Both the position numbers and the translations under genes were made by a program. Below, piece by piece: positions 1 to 64,000 of a DNA stretch of 64,000 nucleotides; positions within the stretch are counted from its first letter, which is position 1; every line of letters starts with the position of its first letter. Location: the NCBI GenBank assembly GCA_965214095.1, contig OZ243938.1:3968001-4032000 (forward strand), read 5' to 3'. Under the pieces are notes generated by a model. The model worked only from the letters and a program-made list of their open reading frames with translations. It searched no databases and was not told the origin of the DNA. Source of the stretch: Candidatus Poribacteria bacterium. GTDB taxonomy: Bacteria > Poribacteria > WGA-4E > WGA-3G.

Positions 1-1024
1 CAATTACCCGTCCAGTATGTCGTATGAAGATTAAAAAGTCTTTCAACATCAAGGACTGTATCTTTCCACGTCGAAATAATAATGTAAAAGCACTTATGTG
101 TGAAGTCGTGGCATTCCCGTTCTTGCGTGCAGGTTTACGTTTCGTTTTTAATTGTCGTATGTTCTCCCATCCACTTTGATATATCCATTGTGCTGTGAGA
201 AATGCCAATCCAACAGATGCGATACTAATAACGAACCAACCAAGTATCCATCTCAATCGCATACCAATCGTAGTTTCATTTCCCCAACTTACTAAGAACT
301 TTCCAATCCATTCGTGCGGATACCAAACTACGGTTGTATCAGCTGTTCTTGATGTTGTCCAATCCAGCAGAAGACTTTTCAAGGGGAACAAATCAGATCC
401 AGCAAACAGGATGAATGAAAGTAAGAAACCTACTAACACACCAACAACAGTCCCAAGAGTCTTTAGTATTGTAAGAAGACCGGATGACGAGAAGAATCGC
501 GCAATTACCATCATGCTTATTGTGACATTGCTCGCAATCAGAACGAGCAGGCCGATAGATACGGGTAATAACACTGCATAATAGTGCCACGGGTGTTGAT
601 ATGTCAGACCGAAAACCACCCACGGGGGACCTAAAAAGCAGAGCATACTCATGAGACGCGAGACAGTGATGTGGATGAACTTGTATCCGAAGATAGTTAT
701 TGGTCGAATTGGCGCGGTGTATAACATTTGCGTATCAGTTGCTTCATATAGTATTTTCAAAGAACTTTCCATCAACTCTTTTGCCACAATAATTATACCG
801 AATACCATGAATCCGTTAATCACACTAAAAATGAGTTGAGATGGTGCATTGGTTTTATGTAAATGTGAGAAAAGCGTCCAACCTAATATAGATAACGATG
901 CTATAAAGATTAGGTAACCTATGACCTTGAATATACTCTTTCGCCAACCTTCTTTATCGTGTTTTAGGTTGTTCAGCCATGCATAATAATCTGCTTTAAG
1001 AAGAATTGCAATATGTCTAAACAT
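1..1024 (-). CDS. ABC transporter permease, multi-TM (3' part runs off the left edge)
   Basis: Not in the ORF track. Translated by hand from ATG at 1024: MFRHIAILLKADYYAWLNNLKH...LYTAPIRPITIFGYKF..., with several hydrophobic helices; lies directly downstream of the ABC ATPase. Confidence 0.8.
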   Translation of the reverse strand, partial: MFRHIAILLKADYYAWLNNLKHDKEGWRKSIFKVIGYLIFIASLSILGWTLFSHLHKTNAPSQLIFSVINGFMVFGIIIVAKELMESSLKILYEATDTQMLYTAPIRPITIFGYKFIHITVSRLMSMLCFLGPPWVVFGLTYQHPWHYYAVLLPVSIGLLVLIASNVTISMMVIARFFSSSGLLTILKTLGTVVGVLVGFLLSFILFAGSDLFPLKSLLLDWTTSRTADTTVVWYPHEWIGKFLVSWGNETTIGMRLRWILGWFVISIASVGLAFLTAQWIYQSGWENIRQLKTKRKPARKNGNATTSHISAFTLLFRRGKIQSLMLKDFLIFIRHTGRVI

Positions 1025-1054
1025 GAGATATTGAATTAAGACTTTTCACAACCT

Positions 1055-1828
1055 TTAGGTGTCTGTAGTAAGATCAAGGAATATATCTTCTAGTGTCTCA
1101 ACCTCATCGGTATTATTCTTTATAGGTTGTGTAGACATTTCTCGTTTCCTATTCTGTAGCTCAGCGAGTGTTCCAACAGCGATTAATTTTCCCTTACTGA
1201 TAATACCCACTCTATCACAAATCCGTTCCGCGATTTCCAAAATGTGTGTTGTCATAAAGACGGTACATCCCTGTTCACAACGTTGGCGTAATATTTCTCT
1301 CACTGTGCGTGCACTTCTGGGGTCTAATCCGCTTGTAGGTTCATCAAGGAATAGAATTTGTGGATGGTGTATGAGGACAGAGATAAGCAGTATTTTCTTC
1401 TGCATGCCGTAGGAATAACCCTTAATTTGGTCATCAGCAGCGTCATCTAATTCAAGCTGTTCAAGTAATGCTCCCATTTCATTTTCAGCTTGTTGAGGAG
1501 GCACTTCATATAAATCTGCTATCATCCGAACAAACTGTCGTCCACTCAAAGCCTCGTATAAATGGGGTGTATCGGGCATCAAACCGAGGATTGCTTTTGC
1601 TTGTAAGCTCTGCTCTTGTATATCGTATCCAGCAAGTTTTGCTGTTCCAGAAGATGGACGAAGTAATCCAGTCAACATGTTGATACTGGTTGTCTTACCT
1701 GCCCCGTTGGGACCGAGAAACCCGAAGATTTCACCTGCGTCAACTTGCAGCATGAGTGAATCTACAGCACACAACTGACCGAAGTATTTGGTAAGATTGT
1801 AGGTTTCAATCATTCTGACTACTGCCAA
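1055..1828 (-). CDS. ABC transporter ATP-binding protein
   Basis: Walker A GPNGAGKTT, signature YSYGMQKK, Walker B LFLDEPTSGLD, H-loop TTH. True start may be MIETYNL near 1810. Confidence 0.95.
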   Translation of the reverse strand: MAVVRMIETYNLTKYFGQLCAVDSLMLQVDAGEIFGFLGPNGAGKTTSINMLTGLLRPSSGTAKLAGYDIQEQSLQAKAILGLMPDTPHLYEALSGRQFVRMIADLYEVPPQQAENEMGALLEQLELDDAADDQIKGYSYGMQKKILLISVLIHHPQILFLDEPTSGLDPRSARTVREILRQRCEQGCTVFMTTHILEIAERICDRVGIISKGKLIAVGTLAELQNRKREMSTQPIKNNTDEVETLEDIFLDLTTDT

Positions 1829-2489
1829 GAATATCCTTTTTTAGAGCTGCTAATGCTGCATCTACGTTGAAATCTTCTTGAGCTGTTTCGGTTGATAGCA
1901 TATTCCGCTGGTTCCGTTGTTCCCACATTTTCGCTTCAGTTTCTGCCTTTTTTGCCATCTTTTCAGCATTCTGAACAACTTGATCAATATCAATGACAAG
2001 TTCAATGTCTTCAAATTCAGCCAATACTTTATAGAATTCATCCCGAGTGCTTGCATGCTCTTGATTTTGAATTAACGCATCAACTTGATTTGAAATGTTA
2101 ATGAAACGGTTATAAACTTCAAGTAGTTCCGTCTTGAGTTGTGCAACGACGGTTTCTTGTGCAAGGATTCGATGTTCTAAGTCATGGACAAGTTGTAAGT
2201 ACTTTTTCCTTTGCTGCTGAAGTTCGTTTGCTTCTTGGTCGTCATTATTCTGTAGCAATATATCAACTCTGTTTTCACATCTGTTCGCCGCGTCAATTGC
2301 TTCGCGATATGCACGTTTGAGTTTCTGTTCGTCGGCGATTGCGGTTGCTACAAGTTTTTTCGCTTTTTGTATCTGCTGTTTCATATCCGTAATCATCTTT
2401 TCAAGAACAGATTCGCTCTTTTCGGCATTTTCTATGAATTGATTGATGTTCTCCTTAATCTGTTCTGAAATCTGTTTTAATCTCTTCAT
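1806..2489 (-). CDS. PspA/IM30 family coiled-coil protein
   Basis: N-terminal KRLKQI..NINQFIENAE..E.VLE..I.DM pattern, VATAIADEQKL, and C-terminal VDAALAALKK typical of PspA; GGAGGA RBS upstream. Confidence 0.8.
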   Translation of the reverse strand: MKRLKQISEQIKENINQFIENAEKSESVLEKMITDMKQQIQKAKKLVATAIADEQKLKRAYREAIDAANRCENRVDILLQNNDDQEANELQQQRKKYLQLVHDLEHRILAQETVVAQLKTELLEVYNRFINISNQVDALIQNQEHASTRDEFYKVLAEFEDIELVIDIDQVVQNAEKMAKKAETEAKMWEQRNQRNMLSTETAQEDFNVDAALAALKKDILGSSQND

Positions 2490-2689
2490 TGTCCAATTCC
2501 TCCGGAAATAACATCTTGAATATACCGATCTTCACCATATTGTAAGAATGAAAACCTATGTGCTAATTTTACTTAAAAGAGACACCTATACCTGAGAAGA
2601 TAGAAAAAATCTGATTGTTATGAATGACGTTTAGGGATCTAAAACTCACTAATGCTATTGATCATATTCCTATCAACTGTATTATACAT

Positions 2690-3565
2690 TTACGGATTTG
2701 ATCCCAATGTCTCGTAATTTGCGTTAACAAGGTCTACTCCAAAGCTCCTCAATCTTGACATAATTGTATGGATAGCAGCGATATTGCTATCAATTAAGAT
2801 TGAGGAACGGTTGTGTATAGCGGCAGATTCACCGAATGTACCACTGCCCGCAAAAAAATCCAATAACATATCACCTGGAGATGAATGTACTTTAACAATA
2901 CGATTTAGTATACCAAGTGGTTTCTGTGTCGGGTACCCTGTTTTTTCATGTCCACTTGTACTGACGATGGTATGCCACCAGACATCAGTCGGTGTTTTGC
3001 CACGCGCTGCCTTCTCTTTACCCACTAAACCGGGTGCCATATATGGAATCCTATCCATCTCTTCATAATTGAATGTATAAAGTTTAGGTGTTTTAGCATA
3101 CCACAAGATATTATTGTGTTTCGTGGGCCAGCGTGATTTTGATCTCCCACCGTAATCATAAGCCCATATTATTTCATTGATGAATGACTCGCGTCCAAAT
3201 ATCTCATCAAGTATTACCTTACAATAATGCACCTCACGATAATCAATATGAAGGAAAAAGCTGCCATACGGATGAAGAACACGATAGGCTTCTTCAAAAC
3301 GTGGTCGCAGAAATTTTAAGTATACATTTGAACTCTCAAATTTATCTGAGTAATGTCTGGTTTCTCCTTTGTAAGTTTTGTAAGTCTTTCCTTGAAAACC
3401 TACCCGATCTCCTTTATCATCTTGTTCTACCTGTATTTCAGTACGCAATTGGTATTTTCCAGTATTGAAGGGCGGGTCAATGTATATAAGATTGATGCTC
3501 TCATCTGAGACATGCTCTTGAAGAATTGTGAGGTTATCCCCATAAAATAGTGAGTGTTTTGACAT
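2690..3565 (-). CDS. Site-specific DNA methyltransferase (N6/N4, beta class), orphan
   Basis: Catalytic IYIDPPF precedes the SAM-binding LDFFAGSGT; YPTQKP motif. Confidence 0.92.
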   Translation of the reverse strand: MSKHSLFYGDNLTILQEHVSDESINLIYIDPPFNTGKYQLRTEIQVEQDDKGDRVGFQGKTYKTYKGETRHYSDKFESSNVYLKFLRPRFEEAYRVLHPYGSFFLHIDYREVHYCKVILDEIFGRESFINEIIWAYDYGGRSKSRWPTKHNNILWYAKTPKLYTFNYEEMDRIPYMAPGLVGKEKAARGKTPTDVWWHTIVSTSGHEKTGYPTQKPLGILNRIVKVHSSPGDMLLDFFAGSGTFGESAAIHNRSSILIDSNIAAIHTIMSRLRSFGVDLVNANYETLGSNP

Positions 3566-3588
3566 ACAGATATTATTAGATTTGTGTT

Positions 3589-3729
3589 TTATAGTAAAAA
3601 ACTATAATTATTTACACACTACGGTAGGTTCGGTTTCCTAACCGAACCGGTGTTTGTTCAGTGTCATAGATGTGGTTAGGAAACCGCATCTACCGGGGAG
3701 TGTGCACATATTTTTATATTTCACTATAG
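3589..3729. mobile_element. MITE/REPIN-like element, family A copy 1 (inverted REP doublet)
   Basis: TTATAGT...ACTATA ends enclose GGTAGGTTCGGTTTCCTAACCGAACC and inverted GATGTGGTTAGGAAACCGCATCTACC; near-identical to the reverse complement of 22419-22560. Confidence 0.8.
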
Positions 3730-3763
3730 AATATATTGTAAGAATAAGATGAACTGACTTTTT

Positions 3764-3803
3764 TGTGGATAAATTATATCAGAGTCTGTATAATTTATCC
3801 ACA
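3764..3803. promoter_or_regulatory. 15-bp perfect inverted repeat containing two consensus DnaA boxes
   Basis: TGTGGATAAATTATA-N10-TATAATTTATCCACA; TGTGGATAA at 3764-3772 and TTATCCACA at 3795-3803. Confidence 0.55.
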
Positions 3804-3833
3804 TCTTTTCACTATGGCAAAAGAGAATTGTCC

Positions 3834-3862
3834 TTGACGACAGACGATTTTTGGTGTAAAAT
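3834..3862 (+). promoter_or_regulatory. Putative sigma70 promoter of the ruvX-mltG-lpx cluster
   Basis: TTGACG-17bp-TAAAAT. Confidence 0.55.
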
Positions 3863-3910
3863 TTTTATGTAGTATATATCATAAAGCATGCCCGATTTAA
3901 ATTAGAAGGA

Positions 3911-4339
3911 GTGAGTATGTCTGTATTACTCGGTTTAGATGTCGGTGACGTGAGAATTGGTGTTGCAGTCAGCGACGTGCTTGGAAGTGGAGCTCACCCA
4001 TTATGTACACTGACTCGGACAAATAGACAACGTGATATTATCGCAATAGGTGATCTGGTTTCTATCCATGAAGTAGAACGCATCGTTATTGGTCTACCTA
4101 TCTCACTTGATGGGACAATTGGCACACAGGCAGAGAAGGTACAAAAATTTGGGGCTCGATTGTCGGAAGGACTGGATGTACCAGTTGAATTCTTGGACGA
4201 GAGATTTACTACTGCTGAAGCTGAGGATATTTTAGATACGCTGGAAATGAATCCGAAGGAACGAAAAAAAATTATTGATCAAGTTTCGGCTGTGATAATC
4301 CTTGATGAATATCTACGCGAACATTCAGTGGATGAGTAA
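3911..4339 (+). CDS. ruvX: Holliday junction resolvase-like / pre-16S rRNA nuclease RuvX (YqgF)
   Basis: LGLDVGDVRIGVAVSD, IVIGLP, DERFTT and IDQVSAVIIL motifs. Confidence 0.95.
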   Translation: MSMSVLLGLDVGDVRIGVAVSDVLGSGAHPLCTLTRTNRQRDIIAIGDLVSIHEVERIVIGLPISLDGTIGTQAEKVQKFGARLSEGLDVPVEFLDERFTTAEAEDILDTLEMNPKERKKIIDQVSAVIILDEYLREHSVDE

Positions 4340-4414
4340 TGGCAATTTATTGGTATATATTTGAACAGTTGAGTAGAATTCAAATAATTGGCATTACTGA
4401 TTTGGAGACAGTCC

Positions 4415-5467
4415 ATGTTTCTACGGAATATTGTTGCCGTATTAACTCGGAAACGAGTTGTCCGATTCGGATTATATACACTCGGATGTCTTGGAATCTT
4501 ATGCTTATGTCTTGTTTTAGTTGGGGCATATTACATATCACCGACCGCTTCGTCAGAGGAAATTGTTTCAGTAACAATTGTACCGGGAAGTAGCACATCA
4601 GTAATAGCGAAACACCTGGCTACAAATAATCTGATCCGTAGTCCTCTGGCATTCAAACTTGCAGTTCGGTATCGTGGTATTGGAACGCAACTCCGTGCAG
4701 GTACTTACGAACTCAGTCGGGATATGCCGCTTACGCGGATTCTTGATGAACTGAAAAAAGGGCATATTGAATATAAAACCTTTACTGTACCAGAGGGTTT
4801 TACGGCTAAAGCGATAGCTGAACTTTGGAAGGAATCTGGTTTAGGCAAAATAGAAACGTTTCGTAGCGCGATGAAATCCCCTGAATTATTGGAAAAGTAT
4901 CTGCCAGAAGGGATTTCAGCGGAAGGTTATCTTTTTCCAGACACTTACAAATTTGCTAAAGGGAGTAGCGCAGAAACAGTTGTACAGATGATGCTTTCTG
5001 AATCTGACAAAAGATGGACTGAGACGTTGGCTGAAGAAGCAGAGGTCTTAGGGTTAACTCGTCATCAAGTGATTACGTTAGCATCTATTATTCAAAGGGA
5101 AGCAGGTTCTGGATCAGAGATTCCCCGAATTGCAGGCGTATTTCACAATAGACTTAAACATAAATGGAAACTTCAAGCTGATCCGACTGTGCTCTACGCT
5201 CTGGGTGATCCAAAAAGATTGTTGACAAGAGCAGACCTAAAGGTTGAATCACCCTATAATACATATCTTCATAAAGGTCTACCACCGGGACCAATTGGTA
5301 ATCCGGGTATGGCAAGTATTTTAGGAGCGTTAAGACCGGAGAAAACACCTTATTTCTATTTTGTGGCTATTGAGAAAGGGAAACACCATTTCTCAAAGAC
5401 GCTTGATGAACATAATCGGATGATTCGTCAGATTCGACGGAAAAGAGCGGCATTAAGGAACCAATAG
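4415..5467 (+). CDS. mltG: Endolytic transglycosylase MltG
   Basis: N-terminal TM; TVPEG, EGYLFPDTY, LASIIQRE, LQADPT, SPYNTY..GLPPGPI. ATG at 4415 preferred. Confidence 0.95.
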   Translation: MFLRNIVAVLTRKRVVRFGLYTLGCLGILCLCLVLVGAYYISPTASSEEIVSVTIVPGSSTSVIAKHLATNNLIRSPLAFKLAVRYRGIGTQLRAGTYELSRDMPLTRILDELKKGHIEYKTFTVPEGFTAKAIAELWKESGLGKIETFRSAMKSPELLEKYLPEGISAEGYLFPDTYKFAKGSSAETVVQMMLSESDKRWTETLAEEAEVLGLTRHQVITLASIIQREAGSGSEIPRIAGVFHNRLKHKWKLQADPTVLYALGDPKRLLTRADLKVESPYNTYLHKGLPPGPIGNPGMASILGALRPEKTPYFYFVAIEKGKHHFSKTLDEHNRMIRQIRRKRAALRNQ

Positions 5468-5543
5468 TCGTATAATATACAACATATCAAACAAAATAAT
5501 CTATAAATAAACATATACATGTGATCGGAGTCAAATACTTTAT

Positions 5544-6860
5544 ATGGGAAATGTTGAATCACAACAAACACTTCAGTCCGAAGTCAAATTTACCGGCATA
5601 GGTTTGATGCTGGGAGAACAGGTTGAACTAACTATAAAACCTGCTCCTGCGGATACCGGTATTGTTTTTCAACGGATTGACCTACCGGATTCACCTGAAG
5701 TGAAAGTCTGTCCTGAGAACTGGGAAGATATTTTGCCACGATGTACAAGTCTACAACACGGTGAAACAACTATTAGTAGTATAGAGCATCTTTTATCTGC
5801 TCTTGCTGGACTTAAGATTGACAATGCTATAGTTGAATTAAATGCACAGGAACCCCCTGGACTTGATGGTAGTGCATTGCAATATGTAACGAAAATACAG
5901 CAAGTAGGATTGGTTCAGTTAGATGCACCCCGCAGTTATGTTGAAGTTTCTGAGCCTTTCGTTGTTTATGATGACGATAAGCAGCTTCTCTTTCTCCCAT
6001 CTGATACCTTTGAGGTGACATTTGCTTATGATCATCCGCTTACATCCCCACAATTTGCAACATGGGAGATGACAGTAGAGACATATATCAATGACATTGC
6101 TCCTGCACGTAGTTTCTGTTTTGAAGCGGAGATTGAAGCATTACAGGCTCTTGGAATTGGGAAAGGGGCAAGTTATGAAAATGTTTTAGTTGTCAAAGAA
6201 ACTGGTGAAACAAGTTCGGATTTGCGGTTTCATGATGAATTTGTGCGTCATAAAACACTGGATTTAATCGGAGACCTTTATCTTGCAGGATATCTACCGA
6301 AAGCACAAGTTATAGCGATGCGAACTGGACATACATTCCATGCGGAATTTGTTCAAGCACTGGCGGAAAAAGGTATACTTGATCAAGTCAAATCGGGAGA
6401 CAGTCAGGAGATTCAACCTATAGAGGCAAAAGACATCTATCGAATTTTACCACATCGACATCCAATGTGCTTACTGGATCGTGTCATTGAGTATGAGAAC
6501 GGAAAAAGTGCCGTTGGTATAAAGAACCTAACATATAACGAACCTATATTTGAAGGGCATTTTCCTGTTCAACCTGTTATGCCAGGAGTTCTGCAAGTGG
6601 AAGCACTCGCGCAACTTGGGGCATGGCTGCTGCTACAAGAAATCGGAGAAGAGGATCAACTCGGTTATTTTCGTTCAATTAGCAAAGCGACCTTTCGCAA
6701 AACTGTTATACCGGGAGATCAACTCCGTTTAGAAATAGAGATTATTCAACGACGTAGCACTTTGGCAAAAATTTCTGGTGAGGTGTATGTAGATGGTGCG
6801 CTTGCTACCGAAGCGGAATTGTCTATTGCACTGGCTGCGAATGAAACCGAGAGCACCTAA
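5544..6860 (+). CDS. lpxC-fabZ: Bifunctional LpxC/FabZ (UDP-3-O-acyl-GlcNAc deacetylase + 3-hydroxyacyl-ACP dehydratase)
   Basis: IEHLLSAL and HKTLDLIGD (LpxC Zn ligands); ILPHRHP and GHFP..PVMPGVL..EALAQ (FabZ). Confidence 0.95.
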   Translation: MGNVESQQTLQSEVKFTGIGLMLGEQVELTIKPAPADTGIVFQRIDLPDSPEVKVCPENWEDILPRCTSLQHGETTISSIEHLLSALAGLKIDNAIVELNAQEPPGLDGSALQYVTKIQQVGLVQLDAPRSYVEVSEPFVVYDDDKQLLFLPSDTFEVTFAYDHPLTSPQFATWEMTVETYINDIAPARSFCFEAEIEALQALGIGKGASYENVLVVKETGETSSDLRFHDEFVRHKTLDLIGDLYLAGYLPKAQVIAMRTGHTFHAEFVQALAEKGILDQVKSGDSQEIQPIEAKDIYRILPHRHPMCLLDRVIEYENGKSAVGIKNLTYNEPIFEGHFPVQPVMPGVLQVEALAQLGAWLLLQEIGEEDQLGYFRSISKATFRKTVIPGDQLRLEIEIIQRRSTLAKISGEVYVDGALATEAELSIALAANETEST

Positions 6861-6923
6861 CATGTCAAAATCCTTGTGAATTCATTTGAATGTGAATAAC
6901 TATAAGAAAGTAGAGGGGTACTT

Positions 6924-7742
6924 GTGATAGAAACAAACATTCACCCAACGGCAATCATTTCACCAAAGTCCGAAATAGGAGAAGGTGTTCGTATTGAACC
7001 TTATACCATTGTTGAAGACCATGTGCAGATTGGTGCAAATACTGTGATTGGACCGCATGTTCAGATAGGAAAATGGACAACGATAGGTGAGGATTGCCAG
7101 ATATATTTCGGTGCTTCAGTTGGGAATCCGTCAAAAGATCTGAAATATAAAGGTGAACGGAGTTATGTCCGCATTGGCAACCGAAATGTGTTGCGTGAAT
7201 ATGTTTCTATTTCTCGTTCTACTTTTGAAGATGATGAGACTGTTGTGGGGGATGACAATCTGTTTATGAATTGGGTAAACATCGCTCATGATTGTATTAT
7301 CGGTAGTCGAGTCATTATGGCGAATTTCGCTACGCTTGCTGGACATGTCGTCATTGAAGATGATGTACGTTTAGGTGCGTATGCTGCGTTACATCAATTT
7401 GTGCGTGTCGGTAGAATGGCGATGGCGGGGGGCTGTTCAAAAATCGTTCAAGACATACCACCTTACATGCTATCTGCTGGTCAACCTGCCCGTGTTCGTG
7501 ACCTAAATCGTTTGGGTATACGGACATCCCAAATCAATCCGTTATCTAAATTATCACCTGAAACATTTGCCCTCCTGAAGAAAGCCTACCGTATTTTGTT
7601 CCGTTCAGGTTTACCCTTAAAACATGCTGTTACTAAAGCAAGAGCGGAATTACCTTCGGATCCAGACCTTGATTATCTACTCAGTTTTATAGAGGCATCA
7701 AAACGTGGTGTTGGTTTTAGCCATCCTAATCGATCTTTGTAG
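6924..7742 (+). CDS. lpxA: Acyl-ACP--UDP-N-acetylglucosamine O-acyltransferase
   Basis: Hexapeptide repeats, IHPTAII, DLKYKGE, IAHDC, HQFVRVG, QDIPPY. Confidence 0.95.
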   Translation: MIETNIHPTAIISPKSEIGEGVRIEPYTIVEDHVQIGANTVIGPHVQIGKWTTIGEDCQIYFGASVGNPSKDLKYKGERSYVRIGNRNVLREYVSISRSTFEDDETVVGDDNLFMNWVNIAHDCIIGSRVIMANFATLAGHVVIEDDVRLGAYAALHQFVRVGRMAMAGGCSKIVQDIPPYMLSAGQPARVRDLNRLGIRTSQINPLSKLSPETFALLKKAYRILFRSGLPLKHAVTKARAELPSDPDLDYLLSFIEASKRGVGFSHPNRSL

Positions 7743-7860
7743 GGATGGGTGGACAGAATTGAACAAGGTTATTTCTTGCACATACATACCTAATTGTGGT
7801 GTAAGTATCAGATAAGAGAGATTCATATTCTACTTGATGAGCTTGTTCGGAGTATAGATC

Positions 7861-8754
7861 ATGAACAAACAATGCCTTTCTCACCTACTAACAGAAGAAG
7901 AACGAAACCACTTTGAAACGCAGGGATACCTCTACGTCCCAAACGCCTTATCTTCTGATATGGTGGAATACCTTGCTACTGCCGTTGACAAACTCCATAA
8001 AAAAGCACTTGCGACAGGTAGAGCGAAACCCGGTAATCACTGGGGTTTTTCCAATTTCTTAGGTGAAGATGATGCATTTTTGAACCTTGTTGACAATCCC
8101 ACAACCCTACCCAAAGTCTGGGGAATTCTCGGATGGAATATCTATCTTTACCATGCACACATGCACGTCAAACCGCCTGCATCACCAGATGCACAAGATG
8201 GGGATGGATGGTTGGAATGGCATCAAGATAGTGGTCGCGTGAATATTGAGATGGAAACACATCCACGTCCGCGTCTTTCGTTGAAAGTAGCATTTTTCCT
8301 TACGGATGTCTCCGAACCGGGGCGCGGGAATTTCTATATCCGTCCCGGTAGTCATTTCTCGGATGTGCCTTTATCTGAATCGGAAATCAGTCGTGACCCA
8401 CGTGAAAAGACAGCAGATGACATGCCTGATGATGCAATACCGGTATGTGTAGAACCCGGAACTGCAGTCCTTTTTGATAGAAGACTCTGGCATTCTCGTA
8501 GTCCGAACACTTCACAAATTACACGAAAGGCACTCTTTTATGGATACGGATATAGGTGGATTCGTCCGAAAGACGATATGGAAGTTGAACATCTTTATGA
8601 GCGATGCGATCCTATTCGTCGTCAACTGCTTGGTGACGCAGTGAGAAACAATGGACGTTATGTTCCAACTGATGAGGACGTACCGTTACGTGGATGGTTG
8701 ATTGAACAATTTGGTGAGGATGCCGTGTATTCACAGTCACCAGTAGGTGCATAA
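7861..8754 (+). CDS. Phytanoyl-CoA dioxygenase (PhyH) family Fe/2OG oxygenase
   Basis: WHQD, PGSH, LWH.RSPN and R..L motifs. Confidence 0.9.
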   Translation: MNKQCLSHLLTEEERNHFETQGYLYVPNALSSDMVEYLATAVDKLHKKALATGRAKPGNHWGFSNFLGEDDAFLNLVDNPTTLPKVWGILGWNIYLYHAHMHVKPPASPDAQDGDGWLEWHQDSGRVNIEMETHPRPRLSLKVAFFLTDVSEPGRGNFYIRPGSHFSDVPLSESEISRDPREKTADDMPDDAIPVCVEPGTAVLFDRRLWHSRSPNTSQITRKALFYGYGYRWIRPKDDMEVEHLYERCDPIRRQLLGDAVRNNGRYVPTDEDVPLRGWLIEQFGEDAVYSQSPVGA

Positions 8755-8783
8755 TCCTACAGTTTTGTAGTCTGTTCCAACCA

Positions 8784-9833
8784 TCATGGAATCAAACACA
8801 CTTTCCCAAAGTTCTTACGAGATTCCAACAACTGATGGGCATCAGCTGCTTGTTTTAATGGGAGTGTCCGATCAATTATAGGGACTAACAATCCCAGTTC
8901 TGCAAGACGAACAAGTTTTCTAAGTTCTTTAGACGTGCCTAATGCAGACCCCATAATTGTGAGTTGTTTTTGATACATCTTACGGATGTTGATTTCCCCG
9001 ATATTTCCAGTAGTAACACCACACGAAACAAGCCGACCGTTTTTGGCTAGACTGTTAATACTTTTATCCCAAGTCGCAGCACCTACATGCTCTAAAACAA
9101 CATCTACACCACGACCCTTTGTCTCCTCAAGTATAACTTCAGAGAAATCAACATCTGAATAGTTGATAGTAACATCAGCACCATGCGCTTTCGCACGTGC
9201 TAACTTTTCATTTGTACTTGCTGTAGCAAAGATACGTGCCCCAACGAGTTTAGCGATTTGTAGTCCTGCACTCCCGACACTACCACCTGCACCGAGTATC
9301 AGGACATCTTCGCCTGCATGGAGTTGTGCACGTGTGATGAGCATGTGCCATGCAGTAAGGTAAGCAATCGGCAAAGCAGATGCTTCCACGAAAGATAACG
9401 TTTCTGCTATCCAAATCGCATTCTTAGCAGGTGCTTTGACATACTCGGCATAACCACCATCAGTCTGGAAACCGAGAAGTTGTTGGGTGTCACATAGGTT
9501 CTCATAACCGTTGATGCAGTCATGACAGATACCGCAGGGAATACAAGGTGCAAGAAGCACACGATTTCCGATAGCAAGTTCCGGATGTTCACCAGATATT
9601 TCGACTATTTCTCCTGCAATGTCAGAACCTAATATATGAGGGGTACTCGTTTCTTCAAGTTTCTGCTTTATCTCAGGACGGTCGCGTCGCGCGTGGATGT
9701 CAAGGTAGTTGACAGCACAAGATTTGACTTTGACGAGAATTTCATTAGGATCAAGGGTAGGTGCGGTGACATCTTGATATTCTAATACGTCAATACCACC
9801 TTGTTCCGAAAACGCAACTGTTTTCATTATCAT
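8784..9833 (-). CDS. Zinc-binding medium-chain dehydrogenase/reductase
   Basis: Structural Zn CGICHDC..GYENLC, GAGGSVG Rossmann motif, GKV C-terminus. Confidence 0.9.
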   Translation of the reverse strand: MIMKTVAFSEQGGIDVLEYQDVTAPTLDPNEILVKVKSCAVNYLDIHARRDRPEIKQKLEETSTPHILGSDIAGEIVEISGEHPELAIGNRVLLAPCIPCGICHDCINGYENLCDTQQLLGFQTDGGYAEYVKAPAKNAIWIAETLSFVEASALPIAYLTAWHMLITRAQLHAGEDVLILGAGGSVGSAGLQIAKLVGARIFATASTNEKLARAKAHGADVTINYSDVDFSEVILEETKGRGVDVVLEHVGAATWDKSINSLAKNGRLVSCGVTTGNIGEINIRKMYQKQLTIMGSALGTSKELRKLVRLAELGLLVPIIDRTLPLKQAADAHQLLESRKNFGKVCLIP

Positions 9834-9862
9834 TCAATTTATACTTCAGATGAATTTACTAT

Positions 9863-10687
9863 CTAACCATAAGCACCACTATTGAGAAATCCTAATAATC
9901 TACGTAGTCTTGGATTTGCATCCTTATAGACTGATTCCGGCATTACGTAATTCATAAACGGTTTGTATTTATGTCCTACCAGACGGCGTGCGTATGTAAT
10001 CTGTGTAATGTATCGAGTGCGTTGACTTTGGTTTGGTCCACCACGATGCCACACTTGATTGTTGAACATAATGACACTACCCGCTTTGCCAAGATTGTAT
10101 TTGATGTTATCTTTCCATTTTGTTCCATCTATTGGGTTTGAGGGTGATGCACCAAACAGGTGAGACCCGGGTATAACTTCTGTTCCACCATGTTCCACCT
10201 CTGTAACATCGGTTAGGTAGTAATTGGCAGTAAATAAGATGACAGGAAGACGAACATTCGTTGGAGGTTCACCATCAGTAACAATATAGTGTGGTGAGTC
10301 GTCTTGGTGCCAAGAAGTAATACCACCCCCAGGACGTGTTTGGAAGGAATTGTTGTGAATAATATGACATTCTCCAGGAATCAGTGCTTCAGCAAATGAT
10401 ACAATTGGTTCAATGTCAAACAACCTTAGGTTTGCTTTACTATGTTCGAACATACGATGCGATAGATGCATTGTAGATTCCATATTTCCACTGTTTAGTC
10501 CATTTGGATTGTTCTCAAGTGCCCAATCTAAATCCTCTCTGAGTTCTGCACAGTGGTCAGGCGTTAACACGTTCTGAAGGAAGAGGCATCCATCACGGTT
10601 GAAGGTTTCTACCCATTCCTGAATTTGTTCTTGGCTAACAACTTGCTCTGATAAGTACGTTGTCTTTTCTACTTTGTCATTTTCCAT
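9863..10687 (-). CDS. PhyH family Fe/2OG dioxygenase
   Basis: WHQDD, IPGSH, VWHRGGPN...R. Confidence 0.9.
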   Translation of the reverse strand: MENDKVEKTTYLSEQVVSQEQIQEWVETFNRDGCLFLQNVLTPDHCAELREDLDWALENNPNGLNSGNMESTMHLSHRMFEHSKANLRLFDIEPIVSFAEALIPGECHIIHNNSFQTRPGGGITSWHQDDSPHYIVTDGEPPTNVRLPVILFTANYYLTDVTEVEHGGTEVIPGSHLFGASPSNPIDGTKWKDNIKYNLGKAGSVIMFNNQVWHRGGPNQSQRTRYITQITYARRLVGHKYKPFMNYVMPESVYKDANPRLRRLLGFLNSGAYG

Positions 10688-10789
10688 AGTTTTACTTTTT
10701 TACAGGAGTGAACTCTGAATCGTCGTGAACAGTATCTATGATTCCAAATTCACTCCTAAATCAATAATTATTGTTAAAAATTTGGTCTG

Positions 10790-11131
10790 TTAACCCATTG
10801 CAGCAGCAACAATAATACCGAGTGACACAAGGACACCTGCAACTGCAATACCTGCAGCAACGTTGTTATCTTCTGCAATTTGCCTGTTTAGATCGTACGG
10901 TGTCGCTAAATCAAAGACTTTGTAACCCACCATTAGTATGACTAAACCGACAATACTAAAGACGGCTACTAAAATAATGTCTCTCGCAATCATTTTCCAA
11001 GGGAACATTGAGGGATCTACAGGGGCATCACCTTCATCTTGCGCATTCGCAGTGGTTACAAATACAGCAAAAACACAGAGCGATACCATAACTAAACAGA
11101 GTGTTATTGAGACAATTCTTTTCGCTAACAT
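10790..11131 (-). CDS. DUF350 membrane protein
   Basis: FDLATPYDLNRQIAEDNNVAAGIAVAG pattern; signal-like N-terminus plus 2 TM. Confidence 0.8.
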   Translation of the reverse strand: MLAKRIVSITLCLVMVSLCVFAVFVTTANAQDEGDAPVDPSMFPWKMIARDIILVAVFSIVGLVILMVGYKVFDLATPYDLNRQIAEDNNVAAGIAVAGVLVSLGIIVAAAMG

Positions 11132-11250
11132 GATTCCTCCTATACGACATAGATGTCTACTATTAAAAGTATAGTTTAGGGGTTAGGTCGTTATTTCGTT
11201 ATTGATTCAAATTTCCTACAACAATTGATACTATATAGGATTAAGTTAAT

Positions 11251-14200
11251 TTATTCAACATGTTTAAGAAGTTGAAACTGCATCTCTTCAGTGATGTGAA
11301 CCTGTTTAATAAGGATCGCGTCTTTTTCAGGTATGTAACGCCATCCAGATGTAACTTCTTCAAGTGATTCAACTTGTGGTATATCAATAGCAGAATCGTC
11401 TTTATTGCTACCACTCTCTGCGCTTTGTGAACGGATGAGCGACGGGGTTTGTTCATATCCCGTTATTAGCGTATGGCTTACTTCGCCTTCTGCGTATTTC
11501 AGAGTCCACTTTAATTCACCAGAACGAGAAGCAGTCAAGTTTTCTGGAGTTGCACCGGAACTCAGATGGATTGAACCTGTGATTGCTGTTTTTACGCCTG
11601 GGTCAAGTCCACTAAGTGTATAGACATTTACCATAATGTCCTCTGGATTGAGGTGAGGACCTTTACCTTCTGTACAGAATCCATAGAATCCATCAGGATA
11701 AGTTCCCTTCAGTTCACCATCTTCCCACTGTTGGTACATAGCACTCACAGTGATGCCTTCCGCAACCTGTCGCCACTTATCTTCTTGTGTATATTGATTG
11801 AGACGTTGTAAATAATATGCATACACTAAACCGTTCCATTGAACAGGGACACCTAACCATGAATGTGTGTAGAATGTAGTACCAAAAACTGGGATAGAAG
11901 CAAACTGCATACCGGGTCGGTCAGGCAGATGCCAATGATAAAGAAATGGCAAACCTGTTTCAGCCCAATATTCTGCCTTTTTCAGATAGGTTTTATTTCC
12001 CATGATTTCATGTGCTTCCACATAAGCACCGATTGCATGTGCTGCTGCGAGGATATCGGGTTCATAGAGCGGACATTCCCATACTTGAGCTCCGCGTGGC
12101 ACAGAAAAACGATCCATATAAGAAAGTGCTTTTTTACCTGCTTCAAGCGATGCTTTGTTTCCTGTTATGCGTGCATGCTTTAGAAGTCTGCGTGCATTTG
12201 CAGCACAAGTTCCAAGAACAACATCACCCGCTTTTCCAAGGTTCTGTGTTTTCTCAGAAGACGGTTGAAATCCCCAACTACCGTCATCAGCTTGAGATGC
12301 AATTATCGGCTGCACCTCATCTTCATAAGAACCGAGAGCAGCATCTAAGTGCCCATAGTAGAAAGGAAATTCTCCACTTAGAATGTGACACGAACCGCGG
12401 GCAGCTAATCCACCTGCCCCAACATCTCCAATGGTCTTTTCCGCAATCTCCTTGACACGTTCCTTAACTTCCTCAGATTTTGTAACAAGATAATCATACC
12501 ATAGTAAAGTTGCAAAACCGGGTTCATTCCGTGATGCCCAATCAACACAGTGTCTGGATTGCCTATTTTCCGCATCCCAGACAGTGTGCATAAAACCGTG
12601 TCGTGAGAGCAGGACTTCTTCTTCATCACTACGAGGTGGTTCCAAAGCTTTCGGAGTGCCATAGGCGGATGTCCAATGTGAGATCGCTTCTAATATAGTT
12701 GCATTGCCATCCGCTAAAATTTCACAGTCCAATGTGATTTCACGTTCAGGGGTGAGTTCGTAAGCTTTTTTGGCAATCAATGTGTTTTCTTCAACCCAGT
12801 CGGGTATGGTCGGAAGAAAAAGTGCCATCAAGTGATTTCTCTCTTCATGATGCCAATTGGGTGATGCGAATACAGCAGATACATTTTGTGCATTCCCATC
12901 CCAACTTTGCAGAGGATCCCACATAATACCAACAACGGATTTCTGAATCTCAACTGCCATCACTGGGATAGTAATTTTATATGGATGTGGGACAAGTCTG
13001 TTGTTGAGAGGCGGCGCAGCATCACGCGTGTTTGATGATGGTTCGTCACCCTCAAGGTATTCTAAGCCTGGGAAAAGGGCGGCTGTTTTCTTTTCACGGG
13101 AACTCTTGTGACCCGCATAAATTTCTAAACCGCGCAACGCAAGCAGCTCACGTTCCTTGTCAACAGTTAAACGATATGTCGTCTTAACTCGCTTTGTATC
13201 TTCGGTAAGGTTAAACTCTAACTGAAGTTTCCAATTGACACCATCCACATCTTTCTGTTCACCAGTTAGATACACAATGGCTTCACCAAGACTGTTTCCT
13301 GCTAATTGGACATTATCAGGTGCAAAGTCTATGTTATGAATAGTATCATTAGAACGGTATGTTGCCTGTGCAACCGTTTTTGAAGTTGCAACCTGTTGAT
13401 AGGCACTTCCCTTTGCTACGAAAATGGCGAAATACTCATAACCTTGTTGCGTAACCTTTTGCGGATTTGTTCTGCCTTTTGATTTGCGTGTGCTTTTTTG
13501 TGGTTGTGAACCGTTGTGAACCAGAATCAGACGTAGGTGTTTATTGCCTAATATCAGATGTTGATCATGCAAAAATGTATGGAGTTCAGAGTCGACCTGC
13601 GTATCAAACTTAGGCAAGGCAGGTCGAATGTTTACTACCCCTTTCATTTGCCCTTTTCCTTTGACAAATCGTGACTTGAGCGAGACTGTGAAATTAATCG
13701 TAGAAGGACGCGAAATGCCTCGTGCATACCATACAAAGGTCGTTGTATCACCAACTGCAAGTGTCTTCAGGTTATGTGCAGAACGTCCGCGTCTTAGTTT
13801 TACATCACCTATGGTAAGTCTTGCCTTATTCCCTTTAGCAAGAGGTCCTGTCCCAACATTTTTGATTGTACATTGGATTTCAAAGGCTTCACTTGTAGTA
13901 ACTACTGCTGCAGTTGCACCAACACTCACAATTTCTAATCTCGGTTGTGATGCATATAGTGTCAACTCAAGCGGTTCGGTATCCAATTGATTATGTATTT
14001 CCGAAGCGATATCTTGAGAAGGGGTGAAATCATCACGATTAATATCAAAGATAACAGTCTGGTCTTCTGGGAACTTCGCAATTGCCATACCACACTGTAT
14101 TTCTTGCCGTAACACAGGTGGATCTTCAGTTGAAGCATCTTGAGTCCGCGTCAGTTTTAAAAGTTGTGGCTGTCCCCATAATGCCCAGGCATAACTGCTA

Positions 14201-15225
14201 TTCCCTTCAACGTTACAATGTGTAATAAAAACGAGGTCCACTTGATTCCCAGCAAAACGTGTTAAATCCACACCGTTCTGTGACCAGTGACATTCCGTTG
14301 AAACACCTTCAAAACAGTGTTCACCAGAAATTTCTATACAGAACTTGACACCGCCAGGTTGTCTTTCAGCATCGTCAAATACCACACCGTCTCTGAGACC
14401 GGTATAGAAATGGAGAAAGAGCGTTTCCTTTTCTTTGACTGCAGGCAGTTCAAGTTTATAGACTATTCGCGATGGTTCGGTTGACGATGGGTGTTCAAAG
14501 AGAGCAGGTTTTGAAACGCCACCAGAAATGTCCGACATACTTGCAGAAATCTGTTCAGCACCAGAAGACTCACTCTCATCAAACATAGCAACGAAATCAT
14601 ATAACTCTTCACTTTCACCAAACGAATAGGGACGAATAGCATCTGTTGGTACAGGGGTTTCTTCAACTTCTGATGTTTCTTGTTCTTCAGGGGTTGGTTT
14701 TTCCTCTGGAGTCTCATCGGTATTAGCCTGATCTTCTGTCCCTGATGAAACTTCAACTGAAGGCGGTTCAAAATCTTCTTGGGTTTCTTGAGATTCAGTT
14801 GGTCCTTCCTCTTCAGAACTATCATCAGATTCAGATTGTCCCTTTAGTGTCGGATCATCTTCTTCTGAGGTATCTTCAGATTCGTCATTCTGTTCTGATT
14901 CAGAAACGTCATCTTGATCAGATACAATCTCAACTTCAGGAATTGTCGGTTCCTCTGAAGTTTCTTCAGAATCAGATGTTGCTTCTTCATCCTCTTTTGG
15001 TTGTTCAGGAGGTGTATCCTCTACCAAGTCAGGTGAATCAGTTTCGTTATCATTTTGGGTGTCCTGAGGATCTTCCTCTTCAACAGGTTCGGGAGTGTCA
15101 TTTTGATGTTCAGACTCTGGTTGTTCTGGTTCAACTCCCTCCTCATCATTGTGCGTATCTTCTTCCATTTTTCCAATTAAAAGATGATGGAAAAACGTCA
15201 TCATATTTCTTTCTCCTCTGGTCAA
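11251..15225 (-). CDS. Large hypothetical protein: acidic low-complexity N-terminus, beta-sandwich middle, putative (alpha/alpha)-barrel glycoside-hydrolase-like C-terminus
   Basis: 1324-aa ORF; E/D/S/P-rich first ~200 aa; SQADDGSWGF and YLKKAEYWAE helical-barrel-like motifs; follows the DUF2961 gene. Confidence 0.65.
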   Translation of the reverse strand: MTRGERNMMTFFHHLLIGKMEEDTHNDEEGVEPEQPESEHQNDTPEPVEEEDPQDTQNDNETDSPDLVEDTPPEQPKEDEEATSDSEETSEEPTIPEVEIVSDQDDVSESEQNDESEDTSEEDDPTLKGQSESDDSSEEEGPTESQETQEDFEPPSVEVSSGTEDQANTDETPEEKPTPEEQETSEVEETPVPTDAIRPYSFGESEELYDFVAMFDESESSGAEQISASMSDISGGVSKPALFEHPSSTEPSRIVYKLELPAVKEKETLFLHFYTGLRDGVVFDDAERQPGGVKFCIEISGEHCFEGVSTECHWSQNGVDLTRFAGNQVDLVFITHCNVEGNSSYAWALWGQPQLLKLTRTQDASTEDPPVLRQEIQCGMAIAKFPEDQTVIFDINRDDFTPSQDIASEIHNQLDTEPLELTLYASQPRLEIVSVGATAAVVTTSEAFEIQCTIKNVGTGPLAKGNKARLTIGDVKLRRGRSAHNLKTLAVGDTTTFVWYARGISRPSTINFTVSLKSRFVKGKGQMKGVVNIRPALPKFDTQVDSELHTFLHDQHLILGNKHLRLILVHNGSQPQKSTRKSKGRTNPQKVTQQGYEYFAIFVAKGSAYQQVATSKTVAQATYRSNDTIHNIDFAPDNVQLAGNSLGEAIVYLTGEQKDVDGVNWKLQLEFNLTEDTKRVKTTYRLTVDKERELLALRGLEIYAGHKSSREKKTAALFPGLEYLEGDEPSSNTRDAAPPLNNRLVPHPYKITIPVMAVEIQKSVVGIMWDPLQSWDGNAQNVSAVFASPNWHHEERNHLMALFLPTIPDWVEENTLIAKKAYELTPEREITLDCEILADGNATILEAISHWTSAYGTPKALEPPRSDEEEVLLSRHGFMHTVWDAENRQSRHCVDWASRNEPGFATLLWYDYLVTKSEEVKERVKEIAEKTIGDVGAGGLAARGSCHILSGEFPFYYGHLDAALGSYEDEVQPIIASQADDGSWGFQPSSEKTQNLGKAGDVVLGTCAANARRLLKHARITGNKASLEAGKKALSYMDRFSVPRGAQVWECPLYEPDILAAAHAIGAYVEAHEIMGNKTYLKKAEYWAETGLPFLYHWHLPDRPGMQFASIPVFGTTFYTHSWLGVPVQWNGLVYAYYLQRLNQYTQEDKWRQVAEGITVSAMYQQWEDGELKGTYPDGFYGFCTEGKGPHLNPEDIMVNVYTLSGLDPGVKTAITGSIHLSSGATPENLTASRSGELKWTLKYAEGEVSHTLITGYEQTPSLIRSQSAESGSNKDDSAIDIPQVESLEEVTSGWRYIPEKDAILIKQVHITEEMQFQLLKHVE

Positions 15226-15244
15226 TTTTTAGCAAGAAATGGTA

Positions 15245-16393
15245 TTACTGTTTTTCTTGCCACTGCTGTTTTTTCTGTTTCATTTCATCGTTGAGGACAA
15301 TTTCAGATGAAGGTGTTTGGCTGGTTTCGTCAATGATCCAATTGCCATCTTCATCTTTCAGCACAGGTTTGCGTTGTTCAACGGGTAGGATGCCAAACGG
15401 TTTATGCGGTTCTATCTGATACCAATAGGCAACAGAAGATGTTTCGTTGCTCAAGTGATTACCGTGTCCATGCTCAATAGTAACCCGTATCTCCTTCTCA
15501 AAACGGATAGGATTTTCAAGGTGATACACATAAGATGTCTGGTAACCTTTTGTATTGCTTTCGTGAATAGATGAACCGTTATGGGCAAATGCATTTCGTT
15601 GCATACCCCACGCCTGATTGAGATAGTCCTCTGAACCTGTGCCGTGTAAGTCTGGAGGCCATTTATAGCCATCAATCCAAATCATATCATCGCCTTCACC
15701 CCACCACGTGCCTTGAAAGTTGCTGACAGAAAGGTTACAACCGATATAGTGTCCTTTTCCTTCTGCGGATAGGATGAGATAGTTATTATCCCATGCGAGA
15801 CGTTCAGCATTGATGATATTCGCTTCCGCAGTGTTAACTGTGATTTCATGTCCCCATCCATCACAAGGATTTTCACGGTGGAATTGCGCGTGGAAATAGG
15901 CAGTATCCTCACCGAATGGTATAGGATAAAGTTCGTAGTCAACATAAAAATATTGTCTGTGTGATGTCCCACCTTCGTTGACAAGTTCAATCCGGGCAGA
16001 TTGGTTGAACGGCATTTGTAGATATGAGTTGAGTGCACATCCTGAATTAAACTGATTATTGTTGTGTGTAGATGCTGAAAACGGAATAGAGTCGTAAGAG
16101 TTCACGATTTCGTTTCCAAGACCAAAAAAATCACCTAACGGACATAAAACACTCGGATGTTCCTCATCGTCCCAAAACATCTGAATCAGCACGTTGCGAT
16201 ACCCATTTGGTTGCGTCATCCAGATGTGGTTGATACATCCTGGACCTTTAATATCTGCAAGTACGCGGGTTTCACCGGGTGCGATATCCCACGCATCGTT
16301 GTTGCGTCCTGTGGTATCCCACGAGGAAGCGCGTAGCGTCCGAGCATCTTTCACTCGCGTCAACGACGACAATAATCCATCAACATAGTTCAT
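15245..16393 (-). CDS. DUF2961 / GH172-like glycoside hydrolase
   Basis: SSWD.TG.N.D, GPG.I.HIW, PLGDFFG, WWGEGDD, GTGSEDY, IEHGH.N. Confidence 0.9.
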   Translation of the reverse strand: MNYVDGLLSSLTRVKDARTLRASSWDTTGRNNDAWDIAPGETRVLADIKGPGCINHIWMTQPNGYRNVLIQMFWDDEEHPSVLCPLGDFFGLGNEIVNSYDSIPFSASTHNNNQFNSGCALNSYLQMPFNQSARIELVNEGGTSHRQYFYVDYELYPIPFGEDTAYFHAQFHRENPCDGWGHEITVNTAEANIINAERLAWDNNYLILSAEGKGHYIGCNLSVSNFQGTWWGEGDDMIWIDGYKWPPDLHGTGSEDYLNQAWGMQRNAFAHNGSSIHESNTKGYQTSYVYHLENPIRFEKEIRVTIEHGHGNHLSNETSSVAYWYQIEPHKPFGILPVEQRKPVLKDEDGNWIIDETSQTPSSEIVLNDEMKQKKQQWQEKQ

Positions 16394-16455
16394 TCAGTTT
16401 TCCTTTTCTAATTCTCAATTGTGAATGTGAAAATATGTAAGAGGCATTTGAATTA

Positions 16456-17678
16456 TTATAACATATATGTAAGGAAAGTCAACATATTTATGATTAAATG
16501 AAAAAGTTGCCACTTACGGGGTTGAATGTGGCAACTTTGGGGTTCAATATTGGCAGGAAGAACTGTTTTTGGATTGGACCACCTCAATCTTACTCTTATA
16601 TATGGCGATTTTTGGTTGTTCTTAATCTTGCGGTTGCGATACCATTTGAAGTAAACAAAACATAATACTACACAGATAATAAGAATGGTTAACGAGATGT
16701 AAATCCATTGATTTTTTGTGCCGTTCTGTTTCTCATGCAATGGCGATTCGTCATCATTAGTTGCTATTGTAACCTGTCCCTGAGACTCAATTTTAGATTG
16801 ACTGGGTGTTGTATTTTCTTTGTAAAACCGTATTTGATGTTATTTTCGGTGGTGACGATGATATCAAATTCTAATTTAGGTTTTTTAAAGTTCTGGTTAG
16901 TAAGATACTTGTGTGAAATCAACTGAGGACTGTTTTTATTTATTTCTTTAAACTTGGAACTAATGACATTCTTTTCAGTTTCGTCTGTTTTTTCCAATGA
17001 TGACACACCTTGTTGATCATTTTGAACTTTAACAATAACATCTTTTGCTTCTACATTACTATTATTTTGCACATAAAACTCTAATCTAAACTCCTCCTGC
17101 AGGTGGATTTCTGTTTGTCGGTTGCTTCACTCTTAACTTCCCATTCCCTAAGTTCCAATTTGGGTGTGGCTTTCTTTCGAGTTTTGAATTTAAAAGGTTT
17201 TATGGGATATATTCGTCTGAAATTTGAATAAACAACGTAACTCTTAATTTCAGCACTACCATTGGAAAGTTTCGCTGAACCGGATATATTAATTCTCTCA
17301 GTTGTTGACCCACCCTCTTTGGGAATTGTTGACATATCATTAATTTCAGGAAACGACACTTCTCTTTTTGATATCTTCAGGTTCTGTGGAGAGTTTAAGC
17401 ACAATAGTAAGATTTTTGGCATCGCTATTTCCATAGTTCCGAATAGTGATAGAAAGTACATTTGGGTCTTTATCTCCACCGTCAAGGAACTCTTCTGAAA
17501 GTTCAATGTTTTCAGTCCTAAGTTTAGGTGGCATCGTGGGGTCAAAACCTTGTTGTGGTTCATGATATGTAATATCATCTGGAATCTCATTGCTGTGCTG
17601 TCCGGTGAACCACCCTTTAATTGTCTGAAAAAAAATCAACAATACAACCACTAATAGAAGAACACCAACGACTATCAC
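16456..17678 (-). pseudogene. Fragmented gene for a membrane-anchored CARDB/Ig-like protein
   Basis: Four consecutive same-strand fragments in different frames: N-terminal TM + ITIRNYGNSDAKNLTI; FPEIN...PKLEL; VQNNSNVEAKDVIVKV; C-terminal TM + RNRK. Confidence 0.6.
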
Positions 17679-17885
17679 AGTATGTTTGAAACTTTCCCAA
17701 ATCTCCGTTTCAAATACGAGGAAATTGGGGTGATGAATTTACCTAATGCTCTATGAACAGAACTTGGTATATACCTGATTCTCATAGTTCCTTACTCTTG
17801 CTTCCGGTCATAATTGCTTGTTAGCACATAAATATTCTCTTCGTTTCTGAAATCAGAATATTAATTCTTGGAAAATTCTGAAATA

Positions 17886-18332
17886 TCAACCGTTATTTCT
17901 CTTTTTGTTTGATTTCTTAAAGCCCTCGCCGACCCAATAGACAATCCCACCTAATATAGCAAGCGGTACAATTATAACTGCAAGAGCAAATAACGCTTTT
18001 ACCAGACTTTCAGATAGTACCCACATCCAAATGAAGAAACCTATAAGTAATAGTAAACCCAAGGCGGCAGCAAGTCGATCCCCACCTTCCCGCCAGTTGA
18101 TCTTTCGTTTCGGTTCCTGAAAGCCAATTCTACACCAATTGATGGTCCATACAATTAGGTAAATCAAAGCGGCGGGTATTATGATGATCTTAAGGGTAAA
18201 AAGCAATCCATTATTCCAAGTAAAGTAACTTCTGAAAAGGTTTTCTCTTGTGATTAATTCATAGAGTACCATAACCAAAAAAGCCAAAACGATTACTATT
18301 CTGAATAGTCCACTTTTCCAATGTGTATTCAT
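17886..18332 (-). CDS. Hypothetical 4-TM membrane protein with internal duplication
   Basis: AGGAGG RBS; two similar halves (HWKSG..R..TM..TM..W..IGF and NWREG..R..TM..TM..YW..EGF). Confidence 0.7.
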   Translation of the reverse strand: MNTHWKSGLFRIVIVLAFLVMVLYELITRENLFRSYFTWNNGLLFTLKIIIIPAALIYLIVWTINWCRIGFQEPKRKINWREGGDRLAAALGLLLLIGFFIWMWVLSESLVKALFALAVIIVPLAILGGIVYWVGEGFKKSNKKRNNG

Positions 18333-18772
18333 CTGTTCCTCCTTTTATTGCTCTTCAGTTTTCCTGTTTCTAATACGTGAGCGATATGATCTGTTGAAAA
18401 CATAGTATATTACTAACGGTCCTTTCGCTGCAGGTTTATAAATTTGCAGAACGATACATGCAAACCAAGTTGAGCCGAACAAAAATTTATGATACTGAAG
18501 CAGGTTGGGAACCGACACAAAACTTGATACTCTGACACACTTTTGAATGTTTGAAGGTATTGATGTATTTTTGATAGAACTATACGGTCATATACAACTC
18601 CTTATCGTTAGCGAAAAGCAGTGTAGTTTCAAATAAATAATATATTGACTATAGAAATCAAAAAACCACTCTTCCATATCCGTAACTGCGGAATGGAAGG
18701 CGAGGATCTATAAACATTTATAATACATATTGTTAATCTTTATAGGTCGTTAGTATAATAGCATTGACAGAA

Positions 18773-21106
18773 TTACGCATCGCTACTTTCTGAATCCACA
18801 AGATTGAGCATAGATGTTTCAGGATTAAATTCAAAATAGTACTGCTTATTACTATCCGAACTAGTTTTTGGTTCTGACTTGTGCCAAAAACGGCGTGTGT
18901 CAAATTTCAACGTTTGTTCTGTCGTTTCTTTCTTATCGTTAACAATAGATTCAAAACGAACCTTAGGATATCCTTGAGGTATCTCTTTTGGTGATGCTAC
19001 ATTCCATTCTATTGTATAATCATCTGGTTCTAAAGGATCTACCATATCCCAATCCTCATCCTCTTCCCACTTAACTTGGAAACTCATGTTACTTTTCGTA
19101 TTGTTGTGAATTATAAAAACAGGTCTTTTTGGAAAATAAGTATTCACAACAAGTACAGCAAGTACTACAATCAAAATACTTAATAGAACATCAAGCATAG
19201 AGAAAGACCTACCAAGTATAGAGAAAGACCATCCTTTTGATTTTTGAGGGATATTCTGTAATCCTTCGTTTAGAGATAACTTCTTTGCTTTTGAATTGTA
19301 CTTAAAATGATATTCAAAGGGTAGAAATTGATACTGGTCTGGTATGAATTCACTGTTTTTGTTAGAGTAGCCTATTCGGGTTCCGATCTTCTGGATATTT
19401 TCAGCAGATTTGTTATCTTCTGAAACAACAATATTCGATCTGATTTTCGTGGAATCTTCGGTTTCAATTACATTTTTTGAATAATTGATTTTCGCGGAAT
19501 CTGAAGGGGCAATTTCATACTGTTTATCGTAAAATTTCAGGTGTTTCGGATCAATAATATCTAATGTCCATTTATCGTTTTCACGCCATTTGTACTGAAA
19601 GAGGATCCGAACATCAGTAGGGTTATTGATTATGAATCTCTGAGTGCGCTTCAATTCTTCCAAGGATATACCCTTTGTTTCCACATTATTCTTAAATTGA
19701 TAATATAGAGGTGGATTCCCCCCTATCTGTTCTATGTCCTCCTTGATTTTAGTAGTCTTGTCAAAGTAACCTGTTTGTGTTAAAAGTGTTATAGAGCTCC
19801 TATTCCTTTCGGGGTATTCTCTATCACCTTGGATCTTGTCAAAACGGATTACTGGGTAACCTGGAGACACCCTCTCTGACGGTTGTCCGTATCTCCACTT
19901 TTCATTTGACTTTATGTACTCTTCTGTCCATTTTTCGTCTTCGTGCCATCTGTAGTAAAAAAATAAAGATGCTTTAGTATTATTGTGGATCATAAATGTT
20001 TGTACCAGTTTCATTTTCACCAGAGAAATTTTCTCTGTTTCAGGATCAGCCATAAATTGGTATCTCAGTGCATCATTGATCTCAATGTGGTCATTCAAAT
20101 CTCCAACATCTTTGATTCCTATACCGAAATACCGAGATTTGGTTTCTAATTCCTGTTCATTCTCCGATGATTCTTCACTATTCTGAGAATCTTTATATTG
20201 GATCTTCGGATATCCAGTTGGAATATCTTTGGAGAGTAGTGAGTGAAGTCGTTCTCTTTTGGGTTCTAAAGGTTCCTCTTCTTTCCAATTTTCATCTTCA
20301 TCTTCATTCCACTGAATGTTATAACTGATAGGCTGTTCAGTGTTATTATAGATTGAAAATATTTTTACTCCTTCAAATGTCTTATATAAGTCAATTATAG
20401 ATGATGTTGGAACAGCAAAAGTAATACCCTTATCCTGATTTATCGCTCTGGCAATTCCAATTAGACTCCCATCCATGTTGAGCACTGGACCACCACTATT
20501 TCCAAAATAAGCATCAGCATATATATGTAAATCACTATTCATTTCCTCTTTGAAGAATCCTGCTTTCCAGTGCCATAGAGGTCGTTCGTCTGGATGTCCT
20601 AAGATATGCACAGGTTTACCTTCTATTCTAGAATAATCAATTGAGAGAGGAAGTTTACGTGGAACAGCTGATCCTGGAAGGCCATCAAGTTCGATTATTG
20701 CCAAGTCTGGTTCGTTTTCTAAATGATTATATTTTGCGATGACACGTCCTCTTGTTACATAACCGAGACGTTCTAATGTGTTTTGATGATCCGTACTTCC
20801 ATAAAATGGTCGTGCCCTAACTATGTCTCCCGATGAGTCCCTAACAGCAAAAAAGACCTGCACCTCCTTATTTTCGCCGGTAACATGGTCATTGGTAACA
20901 ACGTACCTACGATTCTTGTTAATAAGGACACCACTCCCAGTTCCATCCTTAGTGACAATCCATACGACAAATTGGGTTGAACCATCTTTAACTACATCTG
21001 GAGTTATTGATAATTGTCCTATACAAATGCCTTCAACACAAAATATCAACACGGCAACAATTAAAGTTTGGAATATTATCTTTCTATACAAAATTGAATT
21101 TCTCAT
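18773..21106 (-). CDS. Trypsin-like (S1) serine protease with repeated beta-domains and a late TM helix
   Basis: TNDHV, DLAII and GNSGGP triad; signal-like N-terminus from ATG 21106 (GAAGGAG RBS); four F.I.NNT..W...GYP.I.F repeats. Confidence 0.85.
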   Translation of the reverse strand: MRNSILYRKIIFQTLIVAVLIFCVEGICIGQLSITPDVVKDGSTQFVVWIVTKDGTGSGVLINKNRRYVVTNDHVTGENKEVQVFFAVRDSSGDIVRARPFYGSTDHQNTLERLGYVTRGRVIAKYNHLENEPDLAIIELDGLPGSAVPRKLPLSIDYSRIEGKPVHILGHPDERPLWHWKAGFFKEEMNSDLHIYADAYFGNSGGPVLNMDGSLIGIARAINQDKGITFAVPTSSIIDLYKTFEGVKIFSIYNNTEQPISYNIQWNEDEDENWKEEEPLEPKRERLHSLLSKDIPTGYPKIQYKDSQNSEESSENEQELETKSRYFGIGIKDVGDLNDHIEINDALRYQFMADPETEKISLVKMKLVQTFMIHNNTKASLFFYYRWHEDEKWTEEYIKSNEKWRYGQPSERVSPGYPVIRFDKIQGDREYPERNRSSITLLTQTGYFDKTTKIKEDIEQIGGNPPLYYQFKNNVETKGISLEELKRTQRFIINNPTDVRILFQYKWRENDKWTLDIIDPKHLKFYDKQYEIAPSDSAKINYSKNVIETEDSTKIRSNIVVSEDNKSAENIQKIGTRIGYSNKNSEFIPDQYQFLPFEYHFKYNSKAKKLSLNEGLQNIPQKSKGWSFSILGRSFSMLDVLLSILIVVLAVLVVNTYFPKRPVFIIHNNTKSNMSFQVKWEEDEDWDMVDPLEPDDYTIEWNVASPKEIPQGYPKVRFESIVNDKKETTEQTLKFDTRRFWHKSEPKTSSDSNKQYYFEFNPETSMLNLVDSESSDA

Positions 21107-21257
21107 CAAAATCTCCTTCAATAAAATCATAGATCTAAAGAGGAAAGAAGTATCTGGTTTATTCTTTGATAATAAAGATACCTTTTTACGACTAGTCTAT
21201 GGAGGTCGTCAACACAACCGCTATGTCAATTTATATTCAGAACATTGAAATCACAAA

Positions 21258-22373
21258 TCATTTCTTCTCAGAATCATACAAATCAAGAATCTCAGTTCGC
21301 GAGTTATAACCGAAATGATATTCACGAGCATCTTTGATGTAATCAGGTTGAACCCCGGATCCCAGTTGCCGAAAATAGGTATTTAAGGGGTAAGTTTTTG
21401 GAGTGACCTTTTCATCGTTAGCAATATAGTCAAACTGAATCTTTGGGTAGCCAGTGGGAACAACTTTTCCGGGATACCAATGAGTCATAATTTGGTTTCG
21501 TTTAACTGTCGTTTGTTTCCATTTGCCACCTGCAGACCACTTGACATAATAATTAACAGTGAACGTAGTATTATTCGTAATTGAGAACACATGTCTTGGT
21601 TGCAGTGTATTCAATAGATCTTTTATGTAGATAGCAGGAACAGCCCAGGCTGTGTGCCGTTCATTACTTAGAGTAGCAATCCCAATCAAATTTCCTTGAT
21701 CATCAAGGACAGGACCGCCACTGTTACCTTTATAGATACCAGCAGTGAACTTAATCATGCCACTGTCAACAGATTGAAATGTTCCTGCAGCATATTTCCA
21801 TAACTTCAAACCTCCTGGATTACCGAAGATCTGAACTTGATCTTTTCTCTCCAGATAGAGATGTGCTGGATAATTGAAATTATGGTCAATTTCGCGTGCA
21901 GTATCTGGAAGTCCATCAAGTTGAATAACTGCCAAATCCGTTTTAGGGTCTTTAGCAATTACGCGACCTTCTACAGCATAACCAATTCCCTTCAGAACCC
22001 CTAAGTTATTCTTATTAACATAAAAGTTGCGTTCGTCAATCAAGACTCCGTATCGATCGCGGACTGGAAAGAATATTGCAACTTCATCATTATCCTTTAC
22101 TACGTGGTGATTTGTGACCGCAAGTCTCAATTCTGTATCAATTAACACACCACTCCCCTGAAATTTATCAGATATCACCCATACTAAAGATCTAATTGTC
22201 TTGTTATAAATCTCATCAACACTCAATTCTGGTCTCGGGATAGTTCTAACTTCAACTTCAATATCTGAAAAATCAATATCTTGACTGTAACCAGTGCTTT
22301 GACAACCCGAACAAAGTAAAACAATTACTGAAGTTAACACAATTACTTTTCTATACAAAATTGACTTTTTCAT
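21258..22373 (-). CDS. Trypsin-like serine protease, probable lipoprotein
   Basis: LLCSGC lipobox-like; TNHHV, DLAVI, GNSGGP; one C-terminal repeat like those of the neighbour. Confidence 0.85.
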   Translation of the reverse strand: MKKSILYRKVIVLTSVIVLLCSGCQSTGYSQDIDFSDIEVEVRTIPRPELSVDEIYNKTIRSLVWVISDKFQGSGVLIDTELRLAVTNHHVVKDNDEVAIFFPVRDRYGVLIDERNFYVNKNNLGVLKGIGYAVEGRVIAKDPKTDLAVIQLDGLPDTAREIDHNFNYPAHLYLERKDQVQIFGNPGGLKLWKYAAGTFQSVDSGMIKFTAGIYKGNSGGPVLDDQGNLIGIATLSNERHTAWAVPAIYIKDLLNTLQPRHVFSITNNTTFTVNYYVKWSAGGKWKQTTVKRNQIMTHWYPGKVVPTGYPKIQFDYIANDEKVTPKTYPLNTYFRQLGSGVQPDYIKDAREYHFGYNSRTEILDLYDSEKK

Positions 22374-22418
22374 AAAAAATCACCTTTTATCAAAATTTGA
22401 TTCCAAAGTGGAATCTGG

Positions 22419-22560
22419 TTATATGAAAAGAATATAAAAATATGTGCACACTCCCGGTAGATGCGGTTTCCTAACCGCATCTATGAGACTGAACAAACAC
22501 CGGTTTGGTTAGGAAACCGAACCTACCGTAGTGTATAAATAATTATGATTTTTACTATAA
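22419..22560. mobile_element. MITE/REPIN-like element, family A copy 2
   Basis: Reverse complement of 3589-3729 with few mismatches; ends in ACTATAA. Confidence 0.8.
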
Positions 22561-22598
22561 AGATCGGTAACGAAGCGTGTTTACTCAGAAGTCACCAA

Positions 22599-23159
22599 CT
22601 ATTTGCTGATGAAAATCTTTCCGTTCTGATGCATCAAATTAACTCCTTCCAGAAGTCCAGTAATTGCAGTTCCGGATCCCTTAAGTGTCATGTTGATATT
22701 AACTCCAGGACTCTTCTTTTTGATCATGTATCCATCAGTAATTTTCACAAGTTGATAACCGTGCGTTTTTAGCCAATTTTTAGACTCAATCTCATCTAAA
22801 AAACCTGTCGGTGGATATGGCGGAGGAGAGGGATAGTCAAATCCGTTCGCTACAACTCTTTTTTTACTATTATGATCAACTGTAATAATAGTTATCTGTT
22901 GCAGGAAAGGTTCTTCCAAAACTAAATGTTGTTCCATAAAAGAGAGACTGTCGGGCATTGCTATTTTTCCGCTATTTTCATTTATCCATTGTTGTGATTC
23001 TGAAACACTTAGAACTTTACGACCAGTCTCTTCTTGTAGTGTTAACCAAAAATTCCATTGTTGTTCAGGAGTTGGTTCTGATGGTCCTGGCGGGGGTGGT
23101 GGCTCACAACTCGCTATAAACAGAATTATTAGAACCGTTGCTATGATGTTATATTTCAT
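22599..23159 (-). CDS. Hypothetical lipoprotein, Pro-rich linker
   Basis: AAGGAG RBS; MKYNIIATVLIILFIAS-C lipobox; PPPPPGP. Confidence 0.7.
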   Translation of the reverse strand: MKYNIIATVLIILFIASCEPPPPPGPSEPTPEQQWNFWLTLQEETGRKVLSVSESQQWINENSGKIAMPDSLSFMEQHLVLEEPFLQQITIITVDHNSKKRVVANGFDYPSPPPYPPTGFLDEIESKNWLKTHGYQLVKITDGYMIKKKSPGVNINMTLKGSGTAITGLLEGVNLMHQNGKIFISK

Positions 23160-23308
23160 TGTAATTTGCTCCTTTTTGAAATTATGTATTTTACTCAGTA
23201 CTAACGATTAAATCTATGCTGAATATTGAATTTGTATGTCAGATAATCCTCAACTAAAGAATTGGCATTATGCAGATTCAAACTGTTCTATTACAAAGGG
23301 AATTGAAA

Positions 23309-23479
23309 TTAATTAATCAATTCAAACCGATTCACTATACCAAGGATTACGACTATTACAAAGATAGCAGTAACCCAAATCAACAAACGTACTGCCCGCT
23401 TCACAATACTAATAACCAAGAATATAGTGAATATACCAACAATTATCAGAAATGGTAAAGAACCTACTATTTCAAGCAT
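23309..23479 (-). CDS. Small 2-TM membrane protein
   Basis: MLEIVGSLPFLIIVGIF...KRAVRLLIW...; ATG at 23479 preferred. Confidence 0.5.
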   Translation of the reverse strand: MLEIVGSLPFLIIVGIFTIFLVISIVKRAVRLLIWVTAIFVIVVILGIVNRFELIN

Positions 23480-23597
23480 TACAGATTTTATCTTAAAAGA
23501 AAAAACCACATTAAGACTATGACATAATATCAACATATTATATCACATTACGTCTTAATGTGGATATTTTAGATAGAATTAACAAAAAAGTCAACTA

Positions 23598-24410
23598 TTA
23601 ATTTGACAAAACACTTTTCATCTTCTCCAACCCAATCCGAGCAACCTCCTCCGGATCTTCTTCCCAATAACTCGGATTAAACAACTCCAACGAAATAACA
23701 CCCGAATAATCCGCATCTTTCAAAATAGAGATCATCCGCTTCAGGTCAAGGATACCATCACCAGGATAAACTCTATCCGCATCAGACTGTTCTGCACGTG
23801 CAGGCTCAGCAGGAGCGTCATTGAAGTGGAAGACTGCGATTTTTTCTCCAGGAATACCCTCCATATCCTCAATCTCTCCACCACCCCGATAGATATGGAA
23901 CGGGTCAAGCACAATTGTGCTATCCGGATGATCAGCAACTTCCATAACTTCCCATGCATGTTTCACCTGATTAACACCATCAACAAAACCGAGAAACTCC
24001 ATCGCAGGTTTAACACCTATTTCTCGTCCGAGTTCAAGTAGTTTTCTGTAATTCTCGCCACCCAATTGCAAGTCTGCAACTTCGCGCGGTGGACTTGAAA
24101 TAATATAGGTTGAACCTACTGCGGCGGCTTGTGCCATCCGTTTCTTGGCATCATCCAATGCATTTTGAAGATCAGCACCAGTTGCATCGAGCCATCCATG
24201 CAACGCAATGACGGTTGGCACGGAAAGACCATTATCATCTAATGCTTTTTTCACATCTGCAAGCGACCCTCCTTGATCCTCATAATCGGATAGATCGTTA
24301 TTCCACAACTCAATTGCTGTATAACCAGTTTCTCCGGCAATCCGTATCTTATCCATCAAACTTGCAGGACGGATCGTACTTGTATTCAACCCTAACTCAA
24401 ATTGTCCCAT
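23598..24410 (-). CDS. Sugar phosphate isomerase/epimerase (xylose-isomerase-like TIM barrel)
   Basis: MEF, LDPFH, FHFND, R..PGDG, SLELF metal motifs. Confidence 0.9.
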   Translation of the reverse strand: MGQFELGLNTSTIRPASLMDKIRIAGETGYTAIELWNNDLSDYEDQGGSLADVKKALDDNGLSVPTVIALHGWLDATGADLQNALDDAKKRMAQAAAVGSTYIISSPPREVADLQLGGENYRKLLELGREIGVKPAMEFLGFVDGVNQVKHAWEVMEVADHPDSTIVLDPFHIYRGGGEIEDMEGIPGEKIAVFHFNDAPAEPARAEQSDADRVYPGDGILDLKRMISILKDADYSGVISLELFNPSYWEEDPEEVARIGLEKMKSVLSN

Positions 24411-24419
24411 GCTATCTCC

Positions 24420-25220
24420 TTATTTATCCATCAATGCGCGAATAAAACGCACATCTACGCGGGCAAGGTCAATCACACTCTTTACAGGTTCACCACCATA
24501 TTCACTATGGAAACTCACAGGTCCTGTATATTCCATCGTCTGCAACGTATTAATGGTTGTTTCCCAATCAACAAACCCTTTCCCCATACGAACAACTTTG
24601 CCACCTTTCATACCGGGTGAACGTGCAAGGTCTTTGAAAGCTATCACTGCTAAATGTGAACTGACAATATCAAGTGCCATGTTAATTGGCTCACCGACAA
24701 TAGACAGATGACCCGTATCAGCAAAAACACCAACATATTTGGGATCAAAATCCTTCACAAGGTTCATCACCGCACATGAATTTAGTCCCATAGAAGTTCC
24801 CGAATGGTTATGTATACAAGTACGGGGACCATATATCTCAGAGAGTTTAGCAAATCCATCAAGTTGCTCGCGTATTGAATCAACCTGAGACCAGTAGCCA
24901 CCATCTCCTGCATGCCAATGCCAATATCCCAATTTGATATTATCAACACCTGCACTTCCTGCAGCCGCATAAACACGTTTTGTGTCTTCGCTTGTAGGAT
25001 CTAAAAAGTCGCCAGGAGTCGTAACAAGCGGAATCGACATTCCTGCATCTGCAAATTGCTCTGCGGCTTCAGGTAATGCCTTAATTGCATTTTTTGGATT
25101 TACGGGATAACCGGGACGAACACAAAGGTCAGCACCATCAACCCCAACAGATTTCAACGCAGTGATAATCTCTGGAATTTCTAAACCTTCCAGATGTTTT
25201 GTGAACATTATAAATTTCAT
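24420..25220 (-). CDS. Sugar phosphate isomerase/epimerase family protein
   Basis: IHNHSG, DTGH, FKD, G.G.VDW, SFHSE. Confidence 0.85.
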   Translation of the reverse strand: MKFIMFTKHLEGLEIPEIITALKSVGVDGADLCVRPGYPVNPKNAIKALPEAAEQFADAGMSIPLVTTPGDFLDPTSEDTKRVYAAAGSAGVDNIKLGYWHWHAGDGGYWSQVDSIREQLDGFAKLSEIYGPRTCIHNHSGTSMGLNSCAVMNLVKDFDPKYVGVFADTGHLSIVGEPINMALDIVSSHLAVIAFKDLARSPGMKGGKVVRMGKGFVDWETTINTLQTMEYTGPVSFHSEYGGEPVKSVIDLARVDVRFIRALMDK

Positions 25221-25296
25221 AATTGCTATTAGATCCGTAAATTATTTTTTTCAGTTTTTGCCATCAGTTTTCAGTTGAAGGCAGATGCGAAAATTC

Positions 25297-25413
25297 TAAT
25301 ACTATTTCTAAGAAATCAGAACTCTTTAAGAAATAATTAGTTCGTAGTCGCGCAATTCATTGCGCCTCATACATTCCAAGGCAAAAGGGTAATCATCTAT
25401 AGAATTGGTATTA
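25297..25413. mobile_element. MITE-like element, family C, carrying a GTAG hairpin
   Basis: TAATACTATTTCTA ... TAGAATTGGTATTA imperfect TIR; internal GTTCGTAGTCGCGCAATTCATTGCGCCTC (25340-25368) identical to 29376-29404. Confidence 0.65.
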
Positions 25414-25439
25414 CATTTCTTACAACTGACAACTATTCC

Positions 25440-26543
25440 CTACCAATCCACAACAGAACCATCATCAGGATGGTAAGATTCTGGATTTCGCCAATCGTGG
25501 TCTATCTTATCTTCAAGCGCATCTTCATCCAACTCAATCCCTAAACCAGGACCCGTTGGCAGTTCAACAAACCCATCTTTGAAGACAAATGGATTCTTGA
25601 GATAACCTTCACCAAGAGTGGTGTGTTCCTGCATGACAAAGTTCGGAATAGACGCATCTAATTGAATACATGCTGCTAACGAAATCGGACCGAGCGGGTT
25701 ATGCGGTGCAATACCACCATAATATGCCTCTGCCATTCCTGCGATAATACGCACTTCATTGATACCACCCGCATGACATAGGTCAGGTTGTAGAATGGAT
25801 GCTGCTTGTTTTTCTAAAATCTCACGGAAACCCCACTTGGTAAAAATTCGTTCACCTGTTGCTATCGGTAAATGTGTGCTACGAGCAATCTCTGCAAGCG
25901 TATCCACATTCTGGCACTGGATCGGTTCTTCAACAAACATCGGCTGATACGGTTCCAACGCCTTAATTAACACCTTTGCTGTCTGCGGACTCACGGCACC
26001 GTGAAAGTCAATTGCCAAGTCTACCTCAGTCCCCGCAGCTTCACGTAGTGAAGCAAAATGATCAACTGCTTTGTCAATGAACGCCTTGTTTTCAATAATA
26101 CGTGCAGGTCTACCACCAGCAACACCTGTTTTAAAAGCTGTGAACCCTTTGTCGATCCATTCCTGAATGCTATGTGCATCGCCACCACCTTTGTAAAGTC
26201 TGATTTTATCGCGTGTTGGACCGCCAAAAAGTTGGTAAACAGGGACACCAAGGGACTTTCCTGCTAAGTCCCATAATGCTTGTTCAACGCCACTCAATGC
26301 ACTTGTGAGAATTGGTCCACCACGATAAAATGCGTGACGATACATCGCCTGCCAATGATGAACAACACGTCTCGGATCTTCACCTATGAGATAAGGTGCA
26401 AGTTCATCAACTGCTTGTGCACAGGTCTTCGCGCGTCCCTCCAAAATCGGTTCACCGAGACCTACCAAGCCTTCATCTGTATGTATTTTGAGAAAGAGCC
26501 AACGGGGTTGTACAAGGAAAGTTTCTAATTTCGTTATTTTCAT
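25440..26543 (-). CDS. dgoD: Galactonate dehydratase (enolase superfamily)
   Basis: PRWLFLKI.TDEG..G.GE, FYRGGP, DFHG, FVEEP, TGER, QPDLCHAGG, PHNPLGP. Confidence 0.9.
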   Translation of the reverse strand: MKITKLETFLVQPRWLFLKIHTDEGLVGLGEPILEGRAKTCAQAVDELAPYLIGEDPRRVVHHWQAMYRHAFYRGGPILTSALSGVEQALWDLAGKSLGVPVYQLFGGPTRDKIRLYKGGGDAHSIQEWIDKGFTAFKTGVAGGRPARIIENKAFIDKAVDHFASLREAAGTEVDLAIDFHGAVSPQTAKVLIKALEPYQPMFVEEPIQCQNVDTLAEIARSTHLPIATGERIFTKWGFREILEKQAASILQPDLCHAGGINEVRIIAGMAEAYYGGIAPHNPLGPISLAACIQLDASIPNFVMQEHTTLGEGYLKNPFVFKDGFVELPTGPGLGIELDEDALEDKIDHDWRNPESYHPDDGSVVDW

Positions 26544-26594
26544 ATAGAGTTCACCTTAAATGCACACCAAGTGTCCATAAAATTTTAATTTTTT

Positions 26595-26623
26595 ATGGTA
26601 CCACCTCGTTTGTATTTTGTCAA
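26595..26623 (-). promoter_or_regulatory. Putative sigma70 promoter of dgoD
   Basis: Minus strand TTGACA-17bp-TACCAT with TGn extension. Confidence 0.5.
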
Positions 26624-26870
26624 TCTAATTTTCGGGTGATGATCATTAGCTAAAGAATTCTTGACATTGCCTTTTAGTTAATCCTATTTCTTCAACTAAT
26701 GCAACATTCCTGCTATACTACATAGAAAGTTACACTTCAAAATGCAGCACATGTTGCTATACAGAATTCAGTTTTTTATCATTTTTCCTACGTATTTGCA
26801 GATTTTTTGCAACCTTTGCATCAGAAATAGGAGTCTTTGTATATGAGACAATCTATTTTGGAGAAGGCAC

Positions 26871-29321
26871 ATGGAAATAACAGACGTTCAACTAATACAA
26901 AATACATTGAATGGTAATCAAGATGCTTTTGCGGAGTTAGTCCGCAGATATCAAAATCGAGTGCATGCCCTTGCATGGCGGAATATAGGTGATTTTCACA
27001 TTGCCGAGGAAATTACACAAGACACTTTCTTACGTGCATATAGAAACCTTGGTTCTCTGAAGAATCCTCAACTATTTGCGGGATGGTTATATGTCATCGC
27101 AAATCGACTTTGCAAAACTTGGTTGTCAAAAAAAGCGCATGAGATGCAATCGTTGGAAACTATGCCTACAGAAGAACTTGAGCTGCATGCATATTCAGAT
27201 TATGCAGCGAAACAACGTGAGGATCATGCATCTGAAAATAGGATGGATCTTGTCAATCGTCTCCTCCAAAAATTGCCTGAGAGTGAAAGAATTGTCATAA
27301 CACTCCATTACCTTGCAGAGAGTTCAGTTAAAGAGATTAGCGAGTTTTTAGGTGTATCAATGAATACGGTGAAAAGCCGTCTCCATCGCGCAAGAAAACG
27401 ATTACAGAAGGAGGAAAACATGCTCAAAGAAACTTTAGGAAGTTTCCAACCATCAACTGCATTAACAGATAGTATCATCACCAAAATAAAACAGACAGGA
27501 ACGCAGATTAATCCACCTACAACCAAGACATTCATTCCAATTGTATCTGCAACGTCAACACTCGTTGTGGTATTACTCATGCTTGGCCTCGGCTCACAAT
27601 ACCTTGCACATTTTCAGAAACCATATAACCTTGATGCTACCTCAAAAATGTCAGTAGAAATCGTTGACGCATCAGTAATGATGAATCTCCCATCAGACCC
27701 AAATGTCAGAAATCAGATTGGCAATGTTGATGCACAAAATAAGAGCGACAGTGTGGATCAGAACGTGGATGCAAAGTTACCATTCTCTAACTCTGGTCGT
27801 GTGATTGATGAAGCAGGTAATCCTATTTCAGGTATAAAAATCGCACTAACCCCAGTTAGAAATGTAAATGGAGGATGGTTTCCAATAATTCCAAGTGATG
27901 AAAACGGTGATCCAATAGATATGTCTGTATATCAGGCAGAAACGAATATAGAAGGACATTTCACGGTTACTAATCCCTTAGGTGGCACCGTTAAATTAAC
28001 CTTATTTCCTCGTCTTAGATCTGGATATCGCATGTCAAAGGTTCAAATGGCAGGTTTGTATTTCTATCCTACTGAGATGTCGGGCCAAAAAGGTGTTGTG
28101 TTTGCAATATCTCCAGATGCACACCATGAAGATATTCAAGTCATACTCAAGCAGCCGCAATTGCGTGTAAAAGTCCTAAATAGCGACAGCACTCCACTCG
28201 CAAACGAAACAATAAGATGTGATATTGAAATTGAAAGTAAAGGTGGAAAATCTACATTGGATATGACAGTAGATACAGATGAAAATGGATACTTCGTGCA
28301 CTACATTGATAATTTCTGGAATAATGATGTAACATATACTTGCAGGATGACTACAACCTATGATAAGCAAACAGCAAGTGCAGCACCGTTTGAGCTGAAA
28401 TCTACACATGGGACATATAATGTTGTTCTCATTTTGGGTGAGGAGCAAGTAACAATTTCCCAACTACAGGACGATAGTAATACAAATACACCTTCTCAGA
28501 CAAATATCAATAACCAAAATCGTAAACCACCTCACAGTATTGTTCCGCAACAAACTTCTACACTATCAGGAAAGGTGGTTGATATAGAAGGTAAACCGGT
28601 AGCGGATCTACCTATATACATTCGTTCCGTAAAACCGACTGAAATTGAACGTGTAAATACAACTTTTTTTCGACAATATTATTTTAAATCGCAACATTCA
28701 CGAACAAATAATGAAGGCACTTTTACTCTCAAAAACATTTCTTCTGGGAGTATATACTTGGGGTTATTGACAGATAAGATAAACACTTTCCTACCAGATG
28801 GTCTTGCGGAAAAGAATAGCGATGATTTAGACAAAAAGGATAAGGACAAGCTGCGTACAATGGGCTTCTATGATATGGAACAAGAAGATTTTGAACCAGA
28901 TTATGAAGTGCTATCTATACGTCAACAAGGGATAACTTTTTATCCAAAAAGAAACGCTGATCCAATAGTATTTGGAATTCATCCAGAAACTGAAAATAAA
29001 AATGTAGTCGTTACGGTAAAATCACGAATGCGGATACGGGGTCAACTTCTTTCTGATGATGGCATACCGGTTGCCAATGTAAGATTCAATCTTCGTGAAT
29101 CAAGATATACTGAAGATGGAAAGGGATTTGGAAGTTCAGGTGGAAAACCAAAAACTGATGCAAACGGATTCTTTATCTATTATCCGACGGAGAAACACGA
29201 ACCCATGCATTATATTTTTGGTCTGAGATATAGAAATATGATAGCGGAGTCGGAACCTATTCTCCTTAAACCTGGAGAAAGGTTTGAGGAATTAAAATTA
29301 AAATTAGAAAGTATCCCATAG
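26871..29321 (+). CDS. ECF sigma factor fused via TM helix to carboxypeptidase-regulatory-like (Ig/prealbumin-type) repeats
   Basis: Sigma2 AEEITQDTFL..F.GWLY.IA.R; sigma4 EISEFLGVSMNTVKSRLHRAR; TM ~aa 222-241; SGRVID..G.P repeats. Confidence 0.88.
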   Translation: MEITDVQLIQNTLNGNQDAFAELVRRYQNRVHALAWRNIGDFHIAEEITQDTFLRAYRNLGSLKNPQLFAGWLYVIANRLCKTWLSKKAHEMQSLETMPTEELELHAYSDYAAKQREDHASENRMDLVNRLLQKLPESERIVITLHYLAESSVKEISEFLGVSMNTVKSRLHRARKRLQKEENMLKETLGSFQPSTALTDSIITKIKQTGTQINPPTTKTFIPIVSATSTLVVVLLMLGLGSQYLAHFQKPYNLDATSKMSVEIVDASVMMNLPSDPNVRNQIGNVDAQNKSDSVDQNVDAKLPFSNSGRVIDEAGNPISGIKIALTPVRNVNGGWFPIIPSDENGDPIDMSVYQAETNIEGHFTVTNPLGGTVKLTLFPRLRSGYRMSKVQMAGLYFYPTEMSGQKGVVFAISPDAHHEDIQVILKQPQLRVKVLNSDSTPLANETIRCDIEIESKGGKSTLDMTVDTDENGYFVHYIDNFWNNDVTYTCRMTTTYDKQTASAAPFELKSTHGTYNVVLILGEEQVTISQLQDDSNTNTPSQTNINNQNRKPPHSIVPQQTSTLSGKVVDIEGKPVADLPIYIRSVKPTEIERVNTTFFRQYYFKSQHSRTNNEGTFTLKNISSGSIYLGLLTDKINTFLPDGLAEKNSDDLDKKDKDKLRTMGFYDMEQEDFEPDYEVLSIRQQGITFYPKRNADPIVFGIHPETENKNVVVTVKSRMRIRGQLLSDDGIPVANVRFNLRESRYTEDGKGFGSSGGKPKTDANGFFIYYPTEKHEPMHYIFGLRYRNMIAESEPILLKPGERFEELKLKLESIP

Positions 29322-29334
29322 CTCTACAATCATT

Positions 29335-29610
29335 ATATCATTTCTGATTGATCGTCATTCATTAGGAAAGAACGTGTTCGTAGTCGCGCAATTCATTGCG
29401 CCTCTTACATTTAGCACCAGCGGTGCGGAAGGTGTATAGCAAACAGATATAAAAAGGAAACAAGCCCCAGCGGGGTGACAGGTGTATCGTTTTAATCCCA
29501 ATTCTAAGAAATAAAGTCGCATTAGAAGATTTACGAGGTTTTGGGAATGTCCGAGGCGCGCTTTATTGCGTCTCGGACATTGTTGGAGTGGTTTCCAACT
29601 ACGAATTCTT
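29335..29610. repeat. Mosaic cluster of REP-like hairpins and TIR-like ends
   Basis: ATATCATTTCTG and TAATCCCAATTCTA ends, GTAG hairpin 29376-29404, GCACCAGCGGTGC / GCCCCAGCGGGGT doublet, TGTCCGAGGCGC..GCGTCTCGGACA palindrome. Confidence 0.55.
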
Positions 29611-29912
29611 ATATTTTGGAGAACTTCCTAAACACATTAAATGCTAAACGCGCATTCAACGTTGATTTGGAATGTCACTTTTTTACCAACTTCAGTACAG
29701 TTTATCTTAACAATGGCACTTTGAAACGTCAGACTCATAATCATGTAAATCTGTAAATCCTGAAAATCTTGGTTCAGACAGAAAATCAAACTAAATTGAT
29801 GCCAATGGTGCGGTTTCCTAACCAATTCTGTGCATAAATATTGGCACATAAATTGCATTCTATGTTTACAATAAACATCAACAGCAACTATCATTAAGAG
29901 GATACCTGTTCT

Positions 29913-31991
29913 ATGAGACTTAAAATCTTTCATTCCATTTCAGTTTTCTTCATACTTCTGGGGTTAATATTATTTTCACCACTAACAATGGCAGAGACAT
30001 TTTCAGGTCACGTCATTGATCACAATGGCAATCCTGTTCCTGAAGTGACGGTTGCCCTAAGTGAATTCAATAATGAAAAAACAGATTTATCAATTACAGA
30101 TGATGATGGGGTTTTCTCTGTATCAGGAACTAATTTCCCAGTCAAAATGAACTTACATCCGAAAAAAAATAAACCTTATGTTATAAGCATGATAATTATA
30201 GAAGGAATTATCTACTATCCAGATAAACACTCAAACTATTCTGATGATTTTGTATTTTCAATTGTGGATGGAGTAGATATTCAAGATGTTCAAATACATG
30301 TGCGTAAACGAACTTTAATAAGAGGACGGGTGCTCAATCCCGATGGCACACCACTAAGTAATGTTGATGTGCGCTTCAACCTAAGTGGACAGACAATAAA
30401 TGGCACTTCAACGATAACACTTGGAATGTTGGTTCAACTTGATGCAGATGGTTATTTTGAAAAATATGTTGAAGGTCCAGGTTATTTTACGTTGTCGGTG
30501 GAATATCAGAAAAAAATTGCAAGAACAGATGAAATGTTCATTACAGGAAAACCAGAAGAGGATAATCTCGTTCTAATGCTTGGTGGCAAAACTGACAGTA
30601 ATTTTGATAAAGAGAATATAAATAAAACGCTGAGATTGCGGACTTTCCAGATGGACAGAGAAAAATCAATTCTTAGAACAACGTTGACATCAGAGGAGAA
30701 ATCAACATTCACTGGCAGCGTTGTAGATACATTTGGAAACACAGTTTCGGATATACAGATAGGTCTACAGCCAATGCAACTCCTTGAAGGTTACTTCTTA
30801 TCTGAAAGGTATCGTATCGGGACAACCAGTGATACTACTGATGATAAACCCCGTAAAAACATTACAGATTCAACACCGTTAGTTGACACTGACTTCAGAC
30901 TGCCTCCTCGAAATAGACTCACATCTCAGTTAACTTCTACAGGGACATTTTCATTCAATGGGATTGAGTATGGAGCACTTAAATTATTCGTTTTACCTGA
31001 TGATATGACGTTATCAAAGATACCTTCCAATATACGTATCTTAGATCACTTACGGACAAAATTTGAGATTCTCTCAGTCAAAATCGGGAATCTGATTTTT
31101 AAAAAAACATTAGACCAACAATCTATTTTAAGCCATATTATTTTTGGAATAAATCCTGGAACTAAAATTGACAATGTAGAAATTACCGTAAAACAGAGAA
31201 TAAATATAAGGGGAAAAATTGTCAATGCAGATGGAACTCCATTAAAAAACCGAAATACTAAGTTAAGAATAAAGGCACCACAAGGTAAAATACGCCGGTT
31301 AGGGGATGCGGATGGATATACATCAAGTGCAAATATTCAGACTGATAATTACGGAAATTTTTCCATTTATGTTGAAAAATCGGGTGATTATTACTTTCAT
31401 GTAGAATACATCCTCCTCAATGCAGAAGCAGGACCAATCACAATCAAAGACAAGTTACAACAGGATGACCTTGTCCTGAAGTTGAATGGCAAACTACTTT
31501 TTCCTGATTTAACTGCTGAAGACAAAACCACTGCTGACGAAGAACAGATACCCGATGTGTGGGTTGTTAATCCGGTCAATGGACATTCCTACAAGTTGAT
31601 AGTATGTGAAGATTGGCATGATGCTCACCACAAAGCAATACAGAACGGTGCACATCTCATCTCAATTAACGATGAAGCTGAACACAAATGGATTCAAGAA
31701 ATCTATGGCAGCAGATTCTTCTGGATAGGACTCAATGATTTAGAAAAAGAGGGTGAATGGAAGTGGGATGGTGGTGAACCTGTTACCTATAAACACTGGG
31801 AAACTAATGAACTCTTTCCTGACGGAACACTTACAGACGATGAAAAGGATTATGTGATTATGAATCTTAATGGGGCATGGCAGACAACAGCTCCGCAGTC
31901 TACCTTATGGATAATGACGCGACAAGCAATAATTGAAAATGACGGTTTGCTTTCTACTATACAGCCAAAATCAGAATCACAGAATGAATAG
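29913..31991 (+). CDS. Secreted protein with carboxypeptidase-regulatory-like repeats and a C-terminal C-type lectin domain
   Basis: Signal peptide; FSGHVID.NGNPV repeats; NGHSY...W.DA...GAHLISINDEAE..WI...WIGLND...EGEWKW.GGEPVTY..W. Confidence 0.85.
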   Translation: MRLKIFHSISVFFILLGLILFSPLTMAETFSGHVIDHNGNPVPEVTVALSEFNNEKTDLSITDDDGVFSVSGTNFPVKMNLHPKKNKPYVISMIIIEGIIYYPDKHSNYSDDFVFSIVDGVDIQDVQIHVRKRTLIRGRVLNPDGTPLSNVDVRFNLSGQTINGTSTITLGMLVQLDADGYFEKYVEGPGYFTLSVEYQKKIARTDEMFITGKPEEDNLVLMLGGKTDSNFDKENINKTLRLRTFQMDREKSILRTTLTSEEKSTFTGSVVDTFGNTVSDIQIGLQPMQLLEGYFLSERYRIGTTSDTTDDKPRKNITDSTPLVDTDFRLPPRNRLTSQLTSTGTFSFNGIEYGALKLFVLPDDMTLSKIPSNIRILDHLRTKFEILSVKIGNLIFKKTLDQQSILSHIIFGINPGTKIDNVEITVKQRINIRGKIVNADGTPLKNRNTKLRIKAPQGKIRRLGDADGYTSSANIQTDNYGNFSIYVEKSGDYYFHVEYILLNAEAGPITIKDKLQQDDLVLKLNGKLLFPDLTAEDKTTADEEQIPDVWVVNPVNGHSYKLIVCEDWHDAHHKAIQNGAHLISINDEAEHKWIQEIYGSRFFWIGLNDLEKEGEWKWDGGEPVTYKHWETNELFPDGTLTDDEKDYVIMNLNGAWQTTAPQSTLWIMTRQAIIENDGLLSTIQPKSESQNE

Positions 31992-32034
31992 TCTGTTGGT
32001 TAGAGTTTTCTGACTCCTTGCCAGAAATGGCAAA

Positions 32035-33366
32035 TTAGTCAGAATAATCTATTGCATCTTTCATGTGTTTCAAAGCGTCATGTATTTGTGGGAGTTCCTC
32101 AAACCCATAAGAGATTCGCATCTGACGTTTACCAACATTAACCATCTCACCATGTGGATGTACGCAATGTTCACCGGGAATATAAATGACCTTTGGATTC
32201 GGATTGTTCGTAGGTCCGTCAATATCTACATGTCCTGTTGTACGAGTCAAGAATTTAAAAAAATCAGAGTTTGAATCGGTGGGGGTATCAGTCAGTGTCA
32301 GATAATAGTAGAAACCGGCACTTCCACCACGAATAGATTGAACATTATCACCAAGTAATTCGTCAATCCAGATTTTCACCTGTTCAGACTTCTGATGATA
32401 ACCACTATTGACCTTCTCAATTTGACTCTCAATACCGTTATCCAGCAGATAACTCGCAATTTCCTGATTGATGAGCGGTGCACTGAAACCGATGTCACTT
32501 GTGCGTTGAACGATGCTGTTGAGAAACGATCCTTTTGGACCAATAAGGTAACCGATACGTAATCCCGGAGCAAGTATCTTTGACAGTGTTCCAATTTCAT
32601 ATACAATACCAAGTTCATCGTAGCAGGATGCAGACTCCAAAGGTTCAATAGTGTCATCATGCACAAGTTCGGTATAAGCATTGTCAAAAATGAGCGGAAT
32701 CTTGTGTCCAACTTCATGTGAAAGCCGAGTGACTATCTCAACTAATTCTTGCTTTCGGTTATCTGACAGAATAGTGCAAGTGGGATTGTTGACGGTCACA
32801 AGATAGAGAAACTGGATAGCAGATTTCTCACTACTGCTTAATGACTCTAATCTTTGTTCCAATAGTTCTGTCTGTAGACCTTCATTGTCTTCTGGTATTG
32901 CAGTAACGCTAAAGCCTTTCCTTTCAAGGTCGTTGCAATAGATATAATACGTTGGGTCGGCAGTGATGACGATACCAGTAGGGAGAAGATGGGTGATACT
33001 TTCCAGTAAACTGGTCGCTCCGTTCGCACCGATAACAACATCCCTTGAGGAGAAAGTGTCTTGTGTGATACCACCGATTTTGTTGTCAATATAGTATCTT
33101 TTGATAGATTCAATCAGATTAGGAGAACCTTGTGCACCACCATAATTCAGAGATGCACGGTACTTTTCAGGATTAGCAAGCACTGCAACACACGCAGTCT
33201 GTATCTGAAGACGTGGGATTGTGCTTTCGTTCACATATCCCACACCAAGATTGATGTCATATCCATCACGAAAACCGACTGCAAAATCGGTCATCATCTG
33301 GTTGACAGGTGCAGGAATACTTGAGGCTTTCCCGTAATCAGAAAGTCTAATGTTGTCAATTTTCAT
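32035..33366 (-). CDS. PLP-dependent aminotransferase class I/II
   Basis: NNPT, DNAY, GTLSKILAPGLRIGY, MRISY. Confidence 0.9.
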   Translation of the reverse strand: MKIDNIRLSDYGKASSIPAPVNQMMTDFAVGFRDGYDINLGVGYVNESTIPRLQIQTACVAVLANPEKYRASLNYGGAQGSPNLIESIKRYYIDNKIGGITQDTFSSRDVVIGANGATSLLESITHLLPTGIVITADPTYYIYCNDLERKGFSVTAIPEDNEGLQTELLEQRLESLSSSEKSAIQFLYLVTVNNPTCTILSDNRKQELVEIVTRLSHEVGHKIPLIFDNAYTELVHDDTIEPLESASCYDELGIVYEIGTLSKILAPGLRIGYLIGPKGSFLNSIVQRTSDIGFSAPLINQEIASYLLDNGIESQIEKVNSGYHQKSEQVKIWIDELLGDNVQSIRGGSAGFYYYLTLTDTPTDSNSDFFKFLTRTTGHVDIDGPTNNPNPKVIYIPGEHCVHPHGEMVNVGKRQMRISYGFEELPQIHDALKHMKDAIDYSD

Positions 33367-33367
33367 G

Positions 33368-34279
33368 CTATTTCAGCAAATCCTCAAGTGCAGTTTCAAG
33401 TGTAGAATACTGAAATTCATAACCACTTGCTTCTGTTTTTTCAGGAAGAACATTTTGACTCAACATCACAAATTCAGCGAATTCCCCCATCAGCATGTGT
33501 AATGCGAATGCTGGTACTGGAAAAATCGCAGGCTTTCGCAAAACAGAACCGAGCGTTTTCGTGAACTCTATGTTTCTAACAGGATTAGGTGCTGTTGCGT
33601 TTAATGCACCTTGTATTTCATCATTTTCCAAAGAATGTGTAATTATCCCAACCACATCATCAATATGAATCCAAGACATCCACTGTTTACCAGTTCCAAG
33701 TTTACCACCTGCACCAATTTTGAAAGGAGGAAGCACTTGATCCAGTAGTCCACCACCCATGCCAAGCACAAGTCCAATGCGAACATGAACGACACGTATG
33801 CCAAGTTCACTTGCTTTATGACCTTCTGCTTCCCATTCTTGGCAGACTTCTGCGAGGAAATCAGTGCCAACAGGAGCATCTTCTGTAAAACTATCGTCAC
33901 CTGTGGCACCATATAGACCGATGGCAGAAGCACATACAAGTACTTCAGGTTTGGATTCAGATGCAGCGAGTGAGGAAACAAGGTTCCGTGTGGAAAGAAC
34001 ACGACTGTCTTGTATCCGTTGCTTTTTCTTGGCATTCCATCTGCCTGCAATAGATTCTCCAGCAAGGTGAACTACCGCATGTATGTCAGATGTTGCTTCA
34101 GTTGGGAGTTGTTCGGTTTCAGGATTCCAAGCATATATTTCATCTACAGATTGCAATTTTGTTTTGGCCCGTTTAGTGTCTCTTGATACGACATTCACTG
34201 CGTAATCTTTCGTCTGGAGGGCATCACACACTCGTCTCCCGATAAATCCTGTTCCACCAGTGACCAATACTTTTTTCAT
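33368..34279 (-). CDS. TIGR01777 family NAD-dependent epimerase/oxidoreductase
   Basis: VTGGTGFIG, HLAGESI..RW, SAIGLYG, G.GKQWMSWIHIDD. Confidence 0.92.
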   Translation of the reverse strand: MKKVLVTGGTGFIGRRVCDALQTKDYAVNVVSRDTKRAKTKLQSVDEIYAWNPETEQLPTEATSDIHAVVHLAGESIAGRWNAKKKQRIQDSRVLSTRNLVSSLAASESKPEVLVCASAIGLYGATGDDSFTEDAPVGTDFLAEVCQEWEAEGHKASELGIRVVHVRIGLVLGMGGGLLDQVLPPFKIGAGGKLGTGKQWMSWIHIDDVVGIITHSLENDEIQGALNATAPNPVRNIEFTKTLGSVLRKPAIFPVPAFALHMLMGEFAEFVMLSQNVLPEKTEASGYEFQYSTLETALEDLLK

Positions 34280-34297
34280 GGTTTCCTCCCCTTATGT

Positions 34298-35026
34298 CTA
34301 TTTTGAGAGTTCTGCTAATGTGTCTTCCAGTTGTCTATAATCATCAATCACAGCATCACTGAGAGTGTCATCGGTTTCAGATTTATTGAACCCAGCAAAA
34401 CGAATTGCTTTCATTTCAGCATTCTTTGCACCTACAATATCCGTTCTCACAATATCACCGACATGCAACGCTTCTTCAGGTTTAGCATTGAGTTGTTCCA
34501 ACGTAGAGATATATTGTATTACCTCAGGCTTTGTATGTTCAGTTTCATCAGAAAAAGTAAACGCTGAGAAGTATTGATATATACCATCTTGTTTCATTAA
34601 TTGCCTCACATATTTCCCCGGTGACAAGGCGGAGTCAGAGATTATGCCAAGAGCATATTTCTCACTTAGACTCTCCAATACAGGTTTTACATGTGCTATC
34701 AATACTGGTGGTGATGCCATAAATGCTTTCCCAAGACAGCCAATAAGAGCAGTGATTTCTGCCTCATCAAGCGAAAGTTCTAACGATTCAGCAAAGGTCA
34801 TCAGGCAAGTTTCTACCGAAACACCTTTGTGTTCATACCAACTTGTCATTGATACCTTATATGCGTCATCCAAACCAACGGCTATATCTGATGTAGTGCA
34901 GGAATAACCTTGTTCTGTCAGGTATTGATGGCAGTTTTCAATCCGTATTGCTTGCCGATTCTCCCAGTTTTCCTGTGTGTCTGCATAAAGTGTTTGCCAA
35001 AAATCAAATGTAATTGCTTTAAACAT
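34298..35026 (-). CDS. HAD-superfamily hydrolase
   Basis: FDFWQTL, IISD, KP, HVGD...DIVGA. Confidence 0.9.
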   Translation of the reverse strand: MFKAITFDFWQTLYADTQENWENRQAIRIENCHQYLTEQGYSCTTSDIAVGLDDAYKVSMTSWYEHKGVSVETCLMTFAESLELSLDEAEITALIGCLGKAFMASPPVLIAHVKPVLESLSEKYALGIISDSALSPGKYVRQLMKQDGIYQYFSAFTFSDETEHTKPEVIQYISTLEQLNAKPEEALHVGDIVRTDIVGAKNAEMKAIRFAGFNKSETDDTLSDAVIDDYRQLEDTLAELSK

Positions 35027-35074
35027 CTTTACTCCTATCTTACTTAGTTTTTCTATCTTCGCAATCCAGATGTC

Positions 35075-35103
35075 ATTTTATCCATTGCAAGATAGGATGT
35101 CAA
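35075..35103 (-). promoter_or_regulatory. Putative sigma70 promoter of the HAD-TIGR01777-aminotransferase genes
   Basis: Minus strand TTGACA-17bp-TAAAAT. Confidence 0.6.
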
Positions 35104-35204
35104 GAAACAAATAAAATATACAGACTTGTTTGAAATGATAAACGATAAGGTAGGAAGACAAGTTGACTTGTTGGGTTTTATTTTGGTTTGTTTTGAGGAG
35201 TTGA

Positions 35205-35240
35205 ATTGTTTGGTGGGGTCTCTGGACCCCACCAAACAAT
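35205..35240. repeat. Perfect 16-bp-stem hairpin
   Basis: ATTGTTTGGTGGGGTC-TCTG-GACCCCACCAAACAAT; no U-tract on either strand. Confidence 0.6.
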
Positions 35241-35271
35241 GTGTATAGGTTTGTCGCTAATCTATACAAAG

Positions 35272-36351
35272 TTATTCCTGAGGATTATCAGATGTTCGCA
35301 CTTTAATTGCATCAGGTGTCAACGCGCCAAGGGGTTTTTCACCATTTAGCACACTTTCAAAATCATCAACAATCATATCAGCAACACGGAGATTTGCATC
35401 TTTTGTCCGACCTGCGATATGTGGCGTGAGAACGACGTTATCTCTATTCCTGAGTTCGTCATCAACGGGTACCGGTTCTCTGTCATATACATCAAATGCA
35501 CCTGCGAGTTCATCTTTCACAATACGTTCACGCAGCGCAGCCATATCAACAGCATGTGCACGCGTGATGATAACGACCAATGACCCCTTACGCAGATTGT
35601 ATATACGTTCACGGTTCAGTAAATGTCGTGCGGATGGTGTTGGTGGAATAGCAACGAATACAATATCTGCACGGTCAACAAGTTCGTCCATATCAACGCG
35701 TTCAACATCCCACTCTTCAAGTAACGCGTCAGGAACATAAGGGTCATATCCCATCGTCGTTGCACCGAATGCACTGCACCATTTTGCAATCTTTCCACCA
35801 ATCTGTCCAAGTCCCATAACCCCTATCTGTTTTGTGCCGAGATCACCGTTCACAAAGTCGGGGTCATCGCAGAATTGATGTGCTACAGGAAGTTTCTCTG
35901 GTCCCCATATCGGGTTGACCCAATCCCACAGTTTTTCTCCGATTGTCATCTTGTGGTGCCACTGTGCTGTGCGTCTCAGAGATGACAATGCCAGTCCAAA
36001 TGCACATTCTGCCACAGATTGTGACCAGGCACGTGTGGATTCAATCACTGGGATGCCACGTTCCATAAACTTCGTGTATGGGATACCGTGTCCAGTGTTA
36101 TCTGTCATTGTACCGAAGACTTTGAGTTTTGGAGCATTTTCAAGACAATCCTCCGTGAAACTGCCGCCAAAATGTGAGATTCCGATAACTTCGCTCAAAT
36201 CCACCTGTTGATGTATAGGGTCTTTACTGGTTGTATTTAGAACGAGTGTTACCCCTAATTCCTCAAGTCGTTTCACCATCTGTTCATGAACGAAGGGCCA
36301 AGAACCCTCTAATCCTGGTGAACGTGTGAATAAAAATTGGTGTGTTGCCAT
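35272..36351 (-). CDS. D-isomer-specific 2-hydroxyacid dehydrogenase
   Basis: GLGQIG, YDPY, TRA, DVYDREP, TPHIAG. Confidence 0.9.
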   Translation of the reverse strand: MATHQFLFTRSPGLEGSWPFVHEQMVKRLEELGVTLVLNTTSKDPIHQQVDLSEVIGISHFGGSFTEDCLENAPKLKVFGTMTDNTGHGIPYTKFMERGIPVIESTRAWSQSVAECAFGLALSSLRRTAQWHHKMTIGEKLWDWVNPIWGPEKLPVAHQFCDDPDFVNGDLGTKQIGVMGLGQIGGKIAKWCSAFGATTMGYDPYVPDALLEEWDVERVDMDELVDRADIVFVAIPPTPSARHLLNRERIYNLRKGSLVVIITRAHAVDMAALRERIVKDELAGAFDVYDREPVPVDDELRNRDNVVLTPHIAGRTKDANLRVADMIVDDFESVLNGEKPLGALTPDAIKVRTSDNPQE

Positions 36352-36369
36352 ACAATGATTCCTCCTAAT

Positions 36370-39042
36370 TTAGGTTATTACAATATGTGGTGCAGTTGGA
36401 TATCTACCGCGTCGATTTCCGTAGAGGGTAAGTCCACCTCTGTTTTCTGCATTCCCTTTAACTTCATAACGCACTGAAATTGTCCCATTGGAATTATCAC
36501 TTAAACATGTTTCCTTATCCAACTGAACACGGTATAGGTATCCGTAGTTCCCAAGGTTTTCGTGAATATATGTGAGAACGCCGCGTGCATCTGCGGGACA
36601 ATCGGGTATTGAGATTGTATCCACTTCAGTACCGTTGACAGAGATTGTAACATCTGATGGATATTTCTCAGGTTCAGTTTGACGTGAACCCCCATTTGAT
36701 GAGGATGCTTCGAATACAAGCTCCATCTTTGTTATCTCATCAGGATTGAGTTTCGCTGGCAGCGGCATCTGATATTCAACATATCCTGCACCTTGTGCCA
36801 TTAGGAGTTGATCCTTAACATCCGTTGCACCATCCCACCTGCTGGATGATATGTCACCCGGAAGATGACTTAGCGATGTTAGACCTGCTGCATCCTTAAT
36901 GTATATCTCAAAATTGATGTAATTCCGTGCGACGACAGCACCTGTTTCATCAGATACCCACACATGCAATGTGCCAACTGCTGCATTTGTATCTGGAATA
37001 GTAAGTTTCAGCTGATGCACCTGTTCTACCTGATATTGTGGGAAAGGGATTTCAACACTGTTACTGATAAGTCCATACGTCAGTTCACCGTTCTTTTCAA
37101 GTGTATCCAACTGCCAGTGAAGTGTGGTTCCTTCAATTTGTTTATGTGAGAAGTGGCTTGTGTATATATCTGCAGTAACTATATCACCTGGAGCAACTGT
37201 TGTACCGGGTGGATAATCAATTGCAATAAAATCAAGCGTGTTGATGTCATTGTAATCGTAGCCGAATTCTTTGACGGATCGGTCATAGTTCATAAAACCG
37301 TTGTGTTCCCACTCAATATCTTGTAGTTCAGTGTAGACATAGCCACAGATTTTTGGATGTAACCGCAACTCATTCGTCAGATACTTGAAGCACCAAGCAA
37401 CATCTTTGTCACCTGCCCCTGCGCTGATGCCACCGTATTCACTATTGATCAATGGGACATCTGTCTGTTCGTTATCACCAGCATAATTGAACTTTGAGCC
37501 GGGGTATGTCTGTTCAACAACATTAGCGATGTGATCCTTGGCATGTTGGTAATTATTGATATAGAAGTGCCAAGAGTTAATGTCTGTTTCAACGTGGTCA
37601 TAAAGGCAAGGAGAGTTGTCTTCAATAAGACGCGAAGGGTCAAGCGTTTTAGCTAAATGGTACATCTCACGCACCCATTCTTGACGATCCTTTTGTTCCT
37701 TGTAACCGCCACCACCAAGTCCCCACGTTTCGTTGAAGTTGCACCATGAAATGATGGATGGATGATTGAAATCACGTGCAATGTTACCGCGCAACGTCTC
37801 TACAAATCTACTTTTTGCTAAATCTGTATAGTTGCCAAAGTTTGGAATGTCGCACATAAAAAGCAGTCCCAATTTGTCTGCCCAATAGTAGAGACGCGGT
37901 TCGTCAACTTTGATATGCAAACGAAGGAAGTTGAAGCCAAACTCTTTGGAACGTTCCACATCCGTTCTGATTGCTTCATCGGTCAGGAAAGTATATACAC
38001 CTTCTGGATTGAATGACTGATTGAGTGCACCCAACAGATAAACAGGACGGTTGTTAAGATATATGTAGTTGTAGTCCCCACCTGGTGCCTTCTCAATAGA
38101 GACTTTCCGCATACCAAAATATGTCTGAACCGTATCTAAAACAGAGTCATTTGAGACCAATTTCAACGTGACATAATATAGATTTGGTGTATCCACATCC
38201 CACAGTCGGAGTTTATCGGGTGGAATATCCACAACAATCTCCGTATTTTCTGATGCAGTAACCTGTCCACTCATACCATCGCATTCCCATTGTAATTCAG
38301 TCCCTGATGTAATTTCACCATCAATTGTTACATTAATAGTTGCTGTGCTTTTATCAATATCTGGAGTGATTGGACATTGCTCAATATATGTTGCATTTCT
38401 GGGTTCAAGGTAGACTGTTTGCCAGATGCCGCTTGTACGGGTATACCATCCTATCTGCTTTCCAGCGAGTTGTTCTCCGTGGTCTTGTGCATCATAAGCT
38501 CGGACAACGATTGTTGCCTGTTCGCCTGCTGTAAGCGCATCTGTGATGTCAAATTCAAATGGAAGATATCCACATTCATGTTCACCTATTTTCTTACCAT
38601 TTACCCATACTGCGGTTTCCCAGTCAACCGCACAGAAATGTAGTATGACTCGTTTATCGCCCCAATTTTCAGGTGTTTCGACTGTTCTGCGATACCAACC
38701 GATTGTATGCCGTGGTTCGTGTTTGTAGTTCCCACTATTAACAAGTCCACCACAAGTTATTTCATCTGGCTTTAGGTAGGCATTTGTACTGAGGTAAGTT
38801 GCACTGTCTGCTTGATCTTCTTCTCCCCACGCTGCAAGACTTTCCCATGGATATGGCACGCGGATTTCCAATGGATAATCTGGGGAATCTGAAGAAAACC
38901 ATTCTTCATTGATGCCAATATCCTCCGGGTCAAAAGCAAATTCCCAAGTGCCGTTGAGATTTATCCAATCAACACCATCTGAAGTGCCGCGTTGAAAAAC
39001 GGGTTTTGGATATTCTGGGCGCGGTATTTCTATTCTTGTCAC
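36370..39042 (-). CDS. Glycoside hydrolase family 2
   Basis: WINLNG.W.F, SGIWQTVYLE, FGMRKV, RLHIKV, NHPSIISW..FNETWG, NSEYGG. Confidence 0.9.
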   Translation of the reverse strand: MTRIEIPRPEYPKPVFQRGTSDGVDWINLNGTWEFAFDPEDIGINEEWFSSDSPDYPLEIRVPYPWESLAAWGEEDQADSATYLSTNAYLKPDEITCGGLVNSGNYKHEPRHTIGWYRRTVETPENWGDKRVILHFCAVDWETAVWVNGKKIGEHECGYLPFEFDITDALTAGEQATIVVRAYDAQDHGEQLAGKQIGWYTRTSGIWQTVYLEPRNATYIEQCPITPDIDKSTATINVTIDGEITSGTELQWECDGMSGQVTASENTEIVVDIPPDKLRLWDVDTPNLYYVTLKLVSNDSVLDTVQTYFGMRKVSIEKAPGGDYNYIYLNNRPVYLLGALNQSFNPEGVYTFLTDEAIRTDVERSKEFGFNFLRLHIKVDEPRLYYWADKLGLLFMCDIPNFGNYTDLAKSRFVETLRGNIARDFNHPSIISWCNFNETWGLGGGGYKEQKDRQEWVREMYHLAKTLDPSRLIEDNSPCLYDHVETDINSWHFYINNYQHAKDHIANVVEQTYPGSKFNYAGDNEQTDVPLINSEYGGISAGAGDKDVAWCFKYLTNELRLHPKICGYVYTELQDIEWEHNGFMNYDRSVKEFGYDYNDINTLDFIAIDYPPGTTVAPGDIVTADIYTSHFSHKQIEGTTLHWQLDTLEKNGELTYGLISNSVEIPFPQYQVEQVHQLKLTIPDTNAAVGTLHVWVSDETGAVVARNYINFEIYIKDAAGLTSLSHLPGDISSSRWDGATDVKDQLLMAQGAGYVEYQMPLPAKLNPDEITKMELVFEASSSNGGSRQTEPEKYPSDVTISVNGTEVDTISIPDCPADARGVLTYIHENLGNYGYLYRVQLDKETCLSDNSNGTISVRYEVKGNAENRGGLTLYGNRRGRYPTAPHIVIT

Positions 39043-39120
39043 TATTTCTCCATCCTTGTTTTGTAATTACACAGATTAATTTTATTGTTCATTATATGTA
39101 ATTCGTTGCTTTTGTTCAAA

Positions 39121-40527
39121 TTAAATATTGTCGTTTACTCCTGAATTCTCACTCGGCAACCACAACGAAACCGTAGTGCCTTCACCAGACACACTTTCAA
39201 TCTCAACCGTCCCACCGTGTTCCTCAACAATACGTTTCACGTTTGCTAACCCAAGTCCAGTACCTTTTGACTTTCGTGTAAAAAACGGTTCAAAGAGATG
39301 TTCAATATCATCTTCAGGAATTCCAATACCTGTATCAATGACTCTGATACATACCTTTTCATTTTGTTGAAATGTAGATACAGTTAATGTGCCACCTTGA
39401 GGCATCGCTTCCATTGCATTCAAAACGACATTCATGAATGCCTGTTTGATTTTGTCTGAATCAAAATGTAAATCAGGAAGATCGGACACAAGTTTTAAGG
39501 ATAAATCAATCTGATGGTGTGTTAAGTTTGCTTCCATCAAGGATAAAACAGATTGCAAGAGTGATGCTAATGACTGTTGCTCAAGGTGGAGTTTTGTTGG
39601 ACTTGCAAAATCCATCAAACCTTTGACAATGTTGTCAATCCTTTCAATTTCTTCAAGGATATACTGCAAGGACTGCCGCTGTTCATCTGATGTTTTCGGT
39701 TTCTGCATGAGCATTTGGGACAACATCCGCATAGAGGACAACGGATTACGGATTTCATGTGCAAAAGAAGCAGACATCTTTCCCGCTGTTGCTAAACGTT
39801 CTGCTTGAATCAGTTTATCACGTGATTGTTTAAGTTCCGTTGTCATCTGATTGAATGCTATAGTTAAATCACCTATTTCGTCGTGTGTTTTGACATCACA
39901 CTGCTCATCAAGATTGCCCTCAGCGACCTGTTCCGTAAACCCAACTAAGTCTTTAATCGGTTCAGTGATATTCTTACCGATGCGATGGCTGATGAGTGCA
40001 ACGAGAGCAGTTACAACTATAGCAATGCCCAACATATACAAGGTTAGAGTGCGTTTTGCTTCGGCTATCGTCTCCATCGGACGTAGAAGGCAGTATATTC
40101 TCCCGAGTTCTACAGACCGATAGAAAACTTTATAGTGCTTTCCTCCGAGTGTGACATCATGTGTAATTGGTGGATCTTTCTCATTTTGAAAAGAATCTCT
40201 GACCTGATTGAGCCGCAATACTTCTATTAGATTTTCACGATTATGTTCATCATAGGGTAAATCAGTCAATGTGCTTACGTTAAGTGTGAAATCTGAACCA
40301 AAGATCATTACCTCTACACTGTAAGCCTGTTTATGCTTTTCAATATCTTCTCGAATAAAACCTGTTTCCATAATGACATTGACCCATCCTTGCGTTTCAT
40401 CAATAAACTGTTCGCTATATTTCCAAGCGAAGAGTTCAACTGTTATCAATGGCACGATGATGGTAATGGGGGCAAACAGTAGTAGAAAAGGGAGAACGAT
40501 TTTTCTTTGAATGCTGTGACGACGCAT
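39121..40527 (-). CDS. HAMP-domain sensor histidine kinase
   Basis: 2 TM, HAMP DEIGDL..AFNQM, H-box AHEIRNPL, N/G1/F/G2 boxes. Confidence 0.93.
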   Translation of the reverse strand: MRRHSIQRKIVLPFLLLFAPITIIVPLITVELFAWKYSEQFIDETQGWVNVIMETGFIREDIEKHKQAYSVEVMIFGSDFTLNVSTLTDLPYDEHNRENLIEVLRLNQVRDSFQNEKDPPITHDVTLGGKHYKVFYRSVELGRIYCLLRPMETIAEAKRTLTLYMLGIAIVVTALVALISHRIGKNITEPIKDLVGFTEQVAEGNLDEQCDVKTHDEIGDLTIAFNQMTTELKQSRDKLIQAERLATAGKMSASFAHEIRNPLSSMRMLSQMLMQKPKTSDEQRQSLQYILEEIERIDNIVKGLMDFASPTKLHLEQQSLASLLQSVLSLMEANLTHHQIDLSLKLVSDLPDLHFDSDKIKQAFMNVVLNAMEAMPQGGTLTVSTFQQNEKVCIRVIDTGIGIPEDDIEHLFEPFFTRKSKGTGLGLANVKRIVEEHGGTVEIESVSGEGTTVSLWLPSENSGVNDNI

Positions 40528-40558
40528 AGGTGTTCCTTATATCTAAGGCAATAACATC

Positions 40559-40587
40559 ACTTTAACAAAAGTAATTGTTCTTGTCAA
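40559..40587 (-). promoter_or_regulatory. Putative sigma70 promoter of the histidine kinase
   Basis: Minus strand TTGACA-17bp-TAAAGT with TGn. Confidence 0.45.
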
Positions 40588-41067
40588 GTAAAAGGGATAG
40601 GACTCCAGGGATATTTAGTTTTAGGATTTTTTTAACTTCTACTAAATACCTAAGACGGTATGTGCGGTTTCCTAACCAATGCAGAATACCACACGCGTAT
40701 TCTGACGGATTTGTACCAGACACCTTTCATAATAGGTCTTCTCACAGGTTTCGGTGCGGTTCGGCAACCGCACTATGGACATCAATTTAAGGGAATTACG
40801 CTATAATTCCAAACTGGTAGCGATTACAGAAAAACGTGGCAGGTCTGTGAGTATTTTAATCACAAGTACTTCCTATCATGAAGTGCACCTTAGCAACACA
40901 GCCAGATCAGCAATAACCTCTTGTGACAACCGCATTCAACCCTCCTTTTTCGCGAAGGTTTTTATTATCATTTTTTCCAAAAACACCAAATTATAATGCA
41001 ATTAATGCAAAATGTTTTTAAGGATACCACATTTTCAACCCAAAACACAACACAACACAACATAACA

Positions 41068-41286
41068 TAATACCATTTCTAATTGAAAACACCGCATTTT
41101 TGTAGCACAAACTGCCAGTTTGTGCCGTCCTTCAAGACATTCTTAACAAATGTTATAGTGAATTATAAATATAAGTTGACACTTTCGACCCACGGTAGGC
41201 GAGGTTTCCTAACCTCGCCGATGCAGAGTGTTCAAGTAATTTCAAAATCTGCTATAATGGGATAAACATTTATAGAAATGGTATAA
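41068..41286. mobile_element. MITE-like element, family C, with a nested family B element
   Basis: 12-bp perfect TIR ATACCATTTCTA (41070-41081) / TAGAAATGGTAT (41273-41284); internal GTAGCACAAAC-TGCCA-GTTTGTGC hairpin. Confidence 0.65.
41153..41257. mobile_element. MITE-like element, family B copy 1 (single REP)
   Basis: TTATAGT...GCTATAA ends; GGTAGGCGAGGTTTCCTAACCTCGCC; highly similar to the reverse complement of 44889-44993. Confidence 0.8.
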
Positions 41287-41568
41287 TAAGTACGATATGT
41301 AAGGTGGATTGCAACCAAGTGAGGTATATCTCTACAATTCTATCTCATTAATAGTAGTATTATATCTTCCTCTGTGGGAGTGAACGTCTGTGGGTCAATA
41401 ATTGAAAAACTTGTTCATACATATTTTTTGAACAAAATACCATCATCCATTGTCTTACATTAAGGTATATGGAACCTTTCGCTACTTTTTGTGTATAATT
41501 ATAATGCTTCCCGAATATTTTTCATGTCCAATTTGTAATCCGTTATCCACATAAATAGGAGAATTTGA

Positions 41569-42207
41569 ATGCAAGAAACCAGAGGGAATATGAATCTGTT
41601 TGCTGCTGAGGAATTAGAAGAAATTGACGATGATGAATTGGTTACAAACTTCCAGAATGGTGATAAGAGCGCGTTTAATACACTTGTCCTAAAATATCAG
41701 AATCGTATTGCAAAACTCATATACAGACACACGAATGATGCGGAAACTACAAAAGATCTCTGTCAAGAAACATTCTTGAAAGCATATAAGTCACTCCCAA
41801 AATTTAAACGTGAATCTGCATTTTATAGTTGGCTATATCGCATAGCAATTAATTGTTGTATTGACCATGCGCGACAGCAAAATAGAAGAAAAACAGTGTC
41901 GTATGACGAATTGCCTGTTGAACCAGAGGAGTTATTGGTTAGCAAGCATCCATCTCCGTCTCATCTGGTTGAGATGGAGGAACTCGGAGATATTATTAAC
42001 AAAGCAGTGAATCAGCTTCCAACGAAACAACAACATGTCTTTAGACTACGTTATGAAAAGAAGCTAAAGATTAAAGAGGTGGCTGTACGCATCAATCGAT
42101 CAGAGGGAACGGTAAAAACTCATTTACATCATGCCCATCAGCGGCTTCGTGAATTGTTACGTCCTTATTTGGAAAATCGTCCGTTTGAATGGGACAGTGA
42201 GATATAA
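41569..42207 (+). CDS. Soluble ECF sigma factor (RpoE-like)
   Basis: AFNTLVLKYQ, DLCQETFLKAY, FYSWLYRIAIN, EVA..INRSEGTVKT.LH.A. Confidence 0.92.
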   Translation: MQETRGNMNLFAAEELEEIDDDELVTNFQNGDKSAFNTLVLKYQNRIAKLIYRHTNDAETTKDLCQETFLKAYKSLPKFKRESAFYSWLYRIAINCCIDHARQQNRRKTVSYDELPVEPEELLVSKHPSPSHLVEMEELGDIINKAVNQLPTKQQHVFRLRYEKKLKIKEVAVRINRSEGTVKTHLHHAHQRLRELLRPYLENRPFEWDSEI

Positions 42208-42249
42208 ATTAGGATTCGTTGTAGTGTTCTATTATTGCTTTCACGATAG

Positions 42250-44166
42250 ATGGATTCTGTTATGAAAACGAAGATTTTTTCAATTCTATTGATCTTGTTG
42301 ATTTTTTCAACGTTCATCCTACCACCTGCTATTGGCAAAGACTACACAACGTGGGAGTTACCCGAAGGTGCTACAGCACGTCTCGGTAAGAGCACGATTG
42401 AAGAAATTAAATATTCACCAGATGGTACACTACTCGCTGTCGCGGGTGAAATGGGTATTTGGCTCTATGAGGCACAGAGTGGAAAAGAACTACATCTTCT
42501 TTTAGGTAACACACAATGTCTGAACGGCATATCGTTTAGTCCGGATGGAAAAACCATTACAAGTGTAAGTAGACTCAGCGTGCGTCAGTGGGATGTTGAA
42601 TCAGGTTTGCATTTAGGAGTACTCACAACACATTCTGGCTATAGTATCGCGTATAGTCCTGATGGTAAACTCTTGGCAATTGGGGGTTATGATGGAGGGG
42701 CAAATGATGTCATCTATCTGTTGGATGCCGAATTTGCTGAACGCTTACACGTTTTCAGGAAACATAAAGGAAGAATTACAAGTGTATCATTCAGTCCAGA
42801 CGGTAGCATGCTCGTAAGTGGAGATGAAACTGGTTTCATTCATCTTTGGGATGTGGTCTCTGGTTCACATTTGTGGACATTTAAAAGGAATAAAATCTTC
42901 AGGAGTCATAATTCTGGGATTACCCATATTTCCTTTAGTCCCAATGAAAAGATAATCGCAAGTGCAAGCGAGAATGGTATCATCCGGATATGGAATACTG
43001 AACCCGGTGACCACCTACGTATTCTCAAAGGACATGGAGGTAGAGTAGATAGCATTTCTTTCAGTCCAGATGGAAAAACTATTGTAAGTGGCGGTTGGGA
43101 TCATACTATTCGTTTGTGGGAAGTCGAATCTGGGGAGCACCTAAACACTTTTAAAGGGCATACAAGTCATATTCGAAGTATTTCTTTCAGTCCGGATGGG
43201 AAAACAATCGCGAGCGGGAGTTGGGACCAAACTATCCGTTTGTGGGATGTCAAATCTGGTAGACAACTGATAACTATCACGGGACATACTGGACGTCTTA
43301 GTAATATAACAATAAATCCGGATGGGAAAACAATTGCGGGTGGATATGGAGGTGATGACTGTATTCGCCTGTGGGATATTAAGTCCAATCAACAACTGCA
43401 AGTTCTCAGGGGGCATGAAATTTCTATTGAGAATGTAGCATTCAGTCCAGATGGAAAATTCATCATCAGTGGAAGTCAGGACAAAACTGTTCGTCTCTGG
43501 GATGTTGCTTCTGCTAAACACTTACACACCTTTATCGGACATACGGGTAGAGTGTTCAGTGTAGCCTTCAGTTCGGATGGAAAAACAATCGCAAGTGGGA
43601 GCCATGACAATACTATCCGTTTATGGGATGTTGACTCTAAAACACATTTGTCAACGCTTAGAGGACATTTATCGGATGTTGCTTGTGTCTCATTCAGTCC
43701 GGATGGAAAAACAATCGCAAGTGGGAGCCATGACAATACTATCCGTTTATGGGATGTTGTTACTGGCAAACATCTGCACACTTATAAGGGACATAAAAGG
43801 ACTGTTGAAGGTATTTCATTCAGTCCTGATGGGAAAACATTCGCAAGCGGGAGTTGGGACCAAACCGTCCGCCTATGGGATGTTATGTCAGGAACAAATT
43901 TGCACACATTTAGAGGTCATACCAGTTGGGTTCGCTGTGTCTCATTCAGTCCTGATGGAGAAACAATTGCAAGCGGCGGTTCTGACAGAACTATCCAATT
44001 TTGGGATGTTGCATCTGGTATATCCACGCGTTCCTTCAATGAACATTCATCTATAAAAAGTCTATCATTTACGCCAGATGGCAACACATTAGTTAGTAGC
44101 AGTATCGGCGGCAGTCTTCTTATCTGGAATCTCGCACCTACGAACAGTAATAGTAATTACGATTAA
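42250..44166 (+). CDS. Secreted WD40-repeat protein (probable double beta-propeller)
   Basis: Signal peptide; about 14 GH...SFSPDGK.IASGS.D.TIRLWD repeats; N-terminal YTTWELPEGATARLGK cap. Confidence 0.92.
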   Translation: MDSVMKTKIFSILLILLIFSTFILPPAIGKDYTTWELPEGATARLGKSTIEEIKYSPDGTLLAVAGEMGIWLYEAQSGKELHLLLGNTQCLNGISFSPDGKTITSVSRLSVRQWDVESGLHLGVLTTHSGYSIAYSPDGKLLAIGGYDGGANDVIYLLDAEFAERLHVFRKHKGRITSVSFSPDGSMLVSGDETGFIHLWDVVSGSHLWTFKRNKIFRSHNSGITHISFSPNEKIIASASENGIIRIWNTEPGDHLRILKGHGGRVDSISFSPDGKTIVSGGWDHTIRLWEVESGEHLNTFKGHTSHIRSISFSPDGKTIASGSWDQTIRLWDVKSGRQLITITGHTGRLSNITINPDGKTIAGGYGGDDCIRLWDIKSNQQLQVLRGHEISIENVAFSPDGKFIISGSQDKTVRLWDVASAKHLHTFIGHTGRVFSVAFSSDGKTIASGSHDNTIRLWDVDSKTHLSTLRGHLSDVACVSFSPDGKTIASGSHDNTIRLWDVVTGKHLHTYKGHKRTVEGISFSPDGKTFASGSWDQTVRLWDVMSGTNLHTFRGHTSWVRCVSFSPDGETIASGGSDRTIQFWDVASGISTRSFNEHSSIKSLSFTPDGNTLVSSSIGGSLLIWNLAPTNSNSNYD

Positions 44167-44185
44167 AATACTATGTGGATTAAAC

Positions 44186-44214
44186 TTGACACAAACTAAA
44201 AATTAAGGTATTAT
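44186..44214 (+). promoter_or_regulatory. sigma70 promoter of the leader-hisI-trpE-trpG transcript
   Basis: TTGACA (44186-44191), 17 bp, TATTAT (44209-44214). Confidence 0.75.
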
Positions 44215-44243
44215 AAAACAAAAGAATTGAAAAGGTAAATACA

Positions 44244-44336
44244 ATGGCTTTTGCTATACACTCCTATTTGAATAGAAATGGATATGATTGGCATTGGTGG
44301 CATTCCAATATCAGTGAAGGGGTGTGTGTGCACTAA
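44244..44336 (+). CDS. Putative His/Trp attenuator leader peptide MAFAIHSYLNRNGYDWHWWHSNISEGVCVH (30 aa)
   Basis: AAAGGT SD-like sequence upstream; TGG CAT TGG TGG CAT at 44289-44303; lies between the promoter and a terminator ahead of hisI-trpE-trpG. Confidence 0.8.
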   Translation: MAFAIHSYLNRNGYDWHWWHSNISEGVCVH

Positions 44337-44368
44337 CGATTTTGTTTTATTATTTTAAAGCTATCTGT

Positions 44369-44414
44369 AGACCTTATGCACACAACCTATGTGGCATAAG
44401 GTTTTTGTTTTTTT
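44369..44414 (+). terminator. Attenuator intrinsic terminator
   Basis: ACCTTATGC (44371-44379) pairs with GCATAAGGT (44394-44402), followed by TTTTGTTTTTTT, 18 nt before the hisI ATG. Confidence 0.8.
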
Positions 44415-44432
44415 AATCTCGAAGGAGAACAC

Positions 44433-44813
44433 ATGAATATACTATCTGAACTGAAATATGATAGGGACGGATTAGTCACCGCAGTAATTCAGGATCGCGA
44501 AAATAATGAAGTCCTGATGGTAGGTTATATGAACGCGGAAGCGATCAAACAAACGTTGTCAACGGGTAGCGTATGCTTCTGGAGTCGTTCCCGCCAAAAG
44601 TTGTGGATTAAGGGGGAGACTTCAGGACATACACAGACTGTCGAATCTATCGCGGTCGATTGTGATGGCGATGCCTTGCTGATAAAGGTTGAGCAGAAGG
44701 TAGCAGCATGTCATACTGGGTACCGTTCCTGCTTCTTTCGGGAAGTCTCCCCCGATGGTGAGTCAACAGAAGTCGTAGGTGAAAAGATATTTGATGCGGA
44801 TGCGGTTTATTAG
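44433..44813 (+). CDS. hisI: Phosphoribosyl-AMP cyclohydrolase
   Basis: [37 protein letters not shown]. Confidence 0.97.
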
Positions 44814-44888
44814 AAAATAATTTTGCTTATTTTCGTGTCTTAGCATCAGATAGTTGGTTATTTATACCAAAGATAGATAATGAAGGTA

Positions 44889-44993
44889 TTATAGTAGATT
44901 TTGAAATTACTTGAACACTCTGCATCGGCGGGGTTAGGAAACCTCGTCTACCGCGGAACGATAGTGTCAACTTGTATGCTAAATTGACTATAT
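44889..44993. mobile_element. MITE-like element, family B copy 2, between hisI and trpE
   Basis: Reverse complement of 41153-41257 with scattered mismatches. Confidence 0.8.
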
Positions 44994-45037
44994 TACAATA
45001 TTAGATACAGGCTAAGGATACGAAAAGGAGTTTTGCA

Positions 45038-46540
45038 ATGTATTATCCTACATTGAAGGAATTTAGAGACAAAGCGAAAGAAGGCAACACGATTCCGGTA
45101 TATCGTCCGATTTTGGCAGATATGGAGACACCGGTATCAGCATTCTACAAGTTGATGCCAGACAATTTTGCCTTCTTATTAGAAAGTGTTGAAGGTGGAG
45201 AACAAGTTGCACGCTACTCATTTCTGGGTGGTCAACCGTCAATACTGTTCCATACGAAGGGACATGAGGTGACCATTGAGTATTTGACGAAGGGTGAGAA
45301 GGTGTGCAAGGAATACGATGACCCATTGAAAGCACTTGAAGAGTTGATGCACAATTATCAACCTGTCAAAGTTGATGGACTACCAGAATTCCACGGCGGT
45401 GCTGTTGGGTATATGACTTATGATATGGTGCGGTTCGTGGAAGAATTGCCAGATGATAATGAAGATGAACTACAACTACCCGACTCTTTTTTCATGATTG
45501 CAGAAACATTGCTGATCTTTGATCATGTTAATCATCAGATCAAAGTTGTTGCAAACGCGCATATTGATGGAGATGTTGACGCAGCTTATGCCGATGCAAT
45601 TGGGAAAATAGAGGCATTGGTTGAAAAACTGACAACTGTTTCTGACATATCTGCAGTTGGAAACAGAGAACAGAATACAGAACACCATCCTGATCCGATA
45701 CCTGATCCACAATCTAATTTCACGAAGCCTGACTATGAAGATGTGGTAAGACGCGCCAAAGAATACATCGCTGCGGGGGATATTATTCAAGTCGTGCCTT
45801 CACAGCGGTTCAGTCGTCCTGTATCTGTTGACTCGTTTGATATTTATCGCGCATTGCGAGTGGTGAATCCGTCACCTTATATGTATTATCTTAAGTGTAA
45901 TGGATTTGACATTGTAGGGGCTTCTCCAGAGATGATGGTACGGGTAGAGGATGGTATTGTCCAAACCATGCCAATTGCTGGAACACGTCCGCGTGGGAAG
46001 AATACTGAAGAGGACCAAGCATTAGCGGAGGAACTTCTTTCCGATCCTAAGGAACGGGCAGAACATGTCATGCTTGTGGATTTAGGGAGAAACGACCTTG
46101 GACGTGTATGTGAATACCATTCTGTCAAGGTTACCGATTTGATGATAATTGAAAGGTTTTCCCACGTGATGCACATTGTCTCACATGTTGTTGGAAGGTT
46201 ACGTGAAAATCTATCGGCTTACGATGTTATTCGCGCTTGTCTCCCCGCAGGCACACTCTCTGGTGCACCAAAAATACGTGCAATGGAGATCATTGACGAA
46301 CTGGAATCTACGCGTCGTGGTCCCTATGGTGGTGCAGTAGGCTATTTCAGTTTCTCTGGTAGTGCAGACACAGCGATTACTATACGAACTGCAGTCATCA
46401 AAGATGGGACTGCTTATGTGCAAGCAGGTGGCGGTGTCGTTGCTGATTCAATACCTGAAAATGAATACTATGAAACCGTTAGTAAAGCATGGGCAATGCT
46501 TACTGCTATTGAAATGGCACAACAAGGTCTAATATTATAG
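45038..46540 (+). CDS. trpE: Anthranilate synthase component I
   Basis: LLESVEGG (Trp feedback site), [37 protein letters not shown]. Confidence 0.95.
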
Positions 46541-46550
46541 GAGAGAAAAG

Positions 46551-47114
46551 ATGGTATTGATGATTGACAATTACGACTCTTTTACCTACAATCTTGTACA
46601 ATACCTCGGTGAACTCGGTGCGGATTTAGAGGTACATCGCAGTCGGAAAATAGGCATAGATGAATTAGACGTATTGGAACCTGAACGGGTTGTGATTTCA
46701 CCCGGACCTTGCACACCACGAGAAGCGGGAATTTCAAACGATGTGATAAAACACTATGCTGGGAAGGTGCCGATATTAGGAGTGTGTCTTGGACATCAGT
46801 GTATCGGTGATGTGTTTGGTGGTGAAGTGGTGCGTGCTGATAGGTTGATGCATGGTAAGACCTCAATGATAATGCATAATGATAGAGAGCTATTTGAGGG
46901 ATTGGATAATCCGTTTGAAGCGACACGTTACCACTCGTTGATTGTTAAGAAAGACACGTTACCGGATTGTTTGGAAATCACTGCATGGACGGATGCGGAT
47001 GAAATTATGGGGATTCGCCATAAAACTTTGCCGATTTGGGGTGTTCAGTTTCATCCTGAATCAATTCTGACAACAGCCGGAAAGAGTCTATTAGGGAACT
47101 TTTTGGCACTATAA
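46551..47114 (+). CDS. trpG: Anthranilate/aminodeoxychorismate synthase component II
   Basis: [33 protein letters not shown]. Confidence 0.93.
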
Positions 47115-47140
47115 ATAGGAATTGGAAACAAATAACAGAT

Positions 47141-47911
47141 ATGACAAATTCAAAAGAAAACAAAGTGCCTACACCTGTTCTCGTTTCTTGGTCTTCAGGA
47201 AAAGATTCGGCTTGGGCATTACATACATTACGTCAACAACCTGAAAAATACGATGTGCGTGGTATCTTTACCACTGTTACAAAGACCTTTGACCGTGTTT
47301 CTATCCATTCTACACCTGCGTGGGTTTTGAAACAACAGGCTGAGAAACTCGATGTGCCGTTGTATGAGATACCGATTCCGTATCCTTGTTCAAATGAGAT
47401 ATATGAAGCAGCGATGCGTAAGTTTCTTGCTGAAGTAGAAGCGTTACCTAAGAATTTGACAGCATCTCATTTTGCATTCGGTGATCTTTTTCTTGAAGAT
47501 ATCCGCGCGTATCGTGAGGAAAAACTGCATGGAACAGGTTTCACACCGATATTTCCGGTTTGGGGTGAAGATACGACAATTCTTGCCAATAAGATGATTG
47601 CGTCTGGTTTGCGTGCGATTGTCACTGCTCTCAATCCAACCAAAGTACCTGCTGATTTTGCAGGACGATGGTTTGATGCGGAACTCCTTGCGGAATTACC
47701 TGATGAAGTGGATCCACTCGGTGAGAATGGGGAGTTTCATACTTGTGTTGTTGATGGTCCTATGTTCAGTTCTCCAGTTGCTGCGAAACCCGGTAAAATC
47801 GTGGAGAGGGATATTGTTTCTGCCTCCAAAGACGACGATGACAAAATTCACAGTAGCAACACCTCTCCTCCTACTTATGTGTATGCTGACGTTGTACCTC
47901 TGGATGTTTAG
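47141..47911 (+). CDS. PP-loop ATP-binding protein, Dph6/diphthamide-synthase-like family
   Basis: SWSSGKDS, FGDLFLEDIRAYRE, DPLGENGEFHT.V.DGPMF. Confidence 0.88.
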   Translation: MTNSKENKVPTPVLVSWSSGKDSAWALHTLRQQPEKYDVRGIFTTVTKTFDRVSIHSTPAWVLKQQAEKLDVPLYEIPIPYPCSNEIYEAAMRKFLAEVEALPKNLTASHFAFGDLFLEDIRAYREEKLHGTGFTPIFPVWGEDTTILANKMIASGLRAIVTALNPTKVPADFAGRWFDAELLAELPDEVDPLGENGEFHTCVVDGPMFSSPVAAKPGKIVERDIVSASKDDDDKIHSSNTSPPTYVYADVVPLDV

Positions 47912-48058
47912 TCGGGTTAAAACGTAAGCGAAATTAATAATATCACTTTCAACAATCATATCATAACTCTTTTATCATATCACACTCCTATTTGTGCAAA
48001 ATTATGCACCCGATTTGCACCTTCAAGGTGTCACTATATGTGAAATCGGAGGTGATCC

Positions 48059-51031
48059 ATGAAAAACAACGACACACAATTAATCCACCGCGCTCTTGAT
48101 GGCGATGATTTTGCCTATGCGGAACTTGTAGAGAAATATCAAAAACAGGTTCACGCGCTTGTGTGGCGGAAAATCGGAGATTTTCATATTGCCGAAGAGA
48201 TTACACAGGATACATTTCTGAAGGCATATCAGAAACTCGGAACACTCAAGAATCCGCATCGTTTTGCAAGTTGGCTCTATGTGATTGCAGCGAACCGATG
48301 CAGCACGTGGTTGCGTAAAAAGAATTCACGTAAGCAACTGTTGGAAGATAAGGATATCACGCAACCTGAAGAAGCGACTTATTCTGAGTATGTGCTTGAG
48401 GAGAACGAACGGATCACCATAGAGACACAACGCGATGTCGTCCAAAAACTCCTTGCAAAGCTTGGGGAAAGTGAACGAACTGTTATGACATTGCATTACT
48501 TCGGAGAGATGTCGTGTGCGGAGATCGGAGCATTTATGGGTGTATCAGCAAATACGGTTAAGAGCCGTCTCCGTCGCGCACAGCAGCGACTACAAAAGGA
48601 GGAAACAATGATAAGAGAGGCTTTAGACAACTTCCAAATATCACCAAATCTGACAGAAAACATTATACGCGAGATTTCACATACAAAACCCACCACGCCG
48701 ACTGGTGGTAAACCTATTGTTCCGTGGGCAATGGCTGTTTCCACTTTAGCAGTGGTGTTGCTGATGATCGGTTTTGGAAACCATCTATCTTTTGGGATTT
48801 TTCAAAAACCGTATAGTCTCGATTCGCCTGCAGAGATGAAGGTTGAGATCGTTGAAGCGTTGATAGTCGCGGACTTGGAGTCCAAACCTGATGTGCAAAC
48901 ACAGAGCACGGGGGCAAACGTTTTTGGTGCGCGAAATAACCTTGAACAGCAACCTAACGATACCACTGTGCTTACTACAGAGACACAAGCAGAGAAAATA
49001 GTTGAAGATTGGACACCTGTGGAAAATTATACACAATGGGAACTGCCAAAAGCTGCGAAAGCACGTTTAGGAAAGGGTGGAATTAGATCAATGCAATTTT
49101 CACCAGATGGTTCTCTACTTGCTCTAGGCAGTAATATCGGTGTGTGGCTATACGATGTCAAAACTGGTCAGGAATTATCCATGTATCCAGGTAATTGTCA
49201 ATCCATTGCCTTTTCACCTGATGGACTTTCCCTTGCAAGTAGTGGTAGAAGTAGTGAAAATGAACTTGTTATTTGGGATGTTTCTACCAGGCCAAAACAA
49301 ATACTGACAGAACCACAACCTGCTGCAGCAGTGTTGCGGTTTGATGATAATAAAACACTCGTCAGCTTGAATAAATCAAGAGACAATATTAACAGATTGG
49401 ACATAAATACTGGCAGAAGTTCCGTAACCCCTATTGGTATTCCTCCTAGTTCCTTTTTATCTGAACCTTATGCACTTTCACATGACAAATTAGCAGTAGG
49501 TAATCAGGATGGAACGATTGATCTGTGGGAAACAACCAGTGGAGAGAGTTATGCCACCTATGGTGAATCAGGTTATAGTAAACATGTTTTCACACTTGCA
49601 TTTTCTCCCGATGGCACGCGACTTGCTAGTGGTGGAGAAGATACATTGGTTCGATTATGGAATATTTTAGGTGATGATGAACCGATTATCCTTCAAAAAC
49701 ATACAGAATGGGTAAACGTTTTAGCATTCTCTCCAGATGGAAAAAAACTTGCCAGCGGGAGTACTGATAGGACAGTTCAATTGTGGGATACTTCAACTGG
49801 TGAACGACTCATGACTTTCACAGGTCACATTAACGGAATCACAGCACTAACATTTGCTCCAAATGGAACAACACTTGCATCAGCAAGTGCGGATGGGACT
49901 GTCAGGTTTTGGAATACAGATAATGGAACTCTTCTACCAACCACTATCACGGGGCATCTGGAATGGGTGCCAACGGTGTCTTTTCTTGGAGATAGCACAA
50001 CACTTGCAAGTGTTGCTTTCAATGGGGTAATAAATTTATGGGATTTGGATACTTCGCTAACAACTATCCAACACATCTCAGGATATCGAGACGGATTGGC
50101 TGCAGTAGCGTTTTCCTCTGATGGAACAAAACTTGCAAACATTGGCATAGAAGGTAAGGCAATCTATGTAACTGGCAATGGTTTTTCAAATGCCAGTAGT
50201 ATACCTGATGATATTATCCGTTTAAAGGATGTAAGAACAGGAAATGAGTTGCAGAATTTGAAAGGTGCGAGAAATTCTGATGCTGTTGTCTTTTCACCTG
50301 ATGGAAACACGGTAGCTTTTGGTGGACACGGGAACATTCGCTTGTGGAATACTGAGACAGATGAGATCACTGAAATTCCTCTCAATAATTACATTGATAA
50401 CAAGGGTGACTCTCACCATGCGAGAGTAACAACTTTGGTATTCTCACCTGATGGAAATGAAATTGTCTGTGGTACAATGGGAGGAAAAGTACATAAGTGG
50501 AATGTCGATACTGGAGAGAGACATATTCGAGATCCGCTCTTTGACACACAAGTACCACTTGCGAAGGAAACACGACGTTTAGTTCGTGCTAAGATAAATC
50601 GTACATCTGATGATAGCGAGCATGATACGAAAAATGTAGAACTGCTTGAAGATGTTGGCATTTCATATAACGAGGCTATATCGACATTAGCATTTTCACC
50701 AGATGGAGGATTGCTTGCTATCGGTAGTACTAGACGCATCCATTTATTGGGCATTGAGAAACAGATCAGTTTCAGGGAACTACTCCGTTCAGCGGAAGTG
50801 TTACGGTTTACACAGGATAACAACATGCTTTTATGTGGACTCATAGATGGTAGAATTGAAGTATGGGAATTGTCTACTGTGGGTATACTGGCAACGCTTG
50901 AGGGACATACTGGGTCTGTGCAGTCTCTGGTATTCTCATCTGATGGAAAAACCCTTGTCAGTACAGGGAAAGATGGTACAATCCTTGTGTGGGATTGGGA
51001 TGAAATGCTTAAAGTATCGGCAGAAGAATAA
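48059..51031 (+). CDS. ECF sigma factor-TM-WD40 fusion
   Basis: Sigma2/sigma4 motifs in the first ~185 aa; TM AVSTLAVVLLMIGFG; WD40 repeats. Confidence 0.9.
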   Translation: MKNNDTQLIHRALDGDDFAYAELVEKYQKQVHALVWRKIGDFHIAEEITQDTFLKAYQKLGTLKNPHRFASWLYVIAANRCSTWLRKKNSRKQLLEDKDITQPEEATYSEYVLEENERITIETQRDVVQKLLAKLGESERTVMTLHYFGEMSCAEIGAFMGVSANTVKSRLRRAQQRLQKEETMIREALDNFQISPNLTENIIREISHTKPTTPTGGKPIVPWAMAVSTLAVVLLMIGFGNHLSFGIFQKPYSLDSPAEMKVEIVEALIVADLESKPDVQTQSTGANVFGARNNLEQQPNDTTVLTTETQAEKIVEDWTPVENYTQWELPKAAKARLGKGGIRSMQFSPDGSLLALGSNIGVWLYDVKTGQELSMYPGNCQSIAFSPDGLSLASSGRSSENELVIWDVSTRPKQILTEPQPAAAVLRFDDNKTLVSLNKSRDNINRLDINTGRSSVTPIGIPPSSFLSEPYALSHDKLAVGNQDGTIDLWETTSGESYATYGESGYSKHVFTLAFSPDGTRLASGGEDTLVRLWNILGDDEPIILQKHTEWVNVLAFSPDGKKLASGSTDRTVQLWDTSTGERLMTFTGHINGITALTFAPNGTTLASASADGTVRFWNTDNGTLLPTTITGHLEWVPTVSFLGDSTTLASVAFNGVINLWDLDTSLTTIQHISGYRDGLAAVAFSSDGTKLANIGIEGKAIYVTGNGFSNASSIPDDIIRLKDVRTGNELQNLKGARNSDAVVFSPDGNTVAFGGHGNIRLWNTETDEITEIPLNNYIDNKGDSHHARVTTLVFSPDGNEIVCGTMGGKVHKWNVDTGERHIRDPLFDTQVPLAKETRRLVRAKINRTSDDSEHDTKNVELLEDVGISYNEAISTLAFSPDGGLLAIGSTRRIHLLGIEKQISFRELLRSAEVLRFTQDNNMLLCGLIDGRIEVWELSTVGILATLEGHTGSVQSLVFSSDGKTLVSTGKDGTILVWDWDEMLKVSAEE

Positions 51032-51433
51032 GTGGCAGTTTAGTCTGTTAGAATCCTATCATTAATTCAGTTGAATATTGTTGTCTCACACATCTACATG
51101 GATGTGTAAGGAAGTAGGCTGGCATACCTCACACTAATTGGAGTTTCAAACCTATTCCACAAGAGAGAATAATTTAACGCGCAGCTTCAAACATGTCTTT
51201 GTCTATCAAAAGTCAGCATTCAGATAATGGATATGTAGTGATGAAGTCGTTTGACATTACAACCAACTTCTCTAATGTCTCCGTGTTGCTTGGGTCGGTT
51301 CTGATTACATGAAAAATTCATAAAAAGTTCCTTCCTTCAGACAAATTGCCAATAGTCTATATTCTTACCGCATTTTGTTGAGGACTCATGGTATAATATA
51401 GGTGAAAAATGCTTTGAAAAGGATAAAGATCTC

Positions 51434-53278
51434 ATGCCAAGAATTGCGGTTCTGATTTTAGTGATATATGTTTTTGTCCAAAACGCTTTTGCCCAAAATT
51501 ATACCCGATGGGGTTTACCCGAAGATGCAAAAATGCGGCTGGGTAAAGGCGGAATAAGAGGAAATATATCCTATTCACCTGATGGAAAGTATTTAGCAGT
51601 CTCGTGTAGCAACGGCATTTGGATTTATGATGCACACACAGACAAACCACTCCAATTCCTCACAGGACATACGGATTTTGTTTTGATGTCAGTGTTCAGT
51701 CCTGATGGGTCATTGTTGGTCAGCGGAAGTGGTGACAAGACTATCCGTCTGTGGGATGCACGCACAGGCACAGAACTACGGACAATGACGAGACATAAGG
51801 AAGGTGTTGAAGGCATAGCGTTCAGTCCAGACGGATCAATTTTAGCAAGCGGAAGTTATGATAATACTATCCGTCTGTGGAATATAAAGACAGGCGCAGA
51901 ACTACGGACAATGGATGGACATGAATCTGGTGTCATAAGCGTTGCCTTTAGTCCGGATGGTGTATTACTGGCAAGTTGCAGTAAAGACATGACTGCGCGG
52001 TTATGGAGTGTACAAACGGGTGAATTGCTGCGGACATTCATTGGACATACAAAAAAAATAAAATACGTATCGTTCAGTCCTGATGGCAAATCAATAGCCA
52101 CCGCCGGTGATGACACTACCATGCGGGTGTGGGATGTGCAGACAGGCGAAGAACGCTACACGATAGAGGAGCACACGGACTTCGTTGATATCGTTGTCTA
52201 TAGTCCGGATGGAAAAATGTTGGCAACCGCAAGCTGGGACGACACCGCACGACTGTGGGATGCGGCAACGGGAGCATACATCCGCACGTTGAAAGGACAC
52301 GAGTCTTATGTGTTGAGCATTGCTTTCAGTCCGGATGGAAAGACACTGCGGACCGGTAGCCGAGACGGTACCCTACGTTTATGGGACACAAACACCGGCA
52401 TGCAGATGCGAACGATAACTGGTCATACAAATGGTGTCAATAGCGTATCGTTCAGTCCGGATGGCAAGTTTTTGGTGAGCGGTAGCAGGGATAACACCGT
52501 TCATTTATGGGACACACAGACAGGTGAATCTGTGCGTGTGCTGAAAGGACATACAAGGCATGTCGCTAAGGTTGTCTATAGTCCCGATGGGAATACCGTT
52601 GTGAGTGCCGATGATGGCGATGTTATTCGCTTATGGGATACACAAACAGGCAAATCTCTGAGGATACTGGATGAAGGTCAATTTTGGATCAATGATCTTG
52701 CTTTCAGTCCAGATGGAAAGAAACTTCTGAGCACAAATGATGACGTTACCATACCTCTATGGGACGTGCAGACAGGTAAACATCAAATCCTTACTGTGGA
52801 CACGAAGGGTATTGTATCTTGCATTGCGTATAGTCCGGAGGGTTCTCAATTAGCATGTGGAAATGATAACACTGTGCTGCTTTTGGATACGACTACGAAT
52901 AAAGTTGTCACCCGTTTTGAAGGTCATACGGATTATGTGCATACGGTTGCATATAGTGCGGATGGCTCGTTATTAACGAGTGCGGCGGGGGATAGAACTA
53001 TACGTCTTTGGGATCCGCAGACGGGCGAATCTGTTCGGACAGTTAGAATGCAAGGTAGAGATAACTCTTGTGTTGCGTTCAGTCCAAATGGAAAGATGCT
53101 CGCGAGTGGTGGTTGGGACAATACCGTTAGTCTGTGGGATGCCCGTACCGGTAATTTCATTATCGAGTTTAAAGCGCATACGTATCCAGTGAAAAGCCTC
53201 GCATTCAGTCCTGATAGTAAGATCCTGGCAAGTAGCAGTAGTGATGGTACCGTGTTGTTGTGGGATGTCGGAAACTGA
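51434..53278 (+). CDS. Secreted WD40-repeat protein
   Basis: Signal peptide ending AFA-Q; YTRWGLPEDAKMRLGKG cap; about 14 WD40 repeats. Confidence 0.92.
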   Translation: MPRIAVLILVIYVFVQNAFAQNYTRWGLPEDAKMRLGKGGIRGNISYSPDGKYLAVSCSNGIWIYDAHTDKPLQFLTGHTDFVLMSVFSPDGSLLVSGSGDKTIRLWDARTGTELRTMTRHKEGVEGIAFSPDGSILASGSYDNTIRLWNIKTGAELRTMDGHESGVISVAFSPDGVLLASCSKDMTARLWSVQTGELLRTFIGHTKKIKYVSFSPDGKSIATAGDDTTMRVWDVQTGEERYTIEEHTDFVDIVVYSPDGKMLATASWDDTARLWDAATGAYIRTLKGHESYVLSIAFSPDGKTLRTGSRDGTLRLWDTNTGMQMRTITGHTNGVNSVSFSPDGKFLVSGSRDNTVHLWDTQTGESVRVLKGHTRHVAKVVYSPDGNTVVSADDGDVIRLWDTQTGKSLRILDEGQFWINDLAFSPDGKKLLSTNDDVTIPLWDVQTGKHQILTVDTKGIVSCIAYSPEGSQLACGNDNTVLLLDTTTNKVVTRFEGHTDYVHTVAYSADGSLLTSAAGDRTIRLWDPQTGESVRTVRMQGRDNSCVAFSPNGKMLASGGWDNTVSLWDARTGNFIIEFKAHTYPVKSLAFSPDSKILASSSSDGTVLLWDVGN

Positions 53279-53420
53279 TAATGGCAGCATATACAGGATC
53301 AGTCATCTTGTAGGAATGCATCTCTAATCTTCTTATCTAAACACACCCCTATTAATGCAGAATTATGCACCCGATTCACCGTTTCGTGGCATCATTATAG
53401 GGTGAAATCGGAGGTGTACC

Positions 53421-56351
53421 ATGAAAAACAACGATATACAATTAATTCACCTTATTCTTGATGGTGATGATAATGCCTTCACGGAACTTGTAGATAAATA
53501 TCAAAAGCAGGTTCATGCGCTTGTGTGGCGGAAAATCGGAGATTTCCATATCGCTGAAGAAATTACACAGGACACGTTCCTGATAGCATATCAGAAACTT
53601 GCAACGTTGAAAAAATCTCAAAGTTTCTCAAGTTGGCTATATGTTATTGCCACAAGTCTCTGTAGAATGTGGTTTCGTAAAAAGTATCGACGGTCGCAGC
53701 TAATGCAAGACATGGATACTACTTATCCTGAGAATGCAACCTATTCTGAGTATGTACTTGAGGAAAACGAACGGATTGCTGTAGAGACACAACGCGATGT
53801 CGTCCAAAAGCTGCTTGCAAAACTTGGGGAAAGTGAACGTACTGTTGTGACGCTACATTACTTCGGCGAGATGTCGTGCACAGAGATTGGTGAGTTTTTG
53901 GGTGTATCGGCAAATACGGTGAAGAGTCGTCTTCGTCGCGCACAGCAGCGTTTAAGGAAAGAGGAACCGATTATAAGGGAGGCGTTAGACAACTTCCAAA
54001 TATCACCAAATTTGACAGAAAACATCATGCGCGAGATTTCGGTTGAGAAACCTATATCACCGTCTAGTAGTAAACCTTTAGCACCTTGGGCAGTAGCTGC
54101 TTCCACATTAGTAGTGGTGTTGCTTATGATCGGTTTTGGAAATAGCAAATATCTAACGCGTTTTCAGAAACCTTATAGTTTAGATGCTACTGCAGAGATG
54201 ACGGTTGAGATTGTTGATGCACCAATAGTCGCGGACTTAGAATCTAAGCCAGATGTGCGGACACAAATAAGAAATACGAACGTATTAGCACAGCTAATTG
54301 ATCCTGAAGAGAAGCAAAATGATAATAGTACCACTGTATCTGAAGATATACAAACGGAGGAAACCGTGAAAGATTATACACAATGGGAATTGCCGAAAAA
54401 AGCGAAAGTGCGTTTAGGTAAAGGTAAAGTTAATGGAATAAAATTCACTCCAAACGGCACACATTTAGCCGTTGAAACAGCCATCGGTGTTTGGCTTTAC
54501 GATGCAAATACTGGTGAAGAAACTGCTCTATTTACAGAAATTGAAGGTGATAACCTAAGTTTTGACAGATCATACATCAATATGCTGGTTTCTCCTATAG
54601 ATGGCAACACCATTGAATGTCCAGGTGTAACTGGGAACAAGGACTTATGGAGTTTAGAAGAAGACAGTTTGAAATCTATTCTACCGGATCTGTGTCGGAG
54701 TAATAATGTCCTTCAAATTAAAGCACAAAACATAATACTTGTTCATACTGGGTGGAGGATGAATCTTTCGTGGCATGCGACAGCTGGTCTGTGGAATCTT
54801 GTTGATGAAGAAAACAAGTCAAATAATGTAAGACTGACTAAGAGGGAAATGGATATGCAGGTAGCAGTTTCACCAGATGAAAGATTCCTTGCGGCAGCAC
54901 TTAGTAGTAAACTTTTTGGTATAGAATATAAGATGCCTGCTATCCAGGTATGGGACAGAACCACTGGAAAGTGTGTATTCACAGTAGAAGAAACGAAGCA
55001 TGATATTGAAACATTAGTCTTTTCTCCCGATAGTCAAACACTTGCCTTTGCTGACAGTTCCAATATAGTTAAAATATGTGATGTTGAAAGTGGTTCGCTT
55101 CAGTATACATTTAAAGCTGCGGTTCCTTTCCAAACATTAGCATTTTCACCAGATTGTAGTCATCTTGTCAGTGGGAGTACTGATGGAATAGTGCGATTCT
55201 GGACAGTTAAGAAACGCGGAAAACACTCCATTTCTGACCGAATCTTCAAAATCGCAGGCAAGCCTCAACCTTACAAAATGTTAAAAGGACATGCAGAAAA
55301 CTCAAAATTCGCTACAATAAACTTCTCCACAGATGGGAAAAAGGTTGCAAGTGCAAATTCTGATGGGACTATCCGATTGTGGGATACCGATTCAGGCAAT
55401 CAACAAATTACACTGACACAACACTCAGGATCGCAAACTGCATTGGCATTCAACACTAACAACATATCTGAACTGAAAGATGTTACTAAGAACACACTAA
55501 CCAGTATTGGTTTGAGTAATTCTCATTTTTTCGTTTCTGTATGGGACGCTGACAATGGCAATAGGCTTTCTTTTGATATGGTTGATAAAGCTAATCATAT
55601 AGTTTTTGAAGTTGCCATATCACCAGATGGGAGTCTCTTTGTAACCCGTGACAATGTTGTCCGCTTATGGGATACCCAGTCAAAGAGTGTTTTGTCTACA
55701 ATAGGTGATGAAGAATATTTTAGTTTTGGATCTAAAGTAATTTTTTCTCCTGATGGTAAACTCCTTGCAGTAAGTGCTCGTAAAGACAATACTATACAAA
55801 TATGGGATGTGCCTAACCGTAAAACTCGTTGTAGACTTGAGGGACATACGACCTATGTTTACAGCTTAGCATTTTCTCCTGATAACAAAACTGTTATCAC
55901 TTCAGGCTGGACAAATAAGGACGTAACAATTAGATTGTGGGATACCATGACCGGTGCAGTATTAGCATCTATTCCAGACCAAGGTGCAGTCGCATTTGCA
56001 CCAGATGGAAACACCTTTGTTGGAGGCACTCACCTTTATAGGTGGAATCCCACCACACTCGCCTATGACTGTATAGTGCGACTGGAGGATGTAGCCAAAT
56101 CTAATCCGCCAACGTCATTAACATATTCTCCAGATGGCTCAATCATTGTCAGTGGGAATAGAGATGGAATAATTCAATTGCGAAATTCAACTACTGGTAA
56201 AATTATTTCTAATCTGACAGGACATTCAAGTTGGATATCACAGTTTGTATTTTCTGAAGATGAAACAACTCTTGCTACAAGCGGCGGAGATGGCACGATT
56301 CTTATGTGGGATTGGGATGAAGTCCTTGCAGATTTAAAGGTAGGTGAATAA
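53421..56351 (+). CDS. ECF sigma factor-TM-WD40 fusion (paralogue of 48059)
   Basis: Sigma/TM module closely similar to 48059; divergent WD40 region. Confidence 0.9.
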   Translation: MKNNDIQLIHLILDGDDNAFTELVDKYQKQVHALVWRKIGDFHIAEEITQDTFLIAYQKLATLKKSQSFSSWLYVIATSLCRMWFRKKYRRSQLMQDMDTTYPENATYSEYVLEENERIAVETQRDVVQKLLAKLGESERTVVTLHYFGEMSCTEIGEFLGVSANTVKSRLRRAQQRLRKEEPIIREALDNFQISPNLTENIMREISVEKPISPSSSKPLAPWAVAASTLVVVLLMIGFGNSKYLTRFQKPYSLDATAEMTVEIVDAPIVADLESKPDVRTQIRNTNVLAQLIDPEEKQNDNSTTVSEDIQTEETVKDYTQWELPKKAKVRLGKGKVNGIKFTPNGTHLAVETAIGVWLYDANTGEETALFTEIEGDNLSFDRSYINMLVSPIDGNTIECPGVTGNKDLWSLEEDSLKSILPDLCRSNNVLQIKAQNIILVHTGWRMNLSWHATAGLWNLVDEENKSNNVRLTKREMDMQVAVSPDERFLAAALSSKLFGIEYKMPAIQVWDRTTGKCVFTVEETKHDIETLVFSPDSQTLAFADSSNIVKICDVESGSLQYTFKAAVPFQTLAFSPDCSHLVSGSTDGIVRFWTVKKRGKHSISDRIFKIAGKPQPYKMLKGHAENSKFATINFSTDGKKVASANSDGTIRLWDTDSGNQQITLTQHSGSQTALAFNTNNISELKDVTKNTLTSIGLSNSHFFVSVWDADNGNRLSFDMVDKANHIVFEVAISPDGSLFVTRDNVVRLWDTQSKSVLSTIGDEEYFSFGSKVIFSPDGKLLAVSARKDNTIQIWDVPNRKTRCRLEGHTTYVYSLAFSPDNKTVITSGWTNKDVTIRLWDTMTGAVLASIPDQGAVAFAPDGNTFVGGTHLYRWNPTTLAYDCIVRLEDVAKSNPPTSLTYSPDGSIIVSGNRDGIIQLRNSTTGKIISNLTGHSSWISQFVFSEDETTLATSGGDGTILMWDWDEVLADLKVGE

Positions 56352-56362
56352 GTTTAGGTGTA

Positions 56363-57193
56363 TCAACGTTCTGATTCCAACCACTTTTGAACCCGCGCTA
56401 ACTTGTCAGCGGCAATATGTGCAGCGTTAGCATCTGTTGGGAAATCACCTTTTTCTACTTCCTGCTTATATTGACATATCGCCTCAAAGGTGAGTTGGTT
56501 GTAATCTTGATAACGTTTGGCGTGTTTGAATGGGGTGCCTAACCCCAAAATATCGTTGATAACGAGCACCTGTCCATCACAGAATCTACCCGCTCCTATG
56601 CCAATGGTGGGGATGTCAATCGTCTCTGTGATTATCTGGCTAATCTCTTCAGTGATTTTTTCGAGAACTATAAGTTTTGCACCTGCATCTGCAAGTGCGG
56701 ATGCAGTTTGAATGAGTTCCTTCGCTTTGCTCACCGTTTTACCATGTGTTGACGCTTTAGTGCCGTGAATTTGTGGGTTGTGTCCAATATGTGCACACAC
56801 ATCTATTTCGTGTTCTGTGAGTGCGGTAACAATGGGGATCTTCTCCGTTCCACCTTCCAACTTAACACCATCAGCACCGTTATCCAAGAAAAGGTTCGCA
56901 TTGGCAATAGCTTGCTTGGAATTTCGGTCAGACCCATAAGGCATATCAATGAGTAAATAAGCATCTTTTACACCACGGCGCACAGCCTTGAGATGATGCA
57001 GCATATCCGACATCGTCACTTCCATCTCACTCTTGTAGCCGAGGATATTTGTGCCGACGCTATCCCCAACAAACACGATGTCTATACTTGCTTCATCCTG
57101 CATGCATGCAGTGGGGTAATCGTAGCAGGTTAACACGGTGATGGGTTGCTGCTGTTGTTTCTTGTTCTGGAGATAAATGATGTCTCTTTTCAT
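56363..57193 (-). CDS. panB: 3-methyl-2-oxobutanoate hydroxymethyltransferase
   Basis: LTCYDY, VGDS.G, DMPYGS, VKLEGG, IGIGAG..CDGQVLV..D.LG. Confidence 0.95.
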   Translation of the reverse strand: MKRDIIYLQNKKQQQQPITVLTCYDYPTACMQDEASIDIVFVGDSVGTNILGYKSEMEVTMSDMLHHLKAVRRGVKDAYLLIDMPYGSDRNSKQAIANANLFLDNGADGVKLEGGTEKIPIVTALTEHEIDVCAHIGHNPQIHGTKASTHGKTVSKAKELIQTASALADAGAKLIVLEKITEEISQIITETIDIPTIGIGAGRFCDGQVLVINDILGLGTPFKHAKRYQDYNQLTFEAICQYKQEVEKGDFPTDANAAHIAADKLARVQKWLESER

Positions 57194-57214
57194 AGTTGAT
57201 TGGTGGAAATATCT

Positions 57215-58177
57215 TTAAGCTAATACTTCTGCAACGGTTTCTCCTATTGTGGTGAGATCGTCTGCCACAGCAATTCCTGCGTTTTTGAGTGACTTGATTT
57301 TATCCGCTGCAGTCCCTTGTCCACCTGAGATGATTGCACCTGCATGTCCCATACGTTTTCCGGGAGGTGCAGTTTGTCCTGCGATAAAACCGATCACCGG
57401 CTTTGTCATTTCATTCTTGACAAACTGGGCAGCCTTTTCCTCTGCTGTTCCACCAATTTCACCGATTAAGACAACTGCATGTGTTTCATCATCTTCTTCA
57501 AATAGTCTGAGGACATCCACGAAGTTAGTTCCTATCACAGGGTCACCACCGATACCGACACAAGTAGACTGACCGATACCGAGTTGCTTGAGTTGATAAG
57601 CTGCTTCATAGGTTAGTGTTCCGCTTCGGGAGACAATGCCGACATGACCGGGAGAATAGGCAAACGCTGGCATCACACCGATTTTGCATTCCCCTGGCGT
57701 GATGATTCCCGGACAGTTCGGTCCGATTAGCCGAGTTGTATCACGTCCGATTAACTGAGTCTGTTGACTATCATAGGACGGATCGTCCTCTCTCCGCATC
57801 CTTGCCAGTACTCTATTCACGATGATCTTATTGCTACGAGTAAATGCTTTTGCCTTTACCATATCAAGAACAGGAATATGTTCAGAGATACAGATAATTA
57901 ATTCAATACCAGCATCTGCAGCTTCCATGATAGAATCCGCTGCATTGAATTGAGCAGGAACGAAGATTAGAGAAGTATCCGCACCTGTTTCTGCCACACC
58001 TTCAACTACAGTGTCAAATACAGGGATACCGTTGACATCTGTTCCACCTCTGCCGGGGACAGCACCAGCGACAATTTGCGTTCCGTAATCCACACACTGT
58101 TCCGTGTGAAAACGTCCAGAACGTCCTGTTATACCTTGCACTATGACTTTTGTGTTTTTGTTTACGAGTATGCTCAT
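57215..58177 (-). CDS. sucD: Succinate--CoA ligase alpha subunit
   Basis: [41 protein letters not shown]; contains an insertion. Confidence 0.95.
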
Positions 58178-58183
58178 ATTCTT

Positions 58184-60226
58184 TTATTCAATAACGAGAT
58201 AACTAACGCTTTTTGCCTCCATTTTAATCGGGATATCAACGTTATAGTTGCGGTCGATTTTATACTGTTTGGGTTCGCCTTCTTTTTCACGAATTTTGGC
58301 AGTCTCAGATAATCCAGTATAGTATAGTGGTAAATTTAGAGTAATATTTTGTTCTGTTCGTGTAGGATTATATAGCATTGCAAGACCACAAGGGGTGAGT
58401 CGTGTGTTTGCGTGGAGTATACAATCCACAGAACGTCCATCTGGTCGTCTTACATGAATAACATCAGACTCTAATATTGTACGATACTTTTTGAAAAAGT
58501 CAACCCATTTCTTGACAACTGCTTTCGTTTGTTCAGTATCAAAAAGTCTGGGACCACGATAACAGGCAATCACGCCACTGCCGAAGTTCTGTGCGAGATG
58601 CGATTCGTAGTCATCAAGGTGGTCGCAAAGCGGTTCAAAAGTCGCGGCTTGTCCACCACCGTGATATTCCACCAATGGAACAAACATCCAACCCATACTC
58701 GGAGTCTTTTCGTAAGTTGCATCGTAAATATTCTGTCGAGCAATTAGAATTTGTCGTTCGCGAGGCAAACTGAAATTCGTTTCGCGGTAACCCATACCGC
58801 ATTTGTTTGAACCGTTGAGGTAATAATTATCTGGTGAATTGATATAGATGCCGCGTTTTCGGCATTCATGATAAAAGTTAACGCATGCTTCCCATTGACG
58901 CAACTGCGAATCTTCCAATCCGTTATGGTGTTCGTGCTTGGTTGATGCACAGACATCGCCGTGATAGGGGCCATCTGTCTCAATAATATCCATACCCGTT
59001 GCATCCATAAAATTCAGAACTCGTTTGACATAGCCATCTCCCCAGCTGCTTGCAAGGCATGCACTCTGTCCAAACTTACTACCGGGTTGACCCGTTTCAG
59101 GGTCAATACAGTTGAATTCTTCACCTACACCCCGTGATGCACACATCAACGTATAACCGCCAAGTTCAATGCCCTTGCTATGTGCATAATCTGCTAACCC
59201 CTTCATTTTAGCGATGTATTCCGGGTCTGTGCTTTCTATATTGTATCCACTACCAAAGGTCATAATCACCATCTCAAATCCAACTTCAGCACACTGGTCA
59301 ATTGCTAAACGGACTGCTTCTGGTTCAGCACTCCGCACGTGCATGAGAATTGGATTCTCTGTGACCTGTGGTGCGACCGTTCGAAACATCTTGCGGCGTG
59401 CAAGTCCTTTGCGTTCACGATCATCACTGTCATGCAGAATCTCAAAGGTGCGAAAACTTGTAAAGGTTTCTCCCGGTTGAATAGATACTCCCGGACCGAG
59501 TGGATAGTGGCTTGTCATCAAGAGTGGCATCTGATAACGGTAATCAACTTGCGTTAGGTATTCTTCATCCGGTCCCCATTGTGTTGTTTGCATTCTACTA
59601 AAAGCATAATCACTCTCAACATGTAGCCGATGTTTTTCCTGCTCGTTGACTGCAAGGATTTCGCAGCTTAGGTCATCCAACGGAATCGGTTCTTGACCAT
59701 CATTGCGAATAGTAATCCACTTGGACAGCACTGGAATGCCTTGGTATAGTTCATAATGCACACACACCTGAAGGCGATCAACTGATTCGGGTGGTGAGAA
59801 CGCAACCGTCAGCGTCACACCTTCTGGTGGATATGGTGAGGATGTTGTAGTACGTCTTTTTTCCCACGGATAGCAAGGTTCAGGTTTACCGATAGTATAT
59901 TCGCGAAATTGGAATGTATTCTCGTCACTGGTCAGATCTGCAATCCATTCGTCATCAAGATATGCGTAGTCTGGTTGTCCTTTCAATCCACCTATTTCAA
60001 TTTGTTGTCCATCAATTGACAGAATTGCCTCTGGTTTGATGCCACGTAGAAAACTGGTTTCGGTAATTTGATTGGAATAATCAACTGTTGCGAAATTCGG
60101 TGCGATGACAAACCTTCGTTGAATGAGTCCGTTACTGAGTATGAGTTGATTGTCAGTTTCTTCTACTGAAGCGGGTTCATGAAAGGGGTGGACTAACCAA
60201 TCGTTTTGTTGTGATGTGTAGTGCAT
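58184..60226 (-). CDS. Alpha-galactosidase-like (GH36-like) glycoside hydrolase
   Basis: AIDQCAEVGFEMVIMTFGSG, TDGPY.GD.C, YHGGG..AT.EPL patterns. Confidence 0.65.
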   Translation of the reverse strand: MHYTSQQNDWLVHPFHEPASVEETDNQLILSNGLIQRRFVIAPNFATVDYSNQITETSFLRGIKPEAILSIDGQQIEIGGLKGQPDYAYLDDEWIADLTSDENTFQFREYTIGKPEPCYPWEKRRTTTSSPYPPEGVTLTVAFSPPESVDRLQVCVHYELYQGIPVLSKWITIRNDGQEPIPLDDLSCEILAVNEQEKHRLHVESDYAFSRMQTTQWGPDEEYLTQVDYRYQMPLLMTSHYPLGPGVSIQPGETFTSFRTFEILHDSDDRERKGLARRKMFRTVAPQVTENPILMHVRSAEPEAVRLAIDQCAEVGFEMVIMTFGSGYNIESTDPEYIAKMKGLADYAHSKGIELGGYTLMCASRGVGEEFNCIDPETGQPGSKFGQSACLASSWGDGYVKRVLNFMDATGMDIIETDGPYHGDVCASTKHEHHNGLEDSQLRQWEACVNFYHECRKRGIYINSPDNYYLNGSNKCGMGYRETNFSLPRERQILIARQNIYDATYEKTPSMGWMFVPLVEYHGGGQAATFEPLCDHLDDYESHLAQNFGSGVIACYRGPRLFDTEQTKAVVKKWVDFFKKYRTILESDVIHVRRPDGRSVDCILHANTRLTPCGLAMLYNPTRTEQNITLNLPLYYTGLSETAKIREKEGEPKQYKIDRNYNVDIPIKMEAKSVSYLVIE

Positions 60227-60366
60227 GTTAAGTCTTTCTTATATTTTAACGTTAATGTGGAATACATTGTGTAGCAAATAACCGCAATTCTATTATGTAA
60301 TTTCCTCAAATTCTGTTAAGTCGCGTGCATAATCAAGGCAAGCATGAATCTTTTTTCTAATCAGTA

Positions 60367-61140
60367 TTACTTTTTCAATTTCCCCCACTTCGTTGTGAGT
60401 TTCCCATCTGCTTCAACAGAGGCAAATTCTTCAACATAGTTCAGCAAATTTTCCATGAAAAGTTTTGCCATGTCTTTCGTGTTATCATCGTTACCAACGA
60501 TATGATATTTATCTGGTGCAATTGCCATCATCAGGAATTTACCATTTCCATACATTGCTTCCATGATGACAGGATCGCCCAAACTTTCCATTAGCACGTC
60601 AAATCCTTTTTGAGAATTGATAGTTTCCCAAACAGTAGGCCAATTCTGGTGTCTCCAGTCTCTAAACATTTCCTCATTCATACTGTTTGGTTTGTTAAAG
60701 AGCGGATGGTCTGCTGCCAGAATTTCAAAATCTGGACTATCACGGTCACTCCGAACACAACTCAATTCAGGGGGCAACCAATCTACATTCGCTTCGTTCT
60801 GATCAGCTTGAGTTGGTTCCCAGACAATACCACCATTTTCAACGAATTCTTGAATCGCTTTTGCATTCTTATCAAGGTTTTGGTGAAGTACAGCGTTGTT
60901 AGTCGTCATACTTCCGATAAGGAAGATTCTATGTTCTGCTTTAAAAGTTAGTTGTCCACCTTCAAGCGCATTAGTAAGATCATCGTACTCAACTTCGAAT
61001 TCATCCAATGTCTGACGTAACGCATCCACTTTTGTCCATTCATCGGCAAAATCAACGACAGCAATTCCAGCGGCTTGGACAACCATTACGCATAAAACGA
61101 GAGATAAAATATAGCACCCTGCAAACAATCGGAGAAGCAT
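60367..61140 (-). CDS. Secreted hypothetical protein with C-terminal SVEADGKLTTKWGKLKK motif
   Basis: Signal peptide; FVENGG, HPLF..PN and YGNGK glutamine-amidotransferase-like fold motifs; AAGGAGG RBS. Confidence 0.75.
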   Translation of the reverse strand: MLLRLFAGCYILSLVLCVMVVQAAGIAVVDFADEWTKVDALRQTLDEFEVEYDDLTNALEGGQLTFKAEHRIFLIGSMTTNNAVLHQNLDKNAKAIQEFVENGGIVWEPTQADQNEANVDWLPPELSCVRSDRDSPDFEILAADHPLFNKPNSMNEEMFRDWRHQNWPTVWETINSQKGFDVLMESLGDPVIMEAMYGNGKFLMMAIAPDKYHIVGNDDNTKDMAKLFMENLLNYVEEFASVEADGKLTTKWGKLKK

Positions 61141-61293
61141 AAGTTTGCCTCCTTATTTTATATTTGGAATTGAGAACTTTTCATTTACCTCTGAGAGTGA
61201 ATTAACACAGAATATTTGTGTGGTTTTCTGCGTTTAGTATTCTACCAAATCAACTCCATCCTTTAACAAATAGGTAGAGGATAGCATTTTATG

Positions 61294-62730
61294 TTAATAC
61301 GCACGTGCAAAAATCGTGATCTCCTCTGATTCCACACCACACACAATACACGTCCCATTCCCATCAGGCTGATCCATCGGAATACATCGGATAGTTGCTT
61401 GCGTTTCCTCTTTCACCTTATCCTCACATTTCTCGTTTCCACACCACCATGTCCTTGCAAATCCATTTTCAACAATCTCTTTAAATCCCTCGTAGTCATT
61501 AGGCTCAAAGGTATTTGCATCTCGGAATTCAGTAGCACGTTTGAGCATATCCGACTGAATTGTGTCAAGTATCTGTGTTGCAGTTTCTGCAACATTTGCA
61601 ATCGGGATGAATGTTTTACCTTCTTTACCGGGGATATCTCGTCTGGCAAAAACAACCTGTTCATTTTCAATGTCCCGGGGACCGATTTCTATCCGTAAAG
61701 GCACACCTTTGAGTTCCCATTCGTTGAATCGCCAACCGGGAGAATATTCATATCTGTCATCAACATGATAGCGGATATTTCCTAACGTCTCACAGATAGC
61801 GTCAACGGTTTGTGTAACGACCTGTTTCGCTTCATCGTTATTTTTCGGAATAATCGGCACAATAACAAGTTGTGTAGGTGCAAGACGTGGTGGAAGCACT
61901 AATCCTTGATCATCTCCGTGTGTCATAATAATCGCGCCAATCATGCGAGTGCTAACACCCCAACTAGTTGTCCAGCAGTGCTGTTGCTTCTGGTTTGAAT
62001 CCAGAAATTGTATTTCAAAGACTTTAGCAAAGTTCTGTCCAAGGTCGTGTGATGTGCCTGCTTGGAGTGCACGTTTGTCACCCATCATCGCCTCAATCGT
62101 ATAGGAAGTTAAAGCACCGGGAAACTTTTCGCTATCGCTCTTACGACCGGGGATAACAGGTATAGCAGCTTCGTTGACTGCAAAATCGGTATAAATATCA
62201 AGGATTCGGAGTGTTTCCTCTTCTGCTTCTTCATGTGTTGCGTGTGCAGTATGTCCCTCTTGCCAGAAAAACTCCATTGTTCTGAGGAAAAGACGCGGAC
62301 GCAACTCCCATCGCACAACATTTGCCCACTGATTGATTAGTACAGGAAGGTCACGGTATGATTGTATCCACTGACTATACATATAACCGATGATGGTTTC
62401 CGATGTCGGACGCACAACGAGAGGTTCTTCCAATTCTTTGCCACCGCCGTGTGTAACAACAGCGAGTTCAGGTTTGAAACCTTCAACGTGTTCTGCTTCT
62501 TTTTCAATGAAACTCATTGGAATGAACAGCGGAAAGGCAGCGTTTTGATGTCCTGTCGCTTTGAAACGAGTATCCAGTTGTTCCTTGACGTTCTCCCATA
62601 ACGCATAGCCATAAGGACGCACTACCATACATCCGCGCACAGGTGCGTAATCTGCCATCTCTGCTTGTCGGATGACCTGTGTATACCATTTTGAGTAGTC
62701 TTCACTACGAGGTGTAATTTTATCAAACAT
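61294..62730 (-). CDS. proS: Proline--tRNA ligase (archaeal/eukaryotic-type, no editing insert)
   Basis: VRGCMV.RPYG, RPTSET, FLRT.EF.WQEGH, LQAGTSH.LGQNF, C-terminal ATIRCIP..C..CG..FARAY. Confidence 0.97.
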   Translation of the reverse strand: MFDKITPRSEDYSKWYTQVIRQAEMADYAPVRGCMVVRPYGYALWENVKEQLDTRFKATGHQNAAFPLFIPMSFIEKEAEHVEGFKPELAVVTHGGGKELEEPLVVRPTSETIIGYMYSQWIQSYRDLPVLINQWANVVRWELRPRLFLRTMEFFWQEGHTAHATHEEAEEETLRILDIYTDFAVNEAAIPVIPGRKSDSEKFPGALTSYTIEAMMGDKRALQAGTSHDLGQNFAKVFEIQFLDSNQKQQHCWTTSWGVSTRMIGAIIMTHGDDQGLVLPPRLAPTQLVIVPIIPKNNDEAKQVVTQTVDAICETLGNIRYHVDDRYEYSPGWRFNEWELKGVPLRIEIGPRDIENEQVVFARRDIPGKEGKTFIPIANVAETATQILDTIQSDMLKRATEFRDANTFEPNDYEGFKEIVENGFARTWWCGNEKCEDKVKEETQATIRCIPMDQPDGNGTCIVCGVESEEITIFARAY

Positions 62731-62765
62731 ATTATTGTTATCAGCTCTCAGTTGTTAGTAGTCAG

Positions 62766-63956
62766 TTATTTGTCAGTTAATGCCGCAATTCCCGGTAGTG
62801 ATTTTCCCTCTAAAAACTCTAATGACGCGCCTCCACCCGTGGAAACATGCGTAATCTGATCAGCAACACCCGCTTGTTGTATGGCTGCAACGCAGTCACC
62901 GCCACCAATTATACTTACTGCATCAGATTCTGCGATCCAATTAGCCACAGAGATTGTGCCTTTAGCAAACTTTTCAAACTCATAGACACCTAAAGGACCG
63001 TTCCATACCACTGTTTTTGCTGATGCAATTCGTTCGCTAAATACAGCAACAGTCTTTGGACCGATGTCTAATCCTTGCCAATCTTCAGGGATAGACTCAC
63101 CATCTACAATAGCAGAGTCGGTGTCAGGATCAAACGCTTTACCAGCAACATGATCTACCGGCAGGAGAACGGTATCTGAAAATCCTTTTTTCTTAATCAG
63201 TGAACTTGCTAAATCAAGTTTTTCTGTTTCAACAAGTGAGTTTCCAATAGAAACACCCATAGCCGCAAGAAATGTGTAAGCCATACCACCACCAATTAGT
63301 AGATTGTCAACCTTCCCTAATAGATTCTCAATCAGCCTGATTTTGTCCGAAATTTTTGCTCCACCAAGGATTGCTATGTATGGACGTTTAGGTTTTTCAA
63401 GAGTTATGCTGAGGTAATGTATTTCGCGTGCCATAAGCAAACCAGTGGCACACTGTTCAAGGTGATGCGTTACCCCTTCTGTTGAAGCATGGGCGCGATG
63501 GGCAGTACCAAATGCATCATTGACGTATATATCTACCAATGAAGCGAGTTTCTCAGCAAACTCGGGTTCGTTGGCTGTTTCCTGTGCATAAAATCGGACG
63601 TTCTCAAGAAGTAGGATCTCGCCATCATCTAAGGACTCAACGGCGTTCTGAACTTTTTCACCAATGCAATCATCAACATGTGCAACACGTTTACCAAGTT
63701 TGCGACTGAGTGCATCAGTGATCGGAGCAGTTGAAAGTTCTTTACGATCTGAGGGAGATCCGATTGTGGGTCTACCTAAATGTGTAACAAGGATGATTTT
63801 TGCCCCGCGATTAATAAGGTCTAACAATGTCGGTAAGGCTGCAGTGATACGGGTTTCATCCGTAATCCTCCCATCTTGCAGCGGGACGTTAAAGTCCACA
63901 CGAACAAGGACACGTTTACCTGCTACCTCTAAATCTGCTAATTCAAGTTTTGCCAT
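62766..63956 (-). CDS. pgk: Phosphoglycerate kinase
   Basis: RVDFNVP, HLGRP, LLENVRF, DAFGTAHRAHAS, STGGGASLE. Confidence 0.98.
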   Translation of the reverse strand: MAKLELADLEVAGKRVLVRVDFNVPLQDGRITDETRITAALPTLLDLINRGAKIILVTHLGRPTIGSPSDRKELSTAPITDALSRKLGKRVAHVDDCIGEKVQNAVESLDDGEILLLENVRFYAQETANEPEFAEKLASLVDIYVNDAFGTAHRAHASTEGVTHHLEQCATGLLMAREIHYLSITLEKPKRPYIAILGGAKISDKIRLIENLLGKVDNLLIGGGMAYTFLAAMGVSIGNSLVETEKLDLASSLIKKKGFSDTVLLPVDHVAGKAFDPDTDSAIVDGESIPEDWQGLDIGPKTVAVFSERIASAKTVVWNGPLGVYEFEKFAKGTISVANWIAESDAVSIIGGGDCVAAIQQAGVADQITHVSTGGGASLEFLEGKSLPGIAALTDK

Positions 63957-64000
63957 TTTCTCGTTACTGTCTATTTGATCATTTAGGTTTGGAATACTTT

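What the first reader, a model, noticed from the sequence alone, without database searches (positions are those of the whole stretch)
44186..47114. Candidate dual histidine/tryptophan ribosome-mediated attenuator controlling a mixed hisI-trpE-trpG operon
Seen in order: (1) a consensus promoter TTGACA-17-TATTAT; (2) an unannotated 30-codon ORF (44244-44336) with interleaved Trp-His-Trp-Trp-His codons (3 Trp, 4 His in total); (3) segment GGGTGTGTGTGCA (~44320-44332) at the end of the leader, which can pair either with upstream ATACACTCCT (~44256-44265) or with TGCACACAACC (44377-44387); (4) that second partner overlaps the left arm and loop of a strong terminator (44371-44402 plus U-tract) just before hisI. 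Established: this is the segment 1-2-3-4 layout of classical trp/his attenuators; multivalent leaders are known for thr (Thr/Ile) and ilv (Leu/Ile/Val); the His and Trp pathways both consume PRPP. Inference: stalling on either His or Trp codons frees the antiterminator, so one leader could co-regulate genes of two pathways, matching the genes downstream. I am not aware of a described His+Trp leader but could not search for one.
Basis: partly seen in the sequence, partly recalled or inferred. Interest (0 to 1): 0.88.

Follow-up and report, generated by a model that had tools for sequence, protein, structure and literature searches.

The report
Mixed tryptophan/histidine leader-peptide attenuator in Poribacteria
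A tiny upstream reading frame rich in both tryptophan and histidine codons, followed by a switchable terminator, most likely lets stalled ribosomes turn on a mixed histidine/tryptophan operon when either amino acid runs short; it is a textbook mechanism with a new two-pathway twist, in an uncultured sponge symbiont.

Summary
The promoter, the 30-codon leader ORF (3 Trp, 4 His), segments 1-2-3-4 and the terminator all lie upstream of hisI-trpE-trpG.

The element is conserved.
- hisI is followed by trpE in 77 of 80 loci from one class of Candidatus Poribacteria.
- A Trp-His-Trp-Trp core occurs in 44 of 50 loci of the order.
- 57 of 59 automatically called leaders have a His within two residues of a Trp.
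- The terminator shows compensatory changes, and an antiterminator is predicted in every clade.

Three results support the His arm.
- hisI is the only hisI match in this genome.
- The hisG operon of the same genome has its own conserved His-only leader.
- Where trpE has no hisI upstream, the leader has four Trp and no His in two of four cases.

His sensing is still inferred, not shown. The internal His is lost in a few lineages, and His codons are few.

Verdict: a real ribosome-mediated attenuator, very likely sensing Trp and probably also His. It is a new variant of a known kind. I found no published description. This scan noted the same element earlier in another Poribacteria genome (e1-3085119).

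The parts
44186..44214 (+). sigma-70-type promoter (-35 at 44186-44191, -10 at 44209-44214, 17-nt spacer)
   Evidence: 11 of 12 consensus matches. A -35 hexamer at the equivalent place is seen by eye in relatives.
44232..44235 (+). weak Shine-Dalgarno-like purine tract about 8 nt before the leader start codon
   Evidence: Read; inference only.
44244..44336 (+). leader-peptide ORF, 30 codons plus stop
   Evidence: Leaders are 30-36 codons in 44 relatives, and 6 of 7 gap blocks inside the ORF are multiples of three.
44289..44303 (+). control codons 16-20: Trp-His-Trp-Trp-His
   Evidence: The core of the first four codons was found in 44 of 50 loci of the order. One synonymous His codon change occurs in L034.
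44256..44265 (+). segment 1 (pairs with segment 2 when the leader is not translated)
   Evidence: MFE fold. Pair counts, helix 1: 75.4% of cells paired.
44319..44332 (+). segment 2, the 5' strand of the antiterminator, ending 1 nt before the leader stop codon
   Evidence: it pairs with segment 3 (-20.4 kcal/mol) when a ribosome is placed on codons 16-20, and it is masked when the ribosome sits on the stop codon.
44377..44387 (+). segment 3, shared by the antiterminator and the terminator 5' arm and loop
44371..44414 (+). intrinsic terminator: hairpin 44371-44402 plus T-tract 44402-44414
   Evidence: -18.0 kcal/mol. helix 2: 92.3% of cells paired and 3 pairs changed on both sides.
44433..44813 (+). 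hisI, phosphoribosyl-AMP cyclohydrolase (monofunctional)
   Evidence: It is the only match in this genome.
44890..45000 (.). repeat element of about 110 nt inserted in the hisI-trpE spacer (about 150 copies in the genome)
   Evidence: A contig of a relative lacks 125 nt here. No promoter-like or terminator-like site was flagged in the spacer.
45038..46540 (+). trpE, anthranilate synthase component I
46551..47114 (+). trpG, anthranilate synthase glutamine amidotransferase component

Best explanation
This is a ribosome-mediated (leader-peptide) transcription attenuator with two inputs.

1. Transcription starts about 44221.
2. A ribosome translates the 30-codon leader.
3. With charged tRNA-Trp and tRNA-His plentiful, the ribosome reaches the stop codon (44334-44336) and covers segment 2. 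Segment 3 then pairs with segment 4, and RNA polymerase terminates at the T-tract before hisI.
4. If either tRNA is scarce, the ribosome stalls on codons 16-20. Segment 2 stays free but cut off from segment 1, and it pairs with segment 3 as soon as segment 3 is made. The terminator cannot form, and polymerase reads into hisI-trpE-trpG.
5. Without translation, 1:2 and 3:4 both form and transcription terminates.

The His codons act as an OR input. hisI is the genome's only hisI gene, so without them Trp sufficiency would shut down histidine synthesis.

Shown: the sequence anatomy, the predicted folds, conservation and covariation. Inferred: every dynamic step, and the response to each amino acid.
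For: Anatomy and folds
- With a ribosome on codons 16-20 and polymerase at 44391, the antiterminator is the MFE (-20.4 kcal/mol). With the ribosome on the stop codon, only the terminator forms.

Conservation
- hisI is followed by trpE in 50 of 50 loci and in 27 of 30 more. The gap is 23-84 nt outside the genus.
- The Trp-His-Trp-Trp core is present in 44 of 50 loci.
- A looser filter called a leader in 60 of 80 loci.
- By the strict filter, 57 of 59 leaders have at least one His within 2 residues of a Trp, and 44 of 59 have at least two. Leaders are 11.6% His and 9.8% Trp, against 2.24% and 1.41% in long ORFs of the genome.

Evidence that the ORF is translated
- 6 of 7 gap blocks are multiples of 3, and the alternative frame is present in only 2 of 44 rows.

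Structure
- Terminator: 92.3% of cells paired, 3 pairs changed on both sides, and 0 of 500 shuffles reach the score.
- The 2:3 duplex averages -16.5 kcal/mol, against -9.7 with a shuffled partner (n=60).

The His arm
- There is one hisI match in G000.
- The operon of a hisS-like (probable hisZ) gene, hisG and hisS has its own leader: three consecutive His codons plus a fourth, and no Trp. It was found in 28 of 30 loci of the genus.
- Synonymous His codon changes occur in L034, L036, L026 and L028.
- Where trpE lacks hisI upstream, the leader of L202 (another class) has 4 Trp and 0 His, and that of L199 has 4 Trp and 0 His.

Co-transcription (weak hint only)
- Contigs from RNA libraries of relatives span leader-to-hisI (X22 record 13) and hisI-to-trpE (X18 record 1).
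Against: - No expression or starvation data exist.
- His codons are few (3-6 per leader, at most three in a row). Passages of PMC1183508 stress that many regulatory codons give sensitivity.
- The His after the Trp pair is His in only 8 of 30 genus loci.
- The His between the Trp codons is replaced in some lineages (L073, L060, L080).
- L039 has one Trp and no His.
- The natural experiment is small. Of 5 loci without hisI, L200 and L201 keep one His, their leaders look partly decayed, and L203 has no leader.
- The full-length terminator conformer (-26.9 kcal/mol) is more stable than the antiterminator (-20.4), so read-through needs kinetic trapping.
- Column-wise covariation of the antiterminator is ambiguous: a register shifted by 2 pairs equally well (86.7% against 87.3%).
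- Cognate 1:2 and 2:3 duplexes are only about 2-2.6 kcal/mol better than non-cognate ones.
- In this genome a repeat element separates hisI from trpE by 224 nt.
Confidence: 0.65

Rival explanations
1. A plain tryptophan attenuator. Only the Trp codons matter. The His codons are a historical or structural accident, for example kept because they form part of a local hairpin, and hisI merely rides along.
For: - Few His codons.
- The position after the Trp pair is mostly Arg or Cys in the genus (22 of 30).
- The internal His is lost in L073, L060 and L080.
- The Trp/His codons lie in a small local hairpin in the MFE fold.
- Theory favours many codons for a sensitive His response (PMC1183508 passages).
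Against: - His next to Trp is retained across nine family-level groups of the class, while the rest of the peptide diverges beyond recognition.
- Synonymous His changes occur.
- The partner of the local hairpin differs between clades (read by eye).
- Two Trp-only leaders occur where hisI is absent.
- The genome's own His leader also has only four His codons.
- With a single hisI, Trp-only control would starve the cell of His.
Confidence: 0.27
2. A factor-dependent switch (a T-box, a TRAP-like protein or another RNA-binding factor) uses the same terminator and antiterminator, and the short ORF is irrelevant.
For: The terminator/antiterminator alternative does not by itself need a ribosome. The uncultured host cannot be tested.
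Against: - No Rfam family matches 43800-47400 at E up to 10, apart from two chance-level hits elsewhere.
- The ORF length, frame and stop position relative to segment 2 are conserved, with in-frame indels.
- By eye, there is no array of spaced triplet repeats in the leader.
Confidence: 0.05
3. No regulation. The hairpin is just the terminator of the upstream WD40-repeat gene, and the ORF is chance.
For: The WD40-repeat gene ends at 44166.
Against: - A promoter lies between that gene and the hairpin.
- The upstream genes differ between relatives, while the leader-terminator-hisI unit stays together.
- The conservation listed above also argues against chance.
Confidence: 0.03

Closest known systems
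Enterobacterial trp operon attenuator (trpL; Rfam RF00513 Trp_leader)
   Same: A short leader ORF with clustered Trp codons, a four-segment RNA with exclusive antiterminator and terminator, and control of anthranilate synthase genes. This comparison rests on established knowledge.
   Different: It is not matched by the Rfam model. His codons are interleaved with the Trp codons. The leader is longer (30 codons). The first gene controlled is hisI, and only trpE and trpG of the trp genes are in the operon. trpDC, trpB and trpF lie elsewhere without leaders.
Enterobacterial his operon attenuator (hisL; Rfam RF00514 His_leader)
   Same: His codons in a leader control a histidine biosynthesis gene.
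   Different: There is no long His run and no Rfam match. A separate His-only leader in this genome, upstream of hisG, is the closer analogue.
Multivalent attenuators thrL (Thr and Ile codons) and ilvL/ivbL (Leu, Val, Ile codons)
   Same: One leader carries regulatory codons for more than one amino acid, so shortage of any one relieves termination. This is recalled textbook knowledge. Mixed control regions are modelled in PMC1183508 (passages).
   Different: Those amino acids belong to one branched pathway family. Here the two amino acids come from unrelated pathways, and the codon mix mirrors a mixed operon.
Histidine-tryptophan cross-links: the 'metabolic interlock' of Bacillus subtilis and the dual HisA/TrpF isomerase PriA of actinobacteria
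   Same: They are precedents for coupling of the two pathways. The first is recalled; the second is mentioned in PMC2395257 (passages).
   Different: Those links act at the enzyme level or through other regulators, not through one leader peptide. This genome has a separate trpF and two His_biosynth-family genes.

Membership tests
Ribosome-mediated (leader-peptide) transcription attenuator | Short translatable ORF between the promoter and the first structural gene | tested here: met
   ORF 44244-44336. It is conserved at 30-36 codons with in-frame indels.
Ribosome-mediated (leader-peptide) transcription attenuator | Clustered codons for the amino acid(s) made by the operon | tested here: met
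   Trp and His codons at positions 16-20. hisI, trpE and trpG lie downstream. 57 of 59 leaders have a His next to a Trp.
Ribosome-mediated (leader-peptide) transcription attenuator | Intrinsic terminator upstream of the first gene | tested here: met
   Hairpin of -18.0 kcal/mol plus T-tract. Compensatory changes.
Ribosome-mediated (leader-peptide) transcription attenuator | Mutually exclusive antiterminator, with its 5' strand masked by a ribosome at the leader stop codon and free when the ribosome stalls at the control codons | tested here: met
   Masked folds. The duplex is present in all clades. Column covariation is ambiguous.
Ribosome-mediated (leader-peptide) transcription attenuator | Read-through rises on starvation for the cognate amino acid | not testable with these tools
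   The host is uncultured. Only contigs from RNA libraries were available.
Multivalent attenuation | Each of two or more amino acids independently relieves termination | not testable with these tools
   Only the codon content and its correlation with operon content could be examined.
Rfam Trp_leader (RF00513) / His_leader (RF00514) / T-box | Match to the curated covariance model | tested here: not met
   No such hit at E up to 10 in 43800-47400.

The most novel reading that the evidence does not exclude
Leader codon content tracks operon gene content. When hisI came to sit between the trp attenuator and trpEG in the ancestor of one poribacterial class, His codons were woven into the Trp control cluster. 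That made a two-input OR gate coupling two PRPP-consuming pathways. Where hisI later left the locus, the His codons decayed. Unverified notes of this scan suggest similar mixed His/Trp leaders arose in Verrucomicrobia and WOR-3, which would make this a recurrent design rule.
Probability: 0.5. Interest if true: 0.7.

Novelty: new variant of a known kind. Interest (0 to 1): 0.6.

Why it matters
Classical attenuators are textbook examples, but known multivalent leaders combine amino acids of one pathway family.

Here the leader's codon mix matches a mixed operon from two unrelated pathways. The same genome offers an internal contrast in its His-only leader at hisG, and relatives offer a phylogenetic contrast in Trp-only leaders where hisI is absent.

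This gives a clean, testable case of how a leader peptide is re-programmed when operon content changes. It also shows that ribosome-mediated attenuation operates in Poribacteria, an uncultured sponge-symbiont phylum for which I found no report of it.

Tried and rejected
- Rfam scan of 43800-47400 at E up to 10: only two chance-level hits elsewhere.
- The consensus terminator scan did not list the attenuator hairpin.
- Genome-wide scan for short ORFs with Trp/His clusters plus a hairpin and T-run: 19 candidates. Apart from this leader none was followed up, except a five-His candidate at C1:3643165, which has no plausible gene downstream on its strand and was dropped.
- Column-based covariation of the antiterminator: uninformative, because a register shifted by 2 columns pairs as well.
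- Helix 1:2 in one fixed register: only 75.4% of cells paired.
- Cognate against non-cognate duplex energies: only a small margin for 1:2 (-16.6 against -14.0 kcal/mol; cognate better in 46 of 60) and for 2:3 (-16.5 against -14.5; 45 of 60).
- Sequencing runs: 23 listed. Four hold the whole stretch and may be the source. The two RNA runs hold 0.08 of the words.
- Laying X18, X22, X23 and X20: X23 gave nothing, and contigs cannot show transcript ends or strand.
- BLASTN of the hisG leader found nothing outside the genus (0 of 24 genomes). That is a limit of DNA similarity, not evidence of absence.
- Earlier-findings look-ups by place and by sequence returned nothing.
The tally was redone from stored loci without typing.
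- The strict filter missed leaders that searches show in six further genus-level groups, so its 59 of 80 is a lower bound.
- I could not reach genomes outside this phylum to test the Verrucomicrobia and WOR-3 leads.
Full report
**What is there.** Window 44186-47114 holds, in order:
- a promoter-like site (11 of 12 consensus positions, 17-nt spacer);
- a 30-codon ORF at 44244-44336, with Trp at codons 16, 18 and 19 and His at 6, 17, 20 and 30;
- a hairpin at 44371-44402 with a T-tract to 44414;
- three genes that NCBIfam names above its cut-offs: hisI, trpE and trpG.

The free leader RNA folds into segment 1 paired with segment 2, plus the terminator (-53.9 kcal/mol for 44221-44420). Its z-score is -3.56, and none of 200 shuffles folds as well. 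No Rfam family matches the region.

**Host.** Same-genus relatives found with the hisI protein are titled Candidatus Poribacteria MAGs. The genome tool places 176 species genomes in the phylum. Family and genus labels below (f1, g1 and so on) are that tool's anonymous labels.

**Operon conservation.** I examined 50 loci from the window's order. In all 50, hisI is followed on the same strand by trpE.
- Outside the window's genus the gap is 23-84 nt.
- Inside the genus it is 79-558 nt.
- In the window it is 224 nt, about 110 nt of which is a repeat element present about 150 times in this genome. A contig of a relative lacks 125 nt there.

Of 30 further loci, 27 have trpE after hisI. The exceptions are L059, whose contig ends, and L086 and L087, which come from other classes and have distant hisI genes.

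**Leader conservation.**
- A Trp-His-Trp-Trp coding core occurs upstream of hisI in 44 of 50 loci. The six without it are L033 (an insertion inside the leader), L042 (contig end), L039, L045, L049 and L050.
- Other orders of the class also carry short ORFs with interleaved His and Trp codons followed by a terminator. Three loci of genus g9 and one of g20 show none.
- A looser filter called a leader in 60 of 80 loci. A strict automatic pass called 59 of 80. Of those 59, 57 have at least one His within two residues of a Trp and 44 have at least two. The two exceptions are L039 and L080.
- Leaders average 11.6% His and 9.8% Trp, against 2.24% and 1.41% in long ORFs of the genome.
- Outside the cluster the peptides of different genera are unalignable.
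- Leader length stays at 30-36 codons. Six of seven gap blocks inside the ORF are multiples of three. The seventh separates the genus from the rest, where the alignment is arbitrary.
- The alternative frame from 44278 exists in only 2 of 44 rows.

These kin are not independent samples. The argument rests on retention across nine family-level groups, not on the raw counts.

**Structure.**
- On the 44-sequence alignment, 92.3% of terminator cells are paired. Two pairs switch U-A to G-C in 14 sequences each, and a third also changes on both sides. None of 500 shuffles reaches the covariation score, and slid controls drop to 35-52% paired.
- The antiterminator is 87.3% paired, but a register shifted by two columns does as well, because of a GU repeat. 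I therefore also scored each sequence on its own.
- The duplex between the last 30 nt of the leader ORF and the terminator's 5' arm plus loop averages -16.5 kcal/mol, against -9.7 with a shuffled partner (n=60). It ranges from about -15 to -24 in 15 of 16 representative loci. The exception is L050, at -7.8.
- Cognate partners beat partners from other clades only modestly for 1:2 and 2:3 (46 and 45 of 60), and always for 3:4 (60 of 60).

**Mechanism by geometry.**
- With a ribosome A-site on any of codons 16-20, and the RNA made only as far as segment 3, the MFE is the 2:3 antiterminator (-20.4 kcal/mol).
- Once the 3' arm exists, the terminator conformer is more stable (-26.9). Read-through therefore needs the antiterminator to form first, as in classical attenuators.
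- With the ribosome on the stop codon, segment 2 is covered and only the terminator forms (-18.8).
- A stall at His codon 6 covers segment 1 and also frees segment 2.

**Is histidine really sensed?** Evidence for:
1. hisI has a single match in this genome, so Trp-only control would tie histidine synthesis to tryptophan supply.
2. The genome uses His-codon leaders elsewhere. Upstream of an operon of a hisS-like (probable hisZ) gene, hisG and hisS lies a promoter, a 14-codon ORF and a T-run. The ORF has three consecutive His codons plus a fourth, and no Trp. This region is conserved at the DNA level in 36 of 36 genomes of the genus, and the His leader was found in 28 of 30 loci.
3. The other trp and his genes I located (trpDC, trpB, trpF, hisD and two His_biosynth-family genes) are scattered and show no leader.
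4. Synonymous His codon changes occur in the cluster (L034, L036, L026, L028).
5. Five loci have trpE without hisI upstream.
   - L202, from another class, has a leader with four Trp and no His.
   - L199 has four Trp and no His.
   - L200 and L201 keep one His, but their leaders look partly decayed.
   - L203 has no leader.

Evidence against:
- His codons are few.
- The residue after the Trp pair is His in only 8 of 30 genus loci.
- The internal His is replaced in L073, L060 and L080.
- Passages of PMC1183508 argue that many regulatory codons are needed for sensitivity. The same paper does model mixed control regions.

I put the two-input reading at about 0.65 and a Trp-only attenuator at about 0.27.

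**Expression.** Only assembled contigs were available. In RNA libraries of relatives, one contig spans 44286-44545 (leader into hisI), and another spans 44504-44880 plus 45006-45564 (hisI into trpE). Such contigs may derive from DNA and show no ends, so this is at most a weak hint.

**Literature.** Full-text searches found nothing for:
- leader peptide / attenuator / hisI / trpE (listing only);
- phrases joining His and Trp codons (the one hit compares the separate trp and his leaders);
- comparative attenuation papers (passages of PMC1262725 read, which reports no his elements in Actinobacteria);
- Poribacteria plus attenuator (none);
- metabolic interlock (passages of PMC2395257 read);
- hisI-trpE phrases (none).

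Subscription journals are not covered, so an older description cannot be excluded.

**Earlier notes of this scan.** The same element was reported in another Poribacteria genome (e1-3085119). Analogous mixed leaders were reported in Verrucomicrobia (e1-365611) and WOR-3 (e1-1378384). I did not test the last two.

**Verdict.** This is a real and conserved leader-peptide attenuator. It is very likely Trp-responsive and probably also His-responsive. It is a new variant of a known kind.

Noticed in passing
L168:335-379 (- strand; own genome, outside the window): A His-only leader ORF of 14 codons (three consecutive His codons plus a fourth, no Trp), with a consensus-like promoter and a downstream T-run, lies upstream of an operon of a hisS-like (probable hisZ) gene, hisG and hisS. 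It was found in 28 of 30 loci of the genus.
   Followed up: partly
window 44890-45000: A repeat element of about 110 nt with about 150 copies in the genome sits in the hisI-trpE spacer. Extra DNA also separates the attenuator from hisI in L009, L012, L013, L017 and L019 (151-312 nt against about 25 in other loci). In L009 it visibly includes the same kind of element, and a similar core lies upstream of the hisG leader. An insertion interrupts the leader ORF in L033.
   Followed up: partly
window 47141-47911: A gene for a Dph6-like / PAB0415-family putative ATP pyrophosphatase follows trpG after 26 nt on the same strand. Whether it belongs to the operon was not checked.
   Followed up: no
window 42250-44166 and 48059-51031: Large WD40-repeat proteins lie nearby; the second carries an N-terminal sigma-70/ECF-like region. 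An ECF-type sigma factor ORF at 41569-42207 flanks the operon (read by eye from the translations).
   Followed up: no
L065-L067 (genus g9): hisI-trpE is kept, but no leader or terminator is visible upstream of hisI. L067 instead has an array of GC-rich repeats there.
   Followed up: no
L199-L201 (genus g4): The homologous attenuator sits directly before trpE, without hisI. These genomes have only a distant hisI elsewhere (45-47% identity).
   Followed up: partly
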